The position numbers and the translations under genes were made by a program. The notes under the pieces are model-generated. The model did not search any database and was not told the DNA's origin. It saw only the letters and a list, made by a program, of their open reading frames with translations. From an uncultured Gammaproteobacteria bacterium (GTDB lineage Bacteria > Patescibacteriota > Microgenomatia > Levybacterales > UBA12049), in NCBI GenBank assembly GCA_964408485.1, contig CAYOZJ010000006.1, positions 1 through 54,104 on the forward strand: 54,104 bases of DNA, read 5' to 3'. Below are positions 1 through 54,104 of this stretch, one piece after another (positions within the stretch are counted from its first letter, which is position 1; the number at the start of each line of letters is the position of its first letter).

Positions 1-57
1 AAGTATAATAGCCTCGAAATCTATGGTTATATTAGTCCAAGACTCGCGGAGCAAATA

Positions 58-276
58 TTACTTTTTAATTTCTTCCTTGTGTTCGACTTTCAAAATGATG
101 TTTGGTTTAACTTTTGCCAGCGCCGGAAGTAGATGATTTAAAACTTGTTCAGGGGTCATTCTAAATTTATTCCCTTTAGCTGAAATTTTAAGCCATCCGT
201 CTTTGTCCTTATAATATTTCTCAGTAAAATTTTTTGTCCCAAGTAATATTACATAACTTTCATTTCTCAAATTCAT
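58..276 (-). CDS. hypothetical protein (72 aa)
   Basis: ATG-started Lys-rich ORF with normal composition; no recognised motif. Confidence 0.6.
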   Translation of the reverse strand: MNLRNESYVILLGTKNFTEKYYKDKDGWLKISAKGNKFRMTPEQVLNHLLPALAKVKPNIILKVEHKEEIKK

Positions 277-374
277 AGTTAAAGTTTAGCACAATAGGTT
301 CCACGTTTTTTACGAGGCGGAGCTTTTGAAAAAGTCTGCTAGATTAGATTTCATTTTTTTGTTAGTATAAAAAT

Positions 375-827
375 ATGCTGAAAGACATTACTCCCAATCT
401 CTGGTTTGACGGCAACGCAAAAGAAGCAGTTGAGTTCTATGTGTCTGTTTTTCCAGATAGCAAGATTATTTCAACTGAATATTATCCAAAAGAAGGGTTA
501 GCTGATTTTCAAAAAGAAATGGCTGGCAAAGTACTAACGATAGAATTTGCCCTTATGGGCAATCAATTTGTAGCAATTAATGCTGGGCCAGAGTTTAAGT
601 TTAATGAGTCAATATCCTTTTCGGTTCCATGTAAAGATCAAGAAGAGATTGATTTTTATTGGGAGAAACTATCTGCAGTACCTGCATCAGAGCAATGTGG
701 ATGGTGTAAAGATAAATATGGACTTAGTTGGCAAATTGTCCCAGAAAATATGAATGAACTCATGAAACGACCAGATTCATTTGCCAAAATGATGGAGATG
801 AAAAAGATAGTTATTAAGGACTTCTAG
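375..827 (+). CDS. VOC family protein (PhnB / 3-demethylubiquinone-9 3-methyltransferase-like)
   Basis: ITPNLWFDGNAKEAVEFY start, NAGPEFKFNESISF, CGWCKDKYGLSWQIVP. Confidence 0.9.
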   Translation: MLKDITPNLWFDGNAKEAVEFYVSVFPDSKIISTEYYPKEGLADFQKEMAGKVLTIEFALMGNQFVAINAGPEFKFNESISFSVPCKDQEEIDFYWEKLSAVPASEQCGWCKDKYGLSWQIVPENMNELMKRPDSFAKMMEMKKIVIKDF

Positions 828-898
828 CATCTGATTCCTAATTTTTCCACTTTGGTTTAAGTTTTTCAATGTAGTCTTCATGTAGGAAGTCCCTTGTC

Positions 899-927
899 TT
901 GATTTCTTTGGAAGGTAGGAATACAAT
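899..927 (+). promoter_or_regulatory. sigma70-type promoter of orphan ORF
   Basis: TTGATT(899-904), 17 nt, TACAAT(922-927), 9 nt before ATG 937. Confidence 0.6.
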
Positions 928-936
928 TTGAGCAAT

Positions 937-1353
937 ATGGCAGATGAAGTAAGAGAAATGTGGGAGCAGATTCTGGGAAAACCAGAGCCTGGTGCTAAGC
1001 GTTTGTTTCCAAGATCACGACTAGTACCAGAGTCAGCGATAGTGAAGGGTCCTAGAAGAAAAAGAAGTCTGTCTCGAAGAATAGGTCTAGTAGATATTAA
1101 TCCACATGATGTTGGCTCTGTTCCGCCACCTCAATTAGGTGGTCACACAGGTAAGGGATGGCATGGACCAAGACCTGATAGTTCAGCGCCCAGAGGTGAA
1201 CCAACGATATATCATGTGGGAGATTTATCTGCGCCAAGAGGTGGTAATAAATTTGGGGATCCATATAGTGTAGGAGGTGGGAGTAGAATTGGCCCAAGGG
1301 GAAGATTTGTGGGACATGGTCCGCGTCCAGAAGCAGTACAAATTAAAAGGTAA
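937..1353 (+). CDS. orphan Gly/Pro/Arg-rich protein
   Basis: ORF 928-1353; ATG 937 fits the promoter; internal repeats HGPRP x2 and SAPRG x2. Confidence 0.6.
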   Translation: MADEVREMWEQILGKPEPGAKRLFPRSRLVPESAIVKGPRRKRSLSRRIGLVDINPHDVGSVPPPQLGGHTGKGWHGPRPDSSAPRGEPTIYHVGDLSAPRGGNKFGDPYSVGGGSRIGPRGRFVGHGPRPEAVQIKR

Positions 1354-1425
1354 TTGGTGCTAAAAAGGGACCTTTTACCTGCAATATTGATCTCAAAAAT
1401 GAATGGGACATGATATAATTTCCCC

Positions 1426-1854
1426 ATGGCAGAGCCAAAAACAAAAGTTAGCAACAAAAATCCAAAAGATTTCCTCAATACGATTCAACCAGAACAAAAA
1501 AGATTAGACAGTCTTAAGCTTCTTGAAATATTTGAGAAAGTCACTGGAGAAAAAGGAGTTATGTGGGGAGGAAGCATTGTGGGATTTGGTAAATATCATT
1601 ATAAATCCGAAAAGAGTAGTCAGAAAGGAGACTGGATGTTGGTGGGATTTTCTCCACGCAAGCAAAATATAAGTTTGTATATTATGCATGGGAATACAGA
1701 TAATCCACTGCTTGAAAAATTAGGAAAACACAAGACAAGCGGGGGATCAATAGGAGGATGTTTGTATATCAATAAACTTTCCGATGTTGACCAACATGTA
1801 TTAATGACTCTTATAGAAAATTCATTCCATAGCAAGCGGATGTATTCTCAGTAA
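1426..1854 (+). CDS. DUF1801 (YdhG-like) protein
   Basis: MWGGSIVGFGKYHYK, GFSPRKQNISLY, LGKHK...CLYINKLSDVD. Confidence 0.9.
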   Translation: MAEPKTKVSNKNPKDFLNTIQPEQKRLDSLKLLEIFEKVTGEKGVMWGGSIVGFGKYHYKSEKSSQKGDWMLVGFSPRKQNISLYIMHGNTDNPLLEKLGKHKTSGGSIGGCLYINKLSDVDQHVLMTLIENSFHSKRMYSQ

Positions 1855-1929
1855 GTTTCCTATTCTCTCTTTTTGAATAAAATCATTTGTAATTGATTTC
1901 ACACAAAGGGTAAGGTAAAATTACAATCA

Positions 1930-2160
1930 ATGCCTTCCGGACCATGTTTAAAAGATGTATTTAAAAACACTGACGCTAGTGGTAATCAAACAGGTCGGTA
2001 TCGTCCTTGCCAGCAACTTTGCGAGCGTCGACAAGCGGCTGAGATGTTGGGAGAAGGATTGATTGATCCAAATATGACCGATGATCAAAAACGAGGACTC
2101 AGAAGAAATGGTGCAGGAGTTCATCAAAGTTCGCCGACAAGATGTGCAAGGCCGGACTAA
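1930..2160 (+). CDS. orphan small 4-Cys protein
   Basis: 76-aa ORF; own promoter TTGATT(1893)-17-TAAAAT(1916)-8 nt-ATG. Confidence 0.55.
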   Translation: MPSGPCLKDVFKNTDASGNQTGRYRPCQQLCERRQAAEMLGEGLIDPNMTDDQKRGLRRNGAGVHQSSPTRCARPD

Positions 2161-2216
2161 TTACACTACCTATATTCACGAGGTAAATTGACTTTCTCTG
2201 GTATAATACAAAAGAC

Positions 2217-2525
2217 GTGACAAAAAATCCTTTTATTAATGCTCTTTGTGCCTTAGCATATATTGTCCTTGTTGGTGTAGTAATGAATTTTGTTTCTCAC
2301 ACACAAAGCAATAAGCCAGATACGATTTTTGCCCCAATTGCTGCTTTGTCGCTCCTTACTCTTTCTGCTGTATCTATGGGATACTTTTTTCTCTATCAAC
2401 CTGTTCTACTTTTTCTAGATGGGAAGAAAAAAGAAGCAACCACACTTTTTGCCCGGACTATTTTAGTGTTTGCTGGTATTACATTTATTATCTTCGCTGT
2501 GCTTTTATCAGGCATTCTGCATTAA
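2217..2525 (+). CDS. small three-TM membrane protein
   Basis: Three hydrophobic segments; TGgTATAAT 9 nt before GTG. Confidence 0.8.
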   Translation: MTKNPFINALCALAYIVLVGVVMNFVSHTQSNKPDTIFAPIAALSLLTLSAVSMGYFFLYQPVLLFLDGKKKEATTLFARTILVFAGITFIIFAVLLSGILH

Positions 2526-2590
2526 ATAAATTCAAATCCGTATAGCAGTCATAATTGACTTATAGTCTAAATAAGCATATAATTTCCGGC

Positions 2591-2878
2591 ATGGCAGATA
2601 GCTTACAAGAACCAGATGCGTATACCCAAGCTCTGAATGAGCTTACAAAACTTCAGCGCGAGTTAGTTACGGAAATTCATAAAGAACCTCTTGATTCTGA
2701 TGCGATTTTTAGAATTCATCCGAGGCGCGTCAGAGCACATCGAGCTATTTTCAGAGCAGGAGAAAGGCGTTTGTCAGATAGTGCAATAAACAGAGATATA
2801 ACAAATGCTGAGTTAGGCGTTTATAATGAAAGTAGAACAGGAAGAGAAAAACCTTTACGACCATTTCCTCTCTTATAA
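2591..2878 (+). CDS. orphan helical protein
   Basis: TTGACT(2555)-17-TATAAT(2578)-7 nt-ATG(2591). Confidence 0.65.
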   Translation: MADSLQEPDAYTQALNELTKLQRELVTEIHKEPLDSDAIFRIHPRRVRAHRAIFRAGERRLSDSAINRDITNAELGVYNESRTGREKPLRPFPLL

Positions 2879-2944
2879 AACCAAACGTAGACTCTTTCAT
2901 TTTCTATAAAATTTTTCCACAGTGTGCTACTATTGGGAGGAAAT

Positions 2945-3502
2945 ATGTCAGCAATACATTTTACAACCAAACTTTTTACTATCAATTCCTGGACGATTCT
3001 CAGGTTGCCTGAGGATGCAAGCGTTAAGCTTCCGTCAAGAGGCATGATTATGGTTAAGGGACAGCTCAATGGTATTCCATTTAAAACCTTGCTCGAACCA
3101 GATGGGGTATATGGATTAGGGAAAAAACCAAGTCACTGGTTTCGACCTGATAAAAAATTACTTGATGATGCGCGTGTCACAGCAGGCGATACAGTAGAAG
3201 TTGCATTAGAACCAACCAAAGAATGGATAGAGCCGGAAGTGCCAGTTGATGTTAAAAAAACATTGTCTTCTTCTCCAAAAGCAGAGGCTTTATGGAAAGA
3301 TATTACACCAATGGCTCGGTGGGATTGGATTCGTTGGGTACGCGCTGTTAAAACAGAAGAAACACGAAGGAAGCATCTTGAAGTAATGCTTGATAAGCTC
3401 AACAAGGGAATGAGGCGTCCGTGTTGTTTTAACCGTAATCTTTGTAGCGAGCCGCATGTATCACATAATTGGGTTCTTCTTGCACCACAAACAACTGAGT
3501 AA
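2945..3502 (+). CDS. DUF1905 + YdeI/OmdA-associated family protein
   Basis: LPSRG...LEPDG...HW N-terminal domain; ITPMARWDWIRWV...ETRRK...RRPCCFNR C-terminal domain; GGAGG RBS. Confidence 0.88.
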   Translation: MSAIHFTTKLFTINSWTILRLPEDASVKLPSRGMIMVKGQLNGIPFKTLLEPDGVYGLGKKPSHWFRPDKKLLDDARVTAGDTVEVALEPTKEWIEPEVPVDVKKTLSSSPKAEALWKDITPMARWDWIRWVRAVKTEETRRKHLEVMLDKLNKGMRRPCCFNRNLCSEPHVSHNWVLLAPQTTE

Positions 3503-3546
3503 AAAAGGAGAGAATAACCTTTATTTTATCAGGTGAAATAAGTAAT

Positions 3547-4017
3547 TTATTTTATGCTTTGAGAAGCATTGGGAGGAGCGGGTTGTTTTATTCGAGCTAC
3601 TGTTTCGTTGAGAACTCTATTTGCTGCAGTTTCTGGACTTGCTTCTCCAAACCTTTTACTCTCCATATAACCCTTTGCTAATTTTTGTCGAAAGCCGTTA
3701 ATTGTTCCAACCTCCTGGACATATATGGGAAGTCTTGACCGGGAAAGTATTCTCGCTTGGTGTTCACGAAGAGCGTCTTGAGCCTTTTTGTTAGCGTCTA
3801 TTGCTTCTTTGGTGGGTTGAAGTTCTGCAATGACTTCGGCAGTACGAGCTGTTGTTTGAAGTGAGTCAGCTGTCACTTGATCAAGGAGGGCAAGGAATTT
3901 GGAATCACGCGTATCATTTTTTACCCCGTTATAATATGTTGCAACTGCTTGTTCTGCATTAGCAAACTGATTGGAAGGGGATTCTTGAGACTCTTCTGGT
4001 TTTACTTCGTTTGGCAT
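3547..4017 (-). CDS. orphan helical protein
   Basis: 156-aa ORF; minus-strand promoter TTGACA(4052-4047)-17-TACGAT(4029-4024)-6 nt-ATG. Confidence 0.7.
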   Translation of the reverse strand: MPNEVKPEESQESPSNQFANAEQAVATYYNGVKNDTRDSKFLALLDQVTADSLQTTARTAEVIAELQPTKEAIDANKKAQDALREHQARILSRSRLPIYVQEVGTINGFRQKLAKGYMESKRFGEASPETAANRVLNETVARIKQPAPPNASQSIK

Positions 4018-4061
4018 AAAATGATCGTATTGTATCGTTTCAAGTCTGTCAACTGTGTGGG

Positions 4062-5897
4062 TTAATTAGCAGGTACGCTGGAAAAATTTTTCTTCTTTCC
4101 CAACATAGCTATCATATCCCCAACATATTTTTGCCTACGTTTTGCATCGTCAAAGGACGTATAGGTGATTGCTTTTCCATCGAGAATAAATGATTTATAG
4201 TCGGATGCGCTATAGGTACTGGTAAACCATTTTTCAAGTTCTGTCTGATCTTTATCAAAGTAAAAACGTAACAGAAGATCTTTGGGTAGTTTTTTTACTA
4301 ACGCTGCTATTACCTCGACTTCATCAGGATATCCAAGCGACAGAGATTCTGGCTCAACATAGTTTGATAATATCTTTACCTTAAGATAATCAGTTATTCC
4401 TTCTTCTAAAAAGGTATCAAGATTTTTTGTATTACTTGATGAATAGAAGTGTAAGTATTCATGAAGTGTTGTGTCTAAATAAAAAGAAAGCGTTTTCTTT
4501 TCTTTGTCATAGTATTTCACAAAAATAAGCTTTGGTGGATCAAAAACACCATTTTGCAGCTCAGGTGTAACCGGATTATCAAGTGCCTCTTGGTAGCTTT
4601 GTTTTGCTGTTGCCAAATCAACAATAGCAGATTGTTTGTATTGTGCTTGAGATGCGATGTTTTCGCTAGCTTGTTTTCTATCATCTTCAACAACTTGGAT
4701 ATTGCTTCGAAGGATATTCAGATTTTCATCAATTTTACTTCTCCCTTGCTCGCACAGTGGGTCATTACCAAGTTGTGCTGTGCAGTCAGAATACCAGTGC
4801 GCGAAGTCTCTAGAATAGTTGTCGTATTCAGTCTGCGCGTTTTGTTTGTCTGTTGTATACGAATTAATAATTGCTTGATTTTTTTGGATAATATCATCGG
4901 ACTCGGTAATAAATCCTTCTACATAGGAAATATAATCTCGCTGTTTTTGTAACAACGCTTCTTCCTGCTTTTTTTGTTCTACATTGTAGTCTTTATCATT
5001 GAGAAATGAAATTGTTGGAGACTTAGGGTCTTTTTTAAATTCCACCTGTACCATTCTGTCTGCAAGAAGAGGAAGAAGTTTTTCGATTGCTGCTCTATCT
5101 GCCACAGTGACAACAAGTGTGTTATTAGGAAATAAAAGTATATGAGAGGTAAGTTTTTTGTTTTTATTTTGTTTGCTATCAAGTTGATAGGGAAGAAGAG
5201 AAGCGTTGTAAAGTGTACTTTTTCCATCTTTAGGAATCTTAAGGTAGCTTAGCACAGCTCCTTTTACGGGATTTAATTCAGCAATCGAAAAATTATGTAG
5301 TGATGATGATTTGATTGCACTAGCAATAGTATCTGTTGATGTTACAACTTCTGCTTTACGCAGTATTGTTGGATTGTTCAATTTTGTAATTGTATTTTGT
5401 ATTTCTGTATTTGCTTTTATAGACAAAGCAAAAATTGTTGCATGCGGACCAAAAAACAAAACAATAAGTGACACCCCGGCAATGCTTTGCATACTAAAAA
5501 AATACACAACAAGACCTATCATGTGAATCTTTTTTCTTTCATGAAAAATTTTAAGAAGTACAAAAAGCTCAACGGCAATGGCAAGGCCTATTAAAAGAAC
5601 AATATCTGCAGTACAGAGAAAATAATTAAAAGTTACAGAACAGGTAAATGTATGAGAAAGAAGTGAAAGGGGAAGTGTGGAGGTATTGGTTACTTCAAAG
5701 ACTTTTGCGTAAAGAGTAAATGCAACCAGATTATATAAATATAAAAATGATAATACGGAAATTATGAGAACAAAGAAAAGGTAAAAAACATAATTACTCT
5801 TCCCCAAAAATAATATTTTTCCGGTTTTCCTGAGCCATGGAGCAAGGTGGTGGAGTTTGTGAACATGATGAGTTTTCATAAATCGCAATACCCTCAT
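4062..5897 (-). CDS. membrane-anchored coiled-coil protein with C-terminal zinc metallopeptidase (gluzincin) motif
   Basis: About 3 N-terminal TM helices, long coiled coil, HEYLH followed by LEEGITDY. Confidence 0.75.
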   Translation of the reverse strand: MRVLRFMKTHHVHKLHHLAPWLRKTGKILFLGKSNYVFYLFFVLIISVLSFLYLYNLVAFTLYAKVFEVTNTSTLPLSLLSHTFTCSVTFNYFLCTADIVLLIGLAIAVELFVLLKIFHERKKIHMIGLVVYFFSMQSIAGVSLIVLFFGPHATIFALSIKANTEIQNTITKLNNPTILRKAEVVTSTDTIASAIKSSSLHNFSIAELNPVKGAVLSYLKIPKDGKSTLYNASLLPYQLDSKQNKNKKLTSHILLFPNNTLVVTVADRAAIEKLLPLLADRMVQVEFKKDPKSPTISFLNDKDYNVEQKKQEEALLQKQRDYISYVEGFITESDDIIQKNQAIINSYTTDKQNAQTEYDNYSRDFAHWYSDCTAQLGNDPLCEQGRSKIDENLNILRSNIQVVEDDRKQASENIASQAQYKQSAIVDLATAKQSYQEALDNPVTPELQNGVFDPPKLIFVKYYDKEKKTLSFYLDTTLHEYLHFYSSSNTKNLDTFLEEGITDYLKVKILSNYVEPESLSLGYPDEVEVIAALVKKLPKDLLLRFYFDKDQTELEKWFTSTYSASDYKSFILDGKAITYTSFDDAKRRQKYVGDMIAMLGKKKNFSSVPAN

Positions 5898-5959
5898 AGT
5901 ATAGGTTGGAAATTATGTAAATCAAGAGACAGTTATAACAAGAGAAGGATGAGAAAATC

Positions 5960-6379
5960 TTATGATGCTTTTTTTGGAGACCTTTTCTTCTTTTCTACTG
6001 GTACTTCTTGAGTTTCAGCTACATCTTCAGTCTTTGGTGCGGGAGAAGTTGCCTTTTCTAAAATAGAAAGGATTCTGTCAACTTTTGCACTAAGCGCTGC
6101 TAATTGATCGTTTTGTTGAGGTCTTTCTTCATTTCTTGGAGTAAATGCAGGCCGGGGAACATTTCTGTCGTCTTGTCTTCCACCGTTCATTTGTTGGAAA
6201 CAATCTCTACAGTAGACTGGTTTTTCTCCTGTTGGTCGGAAAGGGACTTCGCATTCTTTGCCACAATTACTGCAAATTGCTTTATGCATTTCTCTAGGCC
6301 CGCGATCATTAAAGCTACGTTTTGGACCAAATGATCGTCCACGTCCGCCTCCGAATCCACCTCGATTGAAATTACCCAT
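5960..6379 (-). CDS. CxxC-x17-CxxC domain protein
   Basis: RGG-rich N-terminus; EMHKAICSNCGKECEVPFRPTGEKPVYCRDCF. Confidence 0.92.
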   Translation of the reverse strand: MGNFNRGGFGGGRGRSFGPKRSFNDRGPREMHKAICSNCGKECEVPFRPTGEKPVYCRDCFQQMNGGRQDDRNVPRPAFTPRNEERPQQNDQLAALSAKVDRILSILEKATSPAPKTEDVAETQEVPVEKKKRSPKKAS

Positions 6380-6465
6380 GAATGTATTGTACCAGGTTTG
6401 AGATTAGCTTGTACGGGGAGTATTTTGCTCATATCCACGGTCTCGGAATCCTCTATAATAGATGC

Positions 6466-6582
6466 ATGGCAAAAAGAGATCCAAAAAGACGAAGAACCCA
6501 TTCTCGCAAAACAACAAAGCGTCTTGAAGCAAAACGTGTCATGCTGTTAGCTAGAAAACCTCGTAAAAGTAGAGCAAAATAA
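6466..6582 (+). CDS. very small basic protein (38 aa)
   Basis: MAKRDPKRRRTHSRKTTKRLEAKRVMLLARKPRKSRAK; TATAAT(6454-6459) 6 nt before ATG. Confidence 0.65.
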   Translation: MAKRDPKRRRTHSRKTTKRLEAKRVMLLARKPRKSRAK

Positions 6583-6639
6583 TTACTACTTTGTAATTGC
6601 CCCTTGCTAAGTTATTTTAATTTACCCGTATAATAAGAA

Positions 6640-7551
6640 GTGGCAAAGAAAAACATAAAAAAAATTTCACATCGTAAAACGTTTGCGTTTACGTTATTGC
6701 TACGATTTTTCCCTCTCTTCCTTCTGATCGGAATTATTACCGGAGGATTTTTCTGGTACCAGTCGCGTGCTGTCCCTGATTTGGGAGATGAAAGTGAGAT
6801 GACCATGCTTCCTCCTGATTTCCAACATGTTCTTGGTGTATCTGCAACACCGAATGAAAAAGGTCAACAGATTCGTGTACCTATTTTTATGTACCATTAT
6901 GTAGAGGCAAATCCTACTGATGGGAGAGAAAAATTTAATATTCCACCAAGTGTTTTGCAATCTCAAATAGAAACGCTCAAAGGAGCAGGGTACACATTTA
7001 TTAATGCTCAGGAGCTTACCAATGGTATTACAGGAAGAAGAAAGCTTCCTGTAAAAAGTATTATGCTGACTTTCGATGATGGATATATGGATTTATATAC
7101 GGATGTTTTCCCAATTCTAAAAAAAGAAAATGTAAAAGCAGTTGCATATATTATTACTGGCTATCTTAATAGGCCAAATTACTTATTTACATATCAGCTG
7201 GAGGAATTAGCAAAAAGTCCACTTATTGAAATAGGATCACACACGCTTGATCATCCAGGACTTGCCGGAATGAATAAAGAAAAAGCAACAGAAGAAATCG
7301 TTGAAAGCAGAAAGTTTTTGCAAGATTTACTTCATATACCAGTTAACTCATTTGCCTATCCCTATGGATCGTTTGATCAACAGGCAATAGATATTGTGAA
7401 GGATACGTGGTACAGCAATGCAGTATCGGTTATTCCAGGAGATATGCAAAGTATAGATAATAAATACTTTCTCAATAGACTTCGACCAGGATATCGATCT
7501 GGACAAGTTTTACTTGATTTTCTTAAACAAGATACATTCCAGCCTTGGTGA
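6640..7551 (+). CDS. polysaccharide deacetylase (CE4, IcaB/PgaB-like), membrane anchored
   Basis: PIFMYHYV, LTFDDGY, EIGSHTLDH, FAYPYG; N-terminal TM. Confidence 0.93.
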   Translation: MAKKNIKKISHRKTFAFTLLLRFFPLFLLIGIITGGFFWYQSRAVPDLGDESEMTMLPPDFQHVLGVSATPNEKGQQIRVPIFMYHYVEANPTDGREKFNIPPSVLQSQIETLKGAGYTFINAQELTNGITGRRKLPVKSIMLTFDDGYMDLYTDVFPILKKENVKAVAYIITGYLNRPNYLFTYQLEELAKSPLIEIGSHTLDHPGLAGMNKEKATEEIVESRKFLQDLLHIPVNSFAYPYGSFDQQAIDIVKDTWYSNAVSVIPGDMQSIDNKYFLNRLRPGYRSGQVLLDFLKQDTFQPW

Positions 7552-7577
7552 GCCTGTATCGTAAGGGAAGGGGAGAA

Positions 7578-8069
7578 TTATTGGACAGTAAGAGTGCCCA
7601 CCATACCTTTTTCTGCATGGCTATCTACAGTGCATTTAAAACTAAATGATCCTGTTTTGCTTGGAGTAAACGTAATGGTATCTATCTCTCCGGGTTGAAT
7701 TGTTTTTGTTTGTGCATCAAGGTCAGCAATGGTGAGGTTGTGTGGGTATTTTCCATTATTTTTAAAAGTAAGCGTAACCGGTTGATTTACTTTTACGGTA
7801 ACATTCGACGGTGAATACGAAAATTCATCGCCACTTATGCTAACTGTCTGCGCAGCAGCAGAAGGAGAAGCATTGCTTGGTTGCACACTTTGTGTCGAAG
7901 GCATTTGGTATGGATTGGTGCTTTGACCAGAGCCACCTTTATTGGCAAAGACAAAGTAATAAATAAGCCCGTACAAAAGTGCACCAATCACAACATATAA
8001 AACAACCCATTGCCAAAGAGGACGCTTGCCGTAGCTATAATTTTCCGAAGATTGTATTTCCTCAGCCAT
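7578..8069 (-). CDS. membrane-anchored cupredoxin (type-1 copper) protein
   Basis: TM, linker, PHNL and C-TVDS-H-AEKG-M ligand set. Confidence 0.9.
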   Translation of the reverse strand: MAEEIQSSENYSYGKRPLWQWVVLYVVIGALLYGLIYYFVFANKGGSGQSTNPYQMPSTQSVQPSNASPSAAAQTVSISGDEFSYSPSNVTVKVNQPVTLTFKNNGKYPHNLTIADLDAQTKTIQPGEIDTITFTPSKTGSFSFKCTVDSHAEKGMVGTLTVQ

Positions 8070-8185
8070 CTCTATCTATCTTGCTGCAGAGGAGAGAAGA
8101 TGTCAAGGTTTTGAGGAAATGTTTACACAATTCATACAGAAGTACATTTCTTTTTTGGCTTCTTTTCTTTTATACTAAAGTGGAT

Positions 8186-8443
8186 ATGACAATTTCATCT
8201 GTTAGGGATGCAAAAGAACAGGCAGCGCATTGGTTGGAAGAAGCAGGCAATGAATTATATGTTGAAGATCGAAGCGTTGCAGGTTTTAGAAATTTATTCT
8301 ATCCTGTTTCAGGAAAGCGATTACCGAGGCCCCGATTTGGTGCTTGGTTTGAAGATCAGGTAGAAGGAGGACATAAAGGTGCTGAGGCAATGAGACTTTT
8401 TCGTAATGCACGAGGACTTCGGCGCGAAGCAAGAACAAGATAA
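8186..8443 (+). CDS. orphan Arg-rich protein (85 aa)
   Basis: 3' part of ORF 7979-8443; TATACT(8171) 9 nt before ATG 8186. Confidence 0.55.
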   Translation: MTISSVRDAKEQAAHWLEEAGNELYVEDRSVAGFRNLFYPVSGKRLPRPRFGAWFEDQVEGGHKGAEAMRLFRNARGLRREARTR

Positions 8444-8484
8444 ATTCTTAGTTCTTCATTTTGAAAATTTGATATACTGACACA

Positions 8485-9066
8485 ATGCAAAAACTCTTCC
8501 TTTTCATGATGACCTCTCTAGATGGTTATATGGAAGGAGAAAATCATGATCTTTCCTGGCATAATGTCGATACAGAGTTTAATGAATTTGCTGCAAAACA
8601 GTTAGAAGAAATAGATTCGATTTTTTTTGGAAAAAATACCTACGAACTCATGGAAGGTTACTGGCCAACAGCGAAGCCCGAAGACCAATTTGATGCCGTT
8701 GTTGCAAAGCACATGAATACGCTTCCTAAGTATGTTTTCTCTCGTACCCTCCAGACGGTTATTGGTAAAGACGCATGGCAAAATGTTCATCTGGTACCAT
8801 CTGTTACTCCTGAGTTTATCCAGAAAGTAAAACAAGAATCAGAAAAGGATATAGCAGTACTGGGGAGTAATAATCTTTGTGTAACTCTTTTGGAGAATAA
8901 TCTTCTTGACGAACTTCGTATTATGGTTAATCCTCTTGTGATTGGTAAAGGAATTCCACTTTTTGCAGGAATAGAAAAGAAAGAGCAGTTTCATTTAGAA
9001 AGTTCAAGGAGTTTTAAAAATGGTAATGTGTTATTAAGGTACTCTATTGTGAAAGGGGGTGAATAA
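8485..9066 (+). CDS. dihydrofolate reductase-like / RibD C-terminal domain protein
   Basis: MTSLDGY, GKNTYE, LPKYVFSRTL, LLDELRIMVNPLVIGKGIPLF. Confidence 0.92.
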   Translation: MQKLFLFMMTSLDGYMEGENHDLSWHNVDTEFNEFAAKQLEEIDSIFFGKNTYELMEGYWPTAKPEDQFDAVVAKHMNTLPKYVFSRTLQTVIGKDAWQNVHLVPSVTPEFIQKVKQESEKDIAVLGSNNLCVTLLENNLLDELRIMVNPLVIGKGIPLFAGIEKKEQFHLESSRSFKNGNVLLRYSIVKGGE

Positions 9067-9068
9067 TT

Positions 9069-9473
9069 ATGATGACTCTAACTCCATATTTAAGTTTTAA
9101 TGGTAATTGCAAAGAAGCAATGGAATTTTACAAATCTTGTTTTGGTGGGGAATTAGAAATAAGTTTGGTTGGGGATAGTCCGATGAGCAAAGATATGCCA
9201 GATAAGAAGGATTGGGTTATGCATTCAATGCTCAAATCAAACGGAATTGTCCTTATGGCATCAGATTTGATAATGGGTGGAGAGATAAAGCAGGGAAACA
9301 GCGTAACACTCACACTCAGTGGGGGAACTTTAGAAGAATTAAAAGGTTATTTTGAGAAATTGTCTACAGGCGGAAAGGTACGCCAGCCGTTACAAGCAGC
9401 ATTTTTTGGAACTTATGGTGATTTAGCCGATAAGTACGGCGTTTTATGGGCCTTTCAATCAGACGAAAAGTAA
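9069..9473 (+). CDS. VOC family protein (PhnB-like)
   Basis: LTPYLSFNGNCKEAMEFY, LMASD, YGDLADKYGVLW. Confidence 0.9.
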   Translation: MMTLTPYLSFNGNCKEAMEFYKSCFGGELEISLVGDSPMSKDMPDKKDWVMHSMLKSNGIVLMASDLIMGGEIKQGNSVTLTLSGGTLEELKGYFEKLSTGGKVRQPLQAAFFGTYGDLADKYGVLWAFQSDEK

Positions 9474-9475
9474 AA

Positions 9476-10315
9476 ATGGCAAAATTTAATGCACAGGCTT
9501 CAATAATTATTGGTGCCTTTATTCTTGTGGGTTTTCTTGTTTTTCTGCTTCATGCAAAAATTTTACAAAAAGATAGTACAGCTATTCCTTCTCCAATAGT
9601 AACACCAAGTCCGACACCTTTTGATATATACCGTGTGCCAACTATTCGCAAAAAGGATTATTATCGCATTGTTATGGTAGGCGATTCACAAACACAAGCT
9701 TTTGGACTTCATGGTGGGAAAATAAGTGAATATGCAAATACTCTTTTTGAAAGCACCCCGGGGCATCAGAAAATTCTTATCGATAATTATGCAAAAGGAG
9801 GGACAAATATTACACAAATCAATTCTCAGATGACAACACAAGGAGAATTTCCATCACTTCTTTCGTCCAATTTTGATATGATCCTCATTGAATCTTGTGG
9901 GTATAATCCATTATCAAATCTCGGAATAGATAAAGGACTACAGGAGCAAACAAAGGTATTAACGTATCTGGTACAACTTCTCATAAAGACTCATCCAAAT
10001 GCTGCGATTGTTTTTGTTGCGACTTTTGCGCCCAATAAAGAAACATATGCTGCAGAAGAAGGACTTACAACCATTGAGGCGCGGACAGCTGCAGCGAATG
10101 AGCGAATGATGTATATAAGAAATCACATACAATTTGCAACGACTCACAACATTCCCGTAATAGATATTTTTAGTAAGACTTTGACACCAGATGGAGATGG
10201 CAATATTCTTTATGTTAATCCAACAGATCATATTCATCCATCATTTGCGGGTATTGATTTTATTTCTCATGAAATTGCAAATAGTATTTATCAGAGCAAT
10301 ATTTTACCAAAATAA
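9476..10315 (+). CDS. SGNH/GDSL hydrolase, membrane anchored
   Basis: VGDSQT block I, GYN block III, DHIHPS block V. Confidence 0.88.
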   Translation: MAKFNAQASIIIGAFILVGFLVFLLHAKILQKDSTAIPSPIVTPSPTPFDIYRVPTIRKKDYYRIVMVGDSQTQAFGLHGGKISEYANTLFESTPGHQKILIDNYAKGGTNITQINSQMTTQGEFPSLLSSNFDMILIESCGYNPLSNLGIDKGLQEQTKVLTYLVQLLIKTHPNAAIVFVATFAPNKETYAAEEGLTTIEARTAAANERMMYIRNHIQFATTHNIPVIDIFSKTLTPDGDGNILYVNPTDHIHPSFAGIDFISHEIANSIYQSNILPK

Positions 10316-10349
10316 GATACAATCAATTTTTGAAAGGAGGTGAATAATT

Positions 10350-10691
10350 ATGAAAAGATATTTATTACTTTTTACTGCGCCAACAGAGGTTAGAGAAAAA
10401 ATGCAATCTGCATCTCCTGAAGAAATGAAAGCTGCAATGCAGCCATGGATGGATTGGTTCGCAAAAGTAGGAGAGAAAATGGTTGATAAAGGAATGCCTT
10501 TAGCCAATGCAATGACTGTTACTAAGGAAGGCGTCATGCCAGGAAATGTAGAATTTGTTGGTTATGATGTTGTCCAGGCAGAAAATATTGATGAAGCGAT
10601 GGATATTGCAAAGGAAAGTCCCCATTTAGATAGAGGAGAGGGCACGACTGTAGAAGTCCACGAAATGATGGATATGCCAGGACTCAATTAA
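10350..10691 (+). CDS. YciI-like protein
   Basis: WMDW...DKGMPL...GYDVVQAENIDEAMDIAKESPHL...VEVHE; strong SD. Confidence 0.8.
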   Translation: MKRYLLLFTAPTEVREKMQSASPEEMKAAMQPWMDWFAKVGEKMVDKGMPLANAMTVTKEGVMPGNVEFVGYDVVQAENIDEAMDIAKESPHLDRGEGTTVEVHEMMDMPGLN

Positions 10692-10711
10692 CACAGGTTT
10701 TGAGTTTAAAG

Positions 10712-10738
10712 AAACTGCCGAATTAATCGGCAGTTTTT
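10712..10738 (+). terminator. intrinsic terminator
   Basis: AAACTGCCGA-attaa-TCGGCAGTTT followed by T-run. Confidence 0.85.
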
Positions 10739-10747
10739 GTATAATGA

Positions 10748-10999
10748 ATGCAAGTGCCAAAGCAACAGCAACGACCCAGACGTAACAGTGAACACGAAAA
10801 ATGTATTCGTGCTGCTAGATTGCTTGGAAGGGTATACGACTTAGGATTTAATTGTGAAGTTGGGAAAGCGCAAAGGATACTTGATCGAATTCCTGTAAGT
10901 AAACAAAGGCGTGATCAGTTCTTTGAAGATATGCCTTTCATGATTAAAACAGGAAAAAATGATGAGACGTATGATATGCCCGCTGAATGGGATTGTTAA
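10748..10999 (+). CDS. orphan protein (83 aa)
   Basis: TATAAT at 10740-10745; true start may be GTG 10754. Confidence 0.5.
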   Translation: MQVPKQQQRPRRNSEHEKCIRAARLLGRVYDLGFNCEVGKAQRILDRIPVSKQRRDQFFEDMPFMIKTGKNDETYDMPAEWDC

Positions 11000-11020
11000 G
11001 TTTTTTAGATTTGATTTTAC

Positions 11021-11233
11021 ATGAAACATATTCAATATCACAAAGATGGAAGTATCTGGGCAAAAGGGGAATTGAATGATGGAATTATGGATGGGTACTG
11101 GGAATGGTACAGAAAAGACGGTACAAAAATGCGCACAGGCTATTTTGATAATGGTAAACAAATAGGGAAGTGGATTACTTATGATAAGAAAGGAAACACG
11201 GTAAAAGTAACTCAAATGGATAAGAAAAAGTAA
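11021..11233 (+). CDS. MORN-variant / YwqK-like repeat protein
   Basis: YHKDG...G...DGYWEWYRKDG...G.F.NGKQIGKWITYDKKG. Confidence 0.85.
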   Translation: MKHIQYHKDGSIWAKGELNDGIMDGYWEWYRKDGTKMRTGYFDNGKQIGKWITYDKKGNTVKVTQMDKKK

Positions 11234-11234
11234 T

Positions 11235-11702
11235 ATGTATAACCATGAGCCAGAAAACTATCTTTGCCCATTTTGTGAATTAATAAAAGGGCATAATACT
11301 GAGCGCAATAATGTAGCAGATATTGTGTGGCAAGACAATGACACCGCAGCATTTGTTGCACCAAAATGGTTTGTAAATAATGAAGGTCACACGATTGTTA
11401 TTCCTAAAAAACATGTTGAGAATATTTACGATATCTCAGAAAAGTTGATTGGAAAAGTCTATGCAACAGCAAAGCTAATGGCTTTAGCAATGCGCGCGAC
11501 CTATGATTGCACTGGTACATCAACTCGGCAACACAACGAACCAGATGGTGGACAGGACGTATGGCATTTTCATGTGCATGTATTTGCACGATACAAAGAT
11601 GACAGGCTGTATCAAAATCATGACAAGAAGCGATTTGTTACTAGTGAGGAAAAGCAGATATATGTAAAAAGACTTAAAGAGTATTTTACAAATCTGAAAT
11701 AG
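11235..11702 (+). CDS. HIT family hydrolase
   Basis: CPFC, GHTIVIPKKH, QDVWHFHVHV. Confidence 0.92.
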   Translation: MYNHEPENYLCPFCELIKGHNTERNNVADIVWQDNDTAAFVAPKWFVNNEGHTIVIPKKHVENIYDISEKLIGKVYATAKLMALAMRATYDCTGTSTRQHNEPDGGQDVWHFHVHVFARYKDDRLYQNHDKKRFVTSEEKQIYVKRLKEYFTNLK

Positions 11703-11966
11703 TCATTCTGCCATTAGTTCATCAACGTAGCACCATTTCCAATTCTCGCCTTTTTCAAATGACTTCATCACTGGGTGTTTAGTTTCGTGGAAATGTTTGG
11801 TTGCATGCTTGTTTTTACTATTATCGCAGCACCCGACATGACCACAAGTAAGACACAGTCGTAATTCTACCCAATAGTCTCCAATTTTCATACATTCCTC
11901 GCAGCCTTCAGGAGTAAGGGGAGTAATGTCAGTTTTGGCATTTTTTAAATGTTCACAAATATCCAT
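11703..11966 (-). CDS. UBP-type zinc finger protein
   Basis: CEEC...WVELRLCLTCGHVGCCD.SKNKHATKHF...WCYVD. Confidence 0.93.
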   Translation of the reverse strand: MDICEHLKNAKTDITPLTPEGCEECMKIGDYWVELRLCLTCGHVGCCDNSKNKHATKHFHETKHPVMKSFEKGENWKWCYVDELMAE

Positions 11967-12031
11967 TATTTATAGTATATCAGTCATTTGATAGAAATAG
12001 GTAAGGATCTAGCGCTCCCCTACTATATGCC

Positions 12032-12062
12032 TTGACAAGTATATTCCTTGAGAGTAATATAC
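12032..12062 (+). promoter_or_regulatory. ArsR operon promoter with overlapping operator
   Basis: TTGACA-17-TAATAT; inverted repeat GTATATT(12039-45)-N10-AATATAC(12056-62). Confidence 0.7.
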
Positions 12063-12070
12063 AAAATAGT

Positions 12071-12388
12071 ATGAATCCACAATTATTTTCTGTATTATCT
12101 GAGCCAAATAGACTCTCAATCATAGAACTTTTGCGAAATGGCGCAAAACCAGTTAATGAAATTACAGCTAGGCTTAATCTGAATCAGCCCCAAGTAAGTA
12201 AGCATCTACGGGTTTTAGCAGATGCCGGAGTTGTATCTATTCGACCAATTGCCCAACAGAGGTATTACCAACTGCAGCCAAAACCCTTTCAGGAACTTGA
12301 TAATTGGCTTGCAAGATATAAAGGTGTTTGGGAAGAAAGATTTAAAACAATTGATCAGCTTCTTGCAAAGGAGGTGAAAAGAAAATGA
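12071..12388 (+). CDS. ArsR/SmtB family regulator (SRPBCC-associated type)
   Basis: FSVLSEPNRLSII, QPQVSKHLRVL, WLARY..VWEERF. Confidence 0.92.
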   Translation: MNPQLFSVLSEPNRLSIIELLRNGAKPVNEITARLNLNQPQVSKHLRVLADAGVVSIRPIAQQRYYQLQPKPFQELDNWLARYKGVWEERFKTIDQLLAKEVKRK

Positions 12389-12499
12389 TAAGCTTGGCGC
12401 TTCGCGCACCAGGCAAGCTTGCCGCAGAAGTATTGGCCACCGCCAATACTATTGAATAATTGCCTATCGGCATTGCGGTGAAAAGAATTAAAAAAATTT
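12385..12499 (+). other. GC-rich multi-hairpin element containing a 24-codon mini-ORF (12385-12459)
   Basis: Hairpins GCGC-ttc-GCGC, AGTATTGGC-cacc-GCCAATACT, TGCC-tatc-GGCA, closing CCGCA/TGCGG; repeats GGTGAAAAGAA and ATGATAAG at both ends. Confidence 0.65.
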
Positions 12500-12874
12500 A
12501 TGATAAGAAGTATTTGCGCAATTCTTGCAGGATTTCTAACAGTTTTTATATTGAGTGTAGTAACAGATTTTGTATTGGAAAGCATGCATATTTTTCCACC
12601 TCTCAATAGCCAAGCAGCATTTGGATGGCAATATTTATTGCCTGCTCTTCTCTATCGAAGTATCTATGCCGTTATGGGAGGATATGTTGCTGCAAAAGTA
12701 TCAAGGAGTAAGCCTATGAGGCAAGTATGGATTTTGGCGATTATTGGATTTATTTTTGCAACGCTTGGACTAGTAGCAAATTTACAAACACCCGGGTTAT
12801 GGTACCCAATCTTACTTGTTGTATTAACAATTCCCAGTGTTTGGTTGGGCGGAAAGTTATCAGGTAAAAAATAA
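12500..12874 (+). CDS. four-TM membrane protein
   Basis: Four hydrophobic helices, YRSIY...GGY, WYP motif; in ArsR-SRPBCC operon. Confidence 0.85.
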   Translation: MIRSICAILAGFLTVFILSVVTDFVLESMHIFPPLNSQAAFGWQYLLPALLYRSIYAVMGGYVAAKVSRSKPMRQVWILAIIGFIFATLGLVANLQTPGLWYPILLVVLTIPSVWLGGKLSGKK

Positions 12875-12910
12875 TATTTTAAAAATTTAGAAAAAAAGGA
12901 GGTGATATGG

Positions 12911-13390
12911 ATGAATGAAACAAAAGTAACAGCAGAAAAAGGTAAACAGGAAATCTGGATTGAGCGCGAGTTTGATGCACCGCGAGAAATGGTCTTTAAA
13001 GCAGTAACAGATCCAAAGTATATTGTTAAGTGGTGGGGACCAAAAGAATATTCAACAACCGTTGATAAAGCCGATATTCGAAGTGGCGGAGAGTGGCGGT
13101 TTGTCCATCATGCCAATGGTCAAGATTTTGGATTTCATGGTGTGTATCATGAAGTGCTTCCTCCAGAACGAGTGATTGATACATTTGAATGGGAAGGATT
13201 GCCTGAAAAAGGCCATGTTATTTTAGAAACTGCCAGGTATGAAGCATTGCCAAACAACAGAACAAAACTTACTATCCAACAAGTATTTCAATCCGTTGCA
13301 GACAGGGATGGTATGGTTGCCTCAGGTCAGAAAAAAGGAATGGAGGAGTCATATCAAAGATTGGACGAGGTACTCTCGACTTTAAAATAA
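12911..13390 (+). CDS. SRPBCC (Aha1/START-like) family protein
   Basis: IEREFDAPREMVF..TDP..WWGP, GGEWRF, FHGVYHEV; SD AAGGAGGTGA. Confidence 0.93.
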   Translation: MNETKVTAEKGKQEIWIEREFDAPREMVFKAVTDPKYIVKWWGPKEYSTTVDKADIRSGGEWRFVHHANGQDFGFHGVYHEVLPPERVIDTFEWEGLPEKGHVILETARYEALPNNRTKLTIQQVFQSVADRDGMVASGQKKGMEESYQRLDEVLSTLK

Positions 13391-13393
13391 AAG

Positions 13394-13428
13394 AAAAAGC
13401 CTACGGAAGTCTCTTCTATAGGCTTTTT
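13394..13428 (+). terminator. intrinsic terminator (possibly bidirectional)
   Basis: AAAAAGCCTA..GAAG-tct-CTTC..TAGGCTTTTT. Confidence 0.8.
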
Positions 13429-13470
13429 GTATGTTGACACAGGCAAGCCTGTATGATTAAATACCCAAAG

Positions 13471-13746
13471 ATGAAAAAGATAGTTGGATCTGTTGTTGCC
13501 TTGGTACTTCTTGGCGTTTTTGCATTTCAAGCGCAGAGTGCATTGGCAGGTAAGACTGGTTCTGATAAGCCACTTACAAGTCCTATTACTCCTACACCTC
13601 CCGTAAGCAGTCCATGCAAGCCAGGATTTGGATATGGAGATAAGAATCATTGCCATATTACTCCTACACCTCCTCCAGTTCATCATGACGACAAGCATGA
13701 CAATGATAAGCACGATGATCATCATGACGATCATGGTCACCGCTAA
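13471..13746 (+). CDS. small secreted protein with Pro/Thr linkers, a Cys-bounded PGxGxGDxNHxH loop and His/Asp tail
   Basis: MKK-hydrophobic-ALA signal peptide; CKPGFGYGDKNHCH; exact 18-bp repeat (ITPTPP) at 13584-13601 and 13656-13673. Confidence 0.8.
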   Translation: MKKIVGSVVALVLLGVFAFQAQSALAGKTGSDKPLTSPITPTPPVSSPCKPGFGYGDKNHCHITPTPPPVHHDDKHDNDKHDDHHDDHGHR

Positions 13747-13785
13747 CTTCCCTCTTTCCTAGCATCTCACCTATAATAGGTATAT

Positions 13786-14871
13786 ATGGCTCAATTTCTT
13801 ATTTTCTTCCTTTTATTCATTGTTTCTTTTTTTAATATTTCATTTCTCGGCATGGAGTTAGAAGCGCAAAAGGTTTTAGTAAGTGAAATAGGAATACTAG
13901 CTCTTTTCCTAGTAACTCTTTTTACCAACAGGCTTCAAATACAATGGAGAAGTCTTCAGGGTATTTGTTGTCTCATGCTTTTCGTACTTACTCTTATTGA
14001 TATCTTTTTCTTTTCCAGTAGTATTTCCCTTTTTGGAAACATATTTCGTATGCAGGGAATTTTTCTTATATGGTTTTTGTTGCTATTTTCTTTTCTTTCA
14101 AAAACCTACTCTCTAAAGAGTTTTCCGTATTGGATATATACATTGGTGCTTTTAGCCCAAGCAGTGCTACTATTTGTTTTCCCTGTTAACGAAAGTAATC
14201 GTTATACCGGGACATTTGGTGAACCTAATGCACTTGCAGCATTTGCCGTATTTATTTTGCCATTTTCTTTTTTTGCAATAAAAAAGTTTGGTAAAAAAGA
14301 AATCTTTATACTTCTTTTTAATACACTGCTCGTTGGGGTAATTCTTTTCTTTTCAGGGTCAAGGTCTGCTGCCATTGCTGCAGGAATGCAAATTATTTTT
14401 CTTGTGTTATACAAATTTCACGTGTCTCTTAAAAAAATAGTTATTTTTTGTTTGCTTTGTTATTTTGTAAGCTATTCATTGCCATTTTTTCAACATAATT
14501 TTTATGAAAATAGGACAGAAATCTGGCAGGCAGCTGTCGTTGCGGGATGGGAAAAACCTTTTCTTGGATGGGGTATTGGAAATGAGGAAAAAGCGCTTCA
14601 CGCTGTTGCTGAGAAAATGCGACTTACCATAAAAGATTCCGTTGTAGATAGTTCGCACAATCTATTTCTCGATTGGTGGGTAATGGGAGGAATAGTTGGA
14701 TTAGGAGTATTTTTAGGACTGATTGCATCTACCTTGATAAATTTCATCAATCATAAACAAATTCAAAACATTCTCCTTATGTTAGGTATAATCACTTGTT
14801 TATCTTTTAACCCTGCGAGTGTTGTGGGGCTACTTGGGTTGTGGTGGCTGATTGGGCAGAGTGACATATGA
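13786..14871 (+). CDS. O-antigen ligase / O-oligosaccharyltransferase family (Wzy_C)
   Basis: Multi-TM; GTFGEPN, SGSRSA, R..IW...PFLGWGIG, SHNLFLD. Confidence 0.88.
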   Translation: MAQFLIFFLLFIVSFFNISFLGMELEAQKVLVSEIGILALFLVTLFTNRLQIQWRSLQGICCLMLFVLTLIDIFFFSSSISLFGNIFRMQGIFLIWFLLLFSFLSKTYSLKSFPYWIYTLVLLAQAVLLFVFPVNESNRYTGTFGEPNALAAFAVFILPFSFFAIKKFGKKEIFILLFNTLLVGVILFFSGSRSAAIAAGMQIIFLVLYKFHVSLKKIVIFCLLCYFVSYSLPFFQHNFYENRTEIWQAAVVAGWEKPFLGWGIGNEEKALHAVAEKMRLTIKDSVVDSSHNLFLDWWVMGGIVGLGVFLGLIASTLINFINHKQIQNILLMLGIITCLSFNPASVVGLLGLWWLIGQSDI

Positions 14872-14886
14872 TATACTGCAATAGAA

Positions 14887-15447
14887 GTGAAAAGAACAAT
14901 CTTTTTTCTTGTTCTTCTTTTGGCTGCAGGATTTTTTATTGTTAAAGCATATGGGATTATTTCCACTCCTGATATCCAGTGTTCAAAAAGTCATGCAATA
15001 ACCACTCCTCAACCACAAAATCCAACAACAGCACGAGACTTTTTTGATTTAGGAAATTATTACTATGATTCTGGTAAGTGCGAACAAGCAATTAGCGCAT
15101 ATGGAAGTGCGATAGATAAAGACCCAATGGTACCTGAATACTTTAATAACAGAGCGTATACATTTATGAGAATGCGGGACTATAAAGATGCATTAGCAGA
15201 TTTAAATACAGCACTGTCTCTTAATCCAAGTTATGTTGAAGCACTCATGAATAGAGGAGATATTTATAATTATTACTATGCAATTGATCATCAGAAAGCC
15301 ATCAGCGATTACAATAGAGTTATCGCAATTGGTAAGGATAAGGATAAAAGTGGAAGTGTTTGTGGGCACAAAGCAATGGCAAAAACAAACAATATGATTC
15401 CGTTGGCACTAATGCAGGTGATTACTCATACAGATTGCCAAAATTAA
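14887..15447 (+). CDS. exported TPR-repeat protein
   Basis: Signal/TM then TPRs (LGNYYY, YFNNRA, ALMNRGDIY). Confidence 0.88.
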   Translation: MKRTIFFLVLLLAAGFFIVKAYGIISTPDIQCSKSHAITTPQPQNPTTARDFFDLGNYYYDSGKCEQAISAYGSAIDKDPMVPEYFNNRAYTFMRMRDYKDALADLNTALSLNPSYVEALMNRGDIYNYYYAIDHQKAISDYNRVIAIGKDKDKSGSVCGHKAMAKTNNMIPLALMQVITHTDCQN

Positions 15448-15521
15448 CGGAAAAATTCTTACTTTATTCTTATCATTCTCTTAACAATTTTAGTAAGGGC
15501 ACATGAATACAATTGCGTATC

Positions 15522-15857
15522 ATGTATTTATACACATCTCGAGTAGTCCTGACACTTATTAATTTTATCTTCGGACTTATCCAACTCATTCTTCTTGTCA
15601 GAATTATTCTTGAGCTTTTCGCAGCAAATCCTGCAACGCCATTTGTTGCGTGGGTGTATGACATAAGTCGGACAGTGTTGTATCCCTTCCAAGGCATCTT
15701 CCCTTCCCCAATGCTTCGTGGAGGGTTTATTTTAGATATGTCGGCAATAGTTGCTGTGCTTGTGTATGCGCTTGTTGCATACTTCTTCTCAGAGTTAGTG
15801 AGATTTATGACATATCGTGCAACCACATACACTGTTGAAGAAACACGAAGACGATAA
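15522..15857 (+). CDS. YggT family membrane protein
   Basis: RIILELFAANPATPFVAWVY...PFQGIFP. Confidence 0.85.
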   Translation: MYLYTSRVVLTLINFIFGLIQLILLVRIILELFAANPATPFVAWVYDISRTVLYPFQGIFPSPMLRGGFILDMSAIVAVLVYALVAYFFSELVRFMTYRATTYTVEETRRR

Positions 15858-15858
15858 T

Positions 15859-16077
15859 TTATTTCTTTGGGATTTTGACCGTAAGCGTATAGAGGTGTCC
15901 TAAAATACTCACTGCGAGAAGACCCAATGCCCATGGAATTTGCTCAGGGTACACAATTCCTGCAATAACAAGTCCGAGTCCTATGCCTCCCAAAACATGA
16001 ACAAGCGCATTATATTCAACATGTCTTGAAAAAAATGTCAGCGCGTGTCTCCTGTAGGACATGAATGCTTTTACCAT
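15859..16077 (-). CDS. small membrane protein
   Basis: Two TM segments; TGgTATAGT 6 nt before ATG. Confidence 0.7.
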   Translation of the reverse strand: MVKAFMSYRRHALTFFSRHVEYNALVHVLGGIGLGLVIAGIVYPEQIPWALGLLAVSILGHLYTLTVKIPKK

Positions 16078-16135
16078 ATCTTAACTATACCAAACAAACA
16101 GCACATCTTGTCAATGACTTTGCTATACTATCTCG

Positions 16136-16951
16136 ATGAAAATTGCGACATGGAATATAGCAGGTGGACATCCATATAGAGGTAGTAACTCAAAGGAAAT
16201 TTCTCCCTATGGATATGACCGCGAGAATCTTTCTTACTTTACCAGGGAATTAGGACTGCTAAAACCAACAGTTGCAGTATTGCAGGAGGTTCATTTTAAT
16301 CCTAAAGGAGGAGGAGGTCAGTCAGATAGCATAAGCAGCGCGCTTAGGATGCATGCAACAAAACCTTTTATCTATGACAACTCCCACATTGAAAAGGGTA
16401 AACAACTTTCATTAGCAACAGTAAGTACTGATCCTGCTCGTGAGACATCTTTTTATGAGCTTCCTCATCTTAACTTATCGATAGAGCGTCCAGATGGGCA
16501 AGTATGGACGCCATTTTCTCCAACAGGATTTTTTGTTTCAGAAATTCCCTATCAAGGACAGATGGTTACTATTGTTAATACTCATTTACACCCATTTCAT
16601 TATTTCGAAAGGGATTTTTCAGAGCCTGATTTTCAAGAGTATAGAGACGCAATTACACAATTTTTTCTTGCTCAAAAAGACAGACCAACAATTATTGCAG
16701 GGGATTTTAATTATGCAAATCTTACTCTGCTTTTTCCTGAAATTTTTAAAGAAGGAGGATTTTCTGATGCATTTAGTAATCCAACAACACCGGAAAAAGG
16801 GCAACAAGACCATATTCTTTTTTCTCGTCACTGGCAGCTTATCGGTACACAAATAAAACGCACAATGACCGATCATTATCTAAGTAGTGCAGAGCTTTCA
16901 TTGGAAGAAGATTTACCTACAAGACGAGAGATATCTTTTCAAGCAGCTTAA
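16136..16951 (+). CDS. endonuclease/exonuclease/phosphatase (EEP) family protein
   Basis: KIATWNI, LQEV, NTHL, GDFN, DHI, TDH. Confidence 0.92.
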   Translation: MKIATWNIAGGHPYRGSNSKEISPYGYDRENLSYFTRELGLLKPTVAVLQEVHFNPKGGGGQSDSISSALRMHATKPFIYDNSHIEKGKQLSLATVSTDPARETSFYELPHLNLSIERPDGQVWTPFSPTGFFVSEIPYQGQMVTIVNTHLHPFHYFERDFSEPDFQEYRDAITQFFLAQKDRPTIIAGDFNYANLTLLFPEIFKEGGFSDAFSNPTTPEKGQQDHILFSRHWQLIGTQIKRTMTDHYLSSAELSLEEDLPTRREISFQAA

Positions 16952-17970
16952 TTTGAATGAGTGCTAAAGTAGTGGGCAATAACTGATCCAACTCGATATT
17001 CATTTTCTGTTGCAATTGTGTATCCTGGGAAGCCTTCATTTAAAAGCTCAACTGTTGTTTCACCAGCTGCAGGCGTTTCGAAATCACTTGCAGTGCGGAC
17101 GACAATAAGTCTATCTAGCATGCCATGAAGTCGTAGAGCATTAGCAAATCCTGGATCTTCAAATTCACTTGTGCACTTTGTTGCTGCTCCATTTGATCTG
17201 ACTTTGACAATGTGATCCATGGTGTTTGCATCATACGTTCCGGAGAAGAAATCATCTGCACCCACAGTATCGCATCTGGCAACGAATGGGTGGAGTCCTG
17301 CTTGTTCTGGATAATGAGCGCGTGCAGCCTGCGCATCTGAGCTATCTGCTAAGGCAATGCTGTGAGTTAAATCATATGCTTTGGCAGCAAGTGTTTCATT
17401 GAGATGAAATTGACCATTCTCATAATCTTGCAATTTCCACCATGCATATTGTTGCACCTCTGCTGGATCTGATGGGGTAACATCTCGGTAATCAAAATGT
17501 GTCCCTAAATCTCCATCAACAATCCAATTTGCAATTCCCGCAAAGCCGAGGGTTCCTTGAAAACCTTCTGTTCCTGCAGTTGGTCGAGTGCCGGCAATTG
17601 CTGCAACCACAAATTTTGCATTAGTAAAGTTTAACTTACTCGATCCTAAGAGTGTAGCGAGCGTTTGCGCGCTATTAGATTTTCCCGTTCCCGTTATCGT
17701 TACACAAATGCCATTATTTTGACAATGTAGCACGTCATGCGCTCCCGGGACAGTAATTGTTTTGGGCCATGTTTCATGATCAAGCCATGGTTGTTGCTCG
17801 CCATCAAATGTTGTGAGAACCAAAACTTTTACAGCAAATGCATTTCCTTGGTCTCCCTGATTATTTTGCGCATAGCTACTATGTACTGTTACAGCAGCTA
17901 ATGTGAGAATAACAAGGACAGAGATAATGGAGAGGAAAGTTTTCCAAGAGGATTGGACAGAAATTCGCAT
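16948..17970 (-). CDS. purine nucleoside permease (NUP) family protein, exported
   Basis: KVLVLTTFDGE, CVTITGTGKSNSA, AIAG, GTLG, RLIVVRTASDF; signal peptide. Confidence 0.8.
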   Translation of the reverse strand: MRISVQSSWKTFLSIISVLVILTLAAVTVHSSYAQNNQGDQGNAFAVKVLVLTTFDGEQQPWLDHETWPKTITVPGAHDVLHCQNNGICVTITGTGKSNSAQTLATLLGSSKLNFTNAKFVVAAIAGTRPTAGTEGFQGTLGFAGIANWIVDGDLGTHFDYRDVTPSDPAEVQQYAWWKLQDYENGQFHLNETLAAKAYDLTHSIALADSSDAQAARAHYPEQAGLHPFVARCDTVGADDFFSGTYDANTMDHIVKVRSNGAATKCTSEFEDPGFANALRLHGMLDRLIVVRTASDFETPAAGETTVELLNEGFPGYTIATENEYRVGSVIAHYFSTHSN

Positions 17971-18126
17971 ATCTAACTTTACTTAAAAGTATTTTTCATT
18001 TTGTGTCAAGACAGTAATTTCCTATAGGAATATAATTCTAAAGAAAAATCGTATTGGTAAGTTCAGCAATTTCTTTGTAAGAAATGTTATAACACTATTT
18101 ACTTGTGCTTTTTGTTTACATGAGTC

Positions 18127-18312
18127 ATGATAAAAATAATGAAAACAAGTCACGGGACAGGCGGCGCACTTTATTTTGTAGGATTTGTTGGAGCAATAGT
18201 TTACTTTTTACAACATGCGACTACATTTTGGCTTGGTGTATTAGGAGTCATTAAAGCATTATTCTGGCCGGCATTTTTAGTGTATAGTCTCCTTGGATTT
18301 TTAAAAATGTAA
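18127..18312 (+). CDS. small conserved two-TM protein
   Basis: GGALYFVGFVGAIVY...GVIKALFWPAFLVY. Confidence 0.75.
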   Translation: MIKIMKTSHGTGGALYFVGFVGAIVYFLQHATTFWLGVLGVIKALFWPAFLVYSLLGFLKM

Positions 18313-18355
18313 TTTACTTCTTGTTTTTTCCCACACATTTTACTATTGTTAGTCA

Positions 18356-18757
18356 ATGGACATGATAGATAAGTTAGCATGGATTTACGTTAAAGACAGA
18401 AAAATTCTTTCAACCAGATCAAAAGGGAAAGATGCATGGTATATTCCAGGTGGAAAACGCGAGTCAGGAGAAACAGATCAAGAGGCACTCATTAGGGAAG
18501 TGAAAGAGGAGTTAGCTGTTGATCTTATTGCCGAGACAATTCTTTATTTGGATACATTTAAAGCCCAAGCTCATGGAAAACCTGAAGGCGTAATGGTCCA
18601 AATGACCTGCTACACAGCTCAGTATGTAGGTGATTTAGTGCCATCATCGGAAATTGAAGAAATGAAATACCTCACATCAGATACCGATCCTGCACTTCTC
18701 TCCCCTGTTGATAGAATTATCTTCGCATTTCTTAAAGAAAAGAATCTTATTGACTAG
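18356..18757 (+). CDS. NUDIX hydrolase
   Basis: Nudix box PGGKRESGETDQEALIREVKEEL. Confidence 0.93.
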   Translation: MDMIDKLAWIYVKDRKILSTRSKGKDAWYIPGGKRESGETDQEALIREVKEELAVDLIAETILYLDTFKAQAHGKPEGVMVQMTCYTAQYVGDLVPSSEIEEMKYLTSDTDPALLSPVDRIIFAFLKEKNLID

Positions 18758-19755
18758 TGCGATTTCTTCGAAAACAATTCATTCTTCTTATCTGCATTTC
18801 TTGTATTTATGCTGCATTTTTTATTGTTCATTTTCATGTACAAAAAACAGAAACAGTTTTAGGAGTTGGCACTAACCTTGCGCTTTTTGAAGAGCCAATG
18901 TCTGGCAAGGATCCAATTATTTCAACAATTAGTAATGCGCAAAAAGAAGTAGATGTAGAAGTCTATCTCCTATCAGATAAAGACATTATTACAAGTTTGC
19001 TTGATGCATGTGGACGTGGAGTAGTAGTAAAGGTAATGCTTGAGCAGCATCCATTTGGCGGAGGTAGCATTAATCAAAAAACACATCAACAACTCCAGAA
19101 TACCTGTGTCCATATACAATGGACAAATCCGGCATTTGCATTGACTCATGAAAAAACAATTCTTATCGACGGAAGACAAGTATTTATTCTTAATCAAAAC
19201 TTAACCAATGCTGCGTTTAGCAGTAACCGTGAATACGATATTTTGGATACAAATCCACAGGATGTTGGAGAGATACAAAAGATTTTTACTGCGGATTGGA
19301 ATAGGTCATCCTTTGCATCGTCCCAGACAAACCTTGTCGTTAGTCCTCTTACATCTCGCGATATACTTTCGAGTCTTATTTCTCATGCAACAAAAACGCT
19401 TGATATAGAAATGGAAGTTATTGAGGACCCAGATATTGCAACCTTGCTAAAAGAGAAAGCGAGGAGTACAGCAATTCGTATTATTATTCCGACATTTTCT
19501 CAGATAAGTTCTAATAAAAAAATTGCTCAACAATTACAGCAATCTGGAGTTGAAGCAAAAACAATGGGTAGTCCGTATATTCATGCGAAGCTAATTCTTG
19601 CTGATAATGCAAAGGCATATGTGGGGTCAGTTAATTTAACAACACAGAGCATGGATTCCAACCGGGAAGTTGGAATTATTCTTTCTCAGCAGGATGTTTT
19701 GGCAGAGCTTAGCCAAGATTTTGATGTGGATTGGGAAAATGCAAGCAATTTTTAA
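18757..19755 (+). CDS. phospholipase D family protein (cardiolipin synthase-like)
   Basis: Two HKD motifs, HEKTILID and HAKLILAD; N-terminal TM. Confidence 0.9.
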   Translation: MRFLRKQFILLICISCIYAAFFIVHFHVQKTETVLGVGTNLALFEEPMSGKDPIISTISNAQKEVDVEVYLLSDKDIITSLLDACGRGVVVKVMLEQHPFGGGSINQKTHQQLQNTCVHIQWTNPAFALTHEKTILIDGRQVFILNQNLTNAAFSSNREYDILDTNPQDVGEIQKIFTADWNRSSFASSQTNLVVSPLTSRDILSSLISHATKTLDIEMEVIEDPDIATLLKEKARSTAIRIIIPTFSQISSNKKIAQQLQQSGVEAKTMGSPYIHAKLILADNAKAYVGSVNLTTQSMDSNREVGIILSQQDVLAELSQDFDVDWENASNF

Positions 19756-19805
19756 TTATCTCCAAGCCCTTTACACGAACATAAATATATCCTATAATAA
19801 CATCT

Positions 19806-20084
19806 ATGCCAATATCTTTACCCATGTTTCACAAACCTTGTTCAGAGCTCGTAGACGGGAGATGTGAGGTGAGTGTTACAGCGAATAATATGGATTTAGG
19901 ACGTGATGAGGGTGTTCGCTATGATGATCGAACAAATAGAGACATAGACGCTATTCTGGTAGGGGGAGCAACATTTCAAACAACTTCTAAACCGTCAGTA
20001 CCGTCAATATGTTTAGAAGCAAATAATTCGAACAGTCAAAGAGTATGTATCGGATTTGGTTTAAGAAAACGAAAACCTTTATAA
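19806..20084 (+). CDS. orphan small 4-Cys protein
   Basis: TTTACA(19770)-17-TATAAT(19793)-7 nt-ATG. Confidence 0.55.
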   Translation: MPISLPMFHKPCSELVDGRCEVSVTANNMDLGRDEGVRYDDRTNRDIDAILVGGATFQTTSKPSVPSICLEANNSNSQRVCIGFGLRKRKPL

Positions 20085-20160
20085 TCTTCATCCCCTATTC
20101 ATAAACATTTTTTACACTTCTTGAACATATACTCTTTGTCGGGTATACTTGAGTGCTTTT

Positions 20161-21489
20161 ATGAAGATTGCTAAACGCATAGGACAATTTTTTCTTGCCC
20201 ATAAAAAAATTACTGCCTCCTTTATTATTATTTTGATTCTTCTTTTTGCAGGATGGAGTATTTTTGGTCCCAAGCAAACAAATTCTCAATACCAAACAGC
20301 CCAAGTGTCAAAAGACACATTAGTTGTTTCAGTGAGTGAGTCAGGACAGGTATCGGTTGCAAATAGAACAGCAGTAACAACATCCGCAACAGGTGTTGTT
20401 ACCAATGTGTATGTAAAAGAAGGAGACGAAGTCTCGGTAGGACAGAAAATTGCCGATATTGCTTTAGATAAAAATGGACAGCAGCAGGCAAGTAATGCCT
20501 ATGCACAATATCTTTCTGCGCAAAATAGTGTGACAAATGCACAAACTCAATTAAATACCCTTCAGGCAACACTTTTCCAAACCAATCAGGCATTTCTTAA
20601 TGATCGCGGTGTGCCAAATCCATCAACAGATCAAATGGCAGACCCACGATATATTGAAGAAAATGATGCATGGCTTGCTGCACAGGCAAATTATCTTAAC
20701 CAACAAAATGTTATTGCTCAGGCTCAGGCGTCACTAAATAGCGCAGCAATTTCTTATCAAAATGCTGCCTCAAGTATTGTCGCGCCTGCATCTGGCACAT
20801 TAAGTGATTTAACAATAACCCAGGGTATGCAGATTACTGCTGTATCAAGTAGCAATAATTCCTCAAGTATTGCCAATACCTCAACAACAGTTGCTAACAT
20901 AAAAACACAAGGTAATCCTGTCATTGCAGTGCAGCTCTCAGAAATAGATGTTAACAAGGTAAAATCAGGAGATAGCGCTACTGTTACGTTGGATGCCCTT
21001 CCTGATAAAACATTCACCGGAAAAGTTGTTGGCATTAACACAACAGGAGCAGTCAGTAGCGGCGTCACCAATTATCCTGCAACCATCCTTTTGGATAGTC
21101 CCAGTAATGAAATTCTTCCTAACATGAGTGCAACGGCAAATATTATTACATCAGTCAAAAGCGATGTTTTGCTTGTTCCAACAGCTGCAGTCCAAACAAG
21201 CAGTGGCGCTTCAACAGTTCGTGTTTTGAAAAATGGACAAATAATAATAACAGACGTTACGATTGGCGAGTCGTCTGATTCACAAACAGAAATTACTTCA
21301 GGTCTTTCTGAAGGACAAACAGTGGTGACGAGTGTCACTACACCGACTACCTCTTCTAATCAAAATGGGACCTCCCCATTTAGTAGAAGTTTGTTTGGCG
21401 GTGGAGCTGGGGGTGCCACATTCTTTAGAGCAGGTAGCGGGGGTGGCGGTGGAGCTGGAGCAGCACGAGGTGGCGCGGGAGGAAGATAA
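20161..21489 (+). CDS. MacA/YknX-like membrane fusion (adaptor) protein
   Basis: TM, lipoyl halves (VKEGDEVSVGQ; IVAPASG), coiled coil, beta-barrel, Gly-rich tail; promoter TTGAAC-17-TATACT. Confidence 0.9.
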   Translation: MKIAKRIGQFFLAHKKITASFIIILILLFAGWSIFGPKQTNSQYQTAQVSKDTLVVSVSESGQVSVANRTAVTTSATGVVTNVYVKEGDEVSVGQKIADIALDKNGQQQASNAYAQYLSAQNSVTNAQTQLNTLQATLFQTNQAFLNDRGVPNPSTDQMADPRYIEENDAWLAAQANYLNQQNVIAQAQASLNSAAISYQNAASSIVAPASGTLSDLTITQGMQITAVSSSNNSSSIANTSTTVANIKTQGNPVIAVQLSEIDVNKVKSGDSATVTLDALPDKTFTGKVVGINTTGAVSSGVTNYPATILLDSPSNEILPNMSATANIITSVKSDVLLVPTAAVQTSSGASTVRVLKNGQIIITDVTIGESSDSQTEITSGLSEGQTVVTSVTTPTTSSNQNGTSPFSRSLFGGGAGGATFFRAGSGGGGGAGAARGGAGGR

Positions 21490-22218
21490 GTGAAAGATAA
21501 TCCAACTATTCAGGTTACTCATCTTTCCAAAATATATACAACTGGGGATATAGAAACAACTGCGTTAAAGGACATCTCGTTTTCTATTAAAAGTGGCGAA
21601 TTTGTTGCCATTATGGGACCCTCAGGAAGCGGAAAATCAACACTCATGCATATTCTCGGTGCACTCGACACACCCACAAAAGGAACATATATATTGGATG
21701 GACAAAATGTAGAAAAATTAACCGACGATGAATTAGCAGAAATTAGAAATAAAAAAATAGGATTTATTTTTCAGGCATTTAATCTCCTTCCCCGAACAAC
21801 AGTTTTGCAAAATGTTATGTTGCCAATGCGATATGCAGAGCTTCCGTTAACAGAGAGAAAAAAGCGAGCAGAAAAATATATCGACATGGTAGGATTATCT
21901 TCACGAATACATCACACATCAAATCAGATATCAGGTGGACAACAGCAGCGTGTTGCTATAGCAAGGGCACTTACAATGAATCCGGCAATTCTTCTTGCTG
22001 ATGAACCAACGGGAAATATTGCGTCAGCACAAGCAGAAGAAATTATGGCAATTTTCCAAAAGCTTAATAAAGAGGGACATACCATTATCATGATTACCCA
22101 CGAGCCGGATATTGCTGCGCATGCAACGCGCATTATTCATGTGAGAGATGGGGAAATTATACAAGATGAAAAAAATCACAAACAAGTTGTGGCAAGAAAT
22201 TTGCAGAAAGGGCAGTAA
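21490..22218 (+). CDS. ABC transporter ATP-binding protein (MacB/LolD type)
   Basis: GPSGSGKST, ISGGQQQRVAIARAL, LADEPTGN. Confidence 0.95.
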   Translation: MKDNPTIQVTHLSKIYTTGDIETTALKDISFSIKSGEFVAIMGPSGSGKSTLMHILGALDTPTKGTYILDGQNVEKLTDDELAEIRNKKIGFIFQAFNLLPRTTVLQNVMLPMRYAELPLTERKKRAEKYIDMVGLSSRIHHTSNQISGGQQQRVAIARALTMNPAILLADEPTGNIASAQAEEIMAIFQKLNKEGHTIIMITHEPDIAAHATRIIHVRDGEIIQDEKNHKQVVARNLQKGQ

Positions 22219-22221
22219 TCT

Positions 22222-23445
22222 ATGCAAGAAATTTTAGAAATAATTCAAGAAAGTATTGGGACACTAACACTTAATAAATTGCGAACTGGTCTTGCGATTT
22301 TAGGAATCGTTATTGGTATAGGCAGTGTTATTGCATTAGTTTCGTTGGGCGAGGCAAGCCAAAAAGCAATTCAATCACAAATTGAATCACTTGGGGCAAA
22401 TTTACTCACTGTTAGTCCTGGAGCTCAGACAACAGGAGGGATACGGCAGGCTGCAGGGTCAACTGAGACACTGACCGATGAGGACGCAACTGCACTTGCA
22501 ACGTCACCTCAGGTAACAGCTATTCAGGCAGTTTCTCCTGAAATTTCCAGTCGTTCGCAAGTGAGTGCTGGGGGAAACAATACTAATACGCAAGTTATAG
22601 GGGTTACCACTGCATATATGATTGTTCATAATGTTTCTATTGCCGAAGGATCATTTATTTCAGATACAGACAATCAAAGCCTTGCCAAAATTGCCGTACT
22701 TGGACCACAAGTTGTATCTACCCTTTTTGGAACAACAGATCCAATTGGTCAGACAGTACGAATCAATAAATTAGCATTTCGTGTAGTAGGTATAACTGTG
22801 AGTAAAGGTGGAACAGGATTTCAAAATCAAGACGACACTATTTTTATTCCCCTTCAGACTGCAGAAAAACAAGTACTGGGAAGAAATTATTTAAGTAATA
22901 TTTCATTGGCTGCCAAATCTCAAGATGTTATGACTGATGCAGAGAATCAAGTGGGCTATCTCCTTTTAGCTCGCCATCATTTAACCGATCCTGCTCAAGC
23001 AGATTTTAGTATTCTTTCCCAGTCGGATATTTTAACTGCGGCATCTTCTACAACTGGTACCTTCACAACACTTCTTACCGGTGTTGCTGCAATTTCTCTT
23101 TTGGTTGGGGGAATCGGTATTATGAATATTATGCTTGTGACCGTGAATGAACGTACGCGGGAAATTGGTCTTCGAAAAGCATTGGGAGCAAAAAAGAAAA
23201 TTATTATTACACAATTTCTTATCGAGGCAATTATGCTTACATTCATCGGTGGGATTGTTGGAATTTTATTGGGTGTTATCTTTTCATTTGGATATGCGGT
23301 TTTGTCAGGGTCTCTTTTTGTCGTCTCACCATATTCAGTTATTTTGGCATTCGTTGTGTCGGCCGGGATAGGAATTGTTTTTGGTTGGTATCCTGCCAAT
23401 AGAGCTGCAAATCTACAACCAATAGAAGCACTGAGGTATGAATGA
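22222..23445 (+). CDS. MacB/FtsX-type ABC permease
   Basis: NKLRTGLAILGIVIG, GGIGIMNIMLVTV.ERTREIGLRKALGA, PIEALRYE. Confidence 0.95.
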   Translation: MQEILEIIQESIGTLTLNKLRTGLAILGIVIGIGSVIALVSLGEASQKAIQSQIESLGANLLTVSPGAQTTGGIRQAAGSTETLTDEDATALATSPQVTAIQAVSPEISSRSQVSAGGNNTNTQVIGVTTAYMIVHNVSIAEGSFISDTDNQSLAKIAVLGPQVVSTLFGTTDPIGQTVRINKLAFRVVGITVSKGGTGFQNQDDTIFIPLQTAEKQVLGRNYLSNISLAAKSQDVMTDAENQVGYLLLARHHLTDPAQADFSILSQSDILTAASSTTGTFTTLLTGVAAISLLVGGIGIMNIMLVTVNERTREIGLRKALGAKKKIIITQFLIEAIMLTFIGGIVGILLGVIFSFGYAVLSGSLFVVSPYSVILAFVVSAGIGIVFGWYPANRAANLQPIEALRYE

Positions 23446-23449
23446 AAAA

Positions 23450-23523
23450 GTATCACGTAGTATGTATTACGTTAAAAAGAAAGTTCTAACAGTACTTGAT
23501 ACATACTACGTAATACATAATAC
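23450..23523. repeat. inverted heptamer-repeat element (GTAnnAn / TACnTnn family)
   Basis: GTATCAC GTAGTAT GTATTAC ... TACTTGA TACATAC TACGTAA TACATAA; arms complementary at 17 of 19 positions. Confidence 0.8.
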
Positions 23524-23547
23524 AAATCGAGAGGGGGTGATTATGCA

Positions 23548-23976
23548 ATGAAGATAAGTAAAAGTTTAGTTATCGCAGCCCTGCTTGTCGTACTTGCCCT
23601 TGGAGGTGGGTTTTTTGCAGGCATGCAATATCAAAAATCTCAACGACCAGCGTTTGCGGGAGCAGCAGGACAACTTCGAGGTCGATTTGGAGCAGGACAA
23701 GGTAATCAAGCATTTAGACCAGTACGAGGACAAGTACTCAGTGTTAGCGACACTGGAATGACAGTCAAAATGATGGATGGATCAAGTCGTATTGTTGTGG
23801 TATCAGGATCCACACAGTTTATGAAAGCAGATAGTGCGTCTAAGTCTGATGTTAAAACAGGTGACAGCGTTATGGTAATTGGTACACAAAATTCTGATGG
23901 ATCAGTTACGGCGCAAAATGTACAAATAAATCCTGTCCGTATGCAGGTAAGTCCAAGTCCAACCGCAGCAAAGTAA
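23548..23976 (+). CDS. DUF5666-like membrane-anchored OB-fold protein
   Basis: GGGFFAGMQY TM, Gly-rich linker, VKTGDSVMVIG...DGSVTA.NVQI. Confidence 0.8.
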   Translation: MKISKSLVIAALLVVLALGGGFFAGMQYQKSQRPAFAGAAGQLRGRFGAGQGNQAFRPVRGQVLSVSDTGMTVKMMDGSSRIVVVSGSTQFMKADSASKSDVKTGDSVMVIGTQNSDGSVTAQNVQINPVRMQVSPSPTAAK

Positions 23977-23991
23977 TTTACAAGAAGCTGT

Positions 23992-24020
23992 ATGAGCCTG
24001 GGGATTCTCTCCGGGCTCAT
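23992..24020. terminator. GC-rich hairpin after DUF5666 gene
   Basis: ATGAGCCTGGGGA-ttc-TCTCCGGGCTCAT; no T-tract. Confidence 0.5.
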
Positions 24021-24023
24021 GGG

Positions 24024-24073
24024 TTGACATGCCAGTCCCCTTTTTGCTAAAATACTTAGGTAATCTAAGTATT
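24024..24073 (+). promoter_or_regulatory. MarR operon promoter and operator
   Basis: TTGACA-18-TAAAAT (TGn-extended); perfect inverted repeat AATACTTAG-gtaat-CTAAGTATT at 24051-24073. Confidence 0.8.
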
Positions 24074-24076
24074 AAT

Positions 24077-24511
24077 ATGGATACAACAACAAAAATTATT
24101 GATAGTATTTTTACTTTCTCCCGTATGCTGAAGGAAAAAATGGGCGCCAAATCCGATATTGCAAATTTAAGCATGGTACAGCTCCAGACACTTTCTTTCC
24201 TTAGTAAAAATCCAAAATCAGCAATGAGAGATATTGCGGATTTTTTGCACATAGAACTTCCTTCTGCAACAAATCTGATTGAAAAATTAGTAAAACTGCA
24301 GTTTGTAGAAAGACGTCTTGATGCAAAAGATAAGCGTTGGGTGCGAATATCACTCACTGCAAAAGGCAAAGGTCTTTTAGTGAAGGCAAAAAAAGATCGG
24401 GCAAAAAATATGGGAAAGCTCCTTTCGCGATTGAGTGAAGAAGAAAAGACAACGCTCCTTTCTGTGCTCCAGAAATTAACGAATGTATTGGAAAAAGAAT
24501 ATGAAAGATAG
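24077..24511 (+). CDS. MarR family regulator
   Basis: LSMVQLQTL, SATNLIEKLVK..FVER..DAKDKRWVRISLT.KG. Confidence 0.93.
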   Translation: MDTTTKIIDSIFTFSRMLKEKMGAKSDIANLSMVQLQTLSFLSKNPKSAMRDIADFLHIELPSATNLIEKLVKLQFVERRLDAKDKRWVRISLTAKGKGLLVKAKKDRAKNMGKLLSRLSEEEKTTLLSVLQKLTNVLEKEYER

Positions 24512-25595
24512 AAAATTTTTACTAGTTCTTCTTGTCGTAGCAGTCATTGCTGTAGGTGTTTTATTTGGCATTGGAAAACTTACTTTATCTTTACATAAAA
24601 CAATTGCAGCACAGGCGGTTGCTGTTAAGCGTGTTTCACAAACAATTTCTGCGGGTGGCAGTATCCATTCACGCAGCGAGGCAACACTTCATTTTCAAAC
24701 AGGAGGAAAATTAGCGTATTTGCCATTTAAACAAGGAGATAGTGTTTATGCAGGACAAACAATTGCCTCATTGGATACGTATGCATTGCAAAAAATGCTT
24801 CAGGCACAAGCAAATGCGTATCAAGTTGCTAACAATACAAATGCACAAATTCAGGAAAACAATCAAGCAACAATTATCGAGGGACAAACACGAGCTGGTC
24901 TTGATAGTACCAACCACAATAGTTATAACAACATAACCGAAGCACAGGTAATTACCGATACCGTTAATCGATTGGTGCAAAATAGTTTGCTCACACAAAA
25001 CAGCGCACAGCTTCAAGTAGATCTAGCAAATTATGCAATTTCTCTGGCAAGTCTGACTGCGCCGTTTACCGGTGTGTTAATTAGTGAAGACGTTACAACA
25101 CCAAATGTAAATATAACAACAACAACAGGGTTTTCCTTAGCAGACCCAACACAAAAAATATTCCGCGCGCACGTTGCTGCATCGGATATTGATTTTGTCA
25201 GTGTTGGCAGTAAAGCCGTTGTGACCATCGATGGACAGAAGAAATCTTTATCCGGAACCGTTGCAACAATCTATCCCCAGAAGCAAACTGTCTCAACAGG
25301 TGAGCAGATTTACGATGTTGATATTGCAGTAGATGGAATCACGAATGCAGCATTTGGGCAAAATGGATCAGTCGTTATTACGAGTAATGATCAAACAAAT
25401 GCACTCCTTGTTCCTAGTTGGGTAATTGTTGGACATGCGTATGTATGGGTATGGAATGGTCAGAAGGCAGTCTTAAAACATGTTACCCCAGGTGCGACGC
25501 ACGGAAGTATGACAGAAGTACAAGGAGTATCAAAAGATGAAAAGCTAATTACTTCTCCAGAAAATATTGCGCGGCAGACATATCAATTACTATGA
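24501..25595 (+). CDS. HlyD/efflux adaptor subunit
   Basis: TM, FQTGGKL..LPFKQGDSV.AGQ.IA.LD, LTAPFTG. Confidence 0.85.
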   Translation: MKDRKFLLVLLVVAVIAVGVLFGIGKLTLSLHKTIAAQAVAVKRVSQTISAGGSIHSRSEATLHFQTGGKLAYLPFKQGDSVYAGQTIASLDTYALQKMLQAQANAYQVANNTNAQIQENNQATIIEGQTRAGLDSTNHNSYNNITEAQVITDTVNRLVQNSLLTQNSAQLQVDLANYAISLASLTAPFTGVLISEDVTTPNVNITTTTGFSLADPTQKIFRAHVAASDIDFVSVGSKAVVTIDGQKKSLSGTVATIYPQKQTVSTGEQIYDVDIAVDGITNAAFGQNGSVVITSNDQTNALLVPSWVIVGHAYVWVWNGQKAVLKHVTPGATHGSMTEVQGVSKDEKLITSPENIARQTYQLL

Positions 25596-26230
25596 AAAAT
25601 CTTATAAAACAATTACGAAATCCAAAAGTTTTTAAACCACTTCTCATCGCTGTTGTTATTGTAGTTATTGTTGCGTCATACACTTTTTCTCAGATGCGTA
25701 CAGGAAGAGTTTTTATTGATGACTCACTTGTTTCTGCCCCCGTTGTTAACATAGTAGCTAATACGCCTGGGACTCTGAGTGAAATTGATGCGTACGAAGG
25801 ACAATACATTAAAAAAGGAGACAGTTTGGGAGTTGTAGCAGGGCAAGCTGTGTATGCAGATACAGATGGACTTATTGTTATGGCGAATAACCAAATCGGT
25901 AGTAACGTTACTGCAACATCGCCCTTAGTGCAAATGATTAATCCTCAAAATATGCGGATTGCAGGGACGATAGATGAAAACAAAGGCTTATCGGATGTGC
26001 GGGTTGGCCAGGTTGTTAATTTTACTGTTGATGCGCTCCCGGGAAAAGTTTTCTGGGGCTATGTCGATGAAGTTAGTCCAACGGCCAAACAGACACAAGC
26101 AGCATTCAGCATCTCTTCAGAGCGTCCCACTCAGCAGTTTGTTGTCTATGCAACATTTGACGCTAACCGCTACCCTGCAGTTAAAAATGGTATGTCTGCA
26201 AAAATGACGATTTTTACTTCAACTCATTAA
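25592..26230 (+). CDS. short HlyD/EmrA-like adaptor lacking the alpha-hairpin
   Basis: TM, adjacent lipoyl halves, IDENKGLSDVRVGQ...VDALPG. Confidence 0.8.
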   Translation: MKNLIKQLRNPKVFKPLLIAVVIVVIVASYTFSQMRTGRVFIDDSLVSAPVVNIVANTPGTLSEIDAYEGQYIKKGDSLGVVAGQAVYADTDGLIVMANNQIGSNVTATSPLVQMINPQNMRIAGTIDENKGLSDVRVGQVVNFTVDALPGKVFWGYVDEVSPTAKQTQAAFSISSERPTQQFVVYATFDANRYPAVKNGMSAKMTIFTSTH

Positions 26231-26242
26231 AAATAAAAAATC

Positions 26243-26321
26243 GTCATCCTGAGGAGTTCTGCATAGCAGAACGACGTGAGGATCTCCTTTGGACTAGATT
26301 TCTCACTTCGTTCGAAATGAC
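26243..26321. repeat. REP/RPE-like palindromic element (GTCAT...ATGAC type)
   Basis: GTCATCCTGAG...GTGAGGATCT..AGATTTCTCACTTCGTTCGAAATGAC; side hairpin GTTCTGC-ata-GCAGAAC. Confidence 0.75.
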
Positions 26322-26327
26322 AAAAGT

Positions 26328-27851
26328 ATGGCACAACAAGCAGTTACCCCAGTTGTAAAAAAAGGCTTCGAAAAGCATCAGTGGCTCATTCTAGCAACCC
26401 TCATGATTGCCTCATTTTTAGGAAGACTTGACGGGACAATTGTCAATTTAGCGCTCCCGAAAATTATTTCTGATTTTGGTATCACGGTGAGTCAGGCAAG
26501 TTGGATTTCGACATCCTATATTATTGCCAATGCCATTTTTGTCCCGGTATTTGGAAAGCTAGGAGATTTAATTGGGCGAAAGCCCTTATATATTTTTGGT
26601 ATTGTTGGATTTACTCTAACAAGTATGCTTGCAGGGTTATCTTTTAATCTTCCATCAATGGTTATTTTTCGAGTACTCCAAGCAATAACAGTAAGTATTG
26701 ATTATCCAATTGCGCTGTCTATTATTGCTTTTACATTTGCGGATAAAAATCAGCGTGCACAGGCAATGGGTATGTGGTCCGGTATTTTTGCAGCGGCTGT
26801 TGTTTTTGGTCCCCTTCTTGGTGGACCACTCGTTGACTTATTTGGGTGGCGGTCTGTTTTTTATATAAATGTACCGCTTGGAGCATTGGGTACTTTCATG
26901 GCTTTCAGATTTATTGTGGAGCCGGTTAAAAAAATTAAAGGACTCAAAAATTTTGATATTTGGGGGTCGCTTCTTTTGGGAGTAAGTCTTGGAACAATGG
27001 TGTTGGTGCTTGATCAAGGACAATCATGGGGATGGGCAAGTAATGCCAGTATTGTCTCGTACATTATTTCCGGATTATCGTTGGGACTATTTATCTGGGT
27101 TGAGACATGGCAAAAAGAGCCGGTTGTTGACTTAAAATTTTTCAGGATTCCCGCATTTAGTGCTGCAATTATTACCTCATTCATTTCTTTTATGGGAATG
27201 ATTGGCGCATTATTTTTGCTTCCTCTTTTTGCACAAAATTTCTTAGGATATTCAGTAACAAAATCTGGTTACCTATTTATTCCTATGGCAGTCTGTCTTA
27301 TGGTAGCAGCGCAAACAGGCGCTCGTTTAGCACGACGATTTCCACCGAGATACGTTACGGCAATTGGTATGTTCTTTTCAGCAGCAATGCTATTTCTTTT
27401 TATTGGCATAGATATTAAGTGGACGTTTTGGGATATAGCCTGGAGGCTTGGATTTTTTGCTGCAGGCCTTGGTATTGGGCTAGCGCCTTTAACGAATGCA
27501 GCAACATCAACTGTGCCAATTCATGAAGTTGGTGTTGCATCATCAATTCTGGCATTGGCACGTAATTTATCCGGCGCATTTGGTGTTGCGATTTTTGCAA
27601 CTATTCTGACAAATAGTATTACCGCAAGTCTTCTTACACTGCAAATACATTCAGTCATTACAACAGTAAATCCAGGAGTCATGCAGACAATGATGGGTCT
27701 TATGGTAATAAAAGCAAATATCTTAGCATACGCAGTTGTTTTTAAGACCGCTGCAATTATTGTTGCAATAGGTGGAATTGCTGCGCTTTTCGTGAAAGAA
27801 AGTAAGAAAGACTTTGTAGGTGAAATGCCGCAAGAAGTCATGGAGTTGTAA
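26328..27851 (+). CDS. MFS DHA2 (EmrB/QacA) efflux transporter
   Basis: LDGTIVNLALP, GKLGDLIGRK, GPLLGG..V..FGWRSVFYINVP; about 14 TM. Confidence 0.93.
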   Translation: MAQQAVTPVVKKGFEKHQWLILATLMIASFLGRLDGTIVNLALPKIISDFGITVSQASWISTSYIIANAIFVPVFGKLGDLIGRKPLYIFGIVGFTLTSMLAGLSFNLPSMVIFRVLQAITVSIDYPIALSIIAFTFADKNQRAQAMGMWSGIFAAAVVFGPLLGGPLVDLFGWRSVFYINVPLGALGTFMAFRFIVEPVKKIKGLKNFDIWGSLLLGVSLGTMVLVLDQGQSWGWASNASIVSYIISGLSLGLFIWVETWQKEPVVDLKFFRIPAFSAAIITSFISFMGMIGALFLLPLFAQNFLGYSVTKSGYLFIPMAVCLMVAAQTGARLARRFPPRYVTAIGMFFSAAMLFLFIGIDIKWTFWDIAWRLGFFAAGLGIGLAPLTNAATSTVPIHEVGVASSILALARNLSGAFGVAIFATILTNSITASLLTLQIHSVITTVNPGVMQTMMGLMVIKANILAYAVVFKTAAIIVAIGGIAALFVKESKKDFVGEMPQEVMEL

Positions 27852-27877
27852 TAATGAAAGTGTATAATAAAAATCCT

Positions 27878-28681
27878 ATGACAGAAGCCATTTCGGTTAA
27901 AAACTTAACGAAAAAATTCAAAGATTTTACTGCTGTAGATGATATTTCCTTCTCTGTAGACAAAGGTGAAATATTTGCATTTTTAGGACCAAATGGTGCA
28001 GGAAAATCAACGACAATAAAAATGCTTACAACACTCCTTTTGCCAACATCAGGTCACATACTGCTTAACGATAATAATCCGCTAACGCAAAAAGATAATG
28101 CCCGCAAATCATTTGGTATTGTCTTTCAAGACCCAAGCCTTGATGATGATTTAACAACGCTTGAAAATATGCAACTTCATGCTGCGCTCTACAGTGTCCC
28201 GCGGAATATACGAGGAAAAAGAATACAGGAGTTGCTAGAATTTGTTGAATTGTGGGATAGAAAGAATAGTCTGGTTAAGACATTTTCCGGAGGAATGAAA
28301 AGACGTCTTGAGATTGCCAGAGGCTTACTGCATCACCCAAAAATTTTATTTTTAGACGAGCCAACATTAGGGCTTGACCCCCAAACAAGAAATCACATGT
28401 GGCAATATATTAAACGAGTTAACAAAGAGGAAGGAATGACCGTATTTTTTACTACGCACTATATGGAAGAAGCAGAAAAAATTGCAAACCGAATTGCCAT
28501 TATTGATCACGGAAAAATTATTGCACTGGGAAGTCCAGAAAAATTACGAAAAGATACAAAAACCACTACACTTGAAGATGCTTTTCTTGCATTAACAGGT
28601 AATGCAATTCGAGATGAAGAGGCAACTGGCGCAGATAGAATGAGACAAATGCGAAGTGCATGGAGAGGGGGAAAACGCTAA
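27878..28681 (+). CDS. ABC ATP-binding protein (DrrA-like)
   Basis: GPNGAGKST, FSGGMKRRLEIARGL, FLDEPT; TATAAT 9 nt before ATG 27878. Confidence 0.93.
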   Translation: MTEAISVKNLTKKFKDFTAVDDISFSVDKGEIFAFLGPNGAGKSTTIKMLTTLLLPTSGHILLNDNNPLTQKDNARKSFGIVFQDPSLDDDLTTLENMQLHAALYSVPRNIRGKRIQELLEFVELWDRKNSLVKTFSGGMKRRLEIARGLLHHPKILFLDEPTLGLDPQTRNHMWQYIKRVNKEEGMTVFFTTHYMEEAEKIANRIAIIDHGKIIALGSPEKLRKDTKTTTLEDAFLALTGNAIRDEEATGADRMRQMRSAWRGGKR

Positions 28682-28682
28682 T

Positions 28683-28706
28683 CCGTTCGGCAAGCTCAGG
28701 ATAAAT
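28683..28706. repeat. short fragment of a CTTCGACAAGCTCAGGAT-type palindromic repeat
   Basis: CCGTTCGGCAAGCTCAGGATAAAT fills the 25-nt intergenic gap; family resemblance from memory only. Confidence 0.45.
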
Positions 28707-29453
28707 ATGGAAACAGTATATGCGCTTTGGCTTCGCCAAGTTAAAAAATATTTCAGGTCACGGTCTCGTATTATTGGCTCTTTGGGTCAACCGCTTCTTT
28801 TTCTTATCGCGTTTGGATTCGGATTTGGCAGTATTTATCAACGTGCAGGAGGAGGCAATTATATCCAATTTCTCGCGCCAGGTATTATTCTGATGAGTGT
28901 GTTATTTACTGCAATTTTTTCAGGAATTGAAATTATTTGGGATAGACAGTTTGGATTTTTAAAAGAAACAATGGTTGCGCCAGTGCCCCGCATTCTTATT
29001 ATGCTTGGCAGAACGCTTGGTGGTGCAACAGTTGCAACAATTCAGGGAGTTATTGTTTTTATTCTTACGCTTTTTATCGGTTTTCGGCCTGAAAATCTTT
29101 TTGCGCTCCCCATAGCATTCGTTGTTGTTTTTTTGGTTGCACTTCTTTTTACAACAATTGGTACTGCTTTAGCATCAACACTTGAAGATATGCAAGGATT
29201 TCAACTTATTATGAATTTTCTTGTGATGCCTACATTTTTCTTGTCAGGTGCACTATTTCCCCTACAAGGGTTACCAAAAATAATGCAATTTGTTACTCGA
29301 ATTGATCCGATGACGTATGGCGTTGATGGAATGCGGGCTGCACTTATTGGTGTCAGTGCATTTGGCATTTTTTCAGACATTGCTATACTGATTACGCTTA
29401 TTGTTATTTTTCTGGGGATTGGAAGTTATTTGTTTGAGAGGATACAGGTTTAA
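28707..29453 (+). CDS. ABC-2 type permease (DrrB-like)
   Basis: YIQFLAPGI, DRQFGFLKE..VAP, FFLSGALFP, DPMTYGVD. Confidence 0.93.
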   Translation: METVYALWLRQVKKYFRSRSRIIGSLGQPLLFLIAFGFGFGSIYQRAGGGNYIQFLAPGIILMSVLFTAIFSGIEIIWDRQFGFLKETMVAPVPRILIMLGRTLGGATVATIQGVIVFILTLFIGFRPENLFALPIAFVVVFLVALLFTTIGTALASTLEDMQGFQLIMNFLVMPTFFLSGALFPLQGLPKIMQFVTRIDPMTYGVDGMRAALIGVSAFGIFSDIAILITLIVIFLGIGSYLFERIQV

Positions 29454-29827
29454 GTTTCTTTATAAATAACGAGTGCTGCGGCAACAAGAACAACATTTTT
29501 TGCAACGAATTCCCCGTATACTGTTGGTAAAAAAATATTGCTATTTGTAAAATAAATTCCTGGATGCATAATAAGTCCCGAAAAAATTCCTCCCATGTGG
29601 AGGATAAGACAAATAACGCTAAATTTTCTGACCCGTGGAACAAGAAGTCCAATGCCAATAAGTATTTCTGCAATTCCTAATACATGAAGGGTTAATGGTT
29701 GTGGAAGTGTCGGAAAGCTGCTTTGAATAAGCTGAAGGACAGGGCTAATGCTAAAAATTTTGAGTATCCCAAACCATACATACACAAAACTCAAAGAGAG
29801 CGTAAGGAGTATATGAGCTTTTTTCAT
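29450..29827 (-). CDS. DoxX family membrane protein
   Basis: VYVWFGILK, LGIAEILIG, GEFVAKNVVL. Confidence 0.8.
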   Translation of the reverse strand: MKKAHILLTLSLSFVYVWFGILKIFSISPVLQLIQSSFPTLPQPLTLHVLGIAEILIGIGLLVPRVRKFSVICLILHMGGIFSGLIMHPGIYFTNSNIFLPTVYGEFVAKNVVLVAAALVIYKET

Positions 29828-29828
29828 A

Positions 29829-30398
29829 TTATTTGTACTCTTCTTTTACATCGTTACCAAATTCTTTAAGAAGTTTTTTGACTTTCGGATCTATAATAAT
29901 CTGGCAGTACGGAACATCTCTATTCCTATCATAAAAATTTTGATGATGTGCATCGGCAGGGAAAAACGCAGTAAATGGAATAATTTCCGTAACAAGGGGA
30001 TTTTTATATTTCCCTGAATCATCTAAATCTTTTTTTATCTTCTCTGCTATCTTTTTCTGCTCATCAGTGTGATAAAAAATGACAGAACGATACTGTGTTC
30101 CCCTATCATATCCTTGTTGATTAAGTGTGGTTGGATCGTGAGTTGCAAAGAAGATGGTAACCAGAGTTTCGTAGGAAATTATATGAGGGTCAAACATCAC
30201 TTGAATTGACTCAGCATGTCCTGTTATGCCGCTTACGACATCGTAGTAGTCTGGATTTTCTTTCTTCCCACCAGAGAACCCGCTCATTACCGACATAACG
30301 CCTTTCAGTCGTTTGAAAATTGCTTCGGTACACCAGAAGCAGCCGTTGGCAAACGTTGCTGTCTGCAAATCCATTGACTTTTGACTCATGCCGTCCAT
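29829..30398 (-). CDS. msrA: peptide methionine sulfoxide reductase A
   Basis: GCFWC, GHAESIQV.FDP, HDPTTLNQQG.D.GTQYRS, HQNFY. Confidence 0.96.
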   Translation of the reverse strand: MDGMSQKSMDLQTATFANGCFWCTEAIFKRLKGVMSVMSGFSGGKKENPDYYDVVSGITGHAESIQVMFDPHIISYETLVTIFFATHDPTTLNQQGYDRGTQYRSVIFYHTDEQKKIAEKIKKDLDDSGKYKNPLVTEIIPFTAFFPADAHHQNFYDRNRDVPYCQIIIDPKVKKLLKEFGNDVKEEYK

Positions 30399-30462
30399 AC
30401 TATTTAGTATAGCATGTTATTGTTTTCATGCGCATTTTAGGGTAAAATAGATTCTTCGTTCT

Positions 30463-32211
30463 ATGTCAACAAATACAAAACCAGTCCACGTCAAGCTTAA
30501 TCAATGGTTTGCAACGGCAATTTGTGGTAATGACATTTTAAGCTCAACATTCTATGTCTCGGGTATTTCTATAGCCTTTGCAGGAGTATTTGCACCACTT
30601 GTCCTTCTTTTTATTGGTGTTGTACTTTTTCTTTATAAGTCAGTTTACACAGAAGTTGTTGAAGCGCTTCCAACGAATGGCGGTGCATATAACTGCCTTC
30701 TTAATGCATCGTCTAAGACATTTGCGTCCGTTGCAGGGACTATGACGCTTCTTTCGTATGTTGCAACAGCAGTTATCTCAGGCAAAACAGCGATTGAGTA
30801 TCTTTATTCAGCAATTCAAATTCCCGTTATTCCAGTAACAATCGTCTTACTCCTTGCATTTGCGCTTCTTGTTATTTCCGGTATTAAAGACTCAGCAAAA
30901 GTTGCATTGGGAATTTTTCTATTCCACATTCTTGTTTTGACAGCATTTGTTGGAATGGGTGCATGGAATTTTCTGAGTGGAGGTCAATCGCATTTTATGC
31001 AAAATATTGTAAGTACAAAGGCGCTTATCGCAAGTATTGGTGGTCTTGTACCTGCACTTTTCTTTGGATTTTCAACATCGCTTCTTGGTGTATCAGGATA
31101 TGAGTCCTCTGCTAATTTTGTTGAAGAGCAAGCACCAGGGGTTTTTCGCAAAACGCTTCGCAATATGCTTATTGGCGTTGCTATTTTTAACCCACTCACT
31201 GCATTTGTTGCATTAAATGTTATGCCATTTGATGCAATTATTAAGTCAAAGGACTTTCTGCTTTCCGATGTTGCTCGCATGATGGGTGGAACCATATTTC
31301 AATATATTGTTGTTGCAGATGCATTTCTTGTTTTGGCGGGAGCAGTACTCACCGCATTTGTCGGAGTCAGTGGACTTATCTATCGCATGACAACTGATGG
31401 ATGCTTCCCTAATTTCTTGTCCTATGAAAATAAAAAAGGGTCGTATCCATATATTATTATTTTCTTTTTTCTGTTATGCACATCGATTCTTCTTATTACA
31501 AAAGGGGATCTCCTTTCATTAGCAGGTGTCTATACGATTGCATTCTTGTCTGTTATGAGTTTGTTTGCATTGGGAAATTTAATCATGAGGGAAACTCGTA
31601 CCGAGCTGAAGCGTACTTATCATGCACCGCTTATCTTTGTACTCTTAGCATTTGCAGCAACAGTTGCCGGAGTATTTGGCAATATTCGTATTCAGCCCCA
31701 AAATATTGAATATTTTGCTATTTATTTTGTTCCAACCATTACAGCGGTATTTATTTTTCTTCGTCTTGATTGGTTTTTACAATTTATACTTCGATTTACA
31801 AAATATCTTCGCAAAATCGATGATATTGTATTGCAGCACTTTGAAGACATTACCAGTGGAACATTTGTTGTATTTATTCGCCATATTGATAGACTCTATC
31901 CAATTCTAGAATATATCAATAATAATGAGACAGGAAGAAATATTATTCTTATCCACTGTAGTAATGAAAAAGTGCAAGATGATAAGAGTCTTGCAGAACT
32001 GCGAGAAGTTATCCCAACTTTACAAAAGGCAGGAGCATTTGCTCATTTTAATATCCGAGTTTTGCATAGATCAGAGCAGTTTGGCCCCGAGCTTATTGAT
32101 AAAGTTTCAAAGGAGCTAAAAATTAGAAAGAATAGAATTCTTATCGGATCAATTCACGAAGAACATCCGTTTGATTATGCAGAATTAGGCGGTGTTAGGA
32201 TTATCTTCTAA
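30463..32211 (+). CDS. APC family amino acid permease
   Basis: ATAICGNDILSS.FY, EVVEALP.NGGAYN, GYESSANFVEE; C-terminal soluble domain. Confidence 0.9.
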   Translation: MSTNTKPVHVKLNQWFATAICGNDILSSTFYVSGISIAFAGVFAPLVLLFIGVVLFLYKSVYTEVVEALPTNGGAYNCLLNASSKTFASVAGTMTLLSYVATAVISGKTAIEYLYSAIQIPVIPVTIVLLLAFALLVISGIKDSAKVALGIFLFHILVLTAFVGMGAWNFLSGGQSHFMQNIVSTKALIASIGGLVPALFFGFSTSLLGVSGYESSANFVEEQAPGVFRKTLRNMLIGVAIFNPLTAFVALNVMPFDAIIKSKDFLLSDVARMMGGTIFQYIVVADAFLVLAGAVLTAFVGVSGLIYRMTTDGCFPNFLSYENKKGSYPYIIIFFFLLCTSILLITKGDLLSLAGVYTIAFLSVMSLFALGNLIMRETRTELKRTYHAPLIFVLLAFAATVAGVFGNIRIQPQNIEYFAIYFVPTITAVFIFLRLDWFLQFILRFTKYLRKIDDIVLQHFEDITSGTFVVFIRHIDRLYPILEYINNNETGRNIILIHCSNEKVQDDKSLAELREVIPTLQKAGAFAHFNIRVLHRSEQFGPELIDKVSKELKIRKNRILIGSIHEEHPFDYAELGGVRIIF

Positions 32212-32799
32212 GTTTTCTTTTGCGATGTCTTCATCTCGTGCACGCTTGAGTGCTGTTGCCCACCACATAAATTGTTTCATAATCACAGTAACTCGTTCAT
32301 TATAATGGCCAGCAAGTAAATTACCTTGTTGGTCGAGCGTTTTTAAAACATTCGTCATATGAATTGCGGCCTGCATAGGTACCATCTGGAGTTCAATACT
32401 GATAAGTCTCAATTGTTCGACTGCCCGCATAGCTCCACTCGTACCGGTTGCATAGCCAACAAAAAGCACAGGTTTTTTATTCCATTCCTCATAAACATAA
32501 TCAAGCGCATTCTTAAGAACTGCTGTTGGTCCATGATTATATTCTGCGGTGATAACAATAAATCCATCCTTCTCGCCAATTTTTTTTGCCCATTTTTCAG
32601 CACCCGGTGTTTGGTATCCGTTTTCTAGACTATCGGGTGAGTTGTCTTCTTCAAAAAATGGAAGAGGGTAATCACGAAGATCCAAAAGCTCAAATTCTGC
32701 CTCTTTGTAGTTGTTGAGTTGTCCCATAAGCCACTTGGCAACACGCTCACCTCGTCGTACTTTTCGTATACTCCCCAAAATAACACCAACCTTTACCAT
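32185..32799 (-). CDS. NADPH-dependent FMN reductase
   Basis: ILGSIRKVR, DLRDYPLP, AEYNHG..AVLKNALD...EWNKKP; TATAAT 6 nt before ATG 32799. Confidence 0.93.
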   Translation of the reverse strand: MVKVGVILGSIRKVRRGERVAKWLMGQLNNYKEAEFELLDLRDYPLPFFEEDNSPDSLENGYQTPGAEKWAKKIGEKDGFIVITAEYNHGPTAVLKNALDYVYEEWNKKPVLFVGYATGTSGAMRAVEQLRLISIELQMVPMQAAIHMTNVLKTLDQQGNLLAGHYNERVTVIMKQFMWWATALKRARDEDIAKENLEDNPNTA

Positions 32800-32817
32800 A
32801 TTGGTATTATACAACAT

Positions 32818-32952
32818 AAGGGGTCCTGCCACTCGTTCATTCTGCAGATGCTCGCAGGGTGGTTCCAGTAGGTACCAATTGCTGCGCGTCAGCGGGTCCC
32901 TCCTGGCTTGTCAAGCCAGCAGCCTCCTTCGCCCCGCTCGGTCCGGCCCCTT
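32818..32952. repeat. GC-rich structured element, copy A (intergenic)
   Basis: Terminal AAGGGGtCC/GGCCCCTT; core hairpin shared with 40396-40495; extra hairpin CTGGCTT-gtc-AAGCCAG. Confidence 0.8.
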
Positions 32953-32987
32953 CACTTGCATCATCCCTTTTTAGCTTTAAGTTATTA

Positions 32988-33015
32988 GAAATTTGAAATT
33001 AAAAATTAAAAATTG
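32988..33015. repeat. heptamer tandem repeat (AAATT family)
   Basis: GAAATTT GAAATTA AAAATTA AAAATTG. Confidence 0.55.
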
Positions 33016-33033
33016 TTATGCTATACTCTGCCT

Positions 33034-33498
33034 ATGGCATTTTGTGTTTTTTGTGAAATTGCAGAAAATAAATTACCTCACCATACAGTTGCGGAAGATA
33101 AAGACTTCCTAGCAATTTTGGGTATTTTTCCTAATACAAAAGGAATGACTGTTGTTTTTCCTAAAAAACATTATGGGAGTTATGTTTTTGATTTGGATGA
33201 CACCACACTTAAAAATCTCATTCTTTTTGCGAGAAAAGTTGCAAAGCAAATTGATGCAACAATACCGACAGTTATGCGAACAGGGATGGTTATTGAAGGA
33301 TTTGGAGTAGATCATGCGCATGTTAAGCTGTTTCCCCTTCATGGAAAAAAGACAAAAGAGTGGAAGCCTATTGAATCAAGTAAAGATGAATTTTACGAAG
33401 AATATCCCGGATATATTTCCTCTCATGATAGTAAGCGTGCAGATAATTCGGAATTAGCAGATCTTGCGAAGAAACTGCGCAAACATACAGAAAAATAA
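33034..33498 (+). CDS. HIT family protein (HxHxK variant)
   Basis: CVFCEI, GMTVVFPKKH, GVDHAHVKLFP. Confidence 0.88.
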   Translation: MAFCVFCEIAENKLPHHTVAEDKDFLAILGIFPNTKGMTVVFPKKHYGSYVFDLDDTTLKNLILFARKVAKQIDATIPTVMRTGMVIEGFGVDHAHVKLFPLHGKKTKEWKPIESSKDEFYEEYPGYISSHDSKRADNSELADLAKKLRKHTEK

Positions 33499-33499
33499 T

Positions 33500-34066
33500 A
33501 TGTTTGCATTTATTTTGACCGAAGTCATCGTTCTTCTAATCATTCTCTTTCTTTTTCTTATTTTGTCTGCTGTTTGGCCACCAGATAGTCCTTGGGCGCC
33601 GTGGTGGCAAATGCCAGAAGACGTAATACAGCGAATGTGTCGGATAGCAAAAATTTCAAAAAAAGATATTATCTATGATCTAGGATGCGGGACTGGGAAA
33701 GCGCTTATTTATGCAAGTAAGGAGTATAGTGCAAAAGGAGTCGGTATAGAAATAGATCCAATACGTTTTCTTCTTGCAAAGTGGAATGTGCATCGTTTTG
33801 GTCAAGGCAATACTATTTCTCTTTTTAAAAAGAACTTTTTTTCAATAGATATTTCTAAAGCAACAATTATTTTTGTCTATCTCGTTCCAGCGGCGCTAAA
33901 AAGATTAACGCCAAAATTCTTAAAAGAATTACAACCTGGGACAAAATTTTTAAGTTACGTCTATCCGATGCCAGAAGAATTATTTAAAGGAAAACTACAG
34001 CTAGTTGCTCATGATAAAGAGTTACGAATTTATTACTACCAATTATTTGCGAAGGCGAAGAAGTAA
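33500..34066 (+). CDS. membrane-anchored class I SAM-dependent methyltransferase
   Basis: TM, APW, IYDLGCGTG, GIEIDP, ELQPGT. Confidence 0.88.
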   Translation: MFAFILTEVIVLLIILFLFLILSAVWPPDSPWAPWWQMPEDVIQRMCRIAKISKKDIIYDLGCGTGKALIYASKEYSAKGVGIEIDPIRFLLAKWNVHRFGQGNTISLFKKNFFSIDISKATIIFVYLVPAALKRLTPKFLKELQPGTKFLSYVYPMPEELFKGKLQLVAHDKELRIYYYQLFAKAKK

Positions 34067-35074
34067 CCACCGTACTGTATCTGCAACTTTATATCCTTGA
34101 TAAAGCAGAGGATTAAGCACTAAATCATAACTCCCAACAAATTCAATGAGTTGTGGTCCATATCCTGATTTAAATCGATGAAATCCGTACCATGGGTCTT
34201 TTGTATCTGGATCTGGACCGAGTGATCCCCACATATCAAATACTGTTAGTTCTTGTTTTTTTCCAAACTGAATAACATCCCACATCATAAGATTACTACT
34301 CATTGATTCTCTGTTTTTACTGCTTGATGCACCGTACGGATAGTACAATGCGTTATGAAAAGTAAAAACAATCCATGTTGTTAGTGGTTGTTTCTCGTAA
34401 TACGCAACGAATAAATGTGCCTGTAAGTGGTCATTGCTTAACGCTTTACGCTTTACGCTTGACGCTTTCAATGTTTCCCACATAAGTTGGTGATATTTTT
34501 TTGTGTGAGCAAAAAAACCTTGGCGATTTGTTGTTTCTTCTGTGAGCTTAAGATATTCAGCAAATGCTGTTTCAGATATCTCTTCCTTTACAATAACCTT
34601 ATGCTTTTGTGCAACACGGATATTGTAGCGGGTTTTCTGAGACATATTTTTTAAAAGCTCGTCTTCTGATTTTGTTAAGTCGAGTTGAAATGTGTATTTG
34701 GTAAAAAGTGGATGGGCAGATGGAATAAGGTTATGCAAAGAAAGTTGCGCATGGGAGGAAGGAGTGTTGACAACATTTGGTTCGAGCTGGATAAAAATAC
34801 AATTATTTTGCTTGCCAATATTCTTCAACTCTTCAACAATTTCTTTAGAGGGCAATAGAGATTTTGGAAAATATCCAATAGTCCATGCTGTATGAGGAAT
34901 CGCATGAATGGTTAGTTGGATGACTTGAGTTAGCTTATTGTCTTCAAAAAATCCTTTTCGAATTACTTTGACCCCTGTTTTTTTACGAAACTCTCCCCAT
35001 TCATAGCTTTGTAATGGATGAGTAGCTAACTGATTAAATTCGTTTCTATTTTTTTCTGTAATATCGTGCCACAT
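34043..35074 (-). CDS. FemABX family peptidoglycan bridge aminoacyltransferase
   Basis: HPLQSYEWGEF, LDLTKSEDELL.NM.QKTRYNIR.A, YYPYGAS, FDMWG, GFHRFKSG. Confidence 0.92.
   Translation of the reverse strand: MWHDITEKNRNEFNQLATHPLQSYEWGEFRKKTGVKVIRKGFFEDNKLTQVIQLTIHAIPHTAWTIGYFPKSLLPSKEIVEELKNIGKQNNCIFIQLEPNVVNTPSSHAQLSLHNLIPSAHPLFTKYTFQLDLTKSEDELLKNMSQKTRYNIRVAQKHKVIVKEEISETAFAEYLKLTEETTNRQGFFAHTKKYHQLMWETLKASSVKRKALSNDHLQAHLFVAYYEKQPLTTWIVFTFHNALYYPYGASSSKNRESMSSNLMMWDVIQFGKKQELTVFDMWGSLGPDPDTKDPWYGFHRFKSGYGPQLIEFVGSYDLVLNPLLYQGYKVADTVRWLLLRLRK
34436..34470. repeat. in-frame heptamer tandem repeat within FemAB gene
   Basis: GCTTAAC GCTTTAC GCTTTAC GCTTGAC GCTTTCA, encoding LKASSVKRKALS on the minus strand. 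Confidence 0.7.
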
Positions 35075-35091
35075 ATAATTAGTTTACAATT

Positions 35092-35148
35092 TTCAGTTGT
35101 CTGTTGTCAGTTTGAAAAATGTAAAATGTAAAACGAAAACTGTCACAG
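35092..35148. repeat. heptamer-repeat element between uvrD and femAB
   Basis: CAGTTGT CTGTTGT CAGTTTG then AAAATGT AAAATGT AAAACG AAAACTG. Confidence 0.55.
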
Positions 35149-36978
35149 ATAATCTGGATAGTCTTCAGTACTATCTTTGAATTCAGAAGATTTAATCTGA
35201 GATTTTACAACTGTGTCGGGAAGTTCAAGAAGAAATCTAGAAATAATATTACTGGTTCTACTCCCAAAATAGAGACGCTTTCTAGTGTAAGAAAGAAATA
35301 ATTTATTCTTTGCACGGGTCATGCCAACATAACAAAGACGTCGTTCTTCTTCTAACTCATTTTTGTCCATAAGTGCTCTGCTATGTGGGAATAGTCCTTC
35401 TTCCATACCTATCATAAAAACAACCGGAAATTCGAGTCCCTTTGCGCTATGAAGTGTCATAAGGGTAACAGCATTTTTTTGTTCCCCAATTTGTTTGTCT
35501 GGCATGTACTCTTGTTCAACCAGCGCGACATTTTCTAAGAAATTTACTAAGTCAGGAAAATTAATAGCAACAGAGCGAAGTTCTTTAATATTTTCTAAGC
35601 GTTGTCTGTCTTCTTCGTCTTCTTCATCAAGTAAGTCCAGATATCCTACAGCGCGAAGACAATTATCCAATAAATCTATTGTCACAAAATCTTTTTTTGC
35701 TAACCATTCTTCTTGGAATGTTTGGAATTTAAGAAAGCGTCCTTTTCCTAATTTTTCAACTCTCTTCAGAGATACGCTATCTTGAGGATTTAAAAATAAT
35801 CGTAAATATGAAAGAACATCTTTAATTTCTTTTCTTTCGTAGAATCTGGTTCCACCAACAAGAGCGTACGGGATTCCATGATGGAGGAGTACTTCTTCAA
35901 CAACGCGGGATTGTGCATTTGTCCGGTACAAAATGGCAATATCCGATAAATGATCTTTATGATAATTTTGAATAAATTCGACAATTCGTAAAATTTCTTC
36001 TTGCTCGTTTCTCATTTCTGTAACACTAATTTGTTCGCCAATTCCATTCTGTGTCCAAAGGGTAAGAACCGGGTGAGTTGTATTATGTTTTATAACATGA
36101 GATGCAGCGTCGAGAATAGATTGTGTCGAGCGGTAATTTTGTGACAATTCAAACACCTGTACATTTCTAAAGTCTGTTTTAAATCGCGAAAGATTTTGGA
36201 AATCAGCGCCACGCCAGGAATAAATACTTTGAGAAAAATCTCCCACAACGCAGACATTTTGTCGATCACCTGCTAAAAGCTTTGTGAGCTTATACTGCAC
36301 CTTATTTGTATCCTGATATTCATCAATAAGAAGATACTGAAATTGTTCTTGATATTTTTTAAGAATATCTGGCCTATTCTTAAAAAGCGTTACCACTTCC
36401 AAAAGAAGATCATCAAAGTCAAATGCATTATTTGATTTAAGTAATTTTTGATATGCGCTATACACAATAGCAACAACTTGTTGAAAGCTCCCTCTTGCAA
36501 GATCGCTATATTGTCCCGGGGTAATCATTTCATTCTTCGCTTGAGAGATCATTTCTAAAAGCGCACGAGGTTTGTATTCTTTAATAGATAAACGCAGAAG
36601 TTCCATAACTTGCTTGAGGGCATCTTCTTGGTCAGAGGTATCGTAAATGACAAAATTACTATCCATACCCACATTTCGTGCCTCTTTACGCAGAATTTTT
36701 GCGCAGAGAGAATGAAATGTTGCAATAGTTGGAAGGTTGGTTACATGAAGAAGCTTTTGCATACGTTCTTTCATTTCGTTCGCTGCTTTATTGGTAAACG
36801 TAACCATAAGGATATTTTGAGCATCAATATGCTTTTGAGATAAAAGATACAGTACCCGGTAGGTCAGGACTCGCGTTTTCCCGGAGCCTGCACCTGCCAA
36901 GATAATAATCGGTCCCTCTGTTGCAACGACAGCTTTAGCCTGCTCTTTATTTAAATCCTTGAGAAGATCTAGTTCCAT
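35143..36978 (-). CDS. pcrA: UvrD/PcrA SF1 DNA helicase
   Basis: AGAGSGKT, TFTNKAA, DEYQDTN, VGDFSQSIYSWRGA, NYRST, LYRTNAQSR, TLHSAKGLEF, EERRLCYVGMTRA. Confidence 0.95.
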   Translation of the reverse strand: MELDLLKDLNKEQAKAVVATEGPIIILAGAGSGKTRVLTYRVLYLLSQKHIDAQNILMVTFTNKAANEMKERMQKLLHVTNLPTIATFHSLCAKILRKEARNVGMDSNFVIYDTSDQEDALKQVMELLRLSIKEYKPRALLEMISQAKNEMITPGQYSDLARGSFQQVVAIVYSAYQKLLKSNNAFDFDDLLLEVVTLFKNRPDILKKYQEQFQYLLIDEYQDTNKVQYKLTKLLAGDRQNVCVVGDFSQSIYSWRGADFQNLSRFKTDFRNVQVFELSQNYRSTQSILDAASHVIKHNTTHPVLTLWTQNGIGEQISVTEMRNEQEEILRIVEFIQNYHKDHLSDIAILYRTNAQSRVVEEVLLHHGIPYALVGGTRFYERKEIKDVLSYLRLFLNPQDSVSLKRVEKLGKGRFLKFQTFQEEWLAKKDFVTIDLLDNCLRAVGYLDLLDEEDEEDRQRLENIKELRSVAINFPDLVNFLENVALVEQEYMPDKQIGEQKNAVTLMTLHSAKGLEFPVVFMIGMEEGLFPHSRALMDKNELEEERRLCYVGMTRAKNKLFLSYTRKRLYFGSRTSNIISRFLLELPDTVVKSQIKSSEFKDSTEDYPDYL

Positions 36979-37087
36979 GGGTATAATGAGAAGTATACCC
37001 TTTGCAATTGAAATTGCTACGGGTATAACTTTTTCTAAACTGATTTTTCCACAATCAGTAAGAAAAAGTACACATACATTTTATCAT

Positions 37088-37750
37088 ATGCGCTCACCCA
37101 AAATTATCGCAAATTGGAAATCAAACAAGACAGTAAAAGAAACAAAAGAATGGTTTGCAGAAGCGCATTCGCTGTTATTATCCACCCCCTACACAGCAGA
37201 GGTTATTATTTGTCCACCCTTTCCGCTCCTTCCTCTTTGTCAGTCACTAATACGCGAATATAATTTAGCATGGAAATTAGGTGCACAAGATGTGTCTGCT
37301 TTTTCTGAAGGGAGACATACAGGGGAAGTAAGTGCAAGACTCTTAAAAGATTTTGTCCATTACGTCCTCATTGGTCATTCAGAAAGAAGACGGCAATTAG
37401 GTGAGTCCGATGAGTTTCTTTCCGAAAAAGTAAAGCAAGCACAAGCAAGCCTTATTGAACCATTTTACTTTGCACAGACTGTTCATACGCCAATTCCGTT
37501 GAGTGTTACTACTGTTGTCTATGAGCCGCCAGGAGCAATAAGTCCCGCGCCTCCAGAAAGAGCGGAAGACGTAGAAAAAGCAGCAACGATTCTGAGGCAG
37601 CAAAAACATATTCTGTCTGTTTTATATGGTGGAAATGTAACGCCAAGTAATATTGACTCATTCATGAGCTTGTCACATATTGATGGGATTATTGCAGGAA
37701 ATGCAAGTTTGGATCCGCAGCTTTTTACCAAGTTAGTAACATATGCGTAA
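37088..37750 (+). CDS. tpiA: triosephosphate isomerase (short, divergent)
   Basis: ANWKSN, GAQDVS, GRHTGEVSA, IGHSERR, YEP, LYGG, ASL. Confidence 0.88.
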   Translation: MRSPKIIANWKSNKTVKETKEWFAEAHSLLLSTPYTAEVIICPPFPLLPLCQSLIREYNLAWKLGAQDVSAFSEGRHTGEVSARLLKDFVHYVLIGHSERRRQLGESDEFLSEKVKQAQASLIEPFYFAQTVHTPIPLSVTTVVYEPPGAISPAPPERAEDVEKAATILRQQKHILSVLYGGNVTPSNIDSFMSLSHIDGIIAGNASLDPQLFTKLVTYA

Positions 37751-38861
37751 ATTTATTCCTATTTTTATTCTGGGAGTTATTTTAGTGGTTGTGGGTATAA
37801 AACTCTCGTCACTATTTGGTGATTTTATTCCTCGTGCTGCGCATGTTGTTTTTCATCCTGGTGCAATGCTTAAGCAAACAGACAATAAAACCAATGTGCT
37901 TTTGTTAGGTATTGGTGGGGGAAGTCATGACGGCCCAAATCTAACAGATACAATTATCTTTGCCTCTATTGATTGGAAAAAAGATACCGTAACGCTTGTT
38001 TCTATCCCTCGGGATCTTTGGGTGCCAGACTTGAATAGTTATGTTAAAAAAATCAATGAAGCATATGCAAGTGGTGGGTTGAGTTTGGCAGAAAAATCTG
38101 TAACGCAAGTCACTGGGCAGCCAATTCATTATGGTATTCGGCTTGATTTTCAAGGCTTTGTTGATGCCATAGATCAGATTGGTGGAGTTGATGTAACCGT
38201 CATGCGTACTCTTGATGATTATAATTATCCAATAAGCGGTAAAGAAGATGAGGCATGTAATCATACTCCAGAGGAAATACAAACATTTACAGCAACTACA
38301 TCGGCTGAAACAGACAATTTTGATTTTTTTGCATGCCGTTACAAACATCTTCATTTTGATCCAGGAAATCAGCACATGGATGGAGAGACAGCGTTGGAAT
38401 TTGTTAGGTCTCGCCACGCTGTTGGAATAGAAGGGTCAGACTTTGCTCGCTCTAGTAGGCAGCAGCTTGTTATTGAGTCAGTACGAAATAAATTAATTTC
38501 CTCAGCGCTTTTTAATCCGGGGAAAATATTAGGATTGTATGACATTTTGAAAAAAAGTATCGATACCGACATGACAGACACGGATCTAGGACTTTTCTTA
38601 GATAAACTTCCACTTCTCAAAACAGCAAAAGTGATTACTGCAAATGTTGATGTAGGAGATTATACAACAGGGCGCGCAGGACTTTTAGTAAATACCCCGG
38701 TAAGTAGTGAGTTTGATTTTTCAGCAGCGCTTATGCCACGAATGGGCAATGGTAACTTTTCAGAGATACAACAGTATGTAGGTTGTGAAATTGCATCTGG
38801 AAATTGTACCGTAGCAAAAGTTTCTGGAATTCCAACAGCAACCCCAAAAGCTAAAAAGTAG
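37743..38861 (+). CDS. LCP (LytR-CpsA-Psr) family protein
   Basis: LTDTII, SIPRDL, KINEAY, IGGVDV, ALEFVRSRH, SDFARS.RQQ. Confidence 0.93.
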   Translation: MRKFIPIFILGVILVVVGIKLSSLFGDFIPRAAHVVFHPGAMLKQTDNKTNVLLLGIGGGSHDGPNLTDTIIFASIDWKKDTVTLVSIPRDLWVPDLNSYVKKINEAYASGGLSLAEKSVTQVTGQPIHYGIRLDFQGFVDAIDQIGGVDVTVMRTLDDYNYPISGKEDEACNHTPEEIQTFTATTSAETDNFDFFACRYKHLHFDPGNQHMDGETALEFVRSRHAVGIEGSDFARSSRQQLVIESVRNKLISSALFNPGKILGLYDILKKSIDTDMTDTDLGLFLDKLPLLKTAKVITANVDVGDYTTGRAGLLVNTPVSSEFDFSAALMPRMGNGNFSEIQQYVGCEIASGNCTVAKVSGIPTATPKAKK

Positions 38862-38862
38862 A

Positions 38863-41130
38863 TTAATTTATTCTATAAATTTTTACGCTTCCTGATGAGT
38901 AGATAATCTTCCCAAGCAGTTTAAATTTATTTTCATTGATTTCAGGATACTTGCTTCTTTCCAAATCACCAACATAGACATATTGCACATGATACTTCTG
39001 TAAAAGTTTTCTTGTCTGTTCGATAGTTTGTGAATTGTACAGATTTTTTACATCTTCAATTCGTCCCGGGACAATATCATATGTTCCTCGCCAGAGCCAT
39101 TCATGTACCATCCATCCGAATACCGTTGGTATTCCTGTATTAGCAGAAATCCTTTCGTAATCTGTATACGAATCGCCTTGTGCTTCAAGCATGACTGGTT
39201 GATTATGAATAGTGTGATTTATCCATTGGATTGCATTGTAATCATCGTTACTTATGTTTTTTAAGTATAACGTGCCATCAAGCCCTTTGTAGTCCTTTAG
39301 ATTATTAAAATAAGACATAACTGCAAAATAGGGATAAATGCTTACTAGCGTAAGCAAGCATATGGCAAATAGCGTATAGCATATAGAAAGAACTCTTTGA
39401 AAAATATTTTTATGTACTGTTTTGAAGTTACTAAAAATTCGAACAAGGGAATATCCGCTGACTAAGGATAAAAGAATAAATGATTGATAGACTAATTTAA
39501 ACATTGTATTTGCGCGAAAATACGTTGTGTAAATATCTTTCAAATAGAAAAACTCTGGAATAAGTATTAACAGAAATCCAGTAATTCCCAATCCTGCAAC
39601 AAAGAGATCAACAGTATGTATTTTTTTGTAAACCTTTTTATGCCACAAAAGAAATGCGAGATAGGAAATAAACCAGAAAAAGAAAAAACCATAAAGAATG
39701 CTTAATTGCCATAAGGGACTGTATTGGCAATATCCATGTTCAAAAACCAATGGGCCAATATTGCCAATACGAAGGAGAAAGTCAGGTGCGCAATTTAAGC
39801 CAATCTGAGATGCAAATGGTTTAAAGAAAAAGGAAAATGGTAAGCCAATAATTGCGAACGCCGCAATTATGAGTAGTATGTAGTAAGTAGTATGTAGTAA
39901 GTTTTTTTGCTTGATACTTTCTACTTGATACTTACTACTTGTAGATATATTGGTTTTAACGTTTAGATCTTTAAAGATTATGAGAACAATACTTACCCCA
40001 AGGTAGATTAGTCCGTCCCACGCATTTGTCATATACATAATTCCTGCAAGGCTACCAAGTCCTGCAGATGCAAAAAGAATGTTACGAAGTTTTTTAAATT
40101 GTGTTGTTGCAATAATAAGAAGTAACGCAATCATGAGTAAAACCGATGGAATGTCTAAGACGTGACCGTGTAAGTCGGATACAACAAATGAATAAATAGG
40201 GAATTCGTGTATGGTGTGGTAAATAAATCGTGTTGCGTTAGGATACCAATACTGATTGGGAAATGTTGCAGGAGAAAACGTGAGTTGTGTTGGGGGTACC
40301 GGATTTTCATTTTGATACGGGATAAAAAATGTGTATATGGTATGCAGATTGCCGCCAAAGGTTAAAATATATGCTGTTATGAGACCAGCTATAACGGGTC
40401 CTGTCAGGAATTCCCTCCCAATCATGCTCGCAGAACTAGGTCCAGTGGGTCCTAACTGCTGCGCGTGTCTGGGAAGCCCTTCCTTCCTGCCACCCAAATT
40501 TATCTTAAGTAAATAAATGAGATTTCCTCCTAAAGAAAATCCTTGAGTAAATGTAAAAGAAAAAAGTGTTGCAAGCATAAGATTAAATGTTATAGTGCTT
40601 GGTAGAAATGAGAGCTTGGTTACAACAGCAGTCATAATATGACCAAAATAATAATAGTTAATAGAAAGAGGTGTCATCCACATATCTTTTGCTGGAAAAT
40701 AATTTGTTCGAAGAAGCGAATTTAAGAATCCATAGTCCATAAATTTTTCCAAACCATGGATATCAGGTTGAAAACTTTTAATAAAAGCCCAAAAGAGGAT
40801 GCCAACAAAAAAAAGAAGCTCCTCAAATAAAAATACTTTCCATTTGTTTCTGAAAGTATTCAGTGTATTATTTCTGACAGCATATACTATTGAAGCACTA
40901 CCTAACAGAGCGGTAATGATAAGTAAAGAAAGAGTAGAAAAGGGAAGGATGTGAAGTGTTCCTAACACATATGCACTGTAGCTAACAGTAATAAGGCCAA
41001 GAATTTTTGAAAAGATATATCCTTTGTCAAAAAAGACTGAAAAGATTTTTGATGCAACAGGTAGAGCAAGTATCCCTAGGATAAAGAAAATGCTCCACCA
41101 TGGTACAACAACGGAAATGAGTTCAATCAT
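38863..41130 (-). CDS. DUF2298 (Chlor_Arch_YYY) multi-TM GT-C-like protein
   Basis: EKFMDYGF, INYYYFG, IHEFP.YSF...DLHGH, NAWD, RANTMFK..YQ, GW..HEWLWR. Confidence 0.88.
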   Translation of the reverse strand: MIELISVVVPWWSIFFILGILALPVASKIFSVFFDKGYIFSKILGLITVSYSAYVLGTLHILPFSTLSLLIITALLGSASIVYAVRNNTLNTFRNKWKVFLFEELLFFVGILFWAFIKSFQPDIHGLEKFMDYGFLNSLLRTNYFPAKDMWMTPLSINYYYFGHIMTAVVTKLSFLPSTITFNLMLATLFSFTFTQGFSLGGNLIYLLKINLGGRKEGLPRHAQQLGPTGPSSASMIGREFLTGPVIAGLITAYILTFGGNLHTIYTFFIPYQNENPVPPTQLTFSPATFPNQYWYPNATRFIYHTIHEFPIYSFVVSDLHGHVLDIPSVLLMIALLLIIATTQFKKLRNILFASAGLGSLAGIMYMTNAWDGLIYLGVSIVLIIFKDLNVKTNISTSSKYQVESIKQKNLLHTTYYILLIIAAFAIIGLPFSFFFKPFASQIGLNCAPDFLLRIGNIGPLVFEHGYCQYSPLWQLSILYGFFFFWFISYLAFLLWHKKVYKKIHTVDLFVAGLGITGFLLILIPEFFYLKDIYTTYFRANTMFKLVYQSFILLSLVSGYSLVRIFSNFKTVHKNIFQRVLSICYTLFAICLLTLVSIYPYFAVMSYFNNLKDYKGLDGTLYLKNISNDDYNAIQWINHTIHNQPVMLEAQGDSYTDYERISANTGIPTVFGWMVHEWLWRGTYDIVPGRIEDVKNLYNSQTIEQTRKLLQKYHVQYVYVGDLERSKYPEINENKFKLLGKIIYSSGSVKIYRIN
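39872..39941. repeat. in-frame heptamer-repeat palindrome inside DUF2298 gene
   Basis: GTAGTAT GTAGTAA GTAGTAT GTAGTAA ... TACTTTC TACTTGA TACTTAC TAC; same family as 23450-23523. Confidence 0.8.
40396..40495. repeat. GC-rich structured element, copy B, in-frame inside DUF2298 gene
   Basis: 34/43 nt core identity to copy A plus shared GGGTCCTGYCA end; encodes GGRKEGLPRHAQQLGPTGPSSASMIGREFLTGP. Confidence 0.82.
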
Positions 41131-41690
41131 ATGTTATCAATAACAGAAGAAAGACGGGTTATTGCATAAAGATTTTTTTTCAATTTGTCATTGCGTGAAG
41201 CATTAAGCCAGAAAAATAGTACATGAGGATGTCGAGTCGCAAGAAATTGTAAAAGAGGTAAATCATCATCGACAAAACGGTCAATGTGTTGCTTGGTGAT
41301 CATAGTGTCTTTAAAAAGATGAGGCTGTTTATTGGAAAAATTAAAAGATATTTGCGTAAAGAGGTTAGTTAAATGATTCTTTTCCATAATATTTTTTGTT
41401 TGTTTTTCCAAAAATCCATACCGACTGGAAATAAGAAATAGGTGTATGTTGCTTATTTTACTCATTTCTTTAAGCATTGCAATATTTTTTGTTATTCCCC
41501 GTCTCAAAAATGAGACATGAGATAATTGGCGAATATATTGTTCGAATGTACCAGGAATTCTATATGATAGATGTCCATTCACTTTTTCACCGTAGAGTTT
41601 GGTAATAAGCCAAGAGGGAATAAGAGGCGGATGATCAATGAAGATTTTATCTAAATCAAATCCAATATTCATGTCTTTTGATTGTATCAT
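41127..41690 (-). CDS. HAD-superfamily-like protein
   Basis: IGFDLD motif I, ISSR motif II, FK, FVDDD motif IV. Confidence 0.7.
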   Translation of the reverse strand: MIQSKDMNIGFDLDKIFIDHPPLIPSWLITKLYGEKVNGHLSYRIPGTFEQYIRQLSHVSFLRRGITKNIAMLKEMSKISNIHLFLISSRYGFLEKQTKNIMEKNHLTNLFTQISFNFSNKQPHLFKDTMITKQHIDRFVDDDLPLLQFLATRHPHVLFFWLNASRNDKLKKNLYAITRLSSVIDNI

Positions 41691-41696
41691 GACTTT

Positions 41697-43316
41697 CTAT
41701 TCTTGTGCTTTGTTCCTTCCCAGAATAGAAAGAATTGTGTTGGCAGAAAAATGCTGTCTATTTGCAAAAATAATAACTGGTGGATGATCATAGCTCTGAA
41801 ATGTTTCGTCTGCAAAATCATCTGGAAAACCGAATGGGTAATTGGTTGCCTGATATATTTCTTTAAATCCCAAGCCACCTGAAAATAGATCTTTGTAAAA
41901 AAGAGCAGTTTGCGGATATTGTCTTGCATTAACCAGTATTGACGCATACACACGTCGACTGGATAAAATAATATAATCGGCATTTGCAACGGTTATGGCG
42001 ATAGAATTAATTTTCTTTTCTGTCTCAACATCATATACGGGAAGAGTCAAATGAGTAAATTTTTTGGTTGCGCTTGGTATTGTAAGTGGCAAAGCATCAT
42101 CCCAATGCTCTGTTGCAATAAATGATTCATTGAAAAGATTATTTTCTATCCATTGAGACGCGCTGACACGTGTATTTTCAGTAAGATATATTCGAGAGAA
42201 AACTAACCCATTCAAACAAATAATTGCAAGAATAATAGCCATATATCTTATTTGCACTTTGCCCACTATGTACCCAGCCCATACAGAAAGAAACGGTAAA
42301 AGAAATAGGTAATATCTTGCATATTTTGCGTACCATGCTCCTGACCAGGCAAAGTAGCATACAGGAAAAATAAAAAGAAATAAGAGAATGAGCTGTTTTG
42401 TCTTATGACGCAATATATGGTGAATAAGAAAACCCGCACCAATAAGAGAAAGAGGAAAAGATACAAAACCAAAAATAAACGGAAAGACATGAAGCAATTG
42501 ATAGAGATATGCAGGCGTGTTCTCATAAATAATGACAAATGGAGGCTTAAATACACCGTACGTTACTGCCTGCATATATGATTGCTGTGTTAAAAAATCT
42601 TTTGCATCAATAAATTCGTAGGGAGACAGAATGCAATACAAAAATCCACATAGTAAGAGTCCTAAGAGAAAATTAATACCTGTTTTGCGAAGCGTTACCT
42701 TTTCTTTAATAAGAAGTAACAATGCCAATAGGGATGATATGCCAAAAAAAATGCCAGTTATTTTTATACTTCCTGCTATTCCCACACACGCGAGCGATGC
42801 AATAAGCAAGGATGCTCTCTTTTTTTGTACTGCGAGAATGTCGATACAGGTGATAAGCGAAAGCAAGAATAGTAAGCTGCTTTCTGTCGTATTAAAATGT
42901 GCATACTGAATGCTACCAACAGCAAAGGCAAAAATAATACTGCTGAGAAGTCCTATCTTTTTTGAGAAAAGCCTTACTCCTATTGCATAAACTAGGCCGA
43001 TTGTTATTGAGCTGAAAATTCCCGAAATAAGTCTGCTTGTTATCAGGAAGGAAAATGGTGAGACAAGAGAGATAAGCTTGTAGATATACAGGAGTAGCGA
43101 GCCGTAGTAAAACATATGAGGATTAAGGGGAGATAGAGGTGAGAAAAATTGCCATACATTTGTGGGAAGTGATAAATTGGATGCATTAACAAAAAGTCGT
43201 TCATCAGGGTGAAGAAATAATCCGTTATCCCACAACGGATTAAGGAAGCGTAAAAAAGATCCGACAAAAAGAATACATAACAACGGCCAATATTTTTTGA
43301 AAAATTGTATTATCAT
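41697..43316 (-). CDS. GT-C glycosyltransferase (PMT/ArnT, GT39-like)
   Basis: LHPDE, LNPHMFYYGSL, IQYAHF, EHWDD, DETFQSYDHP. Confidence 0.85.
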   Translation of the reverse strand: MIIQFFKKYWPLLCILFVGSFLRFLNPLWDNGLFLHPDERLFVNASNLSLPTNVWQFFSPLSPLNPHMFYYGSLLLYIYKLISLVSPFSFLITSRLISGIFSSITIGLVYAIGVRLFSKKIGLLSSIIFAFAVGSIQYAHFNTTESSLLFLLSLITCIDILAVQKKRASLLIASLACVGIAGSIKITGIFFGISSLLALLLLIKEKVTLRKTGINFLLGLLLCGFLYCILSPYEFIDAKDFLTQQSYMQAVTYGVFKPPFVIIYENTPAYLYQLLHVFPFIFGFVSFPLSLIGAGFLIHHILRHKTKQLILLFLFIFPVCYFAWSGAWYAKYARYYLFLLPFLSVWAGYIVGKVQIRYMAIILAIICLNGLVFSRIYLTENTRVSASQWIENNLFNESFIATEHWDDALPLTIPSATKKFTHLTLPVYDVETEKKINSIAITVANADYIILSSRRVYASILVNARQYPQTALFYKDLFSGGLGFKEIYQATNYPFGFPDDFADETFQSYDHPPVIIFANRQHFSANTILSILGRNKAQE

Positions 43317-44866
43317 TTTTGAAAAATACTCACAAATGGATGATCAAAAACCGTCGCTGTTTCTTCAACACTTCCAGATAGTGGATTTCCCGTATAGATA
43401 CTCATACACCAGAAATTACACGGTGTTTGATAGACGAGATGGTATCCTAATGATCCGTTATGAAGATCTGTATACAGCATATTTCCTTTTGGAAAATCCT
43501 TTGTGTCAGTGAGTCTTGAATGGATGAGTCGTTGACTCGTGGAGAGAAAGACAGTGTGCTTTGCAAGTGCTTGAGAGAGATCTTGTTGGATTAGGGGATC
43601 TTTTTCAATATCATAGATATTAATAATTTTTGCATCAGGAAATGTTGTGTTGAATGGTATAGCACCGAGATCATACGGTTCAACAATTGCTTGTTGTTTG
43701 GAAAGATGGGACAAGGCAAAGGCATTTGCGGCAATGCGACTATCCGTAGCATATGTCATAGTAATAAACGCGATTGATAGTATCAGCGAAATAGTAAAAA
43801 AAAGTGATGTTGTAATAACAGTAATTTTTTTTGGATAGACACCTAACTCTCTCCCTATGAGCAAATAGACAAAGGGTAGGATGGGAATTATATACCTCGT
43901 CCACTTAACAAATAAGAATGCCTGAGAAAAAAACGTAATACAAAGGAAAAGAAGAAGAAATATATCAGTCATTTTTTTCTGTTTGGCAACGAATAAAACA
44001 AAATAAAAAAGAGAAAAAAGAAATAGTACAAAAACAAATGGATTCAAAAGGAATGGTAAGATAAAGCGCAATTGAAAAAAAACAGGAATAGTATGGATAA
44101 ATGATTGTGTATAAAAAACAGGAAAGGTCCCAAGTGCAACAGACGACTCATACGAAAGAGAATTAACAAACGACAGTGTGTCGAAAATCAAGAATGGATT
44201 TGTCAGTACATAAAACACACCAACAATACAAAGATTTACCATCGCAAAAAATAATAGACGTTTTTTCTTTGACTTGAATGTTAGGAGTAGTATAAGAGGA
44301 GGCAATGAAATAAAGACAATACTAGAAACTTTTACGCTAAGGAGTATTCCGATAAGAATACTACAAAGTATAAGGTATTTGAGTGAAGGGTTTTTATAGA
44401 GAAGAAATAACGCGTAGAAGAGCCAAAGCGTAAAAAAGGCTAACCACATTTCAAATGTGCCAAAATGGGCAAATTGAATAAAACCAATACTAACACTCGA
44501 AAGAATGAATGTAATAAGTCCAGTCTTTTTACCAAACATATGACTCCCAATATAAAAAAGTGAGGGAAGGATGAGGAGTGAAAGAGATGCAGAAATAAAG
44601 CGGAGGGTGTAGGCAATTTCAGAAAAAGACGGTTTTCCTAGGCCAACAAGAAAAGAGAGTAGGAATGAAGTATAGATTGGTAGCCCTCCGTACGCAAAAA
44701 AATGCGGATTGAGCTGGGAGAAGGACATATGAGAGATTGCATTAGTAATATTATTTTCGTCCGGGTGAAAGAAAAATGGATATCCCCAGGTTAGATAAGA
44801 GAAGCGAAGAAAAGCACCCAGAAGTAGAATGACTAGAAAAAGAATGTTTTTTTTGGGAAAGTTCAT
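43313..44866 (-). CDS. GT-C glycosyltransferase (PMT/ArnT, GT39-like), paralog
   Basis: FHPDE, LNPHFFAYGGL, IQFAHF, EETATVFDHP; start placed at MNFPKK because the upstream extension is repeat-derived. Confidence 0.85.
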   Translation of the reverse strand: MNFPKKNILFLVILLLGAFLRFSYLTWGYPFFFHPDENNITNAISHMSFSQLNPHFFAYGGLPIYTSFLLSFLVGLGKPSFSEIAYTLRFISASLSLLILPSLFYIGSHMFGKKTGLITFILSSVSIGFIQFAHFGTFEMWLAFFTLWLFYALFLLYKNPSLKYLILCSILIGILLSVKVSSIVFISLPPLILLLTFKSKKKRLLFFAMVNLCIVGVFYVLTNPFLIFDTLSFVNSLSYESSVALGTFPVFYTQSFIHTIPVFFQLRFILPFLLNPFVFVLFLFSLFYFVLFVAKQKKMTDIFLLLFLCITFFSQAFLFVKWTRYIIPILPFVYLLIGRELGVYPKKITVITTSLFFTISLILSIAFITMTYATDSRIAANAFALSHLSKQQAIVEPYDLGAIPFNTTFPDAKIINIYDIEKDPLIQQDLSQALAKHTVFLSTSQRLIHSRLTDTKDFPKGNMLYTDLHNGSLGYHLVYQTPCNFWCMSIYTGNPLSGSVEETATVFDHPFVSIFQK

Positions 44867-44873
44867 AGATATT

Positions 44874-44929
44874 GGTTCATAGTTCATTGTTTCCCTTTCT
44901 ACAAACCATGAACTCTGAACGATGAACAA
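44874..44929. repeat. inverted heptamer-repeat element (GTTCAT/ATGAAC family)
   Basis: GGTTCAT AGTTCAT TGTTT ... AACCATG AACTCTG AACGATG AACAA. Confidence 0.7.
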
Positions 44930-44930
44930 A

Positions 44931-46196
44931 TTATTGCGTGACCAGTTTCGTTATTTTTTCGCCAAGTTCTACCGCATAATTTGTACCCCTATCCCATGGA
45001 TATACCTGTTGCATATTTGCAAGGAAAACATTCGGGAGAGGTGTGGTAAAGGGAGGAATAAGTTTGGAATAATTTGTTTTGATAATCGGTTGGGCAAAAG
45101 GAACTCGAAATATATCAATGCCAATAATTGTTGATTTATAATCGGAATTGAGCTCTCGTAAAAACGGATCAAATTCTTTCATAAGCTCTGATTCTGTCAT
45201 AGAAAAATATGGATGGTCTTTTGCTAAATAGTTTCCTAAATAGACTAGATGTTCGTTGTCATAATGCTTTTTGTCCATAAAATTTGTATGTTCGACAACT
45301 GCAGTAATTGGGGCTGATGGATCGCACACATTTAGCCAATAACTTTTGTCTTTGAGAAACGGTTTTTTAAGTCTCATTACAACAGTCATTGCACCAATGC
45401 CTTCCAATTTATTTAATTTATTTTTATACTCTTCGGGTAATTGTGGCGCAAGTTTTAAAAAGAAAAAAGAAGGAATCGTAACAATAACTTTATTAAAAGT
45501 TTCTTTTTTCCCATCATGGGTGACAACTGTTTTCTTGTCGTCGCTAATATTTGTTATTTCACTGTTGTAGAATATTTCTCCTCCTTGGGCTTTTATTTTT
45601 TTATCCAATGCTTTTGCAAACAGTAAGAATCCTCCTTCAGGGTAGGCCAGGCTTGGTGTGCGTTTCGTAATTCGTGCCCAAAACCATGCAAGAGAAATAA
45701 CATCAGCATAGTCACCAAACTTATTCACAAATAAAGGTTCCCAAATCATTTTATATGCTTTTTCTCCCATAACTTTTGGAAGAAATTCGGTTGCTTTGAC
45801 TTTCTCCATATGTTTCCAGAATGGATTAAATTTTAACAAAGCTAGTGTTTCTGCCATGCGCAGTCTATCCCAAAAAGGAAGCTTGGGGAAGCGAAGAAGA
45901 GTAAGAGGTGAATCGAGTTGGAATGTTTCCTTCTCAATATACACAGATGTTTTAGGGCGTTTAATCAAAACAGGAAAGTTAATTTCTTTGGCAAGTCTTA
46001 AAATATTATAATCATTCGTAAACCAATGATGATAATAGCTCTCCAGTGTCCAGTCCCAATTTTTTTTCTTATATCCTAAGGCAAGACCTCCAGGAAGACT
46101 GTCTTTCTCAAAGACGCGTACCTTATGTCCCTGTTTGGTTAGTTGGTATGCTGCAGATAATCCAGTAAATCCGGCACCAATGATTGCTATCTTCAT
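44931..46196 (-). CDS. FAD-dependent oxidoreductase (HemY/amine oxidase-like, glycosylation-locus associated)
   Basis: IAIIGAGFTGLSAAY.L, FEK...GGLA, YYHHWF, YPWDRGTNYA. Confidence 0.88.
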   Translation of the reverse strand: MKIAIIGAGFTGLSAAYQLTKQGHKVRVFEKDSLPGGLALGYKKKNWDWTLESYYHHWFTNDYNILRLAKEINFPVLIKRPKTSVYIEKETFQLDSPLTLLRFPKLPFWDRLRMAETLALLKFNPFWKHMEKVKATEFLPKVMGEKAYKMIWEPLFVNKFGDYADVISLAWFWARITKRTPSLAYPEGGFLLFAKALDKKIKAQGGEIFYNSEITNISDDKKTVVTHDGKKETFNKVIVTIPSFFFLKLAPQLPEEYKNKLNKLEGIGAMTVVMRLKKPFLKDKSYWLNVCDPSAPITAVVEHTNFMDKKHYDNEHLVYLGNYLAKDHPYFSMTESELMKEFDPFLRELNSDYKSTIIGIDIFRVPFAQPIIKTNYSKLIPPFTTPLPNVFLANMQQVYPWDRGTNYAVELGEKITKLVTQ

Positions 46197-46219
46197 CTAT
46201 CTATACTTCTCCTTAATCT

Positions 46220-46299
46220 TCCTCTCCTTTTAGGAGAGGATTGTGGTGAGGTTTTTCTCAATGTAAACCTCATCCTAACCTTCTCCTTTTAGGAGAAGG
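46220..46299. repeat. dimeric REP/BoxC-like palindrome
   Basis: TCCTCTCCT-ttt-AGGAGAGGA, central GTGAGGTTT/AAACCTCAT, CCTTCTCCT-ttt-AGGAGAAGG. Confidence 0.8.
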
Positions 46300-46316
46300 A
46301 AACAAAACGGTTAAAA

Positions 46317-47672
46317 TTACAAACTTGCCCCTTTCGTGACGATAAATAATACAACACCAACAACGCTTACAGCAACAGCCAAAAGAGATGAAACAATAAG
46401 ACTATTACTTCCTGTTGGGGGAAGTGTCGGTTTGGGAGTACCTGACACAATAGGCTTTGTTGGGGTGGGAGTCATGGTTGGTGTGGGTGTTGTTGGTGAG
46501 ACTGTTGGGATTGTCTTTACAGATTGCGTAGGTGTTGCTGTTGGACTAACAGAGAGTTTCCCGCTTGGGGTTGCAGACTGGGTAACTTGAGATCCGCTTG
46601 CAAAAACAGTAAATGATTGTTGAATAGTATGTAAAATACCCGATGCATCTTTTGTTGTAATACTAATAATATGTTGTCCAACAGAAAGCGTTTGGTTTGG
46701 GCGATATGTCCAATTGCCATTACTATCAGTTGTCACTGTCGCATTAATTGCATCGTCTGAATGAATCTGTACAGTTACTGGTTGATTGGGAAGTGCTTTT
46801 CCACTAAATTGTGGTTGGTTATCAGTAAAGCCTTCATCTTTTTTTGGGACGATAATAACAGGTGTTGCATTGAGATTGTCTGTTGGAAATGCAGGAAATC
46901 CAAGACTTGCGCTTGTTGTTGAAAGAGGTTCTCCACTAGAAAGAAAATTATAATTATTCCCCAAAGTAATAAGAGGAACAGGATTTGCACCCGATAAAAT
47001 AACCTGCGCTTGGGATGATAATTTTCCATTTGTTGCAAGAAGTTGCATAGTTGATGTTGGGTTAAGTGTAAGAAATCCTGATGCATCACTGCTTCGTATT
47101 GCATTAAGAGGAATAATATAAATTCCCTGAGACGAAGTGAGTACGGAAAGCGTTTGTCCATTGGTTGTCGTTACGAAGACAAGTGCCTCTGCTGGTGGAT
47201 TCCCGTTGTCATCTAGCAGCTTGCCGGTAAAGGGCGCAACAGTAGATGGAGTTGTCGTGAGTACTGGCCCTGTTTTGAGAGTAAAGGGAGTGCCATTATT
47301 TTGGTATGTTGTTGCGCCGGATGTAATAGAAAATGTATAGTCTGTTTCTGCCTTGGTATTTTTAACAGAAATACTATGCACCGTATACGACTGAGGAACA
47401 CCAGATTGCTGATCCCGTTCATCTAAAATAGTTTGCGTTGTTGGAGTAAGAAGAGAAATAGTGCCAATGACTTTTGCATCAGTCTTGTAGGTAACGGTAA
47501 ATGATGTGTCACTTATATTTGTAATACGCACGTCTTGGGGATTGTCGCTTGGGGCTGCTCCGCCGAAAAGAATAACACCTGTATTCACCAAATATGATGT
47601 TGCCAAAACAGCGATTGCCAATAAGAGAAGTCCCGCTATCGTTGGAATTCTTTTATTGAAAAATGATCTCAT
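46317..47672 (-). CDS. surface protein with FN3 and Ig-like domains, PT-rich linker, LPxTG and C-terminal TM
   Basis: VRITNISDTSFTVTY, PQFSGKA.PN...GNWTY, TPT repeats, LPPTG plus hydrophobic tail. Confidence 0.85.
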   Translation of the reverse strand: MRSFFNKRIPTIAGLLLLAIAVLATSYLVNTGVILFGGAAPSDNPQDVRITNISDTSFTVTYKTDAKVIGTISLLTPTTQTILDERDQQSGVPQSYTVHSISVKNTKAETDYTFSITSGATTYQNNGTPFTLKTGPVLTTTPSTVAPFTGKLLDDNGNPPAEALVFVTTTNGQTLSVLTSSQGIYIIPLNAIRSSDASGFLTLNPTSTMQLLATNGKLSSQAQVILSGANPVPLITLGNNYNFLSSGEPLSTTSASLGFPAFPTDNLNATPVIIVPKKDEGFTDNQPQFSGKALPNQPVTVQIHSDDAINATVTTDSNGNWTYRPNQTLSVGQHIISITTKDASGILHTIQQSFTVFASGSQVTQSATPSGKLSVSPTATPTQSVKTIPTVSPTTPTPTMTPTPTKPIVSGTPKPTLPPTGSNSLIVSSLLAVAVSVVGVVLFIVTKGASL

Positions 47673-47989
47673 TGAAGACTCCCTCCTCCACTTGCTGATT
47701 CACTCGTTAAAGACCCAGGTGTAGGAGAAGGTGTTGGTGTTGGTGCTGATGTAACAATGATTTCTGTCTGCGAAGGTGGTTGTATCGTATTGAGTGGTAG
47801 CACAACAGTGCGTTTGTTCATTGCGTCAATAACCTTACTGTCAAAGGTTGATTGAATTGGACTAATGATTTGGTTAATATTTCCAGAAATTGTTGAGGTA
47901 AGTGAATTATGTAAAACACTGAATGCAATCCACGCGAAAATGACAATACAGACAGACCCGAGAAAAAATAGTATCTCATTTTGTTTCAT
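47669..47989 (-). CDS. single-TM protein in pil operon (PilP position)
   Basis: N-terminal TM, PT-rich tail; overlaps pilO stop. Confidence 0.65.
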   Translation of the reverse strand: MKQNEILFFLGSVCIVIFAWIAFSVLHNSLTSTISGNINQIISPIQSTFDSKVIDAMNKRTVVLPLNTIQPPSQTEIIVTSAPTPTPSPTPGSLTSESASGGGSLQ

Positions 47990-48615
47990 TGTGACAGTGC
48001 TTTAAAGTATGCCTTTCCTCGAATAGTACTTCGAAATGTTGTATCAATCTTCCCAACTCGGGTAAAATCGATCGTATCAAATGTAATAAGACGATTAAAG
48101 CTTCCCAGTGCATCCATATATTTTTGCAAAGATGATAAATCTCCTTGAGCCTCTATGATAAATGCATATGTAAGGTATGGTGCCTTCGCGAAATTAGAGA
48201 GATCGACAGGAAGTGTTTGAACGCGATTAATCTGAACATTTGATTGAAGAGCTATTTGGTGAACTTGTCCAGCAAGCGTATCAATATTTGGATTATTTGG
48301 CACATTCGCAAAGACAGGATTAAGTTGTGGTTGGATTTGTGCATAGACTGTTTGGAGTGTTGTCAGGTTGGCAATTTTCCTTTGTAGTGCATCGTTAACA
48401 AACTTACTGTCATCAAGTTGTTTCTGCAAATCTGAGATAGTGCCTAAGGTTGGACTAATAGCAAAAAGACCAAAAAATGCAACTGTAATAAAGGTAAGTG
48501 TAAGTGTGGTGAATTGTTGTGTTTTTTTCTCTTTAAGTGTTGGAACAATAGCCAAGAAAAGCTTACTTTCTTTTGGTCGACTTAAGTCTTTTAAATTAAA
48601 TGTTGGAAGTTTCAT
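47986..48615 (-). CDS. pilO: type IV pilus assembly protein PilO
   Basis: TM (FFGLFAISPT), coiled coil, VP..P, G....L..Y...L....RLI. Confidence 0.8.
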   Translation of the reverse strand: MKLPTFNLKDLSRPKESKLFLAIVPTLKEKKTQQFTTLTLTFITVAFFGLFAISPTLGTISDLQKQLDDSKFVNDALQRKIANLTTLQTVYAQIQPQLNPVFANVPNNPNIDTLAGQVHQIALQSNVQINRVQTLPVDLSNFAKAPYLTYAFIIEAQGDLSSLQKYMDALGSFNRLITFDTIDFTRVGKIDTTFRSTIRGKAYFKALSQ

Positions 48616-49172
48616 AAGAGGGGTCTTGTCCTTTCTTGTTTCACAAAGATTGTGAGTGAAATACTAACAACGCCTTCGGCTGTTTTATTTTCAATCTTAT
48701 CCAGGCTTACCCGATCAATGCGTGAATCAGCTTGAAGTTTTTTGACTAAATCGGACAAGAATGTAAGATTAGGTACGTTTCCTTCCATATGGATCGTTGT
48801 ATCGGAAAAAGACAGCGTTGTAATGGTCATGCTTGATGGAATCATTTTAAAAACGTCTTGATAGAGTTTTTCGCTTGTTGATACCGATGTTGCAAGGCTA
48901 TTCTCTAGCGTTAATCTATCCTGCAAGTTTCTGTACGTTGCTTCATTGCTTTTTAGTAAATTAACAATAGCTTGTTCCTGGGTAATTCGATCATGCAGGT
49001 CAACGAGTTGTCTATCAAGTCCAAAGCGGAATAAAAATGCTCCCAAGGCAACAGCTTCGGTAATAATCACCAAAACACGACCCGTGGTGAGAGCAAATTT
49101 AATAACTCTATCCGAGAGATGTTCTCCACGATTTTTGGCCAAGTTTATACTTGGCGTAGGCAATTTTTGCAT
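48612..49172 (-). CDS. pilN: type IV pilus assembly protein PilN-like
   Basis: SINL N-terminal motif, TM, coiled coil, IP....ITTLS....IHMEG. Confidence 0.72.
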   Translation of the reverse strand: MQKLPTPSINLAKNRGEHLSDRVIKFALTTGRVLVIITEAVALGAFLFRFGLDRQLVDLHDRITQEQAIVNLLKSNEATYRNLQDRLTLENSLATSVSTSEKLYQDVFKMIPSSMTITTLSFSDTTIHMEGNVPNLTFLSDLVKKLQADSRIDRVSLDKIENKTAEGVVSISLTIFVKQERTRPLL

Positions 49173-49181
49173 CCTACTTTT

Positions 49182-49210
49182 AGTCTAAAGGGATAGCCTC
49201 TCTTTGTCAA
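49182..49210 (-). promoter_or_regulatory. promoter of pilN operon
   Basis: TTGACA(49210-49205)-17-TAGACT(49187-49182)-9 nt-ATG. Confidence 0.65.
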
Positions 49211-49225
49211 AGAGGGGAACGTATT

Positions 49226-50383
49226 TTATAAATATTGTTGAAGCTGTTTTGTAAAAAATGCTTTATGTCTTGGAAAAGACTCTTGTTGTGTGAGGGAGAG
49301 GCCCCGTGTAATAAGAGGCATAAGAAGACTAGTATCATTCAAATGAAGAAGGGAAAATGTCTCAAGGCGTGTTTTAATATTTGATAGCTCAAAATACAGT
49401 GAATCCACATTGTGTGTATGGTGGAAATGTTGTGCTATTTTTTCTTCCACCAAGAAGGGGTTACGACTCGATCGTAATGTTCGGCCTTTGGTTACTGTTT
49501 TGCCAACATGTATTGCGTTCATAATATTTTCTTCTCTTTGGTAAGGAAGAAGTTGTAATGTAAGCTTTTCTGTCTGTACAATTGTTTCTTCGTCAGGAAT
49601 ATAACACGCTGCAGCAGCCATAAGTCGGAGTGATGCTAATTTCTCAGGATGTGTATTTGGGAATAAGGTAAATGCAGCATTAGCATGAGAAATAGCTTTT
49701 ATGAGCATTTCTGTTTTTGTCTTACTAAGACCATTAAAATACCATGTGTCTGCGAGAAGGACGTGTGCATAACCTGTAAGATTCGGTAAATGGTGGTCAA
49801 TACTTATTTTTTGTAAAAACTGAGCTGTTGCAGGAAGTTGCTGTAAAATTGTTGTTGCATCTGCTGTTCCTGCAAGAGAACGATTTTTCAATAAGAGAAA
49901 ATATCCATAGTTTTCGTAGAGAATTTTTCTCTCGTTTTCTGTAAGAGTTTTTGGATTCAGTTTTTCGAACAATGTTTGTATGTAATCATATTGCGCAATA
50001 ACAGCAAATGAGTTTCCTTGATAAAACAATTGCTGCGCAAGTCTTGTGCGTTCTTGTAACATAGAAATTATTTCTGTATGAGAAATAGAGATATCAAGAG
50101 AGAAGTGATCTCTCTGAAGATAATCTTTAGCTAATGCTTGTAAGAGATTGGATTGTTCTTGGGAATTTAGACCTAAAATTTGACAAAAAATAGATAATTG
50201 ATTTGGAGTAAAAAGTCGCTCTCCTGTAAGTACACGTGAAACTACACTGGAATCAATTTCTTGATATCCCAAGAGTTCCCACATGTGTAGTGAAAGATTG
50301 CTAAGGGAGATATCTGTGGCAAATATGACTCTTCTTCCATTTTTCCTGTAATACTTTTTTAATGAATCAGATAGGTATCCCAT
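49226..50383 (-). CDS. XRE-like HTH protein with long alpha-helical (TPR-like) C-terminus
   Basis: IDSSVVSRVLTGERLFT...IFCQILGL resembles an XRE recognition helix; remainder helical. Confidence 0.65.
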   Translation of the reverse strand: MGYLSDSLKKYYRKNGRRVIFATDISLSNLSLHMWELLGYQEIDSSVVSRVLTGERLFTPNQLSIFCQILGLNSQEQSNLLQALAKDYLQRDHFSLDISISHTEIISMLQERTRLAQQLFYQGNSFAVIAQYDYIQTLFEKLNPKTLTENERKILYENYGYFLLLKNRSLAGTADATTILQQLPATAQFLQKISIDHHLPNLTGYAHVLLADTWYFNGLSKTKTEMLIKAISHANAAFTLFPNTHPEKLASLRLMAAAACYIPDEETIVQTEKLTLQLLPYQREENIMNAIHVGKTVTKGRTLRSSRNPFLVEEKIAQHFHHTHNVDSLYFELSNIKTRLETFSLLHLNDTSLLMPLITRGLSLTQQESFPRHKAFFTKQLQQYL

Positions 50384-50398
50384 AGGTTGTAATCACGC

Positions 50399-50440
50399 AT
50401 GATAAACGCTTTTGACAGATGTGTCAATGCGTTTTATTTA
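50399..50440. promoter_or_regulatory. divergent promoter / operator palindrome
   Basis: ATAAACGC-tt-TTGACA-gatg-TGTCAA-t-GCGTTTTAT; minus strand TTGACA-17-TATCAT. Confidence 0.65.
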
Positions 50441-50461
50441 AATGATATATAGAGTGCTTCG

Positions 50462-51187
50462 ATGGAGCGAGTACGTCAACTTATACGCTTTGAGGTGAGT
50501 AAAATTCGTCAAAGACGAAATAAGTCCGGAGAGGACGTTAAAGATGCGGGGGTTTGGAATCATACTCACAATCTTCTCCGATTCATTAGAGAGCAAAAAA
50601 GTTCATACAGCATTACTATTAATGGGAATGAGGTTCTTGTGGATCCAGGTGTTTGGCCACCTACAACAGAATCTCGTCTCCTTGCTGAGCACATTCATAT
50701 TTCTCCTGCAGAACGCTTTTTAGATCTAACAACTGGGTCAGGAGTTGCATCGGTTATAGCAGGCAAGCAAGGCGCAAGTGGTATTGCTATTGATATAAAT
50801 CCTTTTGCTGTGAATAATGCACGAAAAAATTTTGACTTTCACAAAGTAAATGTAACAGCTTTACAGAGTGACCTTTTTGCCAATGTTCCTCCTGAACGGT
50901 TTGATTTTGTCTTTGGCAATCCTCCGTATTATGACGGGAAAATACGTGAGCCACTTGATCATGCTGTTTTTGGAGGAAAAGATTTTATTGTTAGACTTGC
51001 TACAAACCTAAGGCATTTTCTTAAACCAACAGGAAAAGCGCTTATCACCTATGCTGCGTGGTCTGATAATCATGAATTCTTTAAGCAGACAATGACAGAA
51101 AGCGGATATCAGTGCACACAGGTCGCATCAAAGAAAAGTGAGGACGGGGTGAGAACGTATTATTTATATGAAATAACAAGTAGTTAA
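50462..51187 (+). CDS. class I SAM methyltransferase (HemK/PrmC-like)
   Basis: LDLTTGSG, AIDINP.AV, SDLF, GNPPY. Confidence 0.88.
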   Translation: MERVRQLIRFEVSKIRQRRNKSGEDVKDAGVWNHTHNLLRFIREQKSSYSITINGNEVLVDPGVWPPTTESRLLAEHIHISPAERFLDLTTGSGVASVIAGKQGASGIAIDINPFAVNNARKNFDFHKVNVTALQSDLFANVPPERFDFVFGNPPYYDGKIREPLDHAVFGGKDFIVRLATNLRHFLKPTGKALITYAAWSDNHEFFKQTMTESGYQCTQVASKKSEDGVRTYYLYEITSS

Positions 51188-51195
51188 ATACTCTT

Positions 51196-51525
51196 TTATT
51201 TCTTTATGGATTTTTTTGTTGAGGACTTTTTGGCTTTCACTGTTGGTTTTACTGTCTTCTTCTCAGCTGTTGCAGGTTTCGTTGTTGCTTTGGGATTAAG
51301 CATATGAGCCAAACGTGACTTGATTCGCGCAGCCTTATTTGCATGCATAATATGCTTTTTTGCTGCTTTATCAATTAAGCTTACTGCAGCTCGTACTGTT
51401 TTGTCTGTTGGCGTCGCAACTGCTTTTTTAATAGTTTCTTTAAGTGTTGCTTCAACCTTTGCTCGTGCAAGAGTTGTCTTTTTGTCTTGTCTCAATTTTT
51501 TCTTTGCTGATTTTATTACTGGCAT
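51196..51525 (-). CDS. rpsT: 30S ribosomal protein S20 with Lys-rich tail
   Basis: MPVIKSAKKKLRQD...IDKAAKKHIMHANKAARIKSRL. Confidence 0.96.
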   Translation of the reverse strand: MPVIKSAKKKLRQDKKTTLARAKVEATLKETIKKAVATPTDKTVRAAVSLIDKAAKKHIMHANKAARIKSRLAHMLNPKATTKPATAEKKTVKPTVKAKKSSTKKSIKK

Positions 51526-51563
51526 GAGCCTATTTTACCATGTTATACTTAAAATCGCAATCT

Positions 51564-53219
51564 ATGAACGATATCTTCAAAAAAGGCCTCAATCTCCTTC
51601 TCAAACAGCAAACCAATATCTTGTCAGCTGCCTTCATTATTATGACAACAGTTATCTTGTCCCAATTTTTGGGACTTATTCGTCAGCGCTTTTTGGTTGG
51701 TATTTTTGGTGCATCTAATACATTGGGGATTTATTTAGCCTCAAGTAGGCTTCCTGATTTTCTCTTTCAGCTGATTATTGCAGGAGCACTTAGTAGTGCT
51801 TTTATTCCTGTTTTTTCCGATTTTCTCAGACAAAAAAAAGAGGAAGAAGGATATAAATTTGCCTCAACGCTCCTTGCCTTGGGTTTGGGTATTTTTGTTG
51901 TTTTGGCTGTTATTCTGGTTATTTTTGCACCCCTTTTCTCACATCTTCTCGCTCCTGGCTTTGATACGAATCAAGTAAATCTTATGGCAAATCTTATGCG
52001 AGTTATTATTGCAGGAGAATTGCTTTTTATTATTGGAAGCTTTTTATCTGCAGTTTTGCAGTCATACAATCATTTTTTTATCCCCGGGATCGCTGCAGCA
52101 CTCTACAACTTAGGAATTATTATTGGCATGGTAACACTTTCACCATGGATTGGAATCTATGCACCGGCTGTCGGGGTTATTCTTGGCGCCGCGATTTTTG
52201 TTGCCCTTCAATTCCCACTTATTATGAAAATCGGATTCAAGTTTCATCCGGTATCCTTAAAAAATGTTGCAGGATTAAAGGAAGTAATTAATCTTATGTG
52301 GCCGCGTACTCTTTCTTTGGCAATTTTCCAAAGTGGGACATTACTTACCGTTACATTAATTTCTTTTTTAGCAGATCCAGGAAGATCGTATGTGATTTTT
52401 GACTATGCCCAGACGTTGGCATTTGCGCCTGTTGCACTTTTTGGTCAGACAATTGCACAAGCTGCTTTCCCTGTGCTTTCTCGCCAGAGGGAAGATTTAG
52501 AAGCATTTAAAGCGACATTCATGACTTCTCTTTACCAAATGCTCTATTTGGTGTTACCAATTTCCGTATTATTTTTAGTGTTGCGTATCCCAATAGTCCG
52601 TCTTGTTTATGGAGCAGCACAATTTGACTGGCCAGCAACTGTTCTTACAGGACGTGTTATGGGATTTTTTGTCATCTCGCTCTTTGCGCAGGCGCTTATT
52701 TATTTAGTATCCCGTGCATTTTATGCGCTCCATGATACATTTACTCCTCTTATTGTTGGTGCTTTCTCAACAGCAGTTATGCTTGTTTTGGCGTTTGCTG
52801 CTGTTTTTTGGTGGCATTTAGGAATAACAAGTGTCGCAATTGCTTATTCAGCAGGGAGCATTTTCCAATTCATTGTATTATTTGTGATTTTGCATATTAA
52901 AACAAAAGGATTTCATAAGAAAAAACTTTTTATCACTTGTAGTAAGTTATTTATTGCAACATTTTTTACCGGATTTGCATTATACATTCCTATCAAACTT
53001 CTTGATGAACTCGTGTTTAATACGATTTATACCGTTAATTTAATTCTTCTGACAGGAATATCTAGTATTATTGGTTTGTCTTTATACGTGTTGCTTACGT
53101 GGCTTTTTCAGGTAAAAGAAGCAAAGACGTATTTGCTTCTTTTAAGACGACTAGGGAACTGGAGAGAGATTCTTGGAAAATCAGATGAAGTGATTGATGG
53201 AGCACATCTAAAAGTTTAG
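51564..53219 (+). CDS. murJ: lipid II flippase MurJ
   Basis: SQFLGLIR...FGA, RLPD...GALSSAFIPVF, RAFYALHDT.TP. Confidence 0.94.
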   Translation: MNDIFKKGLNLLLKQQTNILSAAFIIMTTVILSQFLGLIRQRFLVGIFGASNTLGIYLASSRLPDFLFQLIIAGALSSAFIPVFSDFLRQKKEEEGYKFASTLLALGLGIFVVLAVILVIFAPLFSHLLAPGFDTNQVNLMANLMRVIIAGELLFIIGSFLSAVLQSYNHFFIPGIAAALYNLGIIIGMVTLSPWIGIYAPAVGVILGAAIFVALQFPLIMKIGFKFHPVSLKNVAGLKEVINLMWPRTLSLAIFQSGTLLTVTLISFLADPGRSYVIFDYAQTLAFAPVALFGQTIAQAAFPVLSRQREDLEAFKATFMTSLYQMLYLVLPISVLFLVLRIPIVRLVYGAAQFDWPATVLTGRVMGFFVISLFAQALIYLVSRAFYALHDTFTPLIVGAFSTAVMLVLAFAAVFWWHLGITSVAIAYSAGSIFQFIVLFVILHIKTKGFHKKKLFITCSKLFIATFFTGFALYIPIKLLDELVFNTIYTVNLILLTGISSIIGLSLYVLLTWLFQVKEAKTYLLLLRRLGNWREILGKSDEVIDGAHLKV

Positions 53220-53959
53220 CTAGTAAAAAATTGTACAATTTGTTCTGCAACTTGAGATGTAAATGGTTCTTCATGAAATCCATGATTGCCACCAATAATA
53301 AGACTGAATTTTTTATTTGGGTTTAATAGTTTTTCGAAAACTTCAACAACCGGTTGATGTGCCACCCGCTCATCGCTATCGCCATGAACAATAAGTAAAT
53401 CATTTTTGTAACGCTCTAATTCTTTATATGGAGTAAATCTTTTAAGCTCTTCAAATAACTTTTTTCCCAATCTAAATTTTCTGCTTCCGGACTCAATATA
53501 TCCCTGTGTTTCAAGAAGGTGTAGTTGAGGTAAATAATGTTTTGTCACTGTGCGATCATAATCAAGTGCAGGGTTAGAAAGAAGTAGCTTTTTAATTTTT
53601 GGATGTTTGACTGCGTATAATACTGCTGCACCAGCGCCAAAACTTGCTCCTGCTAAATAAATTGTTTTTGCTCCCTGGTCTTTTAAGAATTGTATAGAAG
53701 TCTCAATATCTATTAACTGCCCAGTAATAGTGAAATCATTTGCTGAATCACCAGATGATTTTCCATGTCCGCGAAAATCAAAGAGAAGAGTGGAAAATCC
53801 TTTTTCATTTAGCTCTTCGGCCGCTTTTACAAATGGTTCTTCTCCTTCTTTATACCACCTGAGTCCATGGAAAAATACAATACCTATGCTATTTGTTCCT
53901 TTACGATAAAGCGCATCCAAATCAAAGTTATCGGGAGTATGAAGGATAATATGTTTCAT
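53216..53959 (-). CDS. alpha/beta hydrolase
   Basis: FHG, FDFRGHGKS, GASFG nucleophile, HGDSDERV, GNH; TGaTATAAT 7 nt before ATG. Confidence 0.92.
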   Translation of the reverse strand: MKHIILHTPDNFDLDALYRKGTNSIGIVFFHGLRWYKEGEEPFVKAAEELNEKGFSTLLFDFRGHGKSSGDSANDFTITGQLIDIETSIQFLKDQGAKTIYLAGASFGAGAAVLYAVKHPKIKKLLLSNPALDYDRTVTKHYLPQLHLLETQGYIESGSRKFRLGKKLFEELKRFTPYKELERYKNDLLIVHGDSDERVAHQPVVEVFEKLLNPNKKFSLIIGGNHGFHEEPFTSQVAEQIVQFFTS

Positions 53960-54005
53960 AGTTTGGATTATATCATTTAGCCTCGAATTTTGGTAAAATG
54001 AATTC

Positions 54006-54104
54006 ATGACAGATCAAAAATTCATCCGCAATTTTGCCATTATTGCTCATATTGACCACGGAAAATCGACATTATCAGACAGGTTTTTAGAAATTACCAA
54101 TACC
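54006..54104 (+). CDS. lepA: elongation factor 4 (5' part, truncated by window end)
   Basis: [31 protein letters not shown]; TGgTAAAAT 6 nt before ATG. Confidence 0.93.

Follow-up and report, generated by a model that had tools for sequence, protein, structure and literature searches.

The window, by which we mean the whole 54,104-nucleotide stretch of DNA analysed, comes from a 1.09-Mb Patescibacteria genome and contains two GC-rich islands located where an earlier note on this DNA had placed them (GC content reaches 0.68 for 32850-32949 and 0.57 for 40400-40499, with about 0.3-0.4 in the surroundings). The first, copy A (32820-32967, plus strand), lies as described between an NADPH-dependent FMN reductase gene on its left (FMN_red; 32185..32799, minus strand) and a HIT-family gene on its right (33013..33498, plus strand), both confirmed by Pfam. 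The listed open reading frame of the reductase starts with a GTG at 32832, within copy A; the Pfam FMN_red match begins at residue 13 of this frame, and the gene probably starts at an ATG near 32799, which fits the start of the match. Two sigma-70-like sites were detected downstream of copy A at 32993-33027, and no promoter-like or terminator-like site was found at copy A itself. The second island, copy B (40396..40495, plus strand), is a complete rod hairpin on the strand opposite to its host, a gene for a DUF2298 (YYY-domain) membrane protein of 755 aa (38863..41130, minus strand; Pfam E 3.3e-97), and it leaves the frame of this gene uninterrupted.

The cores of the two copies are identical at 34 of 43 aligned positions, as had been claimed. 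Between their apical stems, TGGT-T-CC[AGTA]GG-T-ACCA in copy A and TAGG-T-CC[AGTG]GG-T-CCTA in copy B, two pairs have changed in a compensatory way (G-C replaced by A-T, and T-A by G-C), with the loop and the T-T mismatch unchanged. The outer stems had been described as paired in both copies; this holds for copy B, with the foot GGGTCCTGTC/GCCACCC and the stems CAGGAA/TTCCTG, TCCCA/TGGGA and CATGC/GCGTG, and in copy A the lower stem has decayed. A covariance model built from four copies of this genome (R1) gave four matches, and a further model (R2) gave six. Copy A was matched at 32818-32918 (E 1.1e-21 with R1 and 2.6e-9 with R2), and copy B at 40393-40497 (E 1.0e-22 and 8.3e-15, respectively). 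Since the four-copy model recovered A and B genome-wide with E of about 1e-22, and nothing else beyond its four matches, the likeness of the two copies is far above chance. They are members of one hairpin-repeat family with an element of ~100 bases.

The position given earlier for copy A stands; its extent does not, as the copy is longer and carries a second repeat. The foot GGGGTCCTGCC lies in the 5' part (32820..32900), along with the core hairpin, which is conserved, and a second stem, which is decayed. Nested inside the pyrimidine-rich internal loop, at about 32901-32949, is a 49-nt copy of element 2, which represents another GC-rich repeat family (plus strand; core GCTTGTCAAGC..AGCAGCCTCC..GTCCGGCCC), with an ambiguity of ~2 nt at the insertion junction. 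This segment matches C3:119802-119855 (83%, E 6e-9), C1:23446-23525 and C1:49092-49139, and other repeats were nested at the same relative place in five copies from relatives. The remainder, CTTCACTTGCATCATCCC (32950..32967, plus strand), would be the 3' end of copy A and the partner of the 5' foot, and resembles by eye CCCTTCACTCACGTCACCCC, the corresponding 3' end in the C17 copy. MAFFT placed 32950-32967 elsewhere than at this C17-like 3' end, and the assignment is therefore a reading of the sequences by eye.

The family predicted from these two islands has further members: four close and two divergent copies in the window's own genome, and 74 copies, followed by a second set of 85, gathered from elsewhere. 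Among 101 related genomes the element was present in 21 (own included), with up to 18 copies per genome, and was not found in the other 80, which include all five genomes of the same genus. Across the phylum, seven of 151 sampled genomes had a match, other classes included, and 144 had none. An exact core 20-mer was found in 69 stretches from contigs representing one genome per species; most of these are labelled Patescibacteria (Levy-, Roizman- and Curtissbacteria), and some have other labels. As far as searched, the family thus appears to be limited to Patescibacteria, chiefly to these three groups. Rfam gave no matches over the whole window at gathering thresholds and, at E up to 1, only two tRNAs and one chance-level match (E 0.38) elsewhere for six loci with copies of both repeat families; literature searches also gave no described family corresponding to the element, in keeping with the suggestion that it may be undescribed.

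The element is a GC-rich imperfect palindrome of ~85-120 nt that forms a single rod hairpin, and its ends in the 74 aligned copies are GGGGTCCTG and CACCCCT. The foot is constant and asymmetric, with 5' GGGGU paired to ACCCC 3' and adjoined by a CCU bulge and a pyrimidine-pyrimidine mismatch. The second stem, above it, covaries freely and leads to an internal loop that is pyrimidine-rich and conserved; beyond this loop come two conserved stems, one with a T·G mismatch that hardly varies, and then a tip that is variable. In the 74 copies, 84.8% of cells were paired versus 69.8% in shuffles, and the covariation score was 0.340 versus 0.121, values reached by 0 of 500 shuffles; slid controls were 39-52% paired, and both-sided changes occurred in 20 of 28 pairs. 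The second stem, which had been excluded from the model behind the alignment, was 76% paired versus 51% when shuffled (maximum 60% in 1000 shuffles). The nested rod structure is maintained by compensatory changes, and the covariation expected by the earlier note is significant.

Conserved loops with covarying stems are the usual signature of functional RNA, and the copies could belong to a structured non-coding RNA gene family (small RNA, ribozyme or cis-regulator), those within genes being by-products. Neighbouring pairs covary around a U·G wobble that is retained in 61 of 74 and in 76 of 84 copies, and z-scores of -3.1 to -4.1 were obtained on folding with RNA parameters; with DNA energy parameters, the hairpins were not clearly more stable than shuffles (z -0.7 to -1.5). 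However, outside the conserved wobble G·U pairs were in general no more frequent than A·C mismatches (45 vs 77, and 39 vs 42), and both strands folded equally well. The absence of Rfam matches at either threshold, and of promoter-like or terminator-like sites at copy A, also speaks against an RNA gene.

Residence in genes was scored as in-frame when a copy lay within an open frame of 200 aa or more. By this definition 36 of the 74 copies, and 85 of 146 non-redundant copies (58%), are in open frames, which bears out in-frame insertion as a property of the family. Of 20 hosts scanned, 19 belong to known protein families, and hosts include IF-2, DnaX, topoisomerase I, GluRS, YchF, RadA, transketolase, CPSase, TatD and glycosyltransferases. 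For each orientation, a single phase is used by most in-frame copies, and the elements mostly have two or three open frames out of six; being GC-rich and stop-free in these frames, an element can be read through as a short loop rich in proline, serine, alanine and glycine. Read as its reverse complement, copy B supplies residues from about 212 to 246 of the DUF2298 protein (LGGRKEGLPRHAQQLGPTGPSSASMIGREFLTGPV). Hydropathy falls as low as -1.2 in this hydrophilic peptide, the flanks of which are hydrophobic, and in the AlphaFold model residues 214-238 have pLDDT <50 and lie between helices 178-213 and 234-269. The peptide was missing in 19 of 19 aligned DUF2298 homologues and in 4 of 4 same-genus orthologues, indicating an insertion. 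In a DUF2298 tree the element-bearing rows require at least three changes (gains or losses), and the protein from the window is isolated amid 22 rows that lack the insert.

The insertion sites are often shared. Orthologous genes of different genera carried the element at the same site in all six host families seen twice, and 20 groups of shared sites comprise 52 of the 85 in-frame copies, each with a counterpart in a homologous host; these sites fit old, vertically inherited, conserved insertions equally well as repeated insertion.

The orientation of the copies was strongly biased. In 67 of 74 copies the GGGGTCCTG strand had positive flank GC skew (binomial p 2e-13, a value that is overstated because copies that share a contig or come from related genomes are non-independent), and in the second set flank skew was positive in 76 and GC3 skew in 81 of 85. 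GC3 skew was positive at 36 of 41 loci with same-strand genes and at 24 of 26 with opposite-strand genes; the GGGGTCCTG strand is nearly always the G-rich strand, regardless of the direction of neighbouring genes. Host genes of the 85 in-frame copies ran in the same and the opposite orientation in a ratio of 58:27, about as expected from leading-strand gene bias. The G-rich strand was taken as the lagging-strand template, an assumption for the organisms studied here; a comparable bias towards the lagging-strand template is described for IS200/IS605 elements (PMC5027513). As the orientation tracks replication rather than transcription, copying most probably passes through single-stranded DNA at the fork. 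Orientation, together with the occurrence of genic copies both ways round (58 same, 27 opposite), makes the RNA-gene reading very improbable. The earlier note had left the choice between an RNA and a single-stranded DNA element open; the orientation data and the mismatch counts favour the second, a DNA-level element.

Strict orientation relative to replication would also be expected of a DNA signal useful to the host, for example in single-strand priming, recombination or chromosome handling, with selected copies that are old and vertically inherited. The shared sites (6/6 families; 20 groups, 52 copies), the strong conservation across genera of unpaired bases and one mismatch, and the maintenance of a GC-rich sequence in genomes of 31-45% GC would fit such a role. 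It is, however, hard to reconcile with the lack of matches in 80 of 101 relatives, five of five same-genus genomes among them, and in 144 of 151 phylum genomes, with a copy number that varies from 1 to 18, and with the at least three gains or losses in the DUF2298 tree. Essential genes are an odd location for a signal, and decayed, truncated and nested copies are common. We therefore regard a host signal as improbable.

The distribution, the nesting and the near-identical copies point instead to mobility. Pairs within a genome reached identities of 0.93-0.97, and mean identity was 0.74 within versus 0.68 between genomes. The four copies of the window's own genome are about 72% alike, and at most 81%, so activity there has not been recent. 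Remnant feet were detected 11-20 nt upstream of 6 of 74 copies, some belonging, by eye, to another subfamily. No direct repeat flanked the copies, in agreement with the absence of target duplication reported earlier, and the left flanks vary with no conserved tetranucleotide or other target motif. In four DNA runs from one study no empty-site allele was found; contigs spanned A and B unchanged, and no joint skipped them.

A Y1 (HUH) transposase, either a RAYT or the TnpA of IS200/IS605, could mobilise the element as a REPIN- or PATE-type passenger, cutting and pasting the folded top strand on the lagging-strand template. A conserved hairpin bulge and mismatches are the kind of features that Y1 enzymes read, the element has neither long terminal inverted repeats nor a target duplication, and Y1_Tnp genes are common in the clade (49 of 101 genomes, own included). 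The orientation bias is also of the kind described for IS200/IS605 (PMC5027513). The earlier note had seen no transposase, which is true of the window but not of the genome, where one Y1 transposase-like gene lies elsewhere. This RAYT-like gene has a 16-nt hairpin motif on both sides, found only there and different from the element. The co-occurrence with a HUH/RAYT nuclease that the note envisaged was not seen: Y1 genes were present in 12 of 20 element-bearing relatives versus 36 of 80 without the element, and the two genomes richest in the element yielded none (G015, with 18 copies and 94% complete; G034, with 10-13 copies, 100% complete in 5 contigs). The lack of a conserved tetranucleotide beside insertions, and the one long hairpin in place of two subterminal ones, also argue against a Y1 passenger, which we consider unlikely. 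Reverse transcriptase, TnpB and IS110 genes were found in none of five element-rich genomes, so that the searches for these and Y1 gave no mobilising enzyme; rve genes were present in two of the five, and only two or three Xer-like tyrosine recombinases were found per genome.

We propose, with a probability of roughly 0.7, that the family is a selfish, non-autonomous palindromic DNA element, comparable to Rickettsia palindromic elements and intragenic REPs, copied via a single-stranded stage at the replication fork. The repeats would be copied within genomes and occasionally between lineages, using single-stranded DNA at the fork as in IS200/IS605 transposition, and copies would persist only where harmless, either between genes, like copy A, or in-frame where the protein has a tolerant surface loop, like copy B.

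Several known systems share part of this behaviour. Classical DDE MITEs have 15-30 bp terminal inverted repeats and a target-site duplication; here constancy at the ends is limited to the 5-bp GGGGT/ACCCC pairing. Integron attC sites are imperfect palindromes in which conservation concerns structure, extrahelical bases and a variable terminal part more than sequence, and they are used as folded single strands, sensitive to replication direction. The element resembles them in length, in being an imperfect palindrome and in keeping structure more than sequence. However, attC core sites R''/R' (RYYYAAC / GTTRRRY) lie at cassette boundaries, whereas no such sites occur at the ends of the 74 aligned copies, which flank no gene cassettes and sit within genes.

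Like REPs and REPINs, the element is a long-persisting, mostly vertical hairpin repeat that forms long hairpins. Some REPs are intragenic, and CGTC REPs have no dedicated transposase (PMC3733652). REPs are nevertheless mostly extragenic, span 20-40 bp per unit and carry a GTAG or CGTC tag, whereas the element is a single asymmetric rod of ~100 nt with the ends given above, has no terminal tag and is 58% intragenic. Where a cognate RAYT would have the same repeat at its flanks, the Y1 gene of this genome has a different motif.

IS200/IS605 elements, as described in PMC5027513, share the lack of terminal inverted repeats and target duplication, a folded single-strand structure and a bias consistent with the lagging-strand template, which the element shows (67/74, 76/85) if the G-rich strand is that template. 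They differ in their two subterminal hairpins, a fixed target tetra- or pentanucleotide and the need for TnpA, where the element has a single rod, variable left flanks and no Y1 co-occurrence.

There is also a likeness to Rickettsia palindromic elements (RPEs). These are ~150 bp (PMC10969869), against ~100 nt here, and replication-linked orientation, seen for the element, is not among the RPE properties taken from PMC10969869 and PMC3733652. Unlike RPEs, the element is read in at least four frames and therefore encodes no single conserved peptide. As its hosts are Patescibacteria, a different phylum from Rickettsia, the relation is one of likeness in behaviour, not membership. Both, with RPEs as described in those two sources, are short palindromic repeats of small AT-rich genomes that have no known transposase and place about half of their copies in-frame in unrelated, functional housekeeping genes (here 85/146 copies, with 19/20 hosts in known families), adding a peptide loop.

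The window is contig C6 of a bacterial genome of 1.09 Mb (19 contigs, 38% GC, 98% complete) that encodes a tmRNA and 43 tRNAs, and the nearest relatives of the DUF2298 protein encoded in the window carry the source names Levybacteria or Patescibacteria. The earlier note had described two GC-rich islands with a common core, and both proved to be real, with 34 of 43 core positions identical. Copy A (32820-32967) was placed between the FMN-reductase and HIT genes, which was borne out by gene calls and family assignment, and copy B (40396-40495) indeed lies inside the DUF2298 gene on the opposite strand, where the 755-aa frame is uninterrupted. BLAST within the genome revealed that the 3' half of the island at A is a different repeat with copies on contigs C1 and C3, here called element 2, which makes copy A composite, with a 5' part at 32820-32900, the nested element 2 at approximately 32901-32949 and a 3' end of its own at 32950-32967.

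Further copies of the element were detected by BLAST at C4:11149 and C17:3305 of the same genome, and a search of this genome with a covariance model built from the four copies (R1) returned exactly these four. A model built from 74 copies (R2) detected two divergent copies, at C5:60786-60872 and C7:9077-9162 (minus strand), which have the foot, the terminal GGGGU/ACCCC pairing, as in the family and a different core. Matches to R1 were found in 21 of 101 genomes (100 relatives and our own), with 1 to 18 copies each; these included 17 of the 60 other genomes of the family and 3 of the 38 in a second family, and there were none in the two genomes of a third family or the five of the same genus. 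R2 matched 7 of 151 genomes sampled across the phylum, other classes among them, so that the further copies predicted by the note were found both in this genome and in those of its relatives. The exact core 20-mer was present in 69 stretches of one-genome-per-species contigs, mostly under the labels Levy-, Roizman- or Curtissbacteria or Patescibacteria group; a single stretch had the label Saccharimonadales, and some bear labels (as given) such as uncultured Gammaproteobacteria or Chlamydiae. Two element patterns found no match in viral contigs, which does not support viruses as carriers.

Aligned copies share one anatomy, which runs 5' to 3' from a 5' foot GGGGUCCUGyC through a variable stem, UU(U)CC, CUCCCGy and CAGUGCUCG to a variable tip of several unrelated types, and then through CUGCGCGCUG, UCGGGAGCCCU, UC(C) and the partner of the variable stem to the 3' foot GyCACCCCU. 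When 74 copies were threaded on a nested rod of five helices, 84.8% of cells were paired compared to 69.8% after shuffling, and the covariation score was 0.340 compared to 0.121; neither value was reached by any of 500 shuffles, as expected from the covariation claimed at the outset, and since the copies are mutually related these shuffle counts overstate independence. Slid-partner controls gave 39-52% pairing, and both-side changes were seen at 20 of 28 pairs in the 74 copies. Helices 1 and 2 were absent from the model behind the alignment; for helix 2, an anchor-based gapless test gave 76% pairing against 51% for shuffled partners, the maximum of 1000 shuffles being 60%. Of 60 copies, 34 had U·C and 24 had C·U as the mismatch beside the foot, whereas C·C and U·U were never seen there. 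A single U·G was retained (61/74 and 76/84 copies) with covariation of the adjacent pairs.

The first drawing by RNAalifold was an HDV-like double pseudoknot, in which the 5' GGGGUCC pairs with GGGAGCCCU. This was set aside because the terminal GGGGU/ACCCC pairing covaries to CGGGU/ACCCG in 13 copies, and the nested rod accounts for all helices. A match in Rfam would have removed the novelty of the family, and none was found for the element or for element 2; ribozyme, SRP-, 6S- and Y-RNA-like identities were therefore dropped.

The conserved U·G could be taken to mean that it is RNA of the plus strand that folds. We withdrew this argument because, outside the conserved wobble, G·U was not commoner than A·C (45 against 77, and 39 against 42), and because folding was equal for both strands (z-scores of -3.1 to -4.1 with RNA parameters). 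With DNA parameters the z-scores were only -0.7 to -1.5, single-sequence DNA energies not being significant. Copies were found in both orientations within transcripts, and this, along with the equal folding of the strands and the lack of a G·U excess, leads us to favour an element that would act at the DNA level. A promoter and terminator scan at copy A detected nothing on the element.

The DUF2298 protein of the window contains about 33 extra residues (approximately 212-246) that were missing in 19 of 19 aligned homologues and in 4 of 4 same-genus orthologues that were recovered unbroken, in agreement with copy B being an insertion. The insert is hydrophilic with hydrophobic flanks, and was modelled at a pLDDT below 50 between two confident helices, a low confidence that is expected without aligned relatives. 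With in-frame residence defined as an open frame of at least 200 aa that extends at least 60 nt on both sides of the element, 36 of the 74 copies in the first set were in-frame, as were 85 of 146 non-redundant copies once a second set of 85 was included. Fifty-eight of the 85 in-frame copies lie in the same orientation as the host gene and 27 in the opposite orientation. One phase dominated per orientation in the first set (21/24 and 9/12), which fits with most elements having only two or three stop-free frames. Known families accounted for 19 of 20 hosts scanned, and included IF-2 (twice), DnaX, topoisomerase I, GluRS, YchF, RadA, transketolase (twice), the carbamoyl-phosphate synthase large chain, TatD and several glycosyltransferases. 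The divergent C7 copy is in-frame within C7:8819-9748 (plus strand), the product of which resembles a TatD-family hydrolase by eye, and a TatD gene of another genus (locus L074) likewise has a copy. One large frame of ~1000 aa with three to five tandem copies of the element was seen in two different genomes (L159:3179-5132 and L133:4394-5480).

Six host families occurred two or more times in the first set, and all of them carried the element at the same place, orientation and frame across different genera. Over the 85 in-frame copies, 52 fell into 20 shared-site groups and 33 were singletons, and homologous hosts with insertions at differing places were also found. Copies at orthologous sites were not more alike than random between-genome pairs (identity 0.70 and 0.68, respectively); copies within a genome were more alike (mean 0.74, maximum 0.97). 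In a FastTree phylogeny of 120 DUF2298 homologues, with the loop excluded, three element-bearing rows and one element-free row form one clade, the protein of the window stands alone among 22 element-free rows, and a fifth element-bearing row lies elsewhere, such that at least three changes are required. Remnants of a 5' foot were present 11-20 nt upstream of 6 of 74 copies, some by eye from a different subfamily, and in two of these six a remnant 3' foot lay downstream as well; five copies had another repeat nested at the internal loop, at the same position as in copy A. We conclude that insertion sites have probably been both inherited and reused.

In other lineages the same DUF2298 loop contains inserts that by eye resemble translations of other repeats, and this inter-helix loop may well receive insertions quite generally. 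The loop, which follows the FS.G.N motif, is lengthened by unrelated low-complexity inserts in homologues P0098, P0024, P0063, P0050, P0062 and P0116. DNA identity of the same-genus orthologues was only 69-79%, and hence the borders of copy B are not fixed to the base; the FMN-reductase and HIT genes are not adjacent in relatives, leaving copy A without a definable empty site. Four DNA runs from one study, available as contigs, covered A and B unchanged with no skipping joints, a result that reports on presence only, as contigs lose rare variants. The DUF2298 gene of one same-genus genome (G003) is split over two contigs, at L039 (G003:C4:1-1978) and L044 (G003:C24:48449-50261), with the break at the loop that holds copy B, and a repeat at this loop may have broken the assembly.

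GC skew was monitored in the flanks, read on the strand of the element that carries GGGGTCCTG. Flank skew was positive for 67 of 74 copies, and GC3 skew (mean +0.146) was positive in 36 of 41 loci with genes on the same strand, 24 of 26 with genes on the opposite strand and all 7 of the mixed loci. In the second set, flank skew was positive for 76 and GC3 skew for 81 of 85 copies; with one copy per locus the values were 68/77 and 73/77, and 21/23 for loci with genes on the opposite strand. Copies on one contig were nearly always on the same strand, for example 7 of 7 on contig C2 of genome G034 and 5 of 5 on contig C3 of genome G041. Since the bias was seen whether genes run with or against the element, its orientation follows replication and not transcription. 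The G-rich strand is usually the leading-strand sequence, and hence the template of lagging-strand synthesis; our putative assignment of the element to the lagging-strand template applies this rule to the skew. IS200/IS605 elements have the same kind of orientation bias, which is attributed to their single-strand movement at the fork (PMC5027513).

Candidate mobilising enzymes were then considered. Y1 transposase-like genes were present in 49 of 101 genomes without association with the element, and the two genomes richest in copies yielded none. Our own genome has one IS200-like or RAYT-like Y1 frame (C3:115805-116464, 219 aa) with a 16-nt hairpin motif on both sides; as this motif occurs nowhere else in the genome, the locus is most simply classed as an IS200-like unit that is present once and has no relation to the element. 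Among five element-rich genomes, RVT_1, the TnpB zinc ribbon and IS110 were each found in none and rve in two; on these counts and the lack of association, Y1, reverse transcriptase, TnpB and IS110 enzymes are disfavoured as the mobilising activity. Phage_integrase alone was common to all five genomes, with two to three Xer-like genes in each, which is uninformative because such genes are universal. When all ORFs surrounding 149 loci were clustered, no neighbour was seen to recur, because the peptide encoded by the element and host genes common to several loci fused the clusters.

Other GC-rich repeats were seen in the genome. Element 2 consists of a palindrome GCTTGTCAAGC followed by AGCAGCCTCC, a variable stretch and GTCCGGCCC; besides the copy at 32901-32949 of the window, copies lie at C1:23470-23525, C1:20700-20750, C1:49090-49140, C3:119805-119860 (L004) and C17:7820-7870, and one is directly upstream of a tRNA-Leu gene. 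Six tRNA genes (Val, Ser, Ile, Val, Glu and Arg) are closely followed on their downstream side by a GC-rich element of ~110 nt, which has one module in common with element 2, at C1:21598-21712, C2:50926-51035, C2:84026-84134, C3:88851-88974, C4:100034-100146 and C8:40787-40926. The one at C2:84026-84134 terminates in a sequence that nearly duplicates the tRNA-Ile gene's 3' end, and this repeat thus resembles a very small element that has integrated where tRNA genes end. Approximately 149 islands have at least 60% GC in 60 nt, and many of them, besides tRNAs and glycine-rich genes, are strings of short GC hairpins (CCCGACTCGGGA, CGGTTCGGCGAACCG, GCCGCTTCGGGGAAGC and GTACCCCAAGGGTAC) that recur in varied order, for example at C4:17685-17757, C4:25470-25551, C13:22735-22802 and C10:22208-22267.

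The earlier interpretation, that of a structure-selected family which also resides in-frame in genes, is largely right, and its mobility, along with the mechanism, is a part that we infer. We propose, at roughly one chance in four, that these are hairpin DNA elements of Patescibacteria that spread without a transposase of their own, their foot being read by a housekeeping or other enzyme, and that steadily supply loops to core proteins. Copying would take place at the replication fork, where this housekeeping or yet-undescribed enzyme would recognise the conserved, asymmetric foot, and the element would land repeatedly in single-stranded loops, including those of earlier elements. The same permissive loops of essential genes would be struck again and again, and core proteins, IF-2, DnaX and topoisomerase I among them, would steadily gain new surface loops across the lineage.

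Recognisable mobile elements are very scarce in the minimal genomes of Patescibacteria, and even so the element and several other GC-rich repeat families of this genome occupy intergenic spacers and essential genes. Such inserts inflate and distort protein alignments and family models for the phylum, may break assemblies, and are natural markers of insertion-tolerant loops in conserved proteins. The enzyme that reads the foot, if found, could reveal a new mode of single-stranded DNA movement. If the proposal is true, the Rickettsia type of 'selfish DNA inside genes' would also occur in a second, unrelated group with reduced genomes, with much clearer structural conservation than in Rickettsia and a replication-linked polarity that hints at mechanism.

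Literature outside subscription journals, in the portions available, described no such elements for Patescibacteria, the Candidate Phyla Radiation, Microgenomates or Levybacteria. Palindromic repeats that lie in-frame have been described in Rickettsia, as RPEs (PMC10969869, PMC3733652), and as intragenic REPs of Opitutus terrae and R. conorii; a dedicated transposase is lacking for CGTC REPs (PMC3733652). The element family is best filed with the RPE and intragenic-REP kind, in a new phylum; its structural conservation is unusually clear, it shares sites within essential genes, and its polarity is linked to replication.
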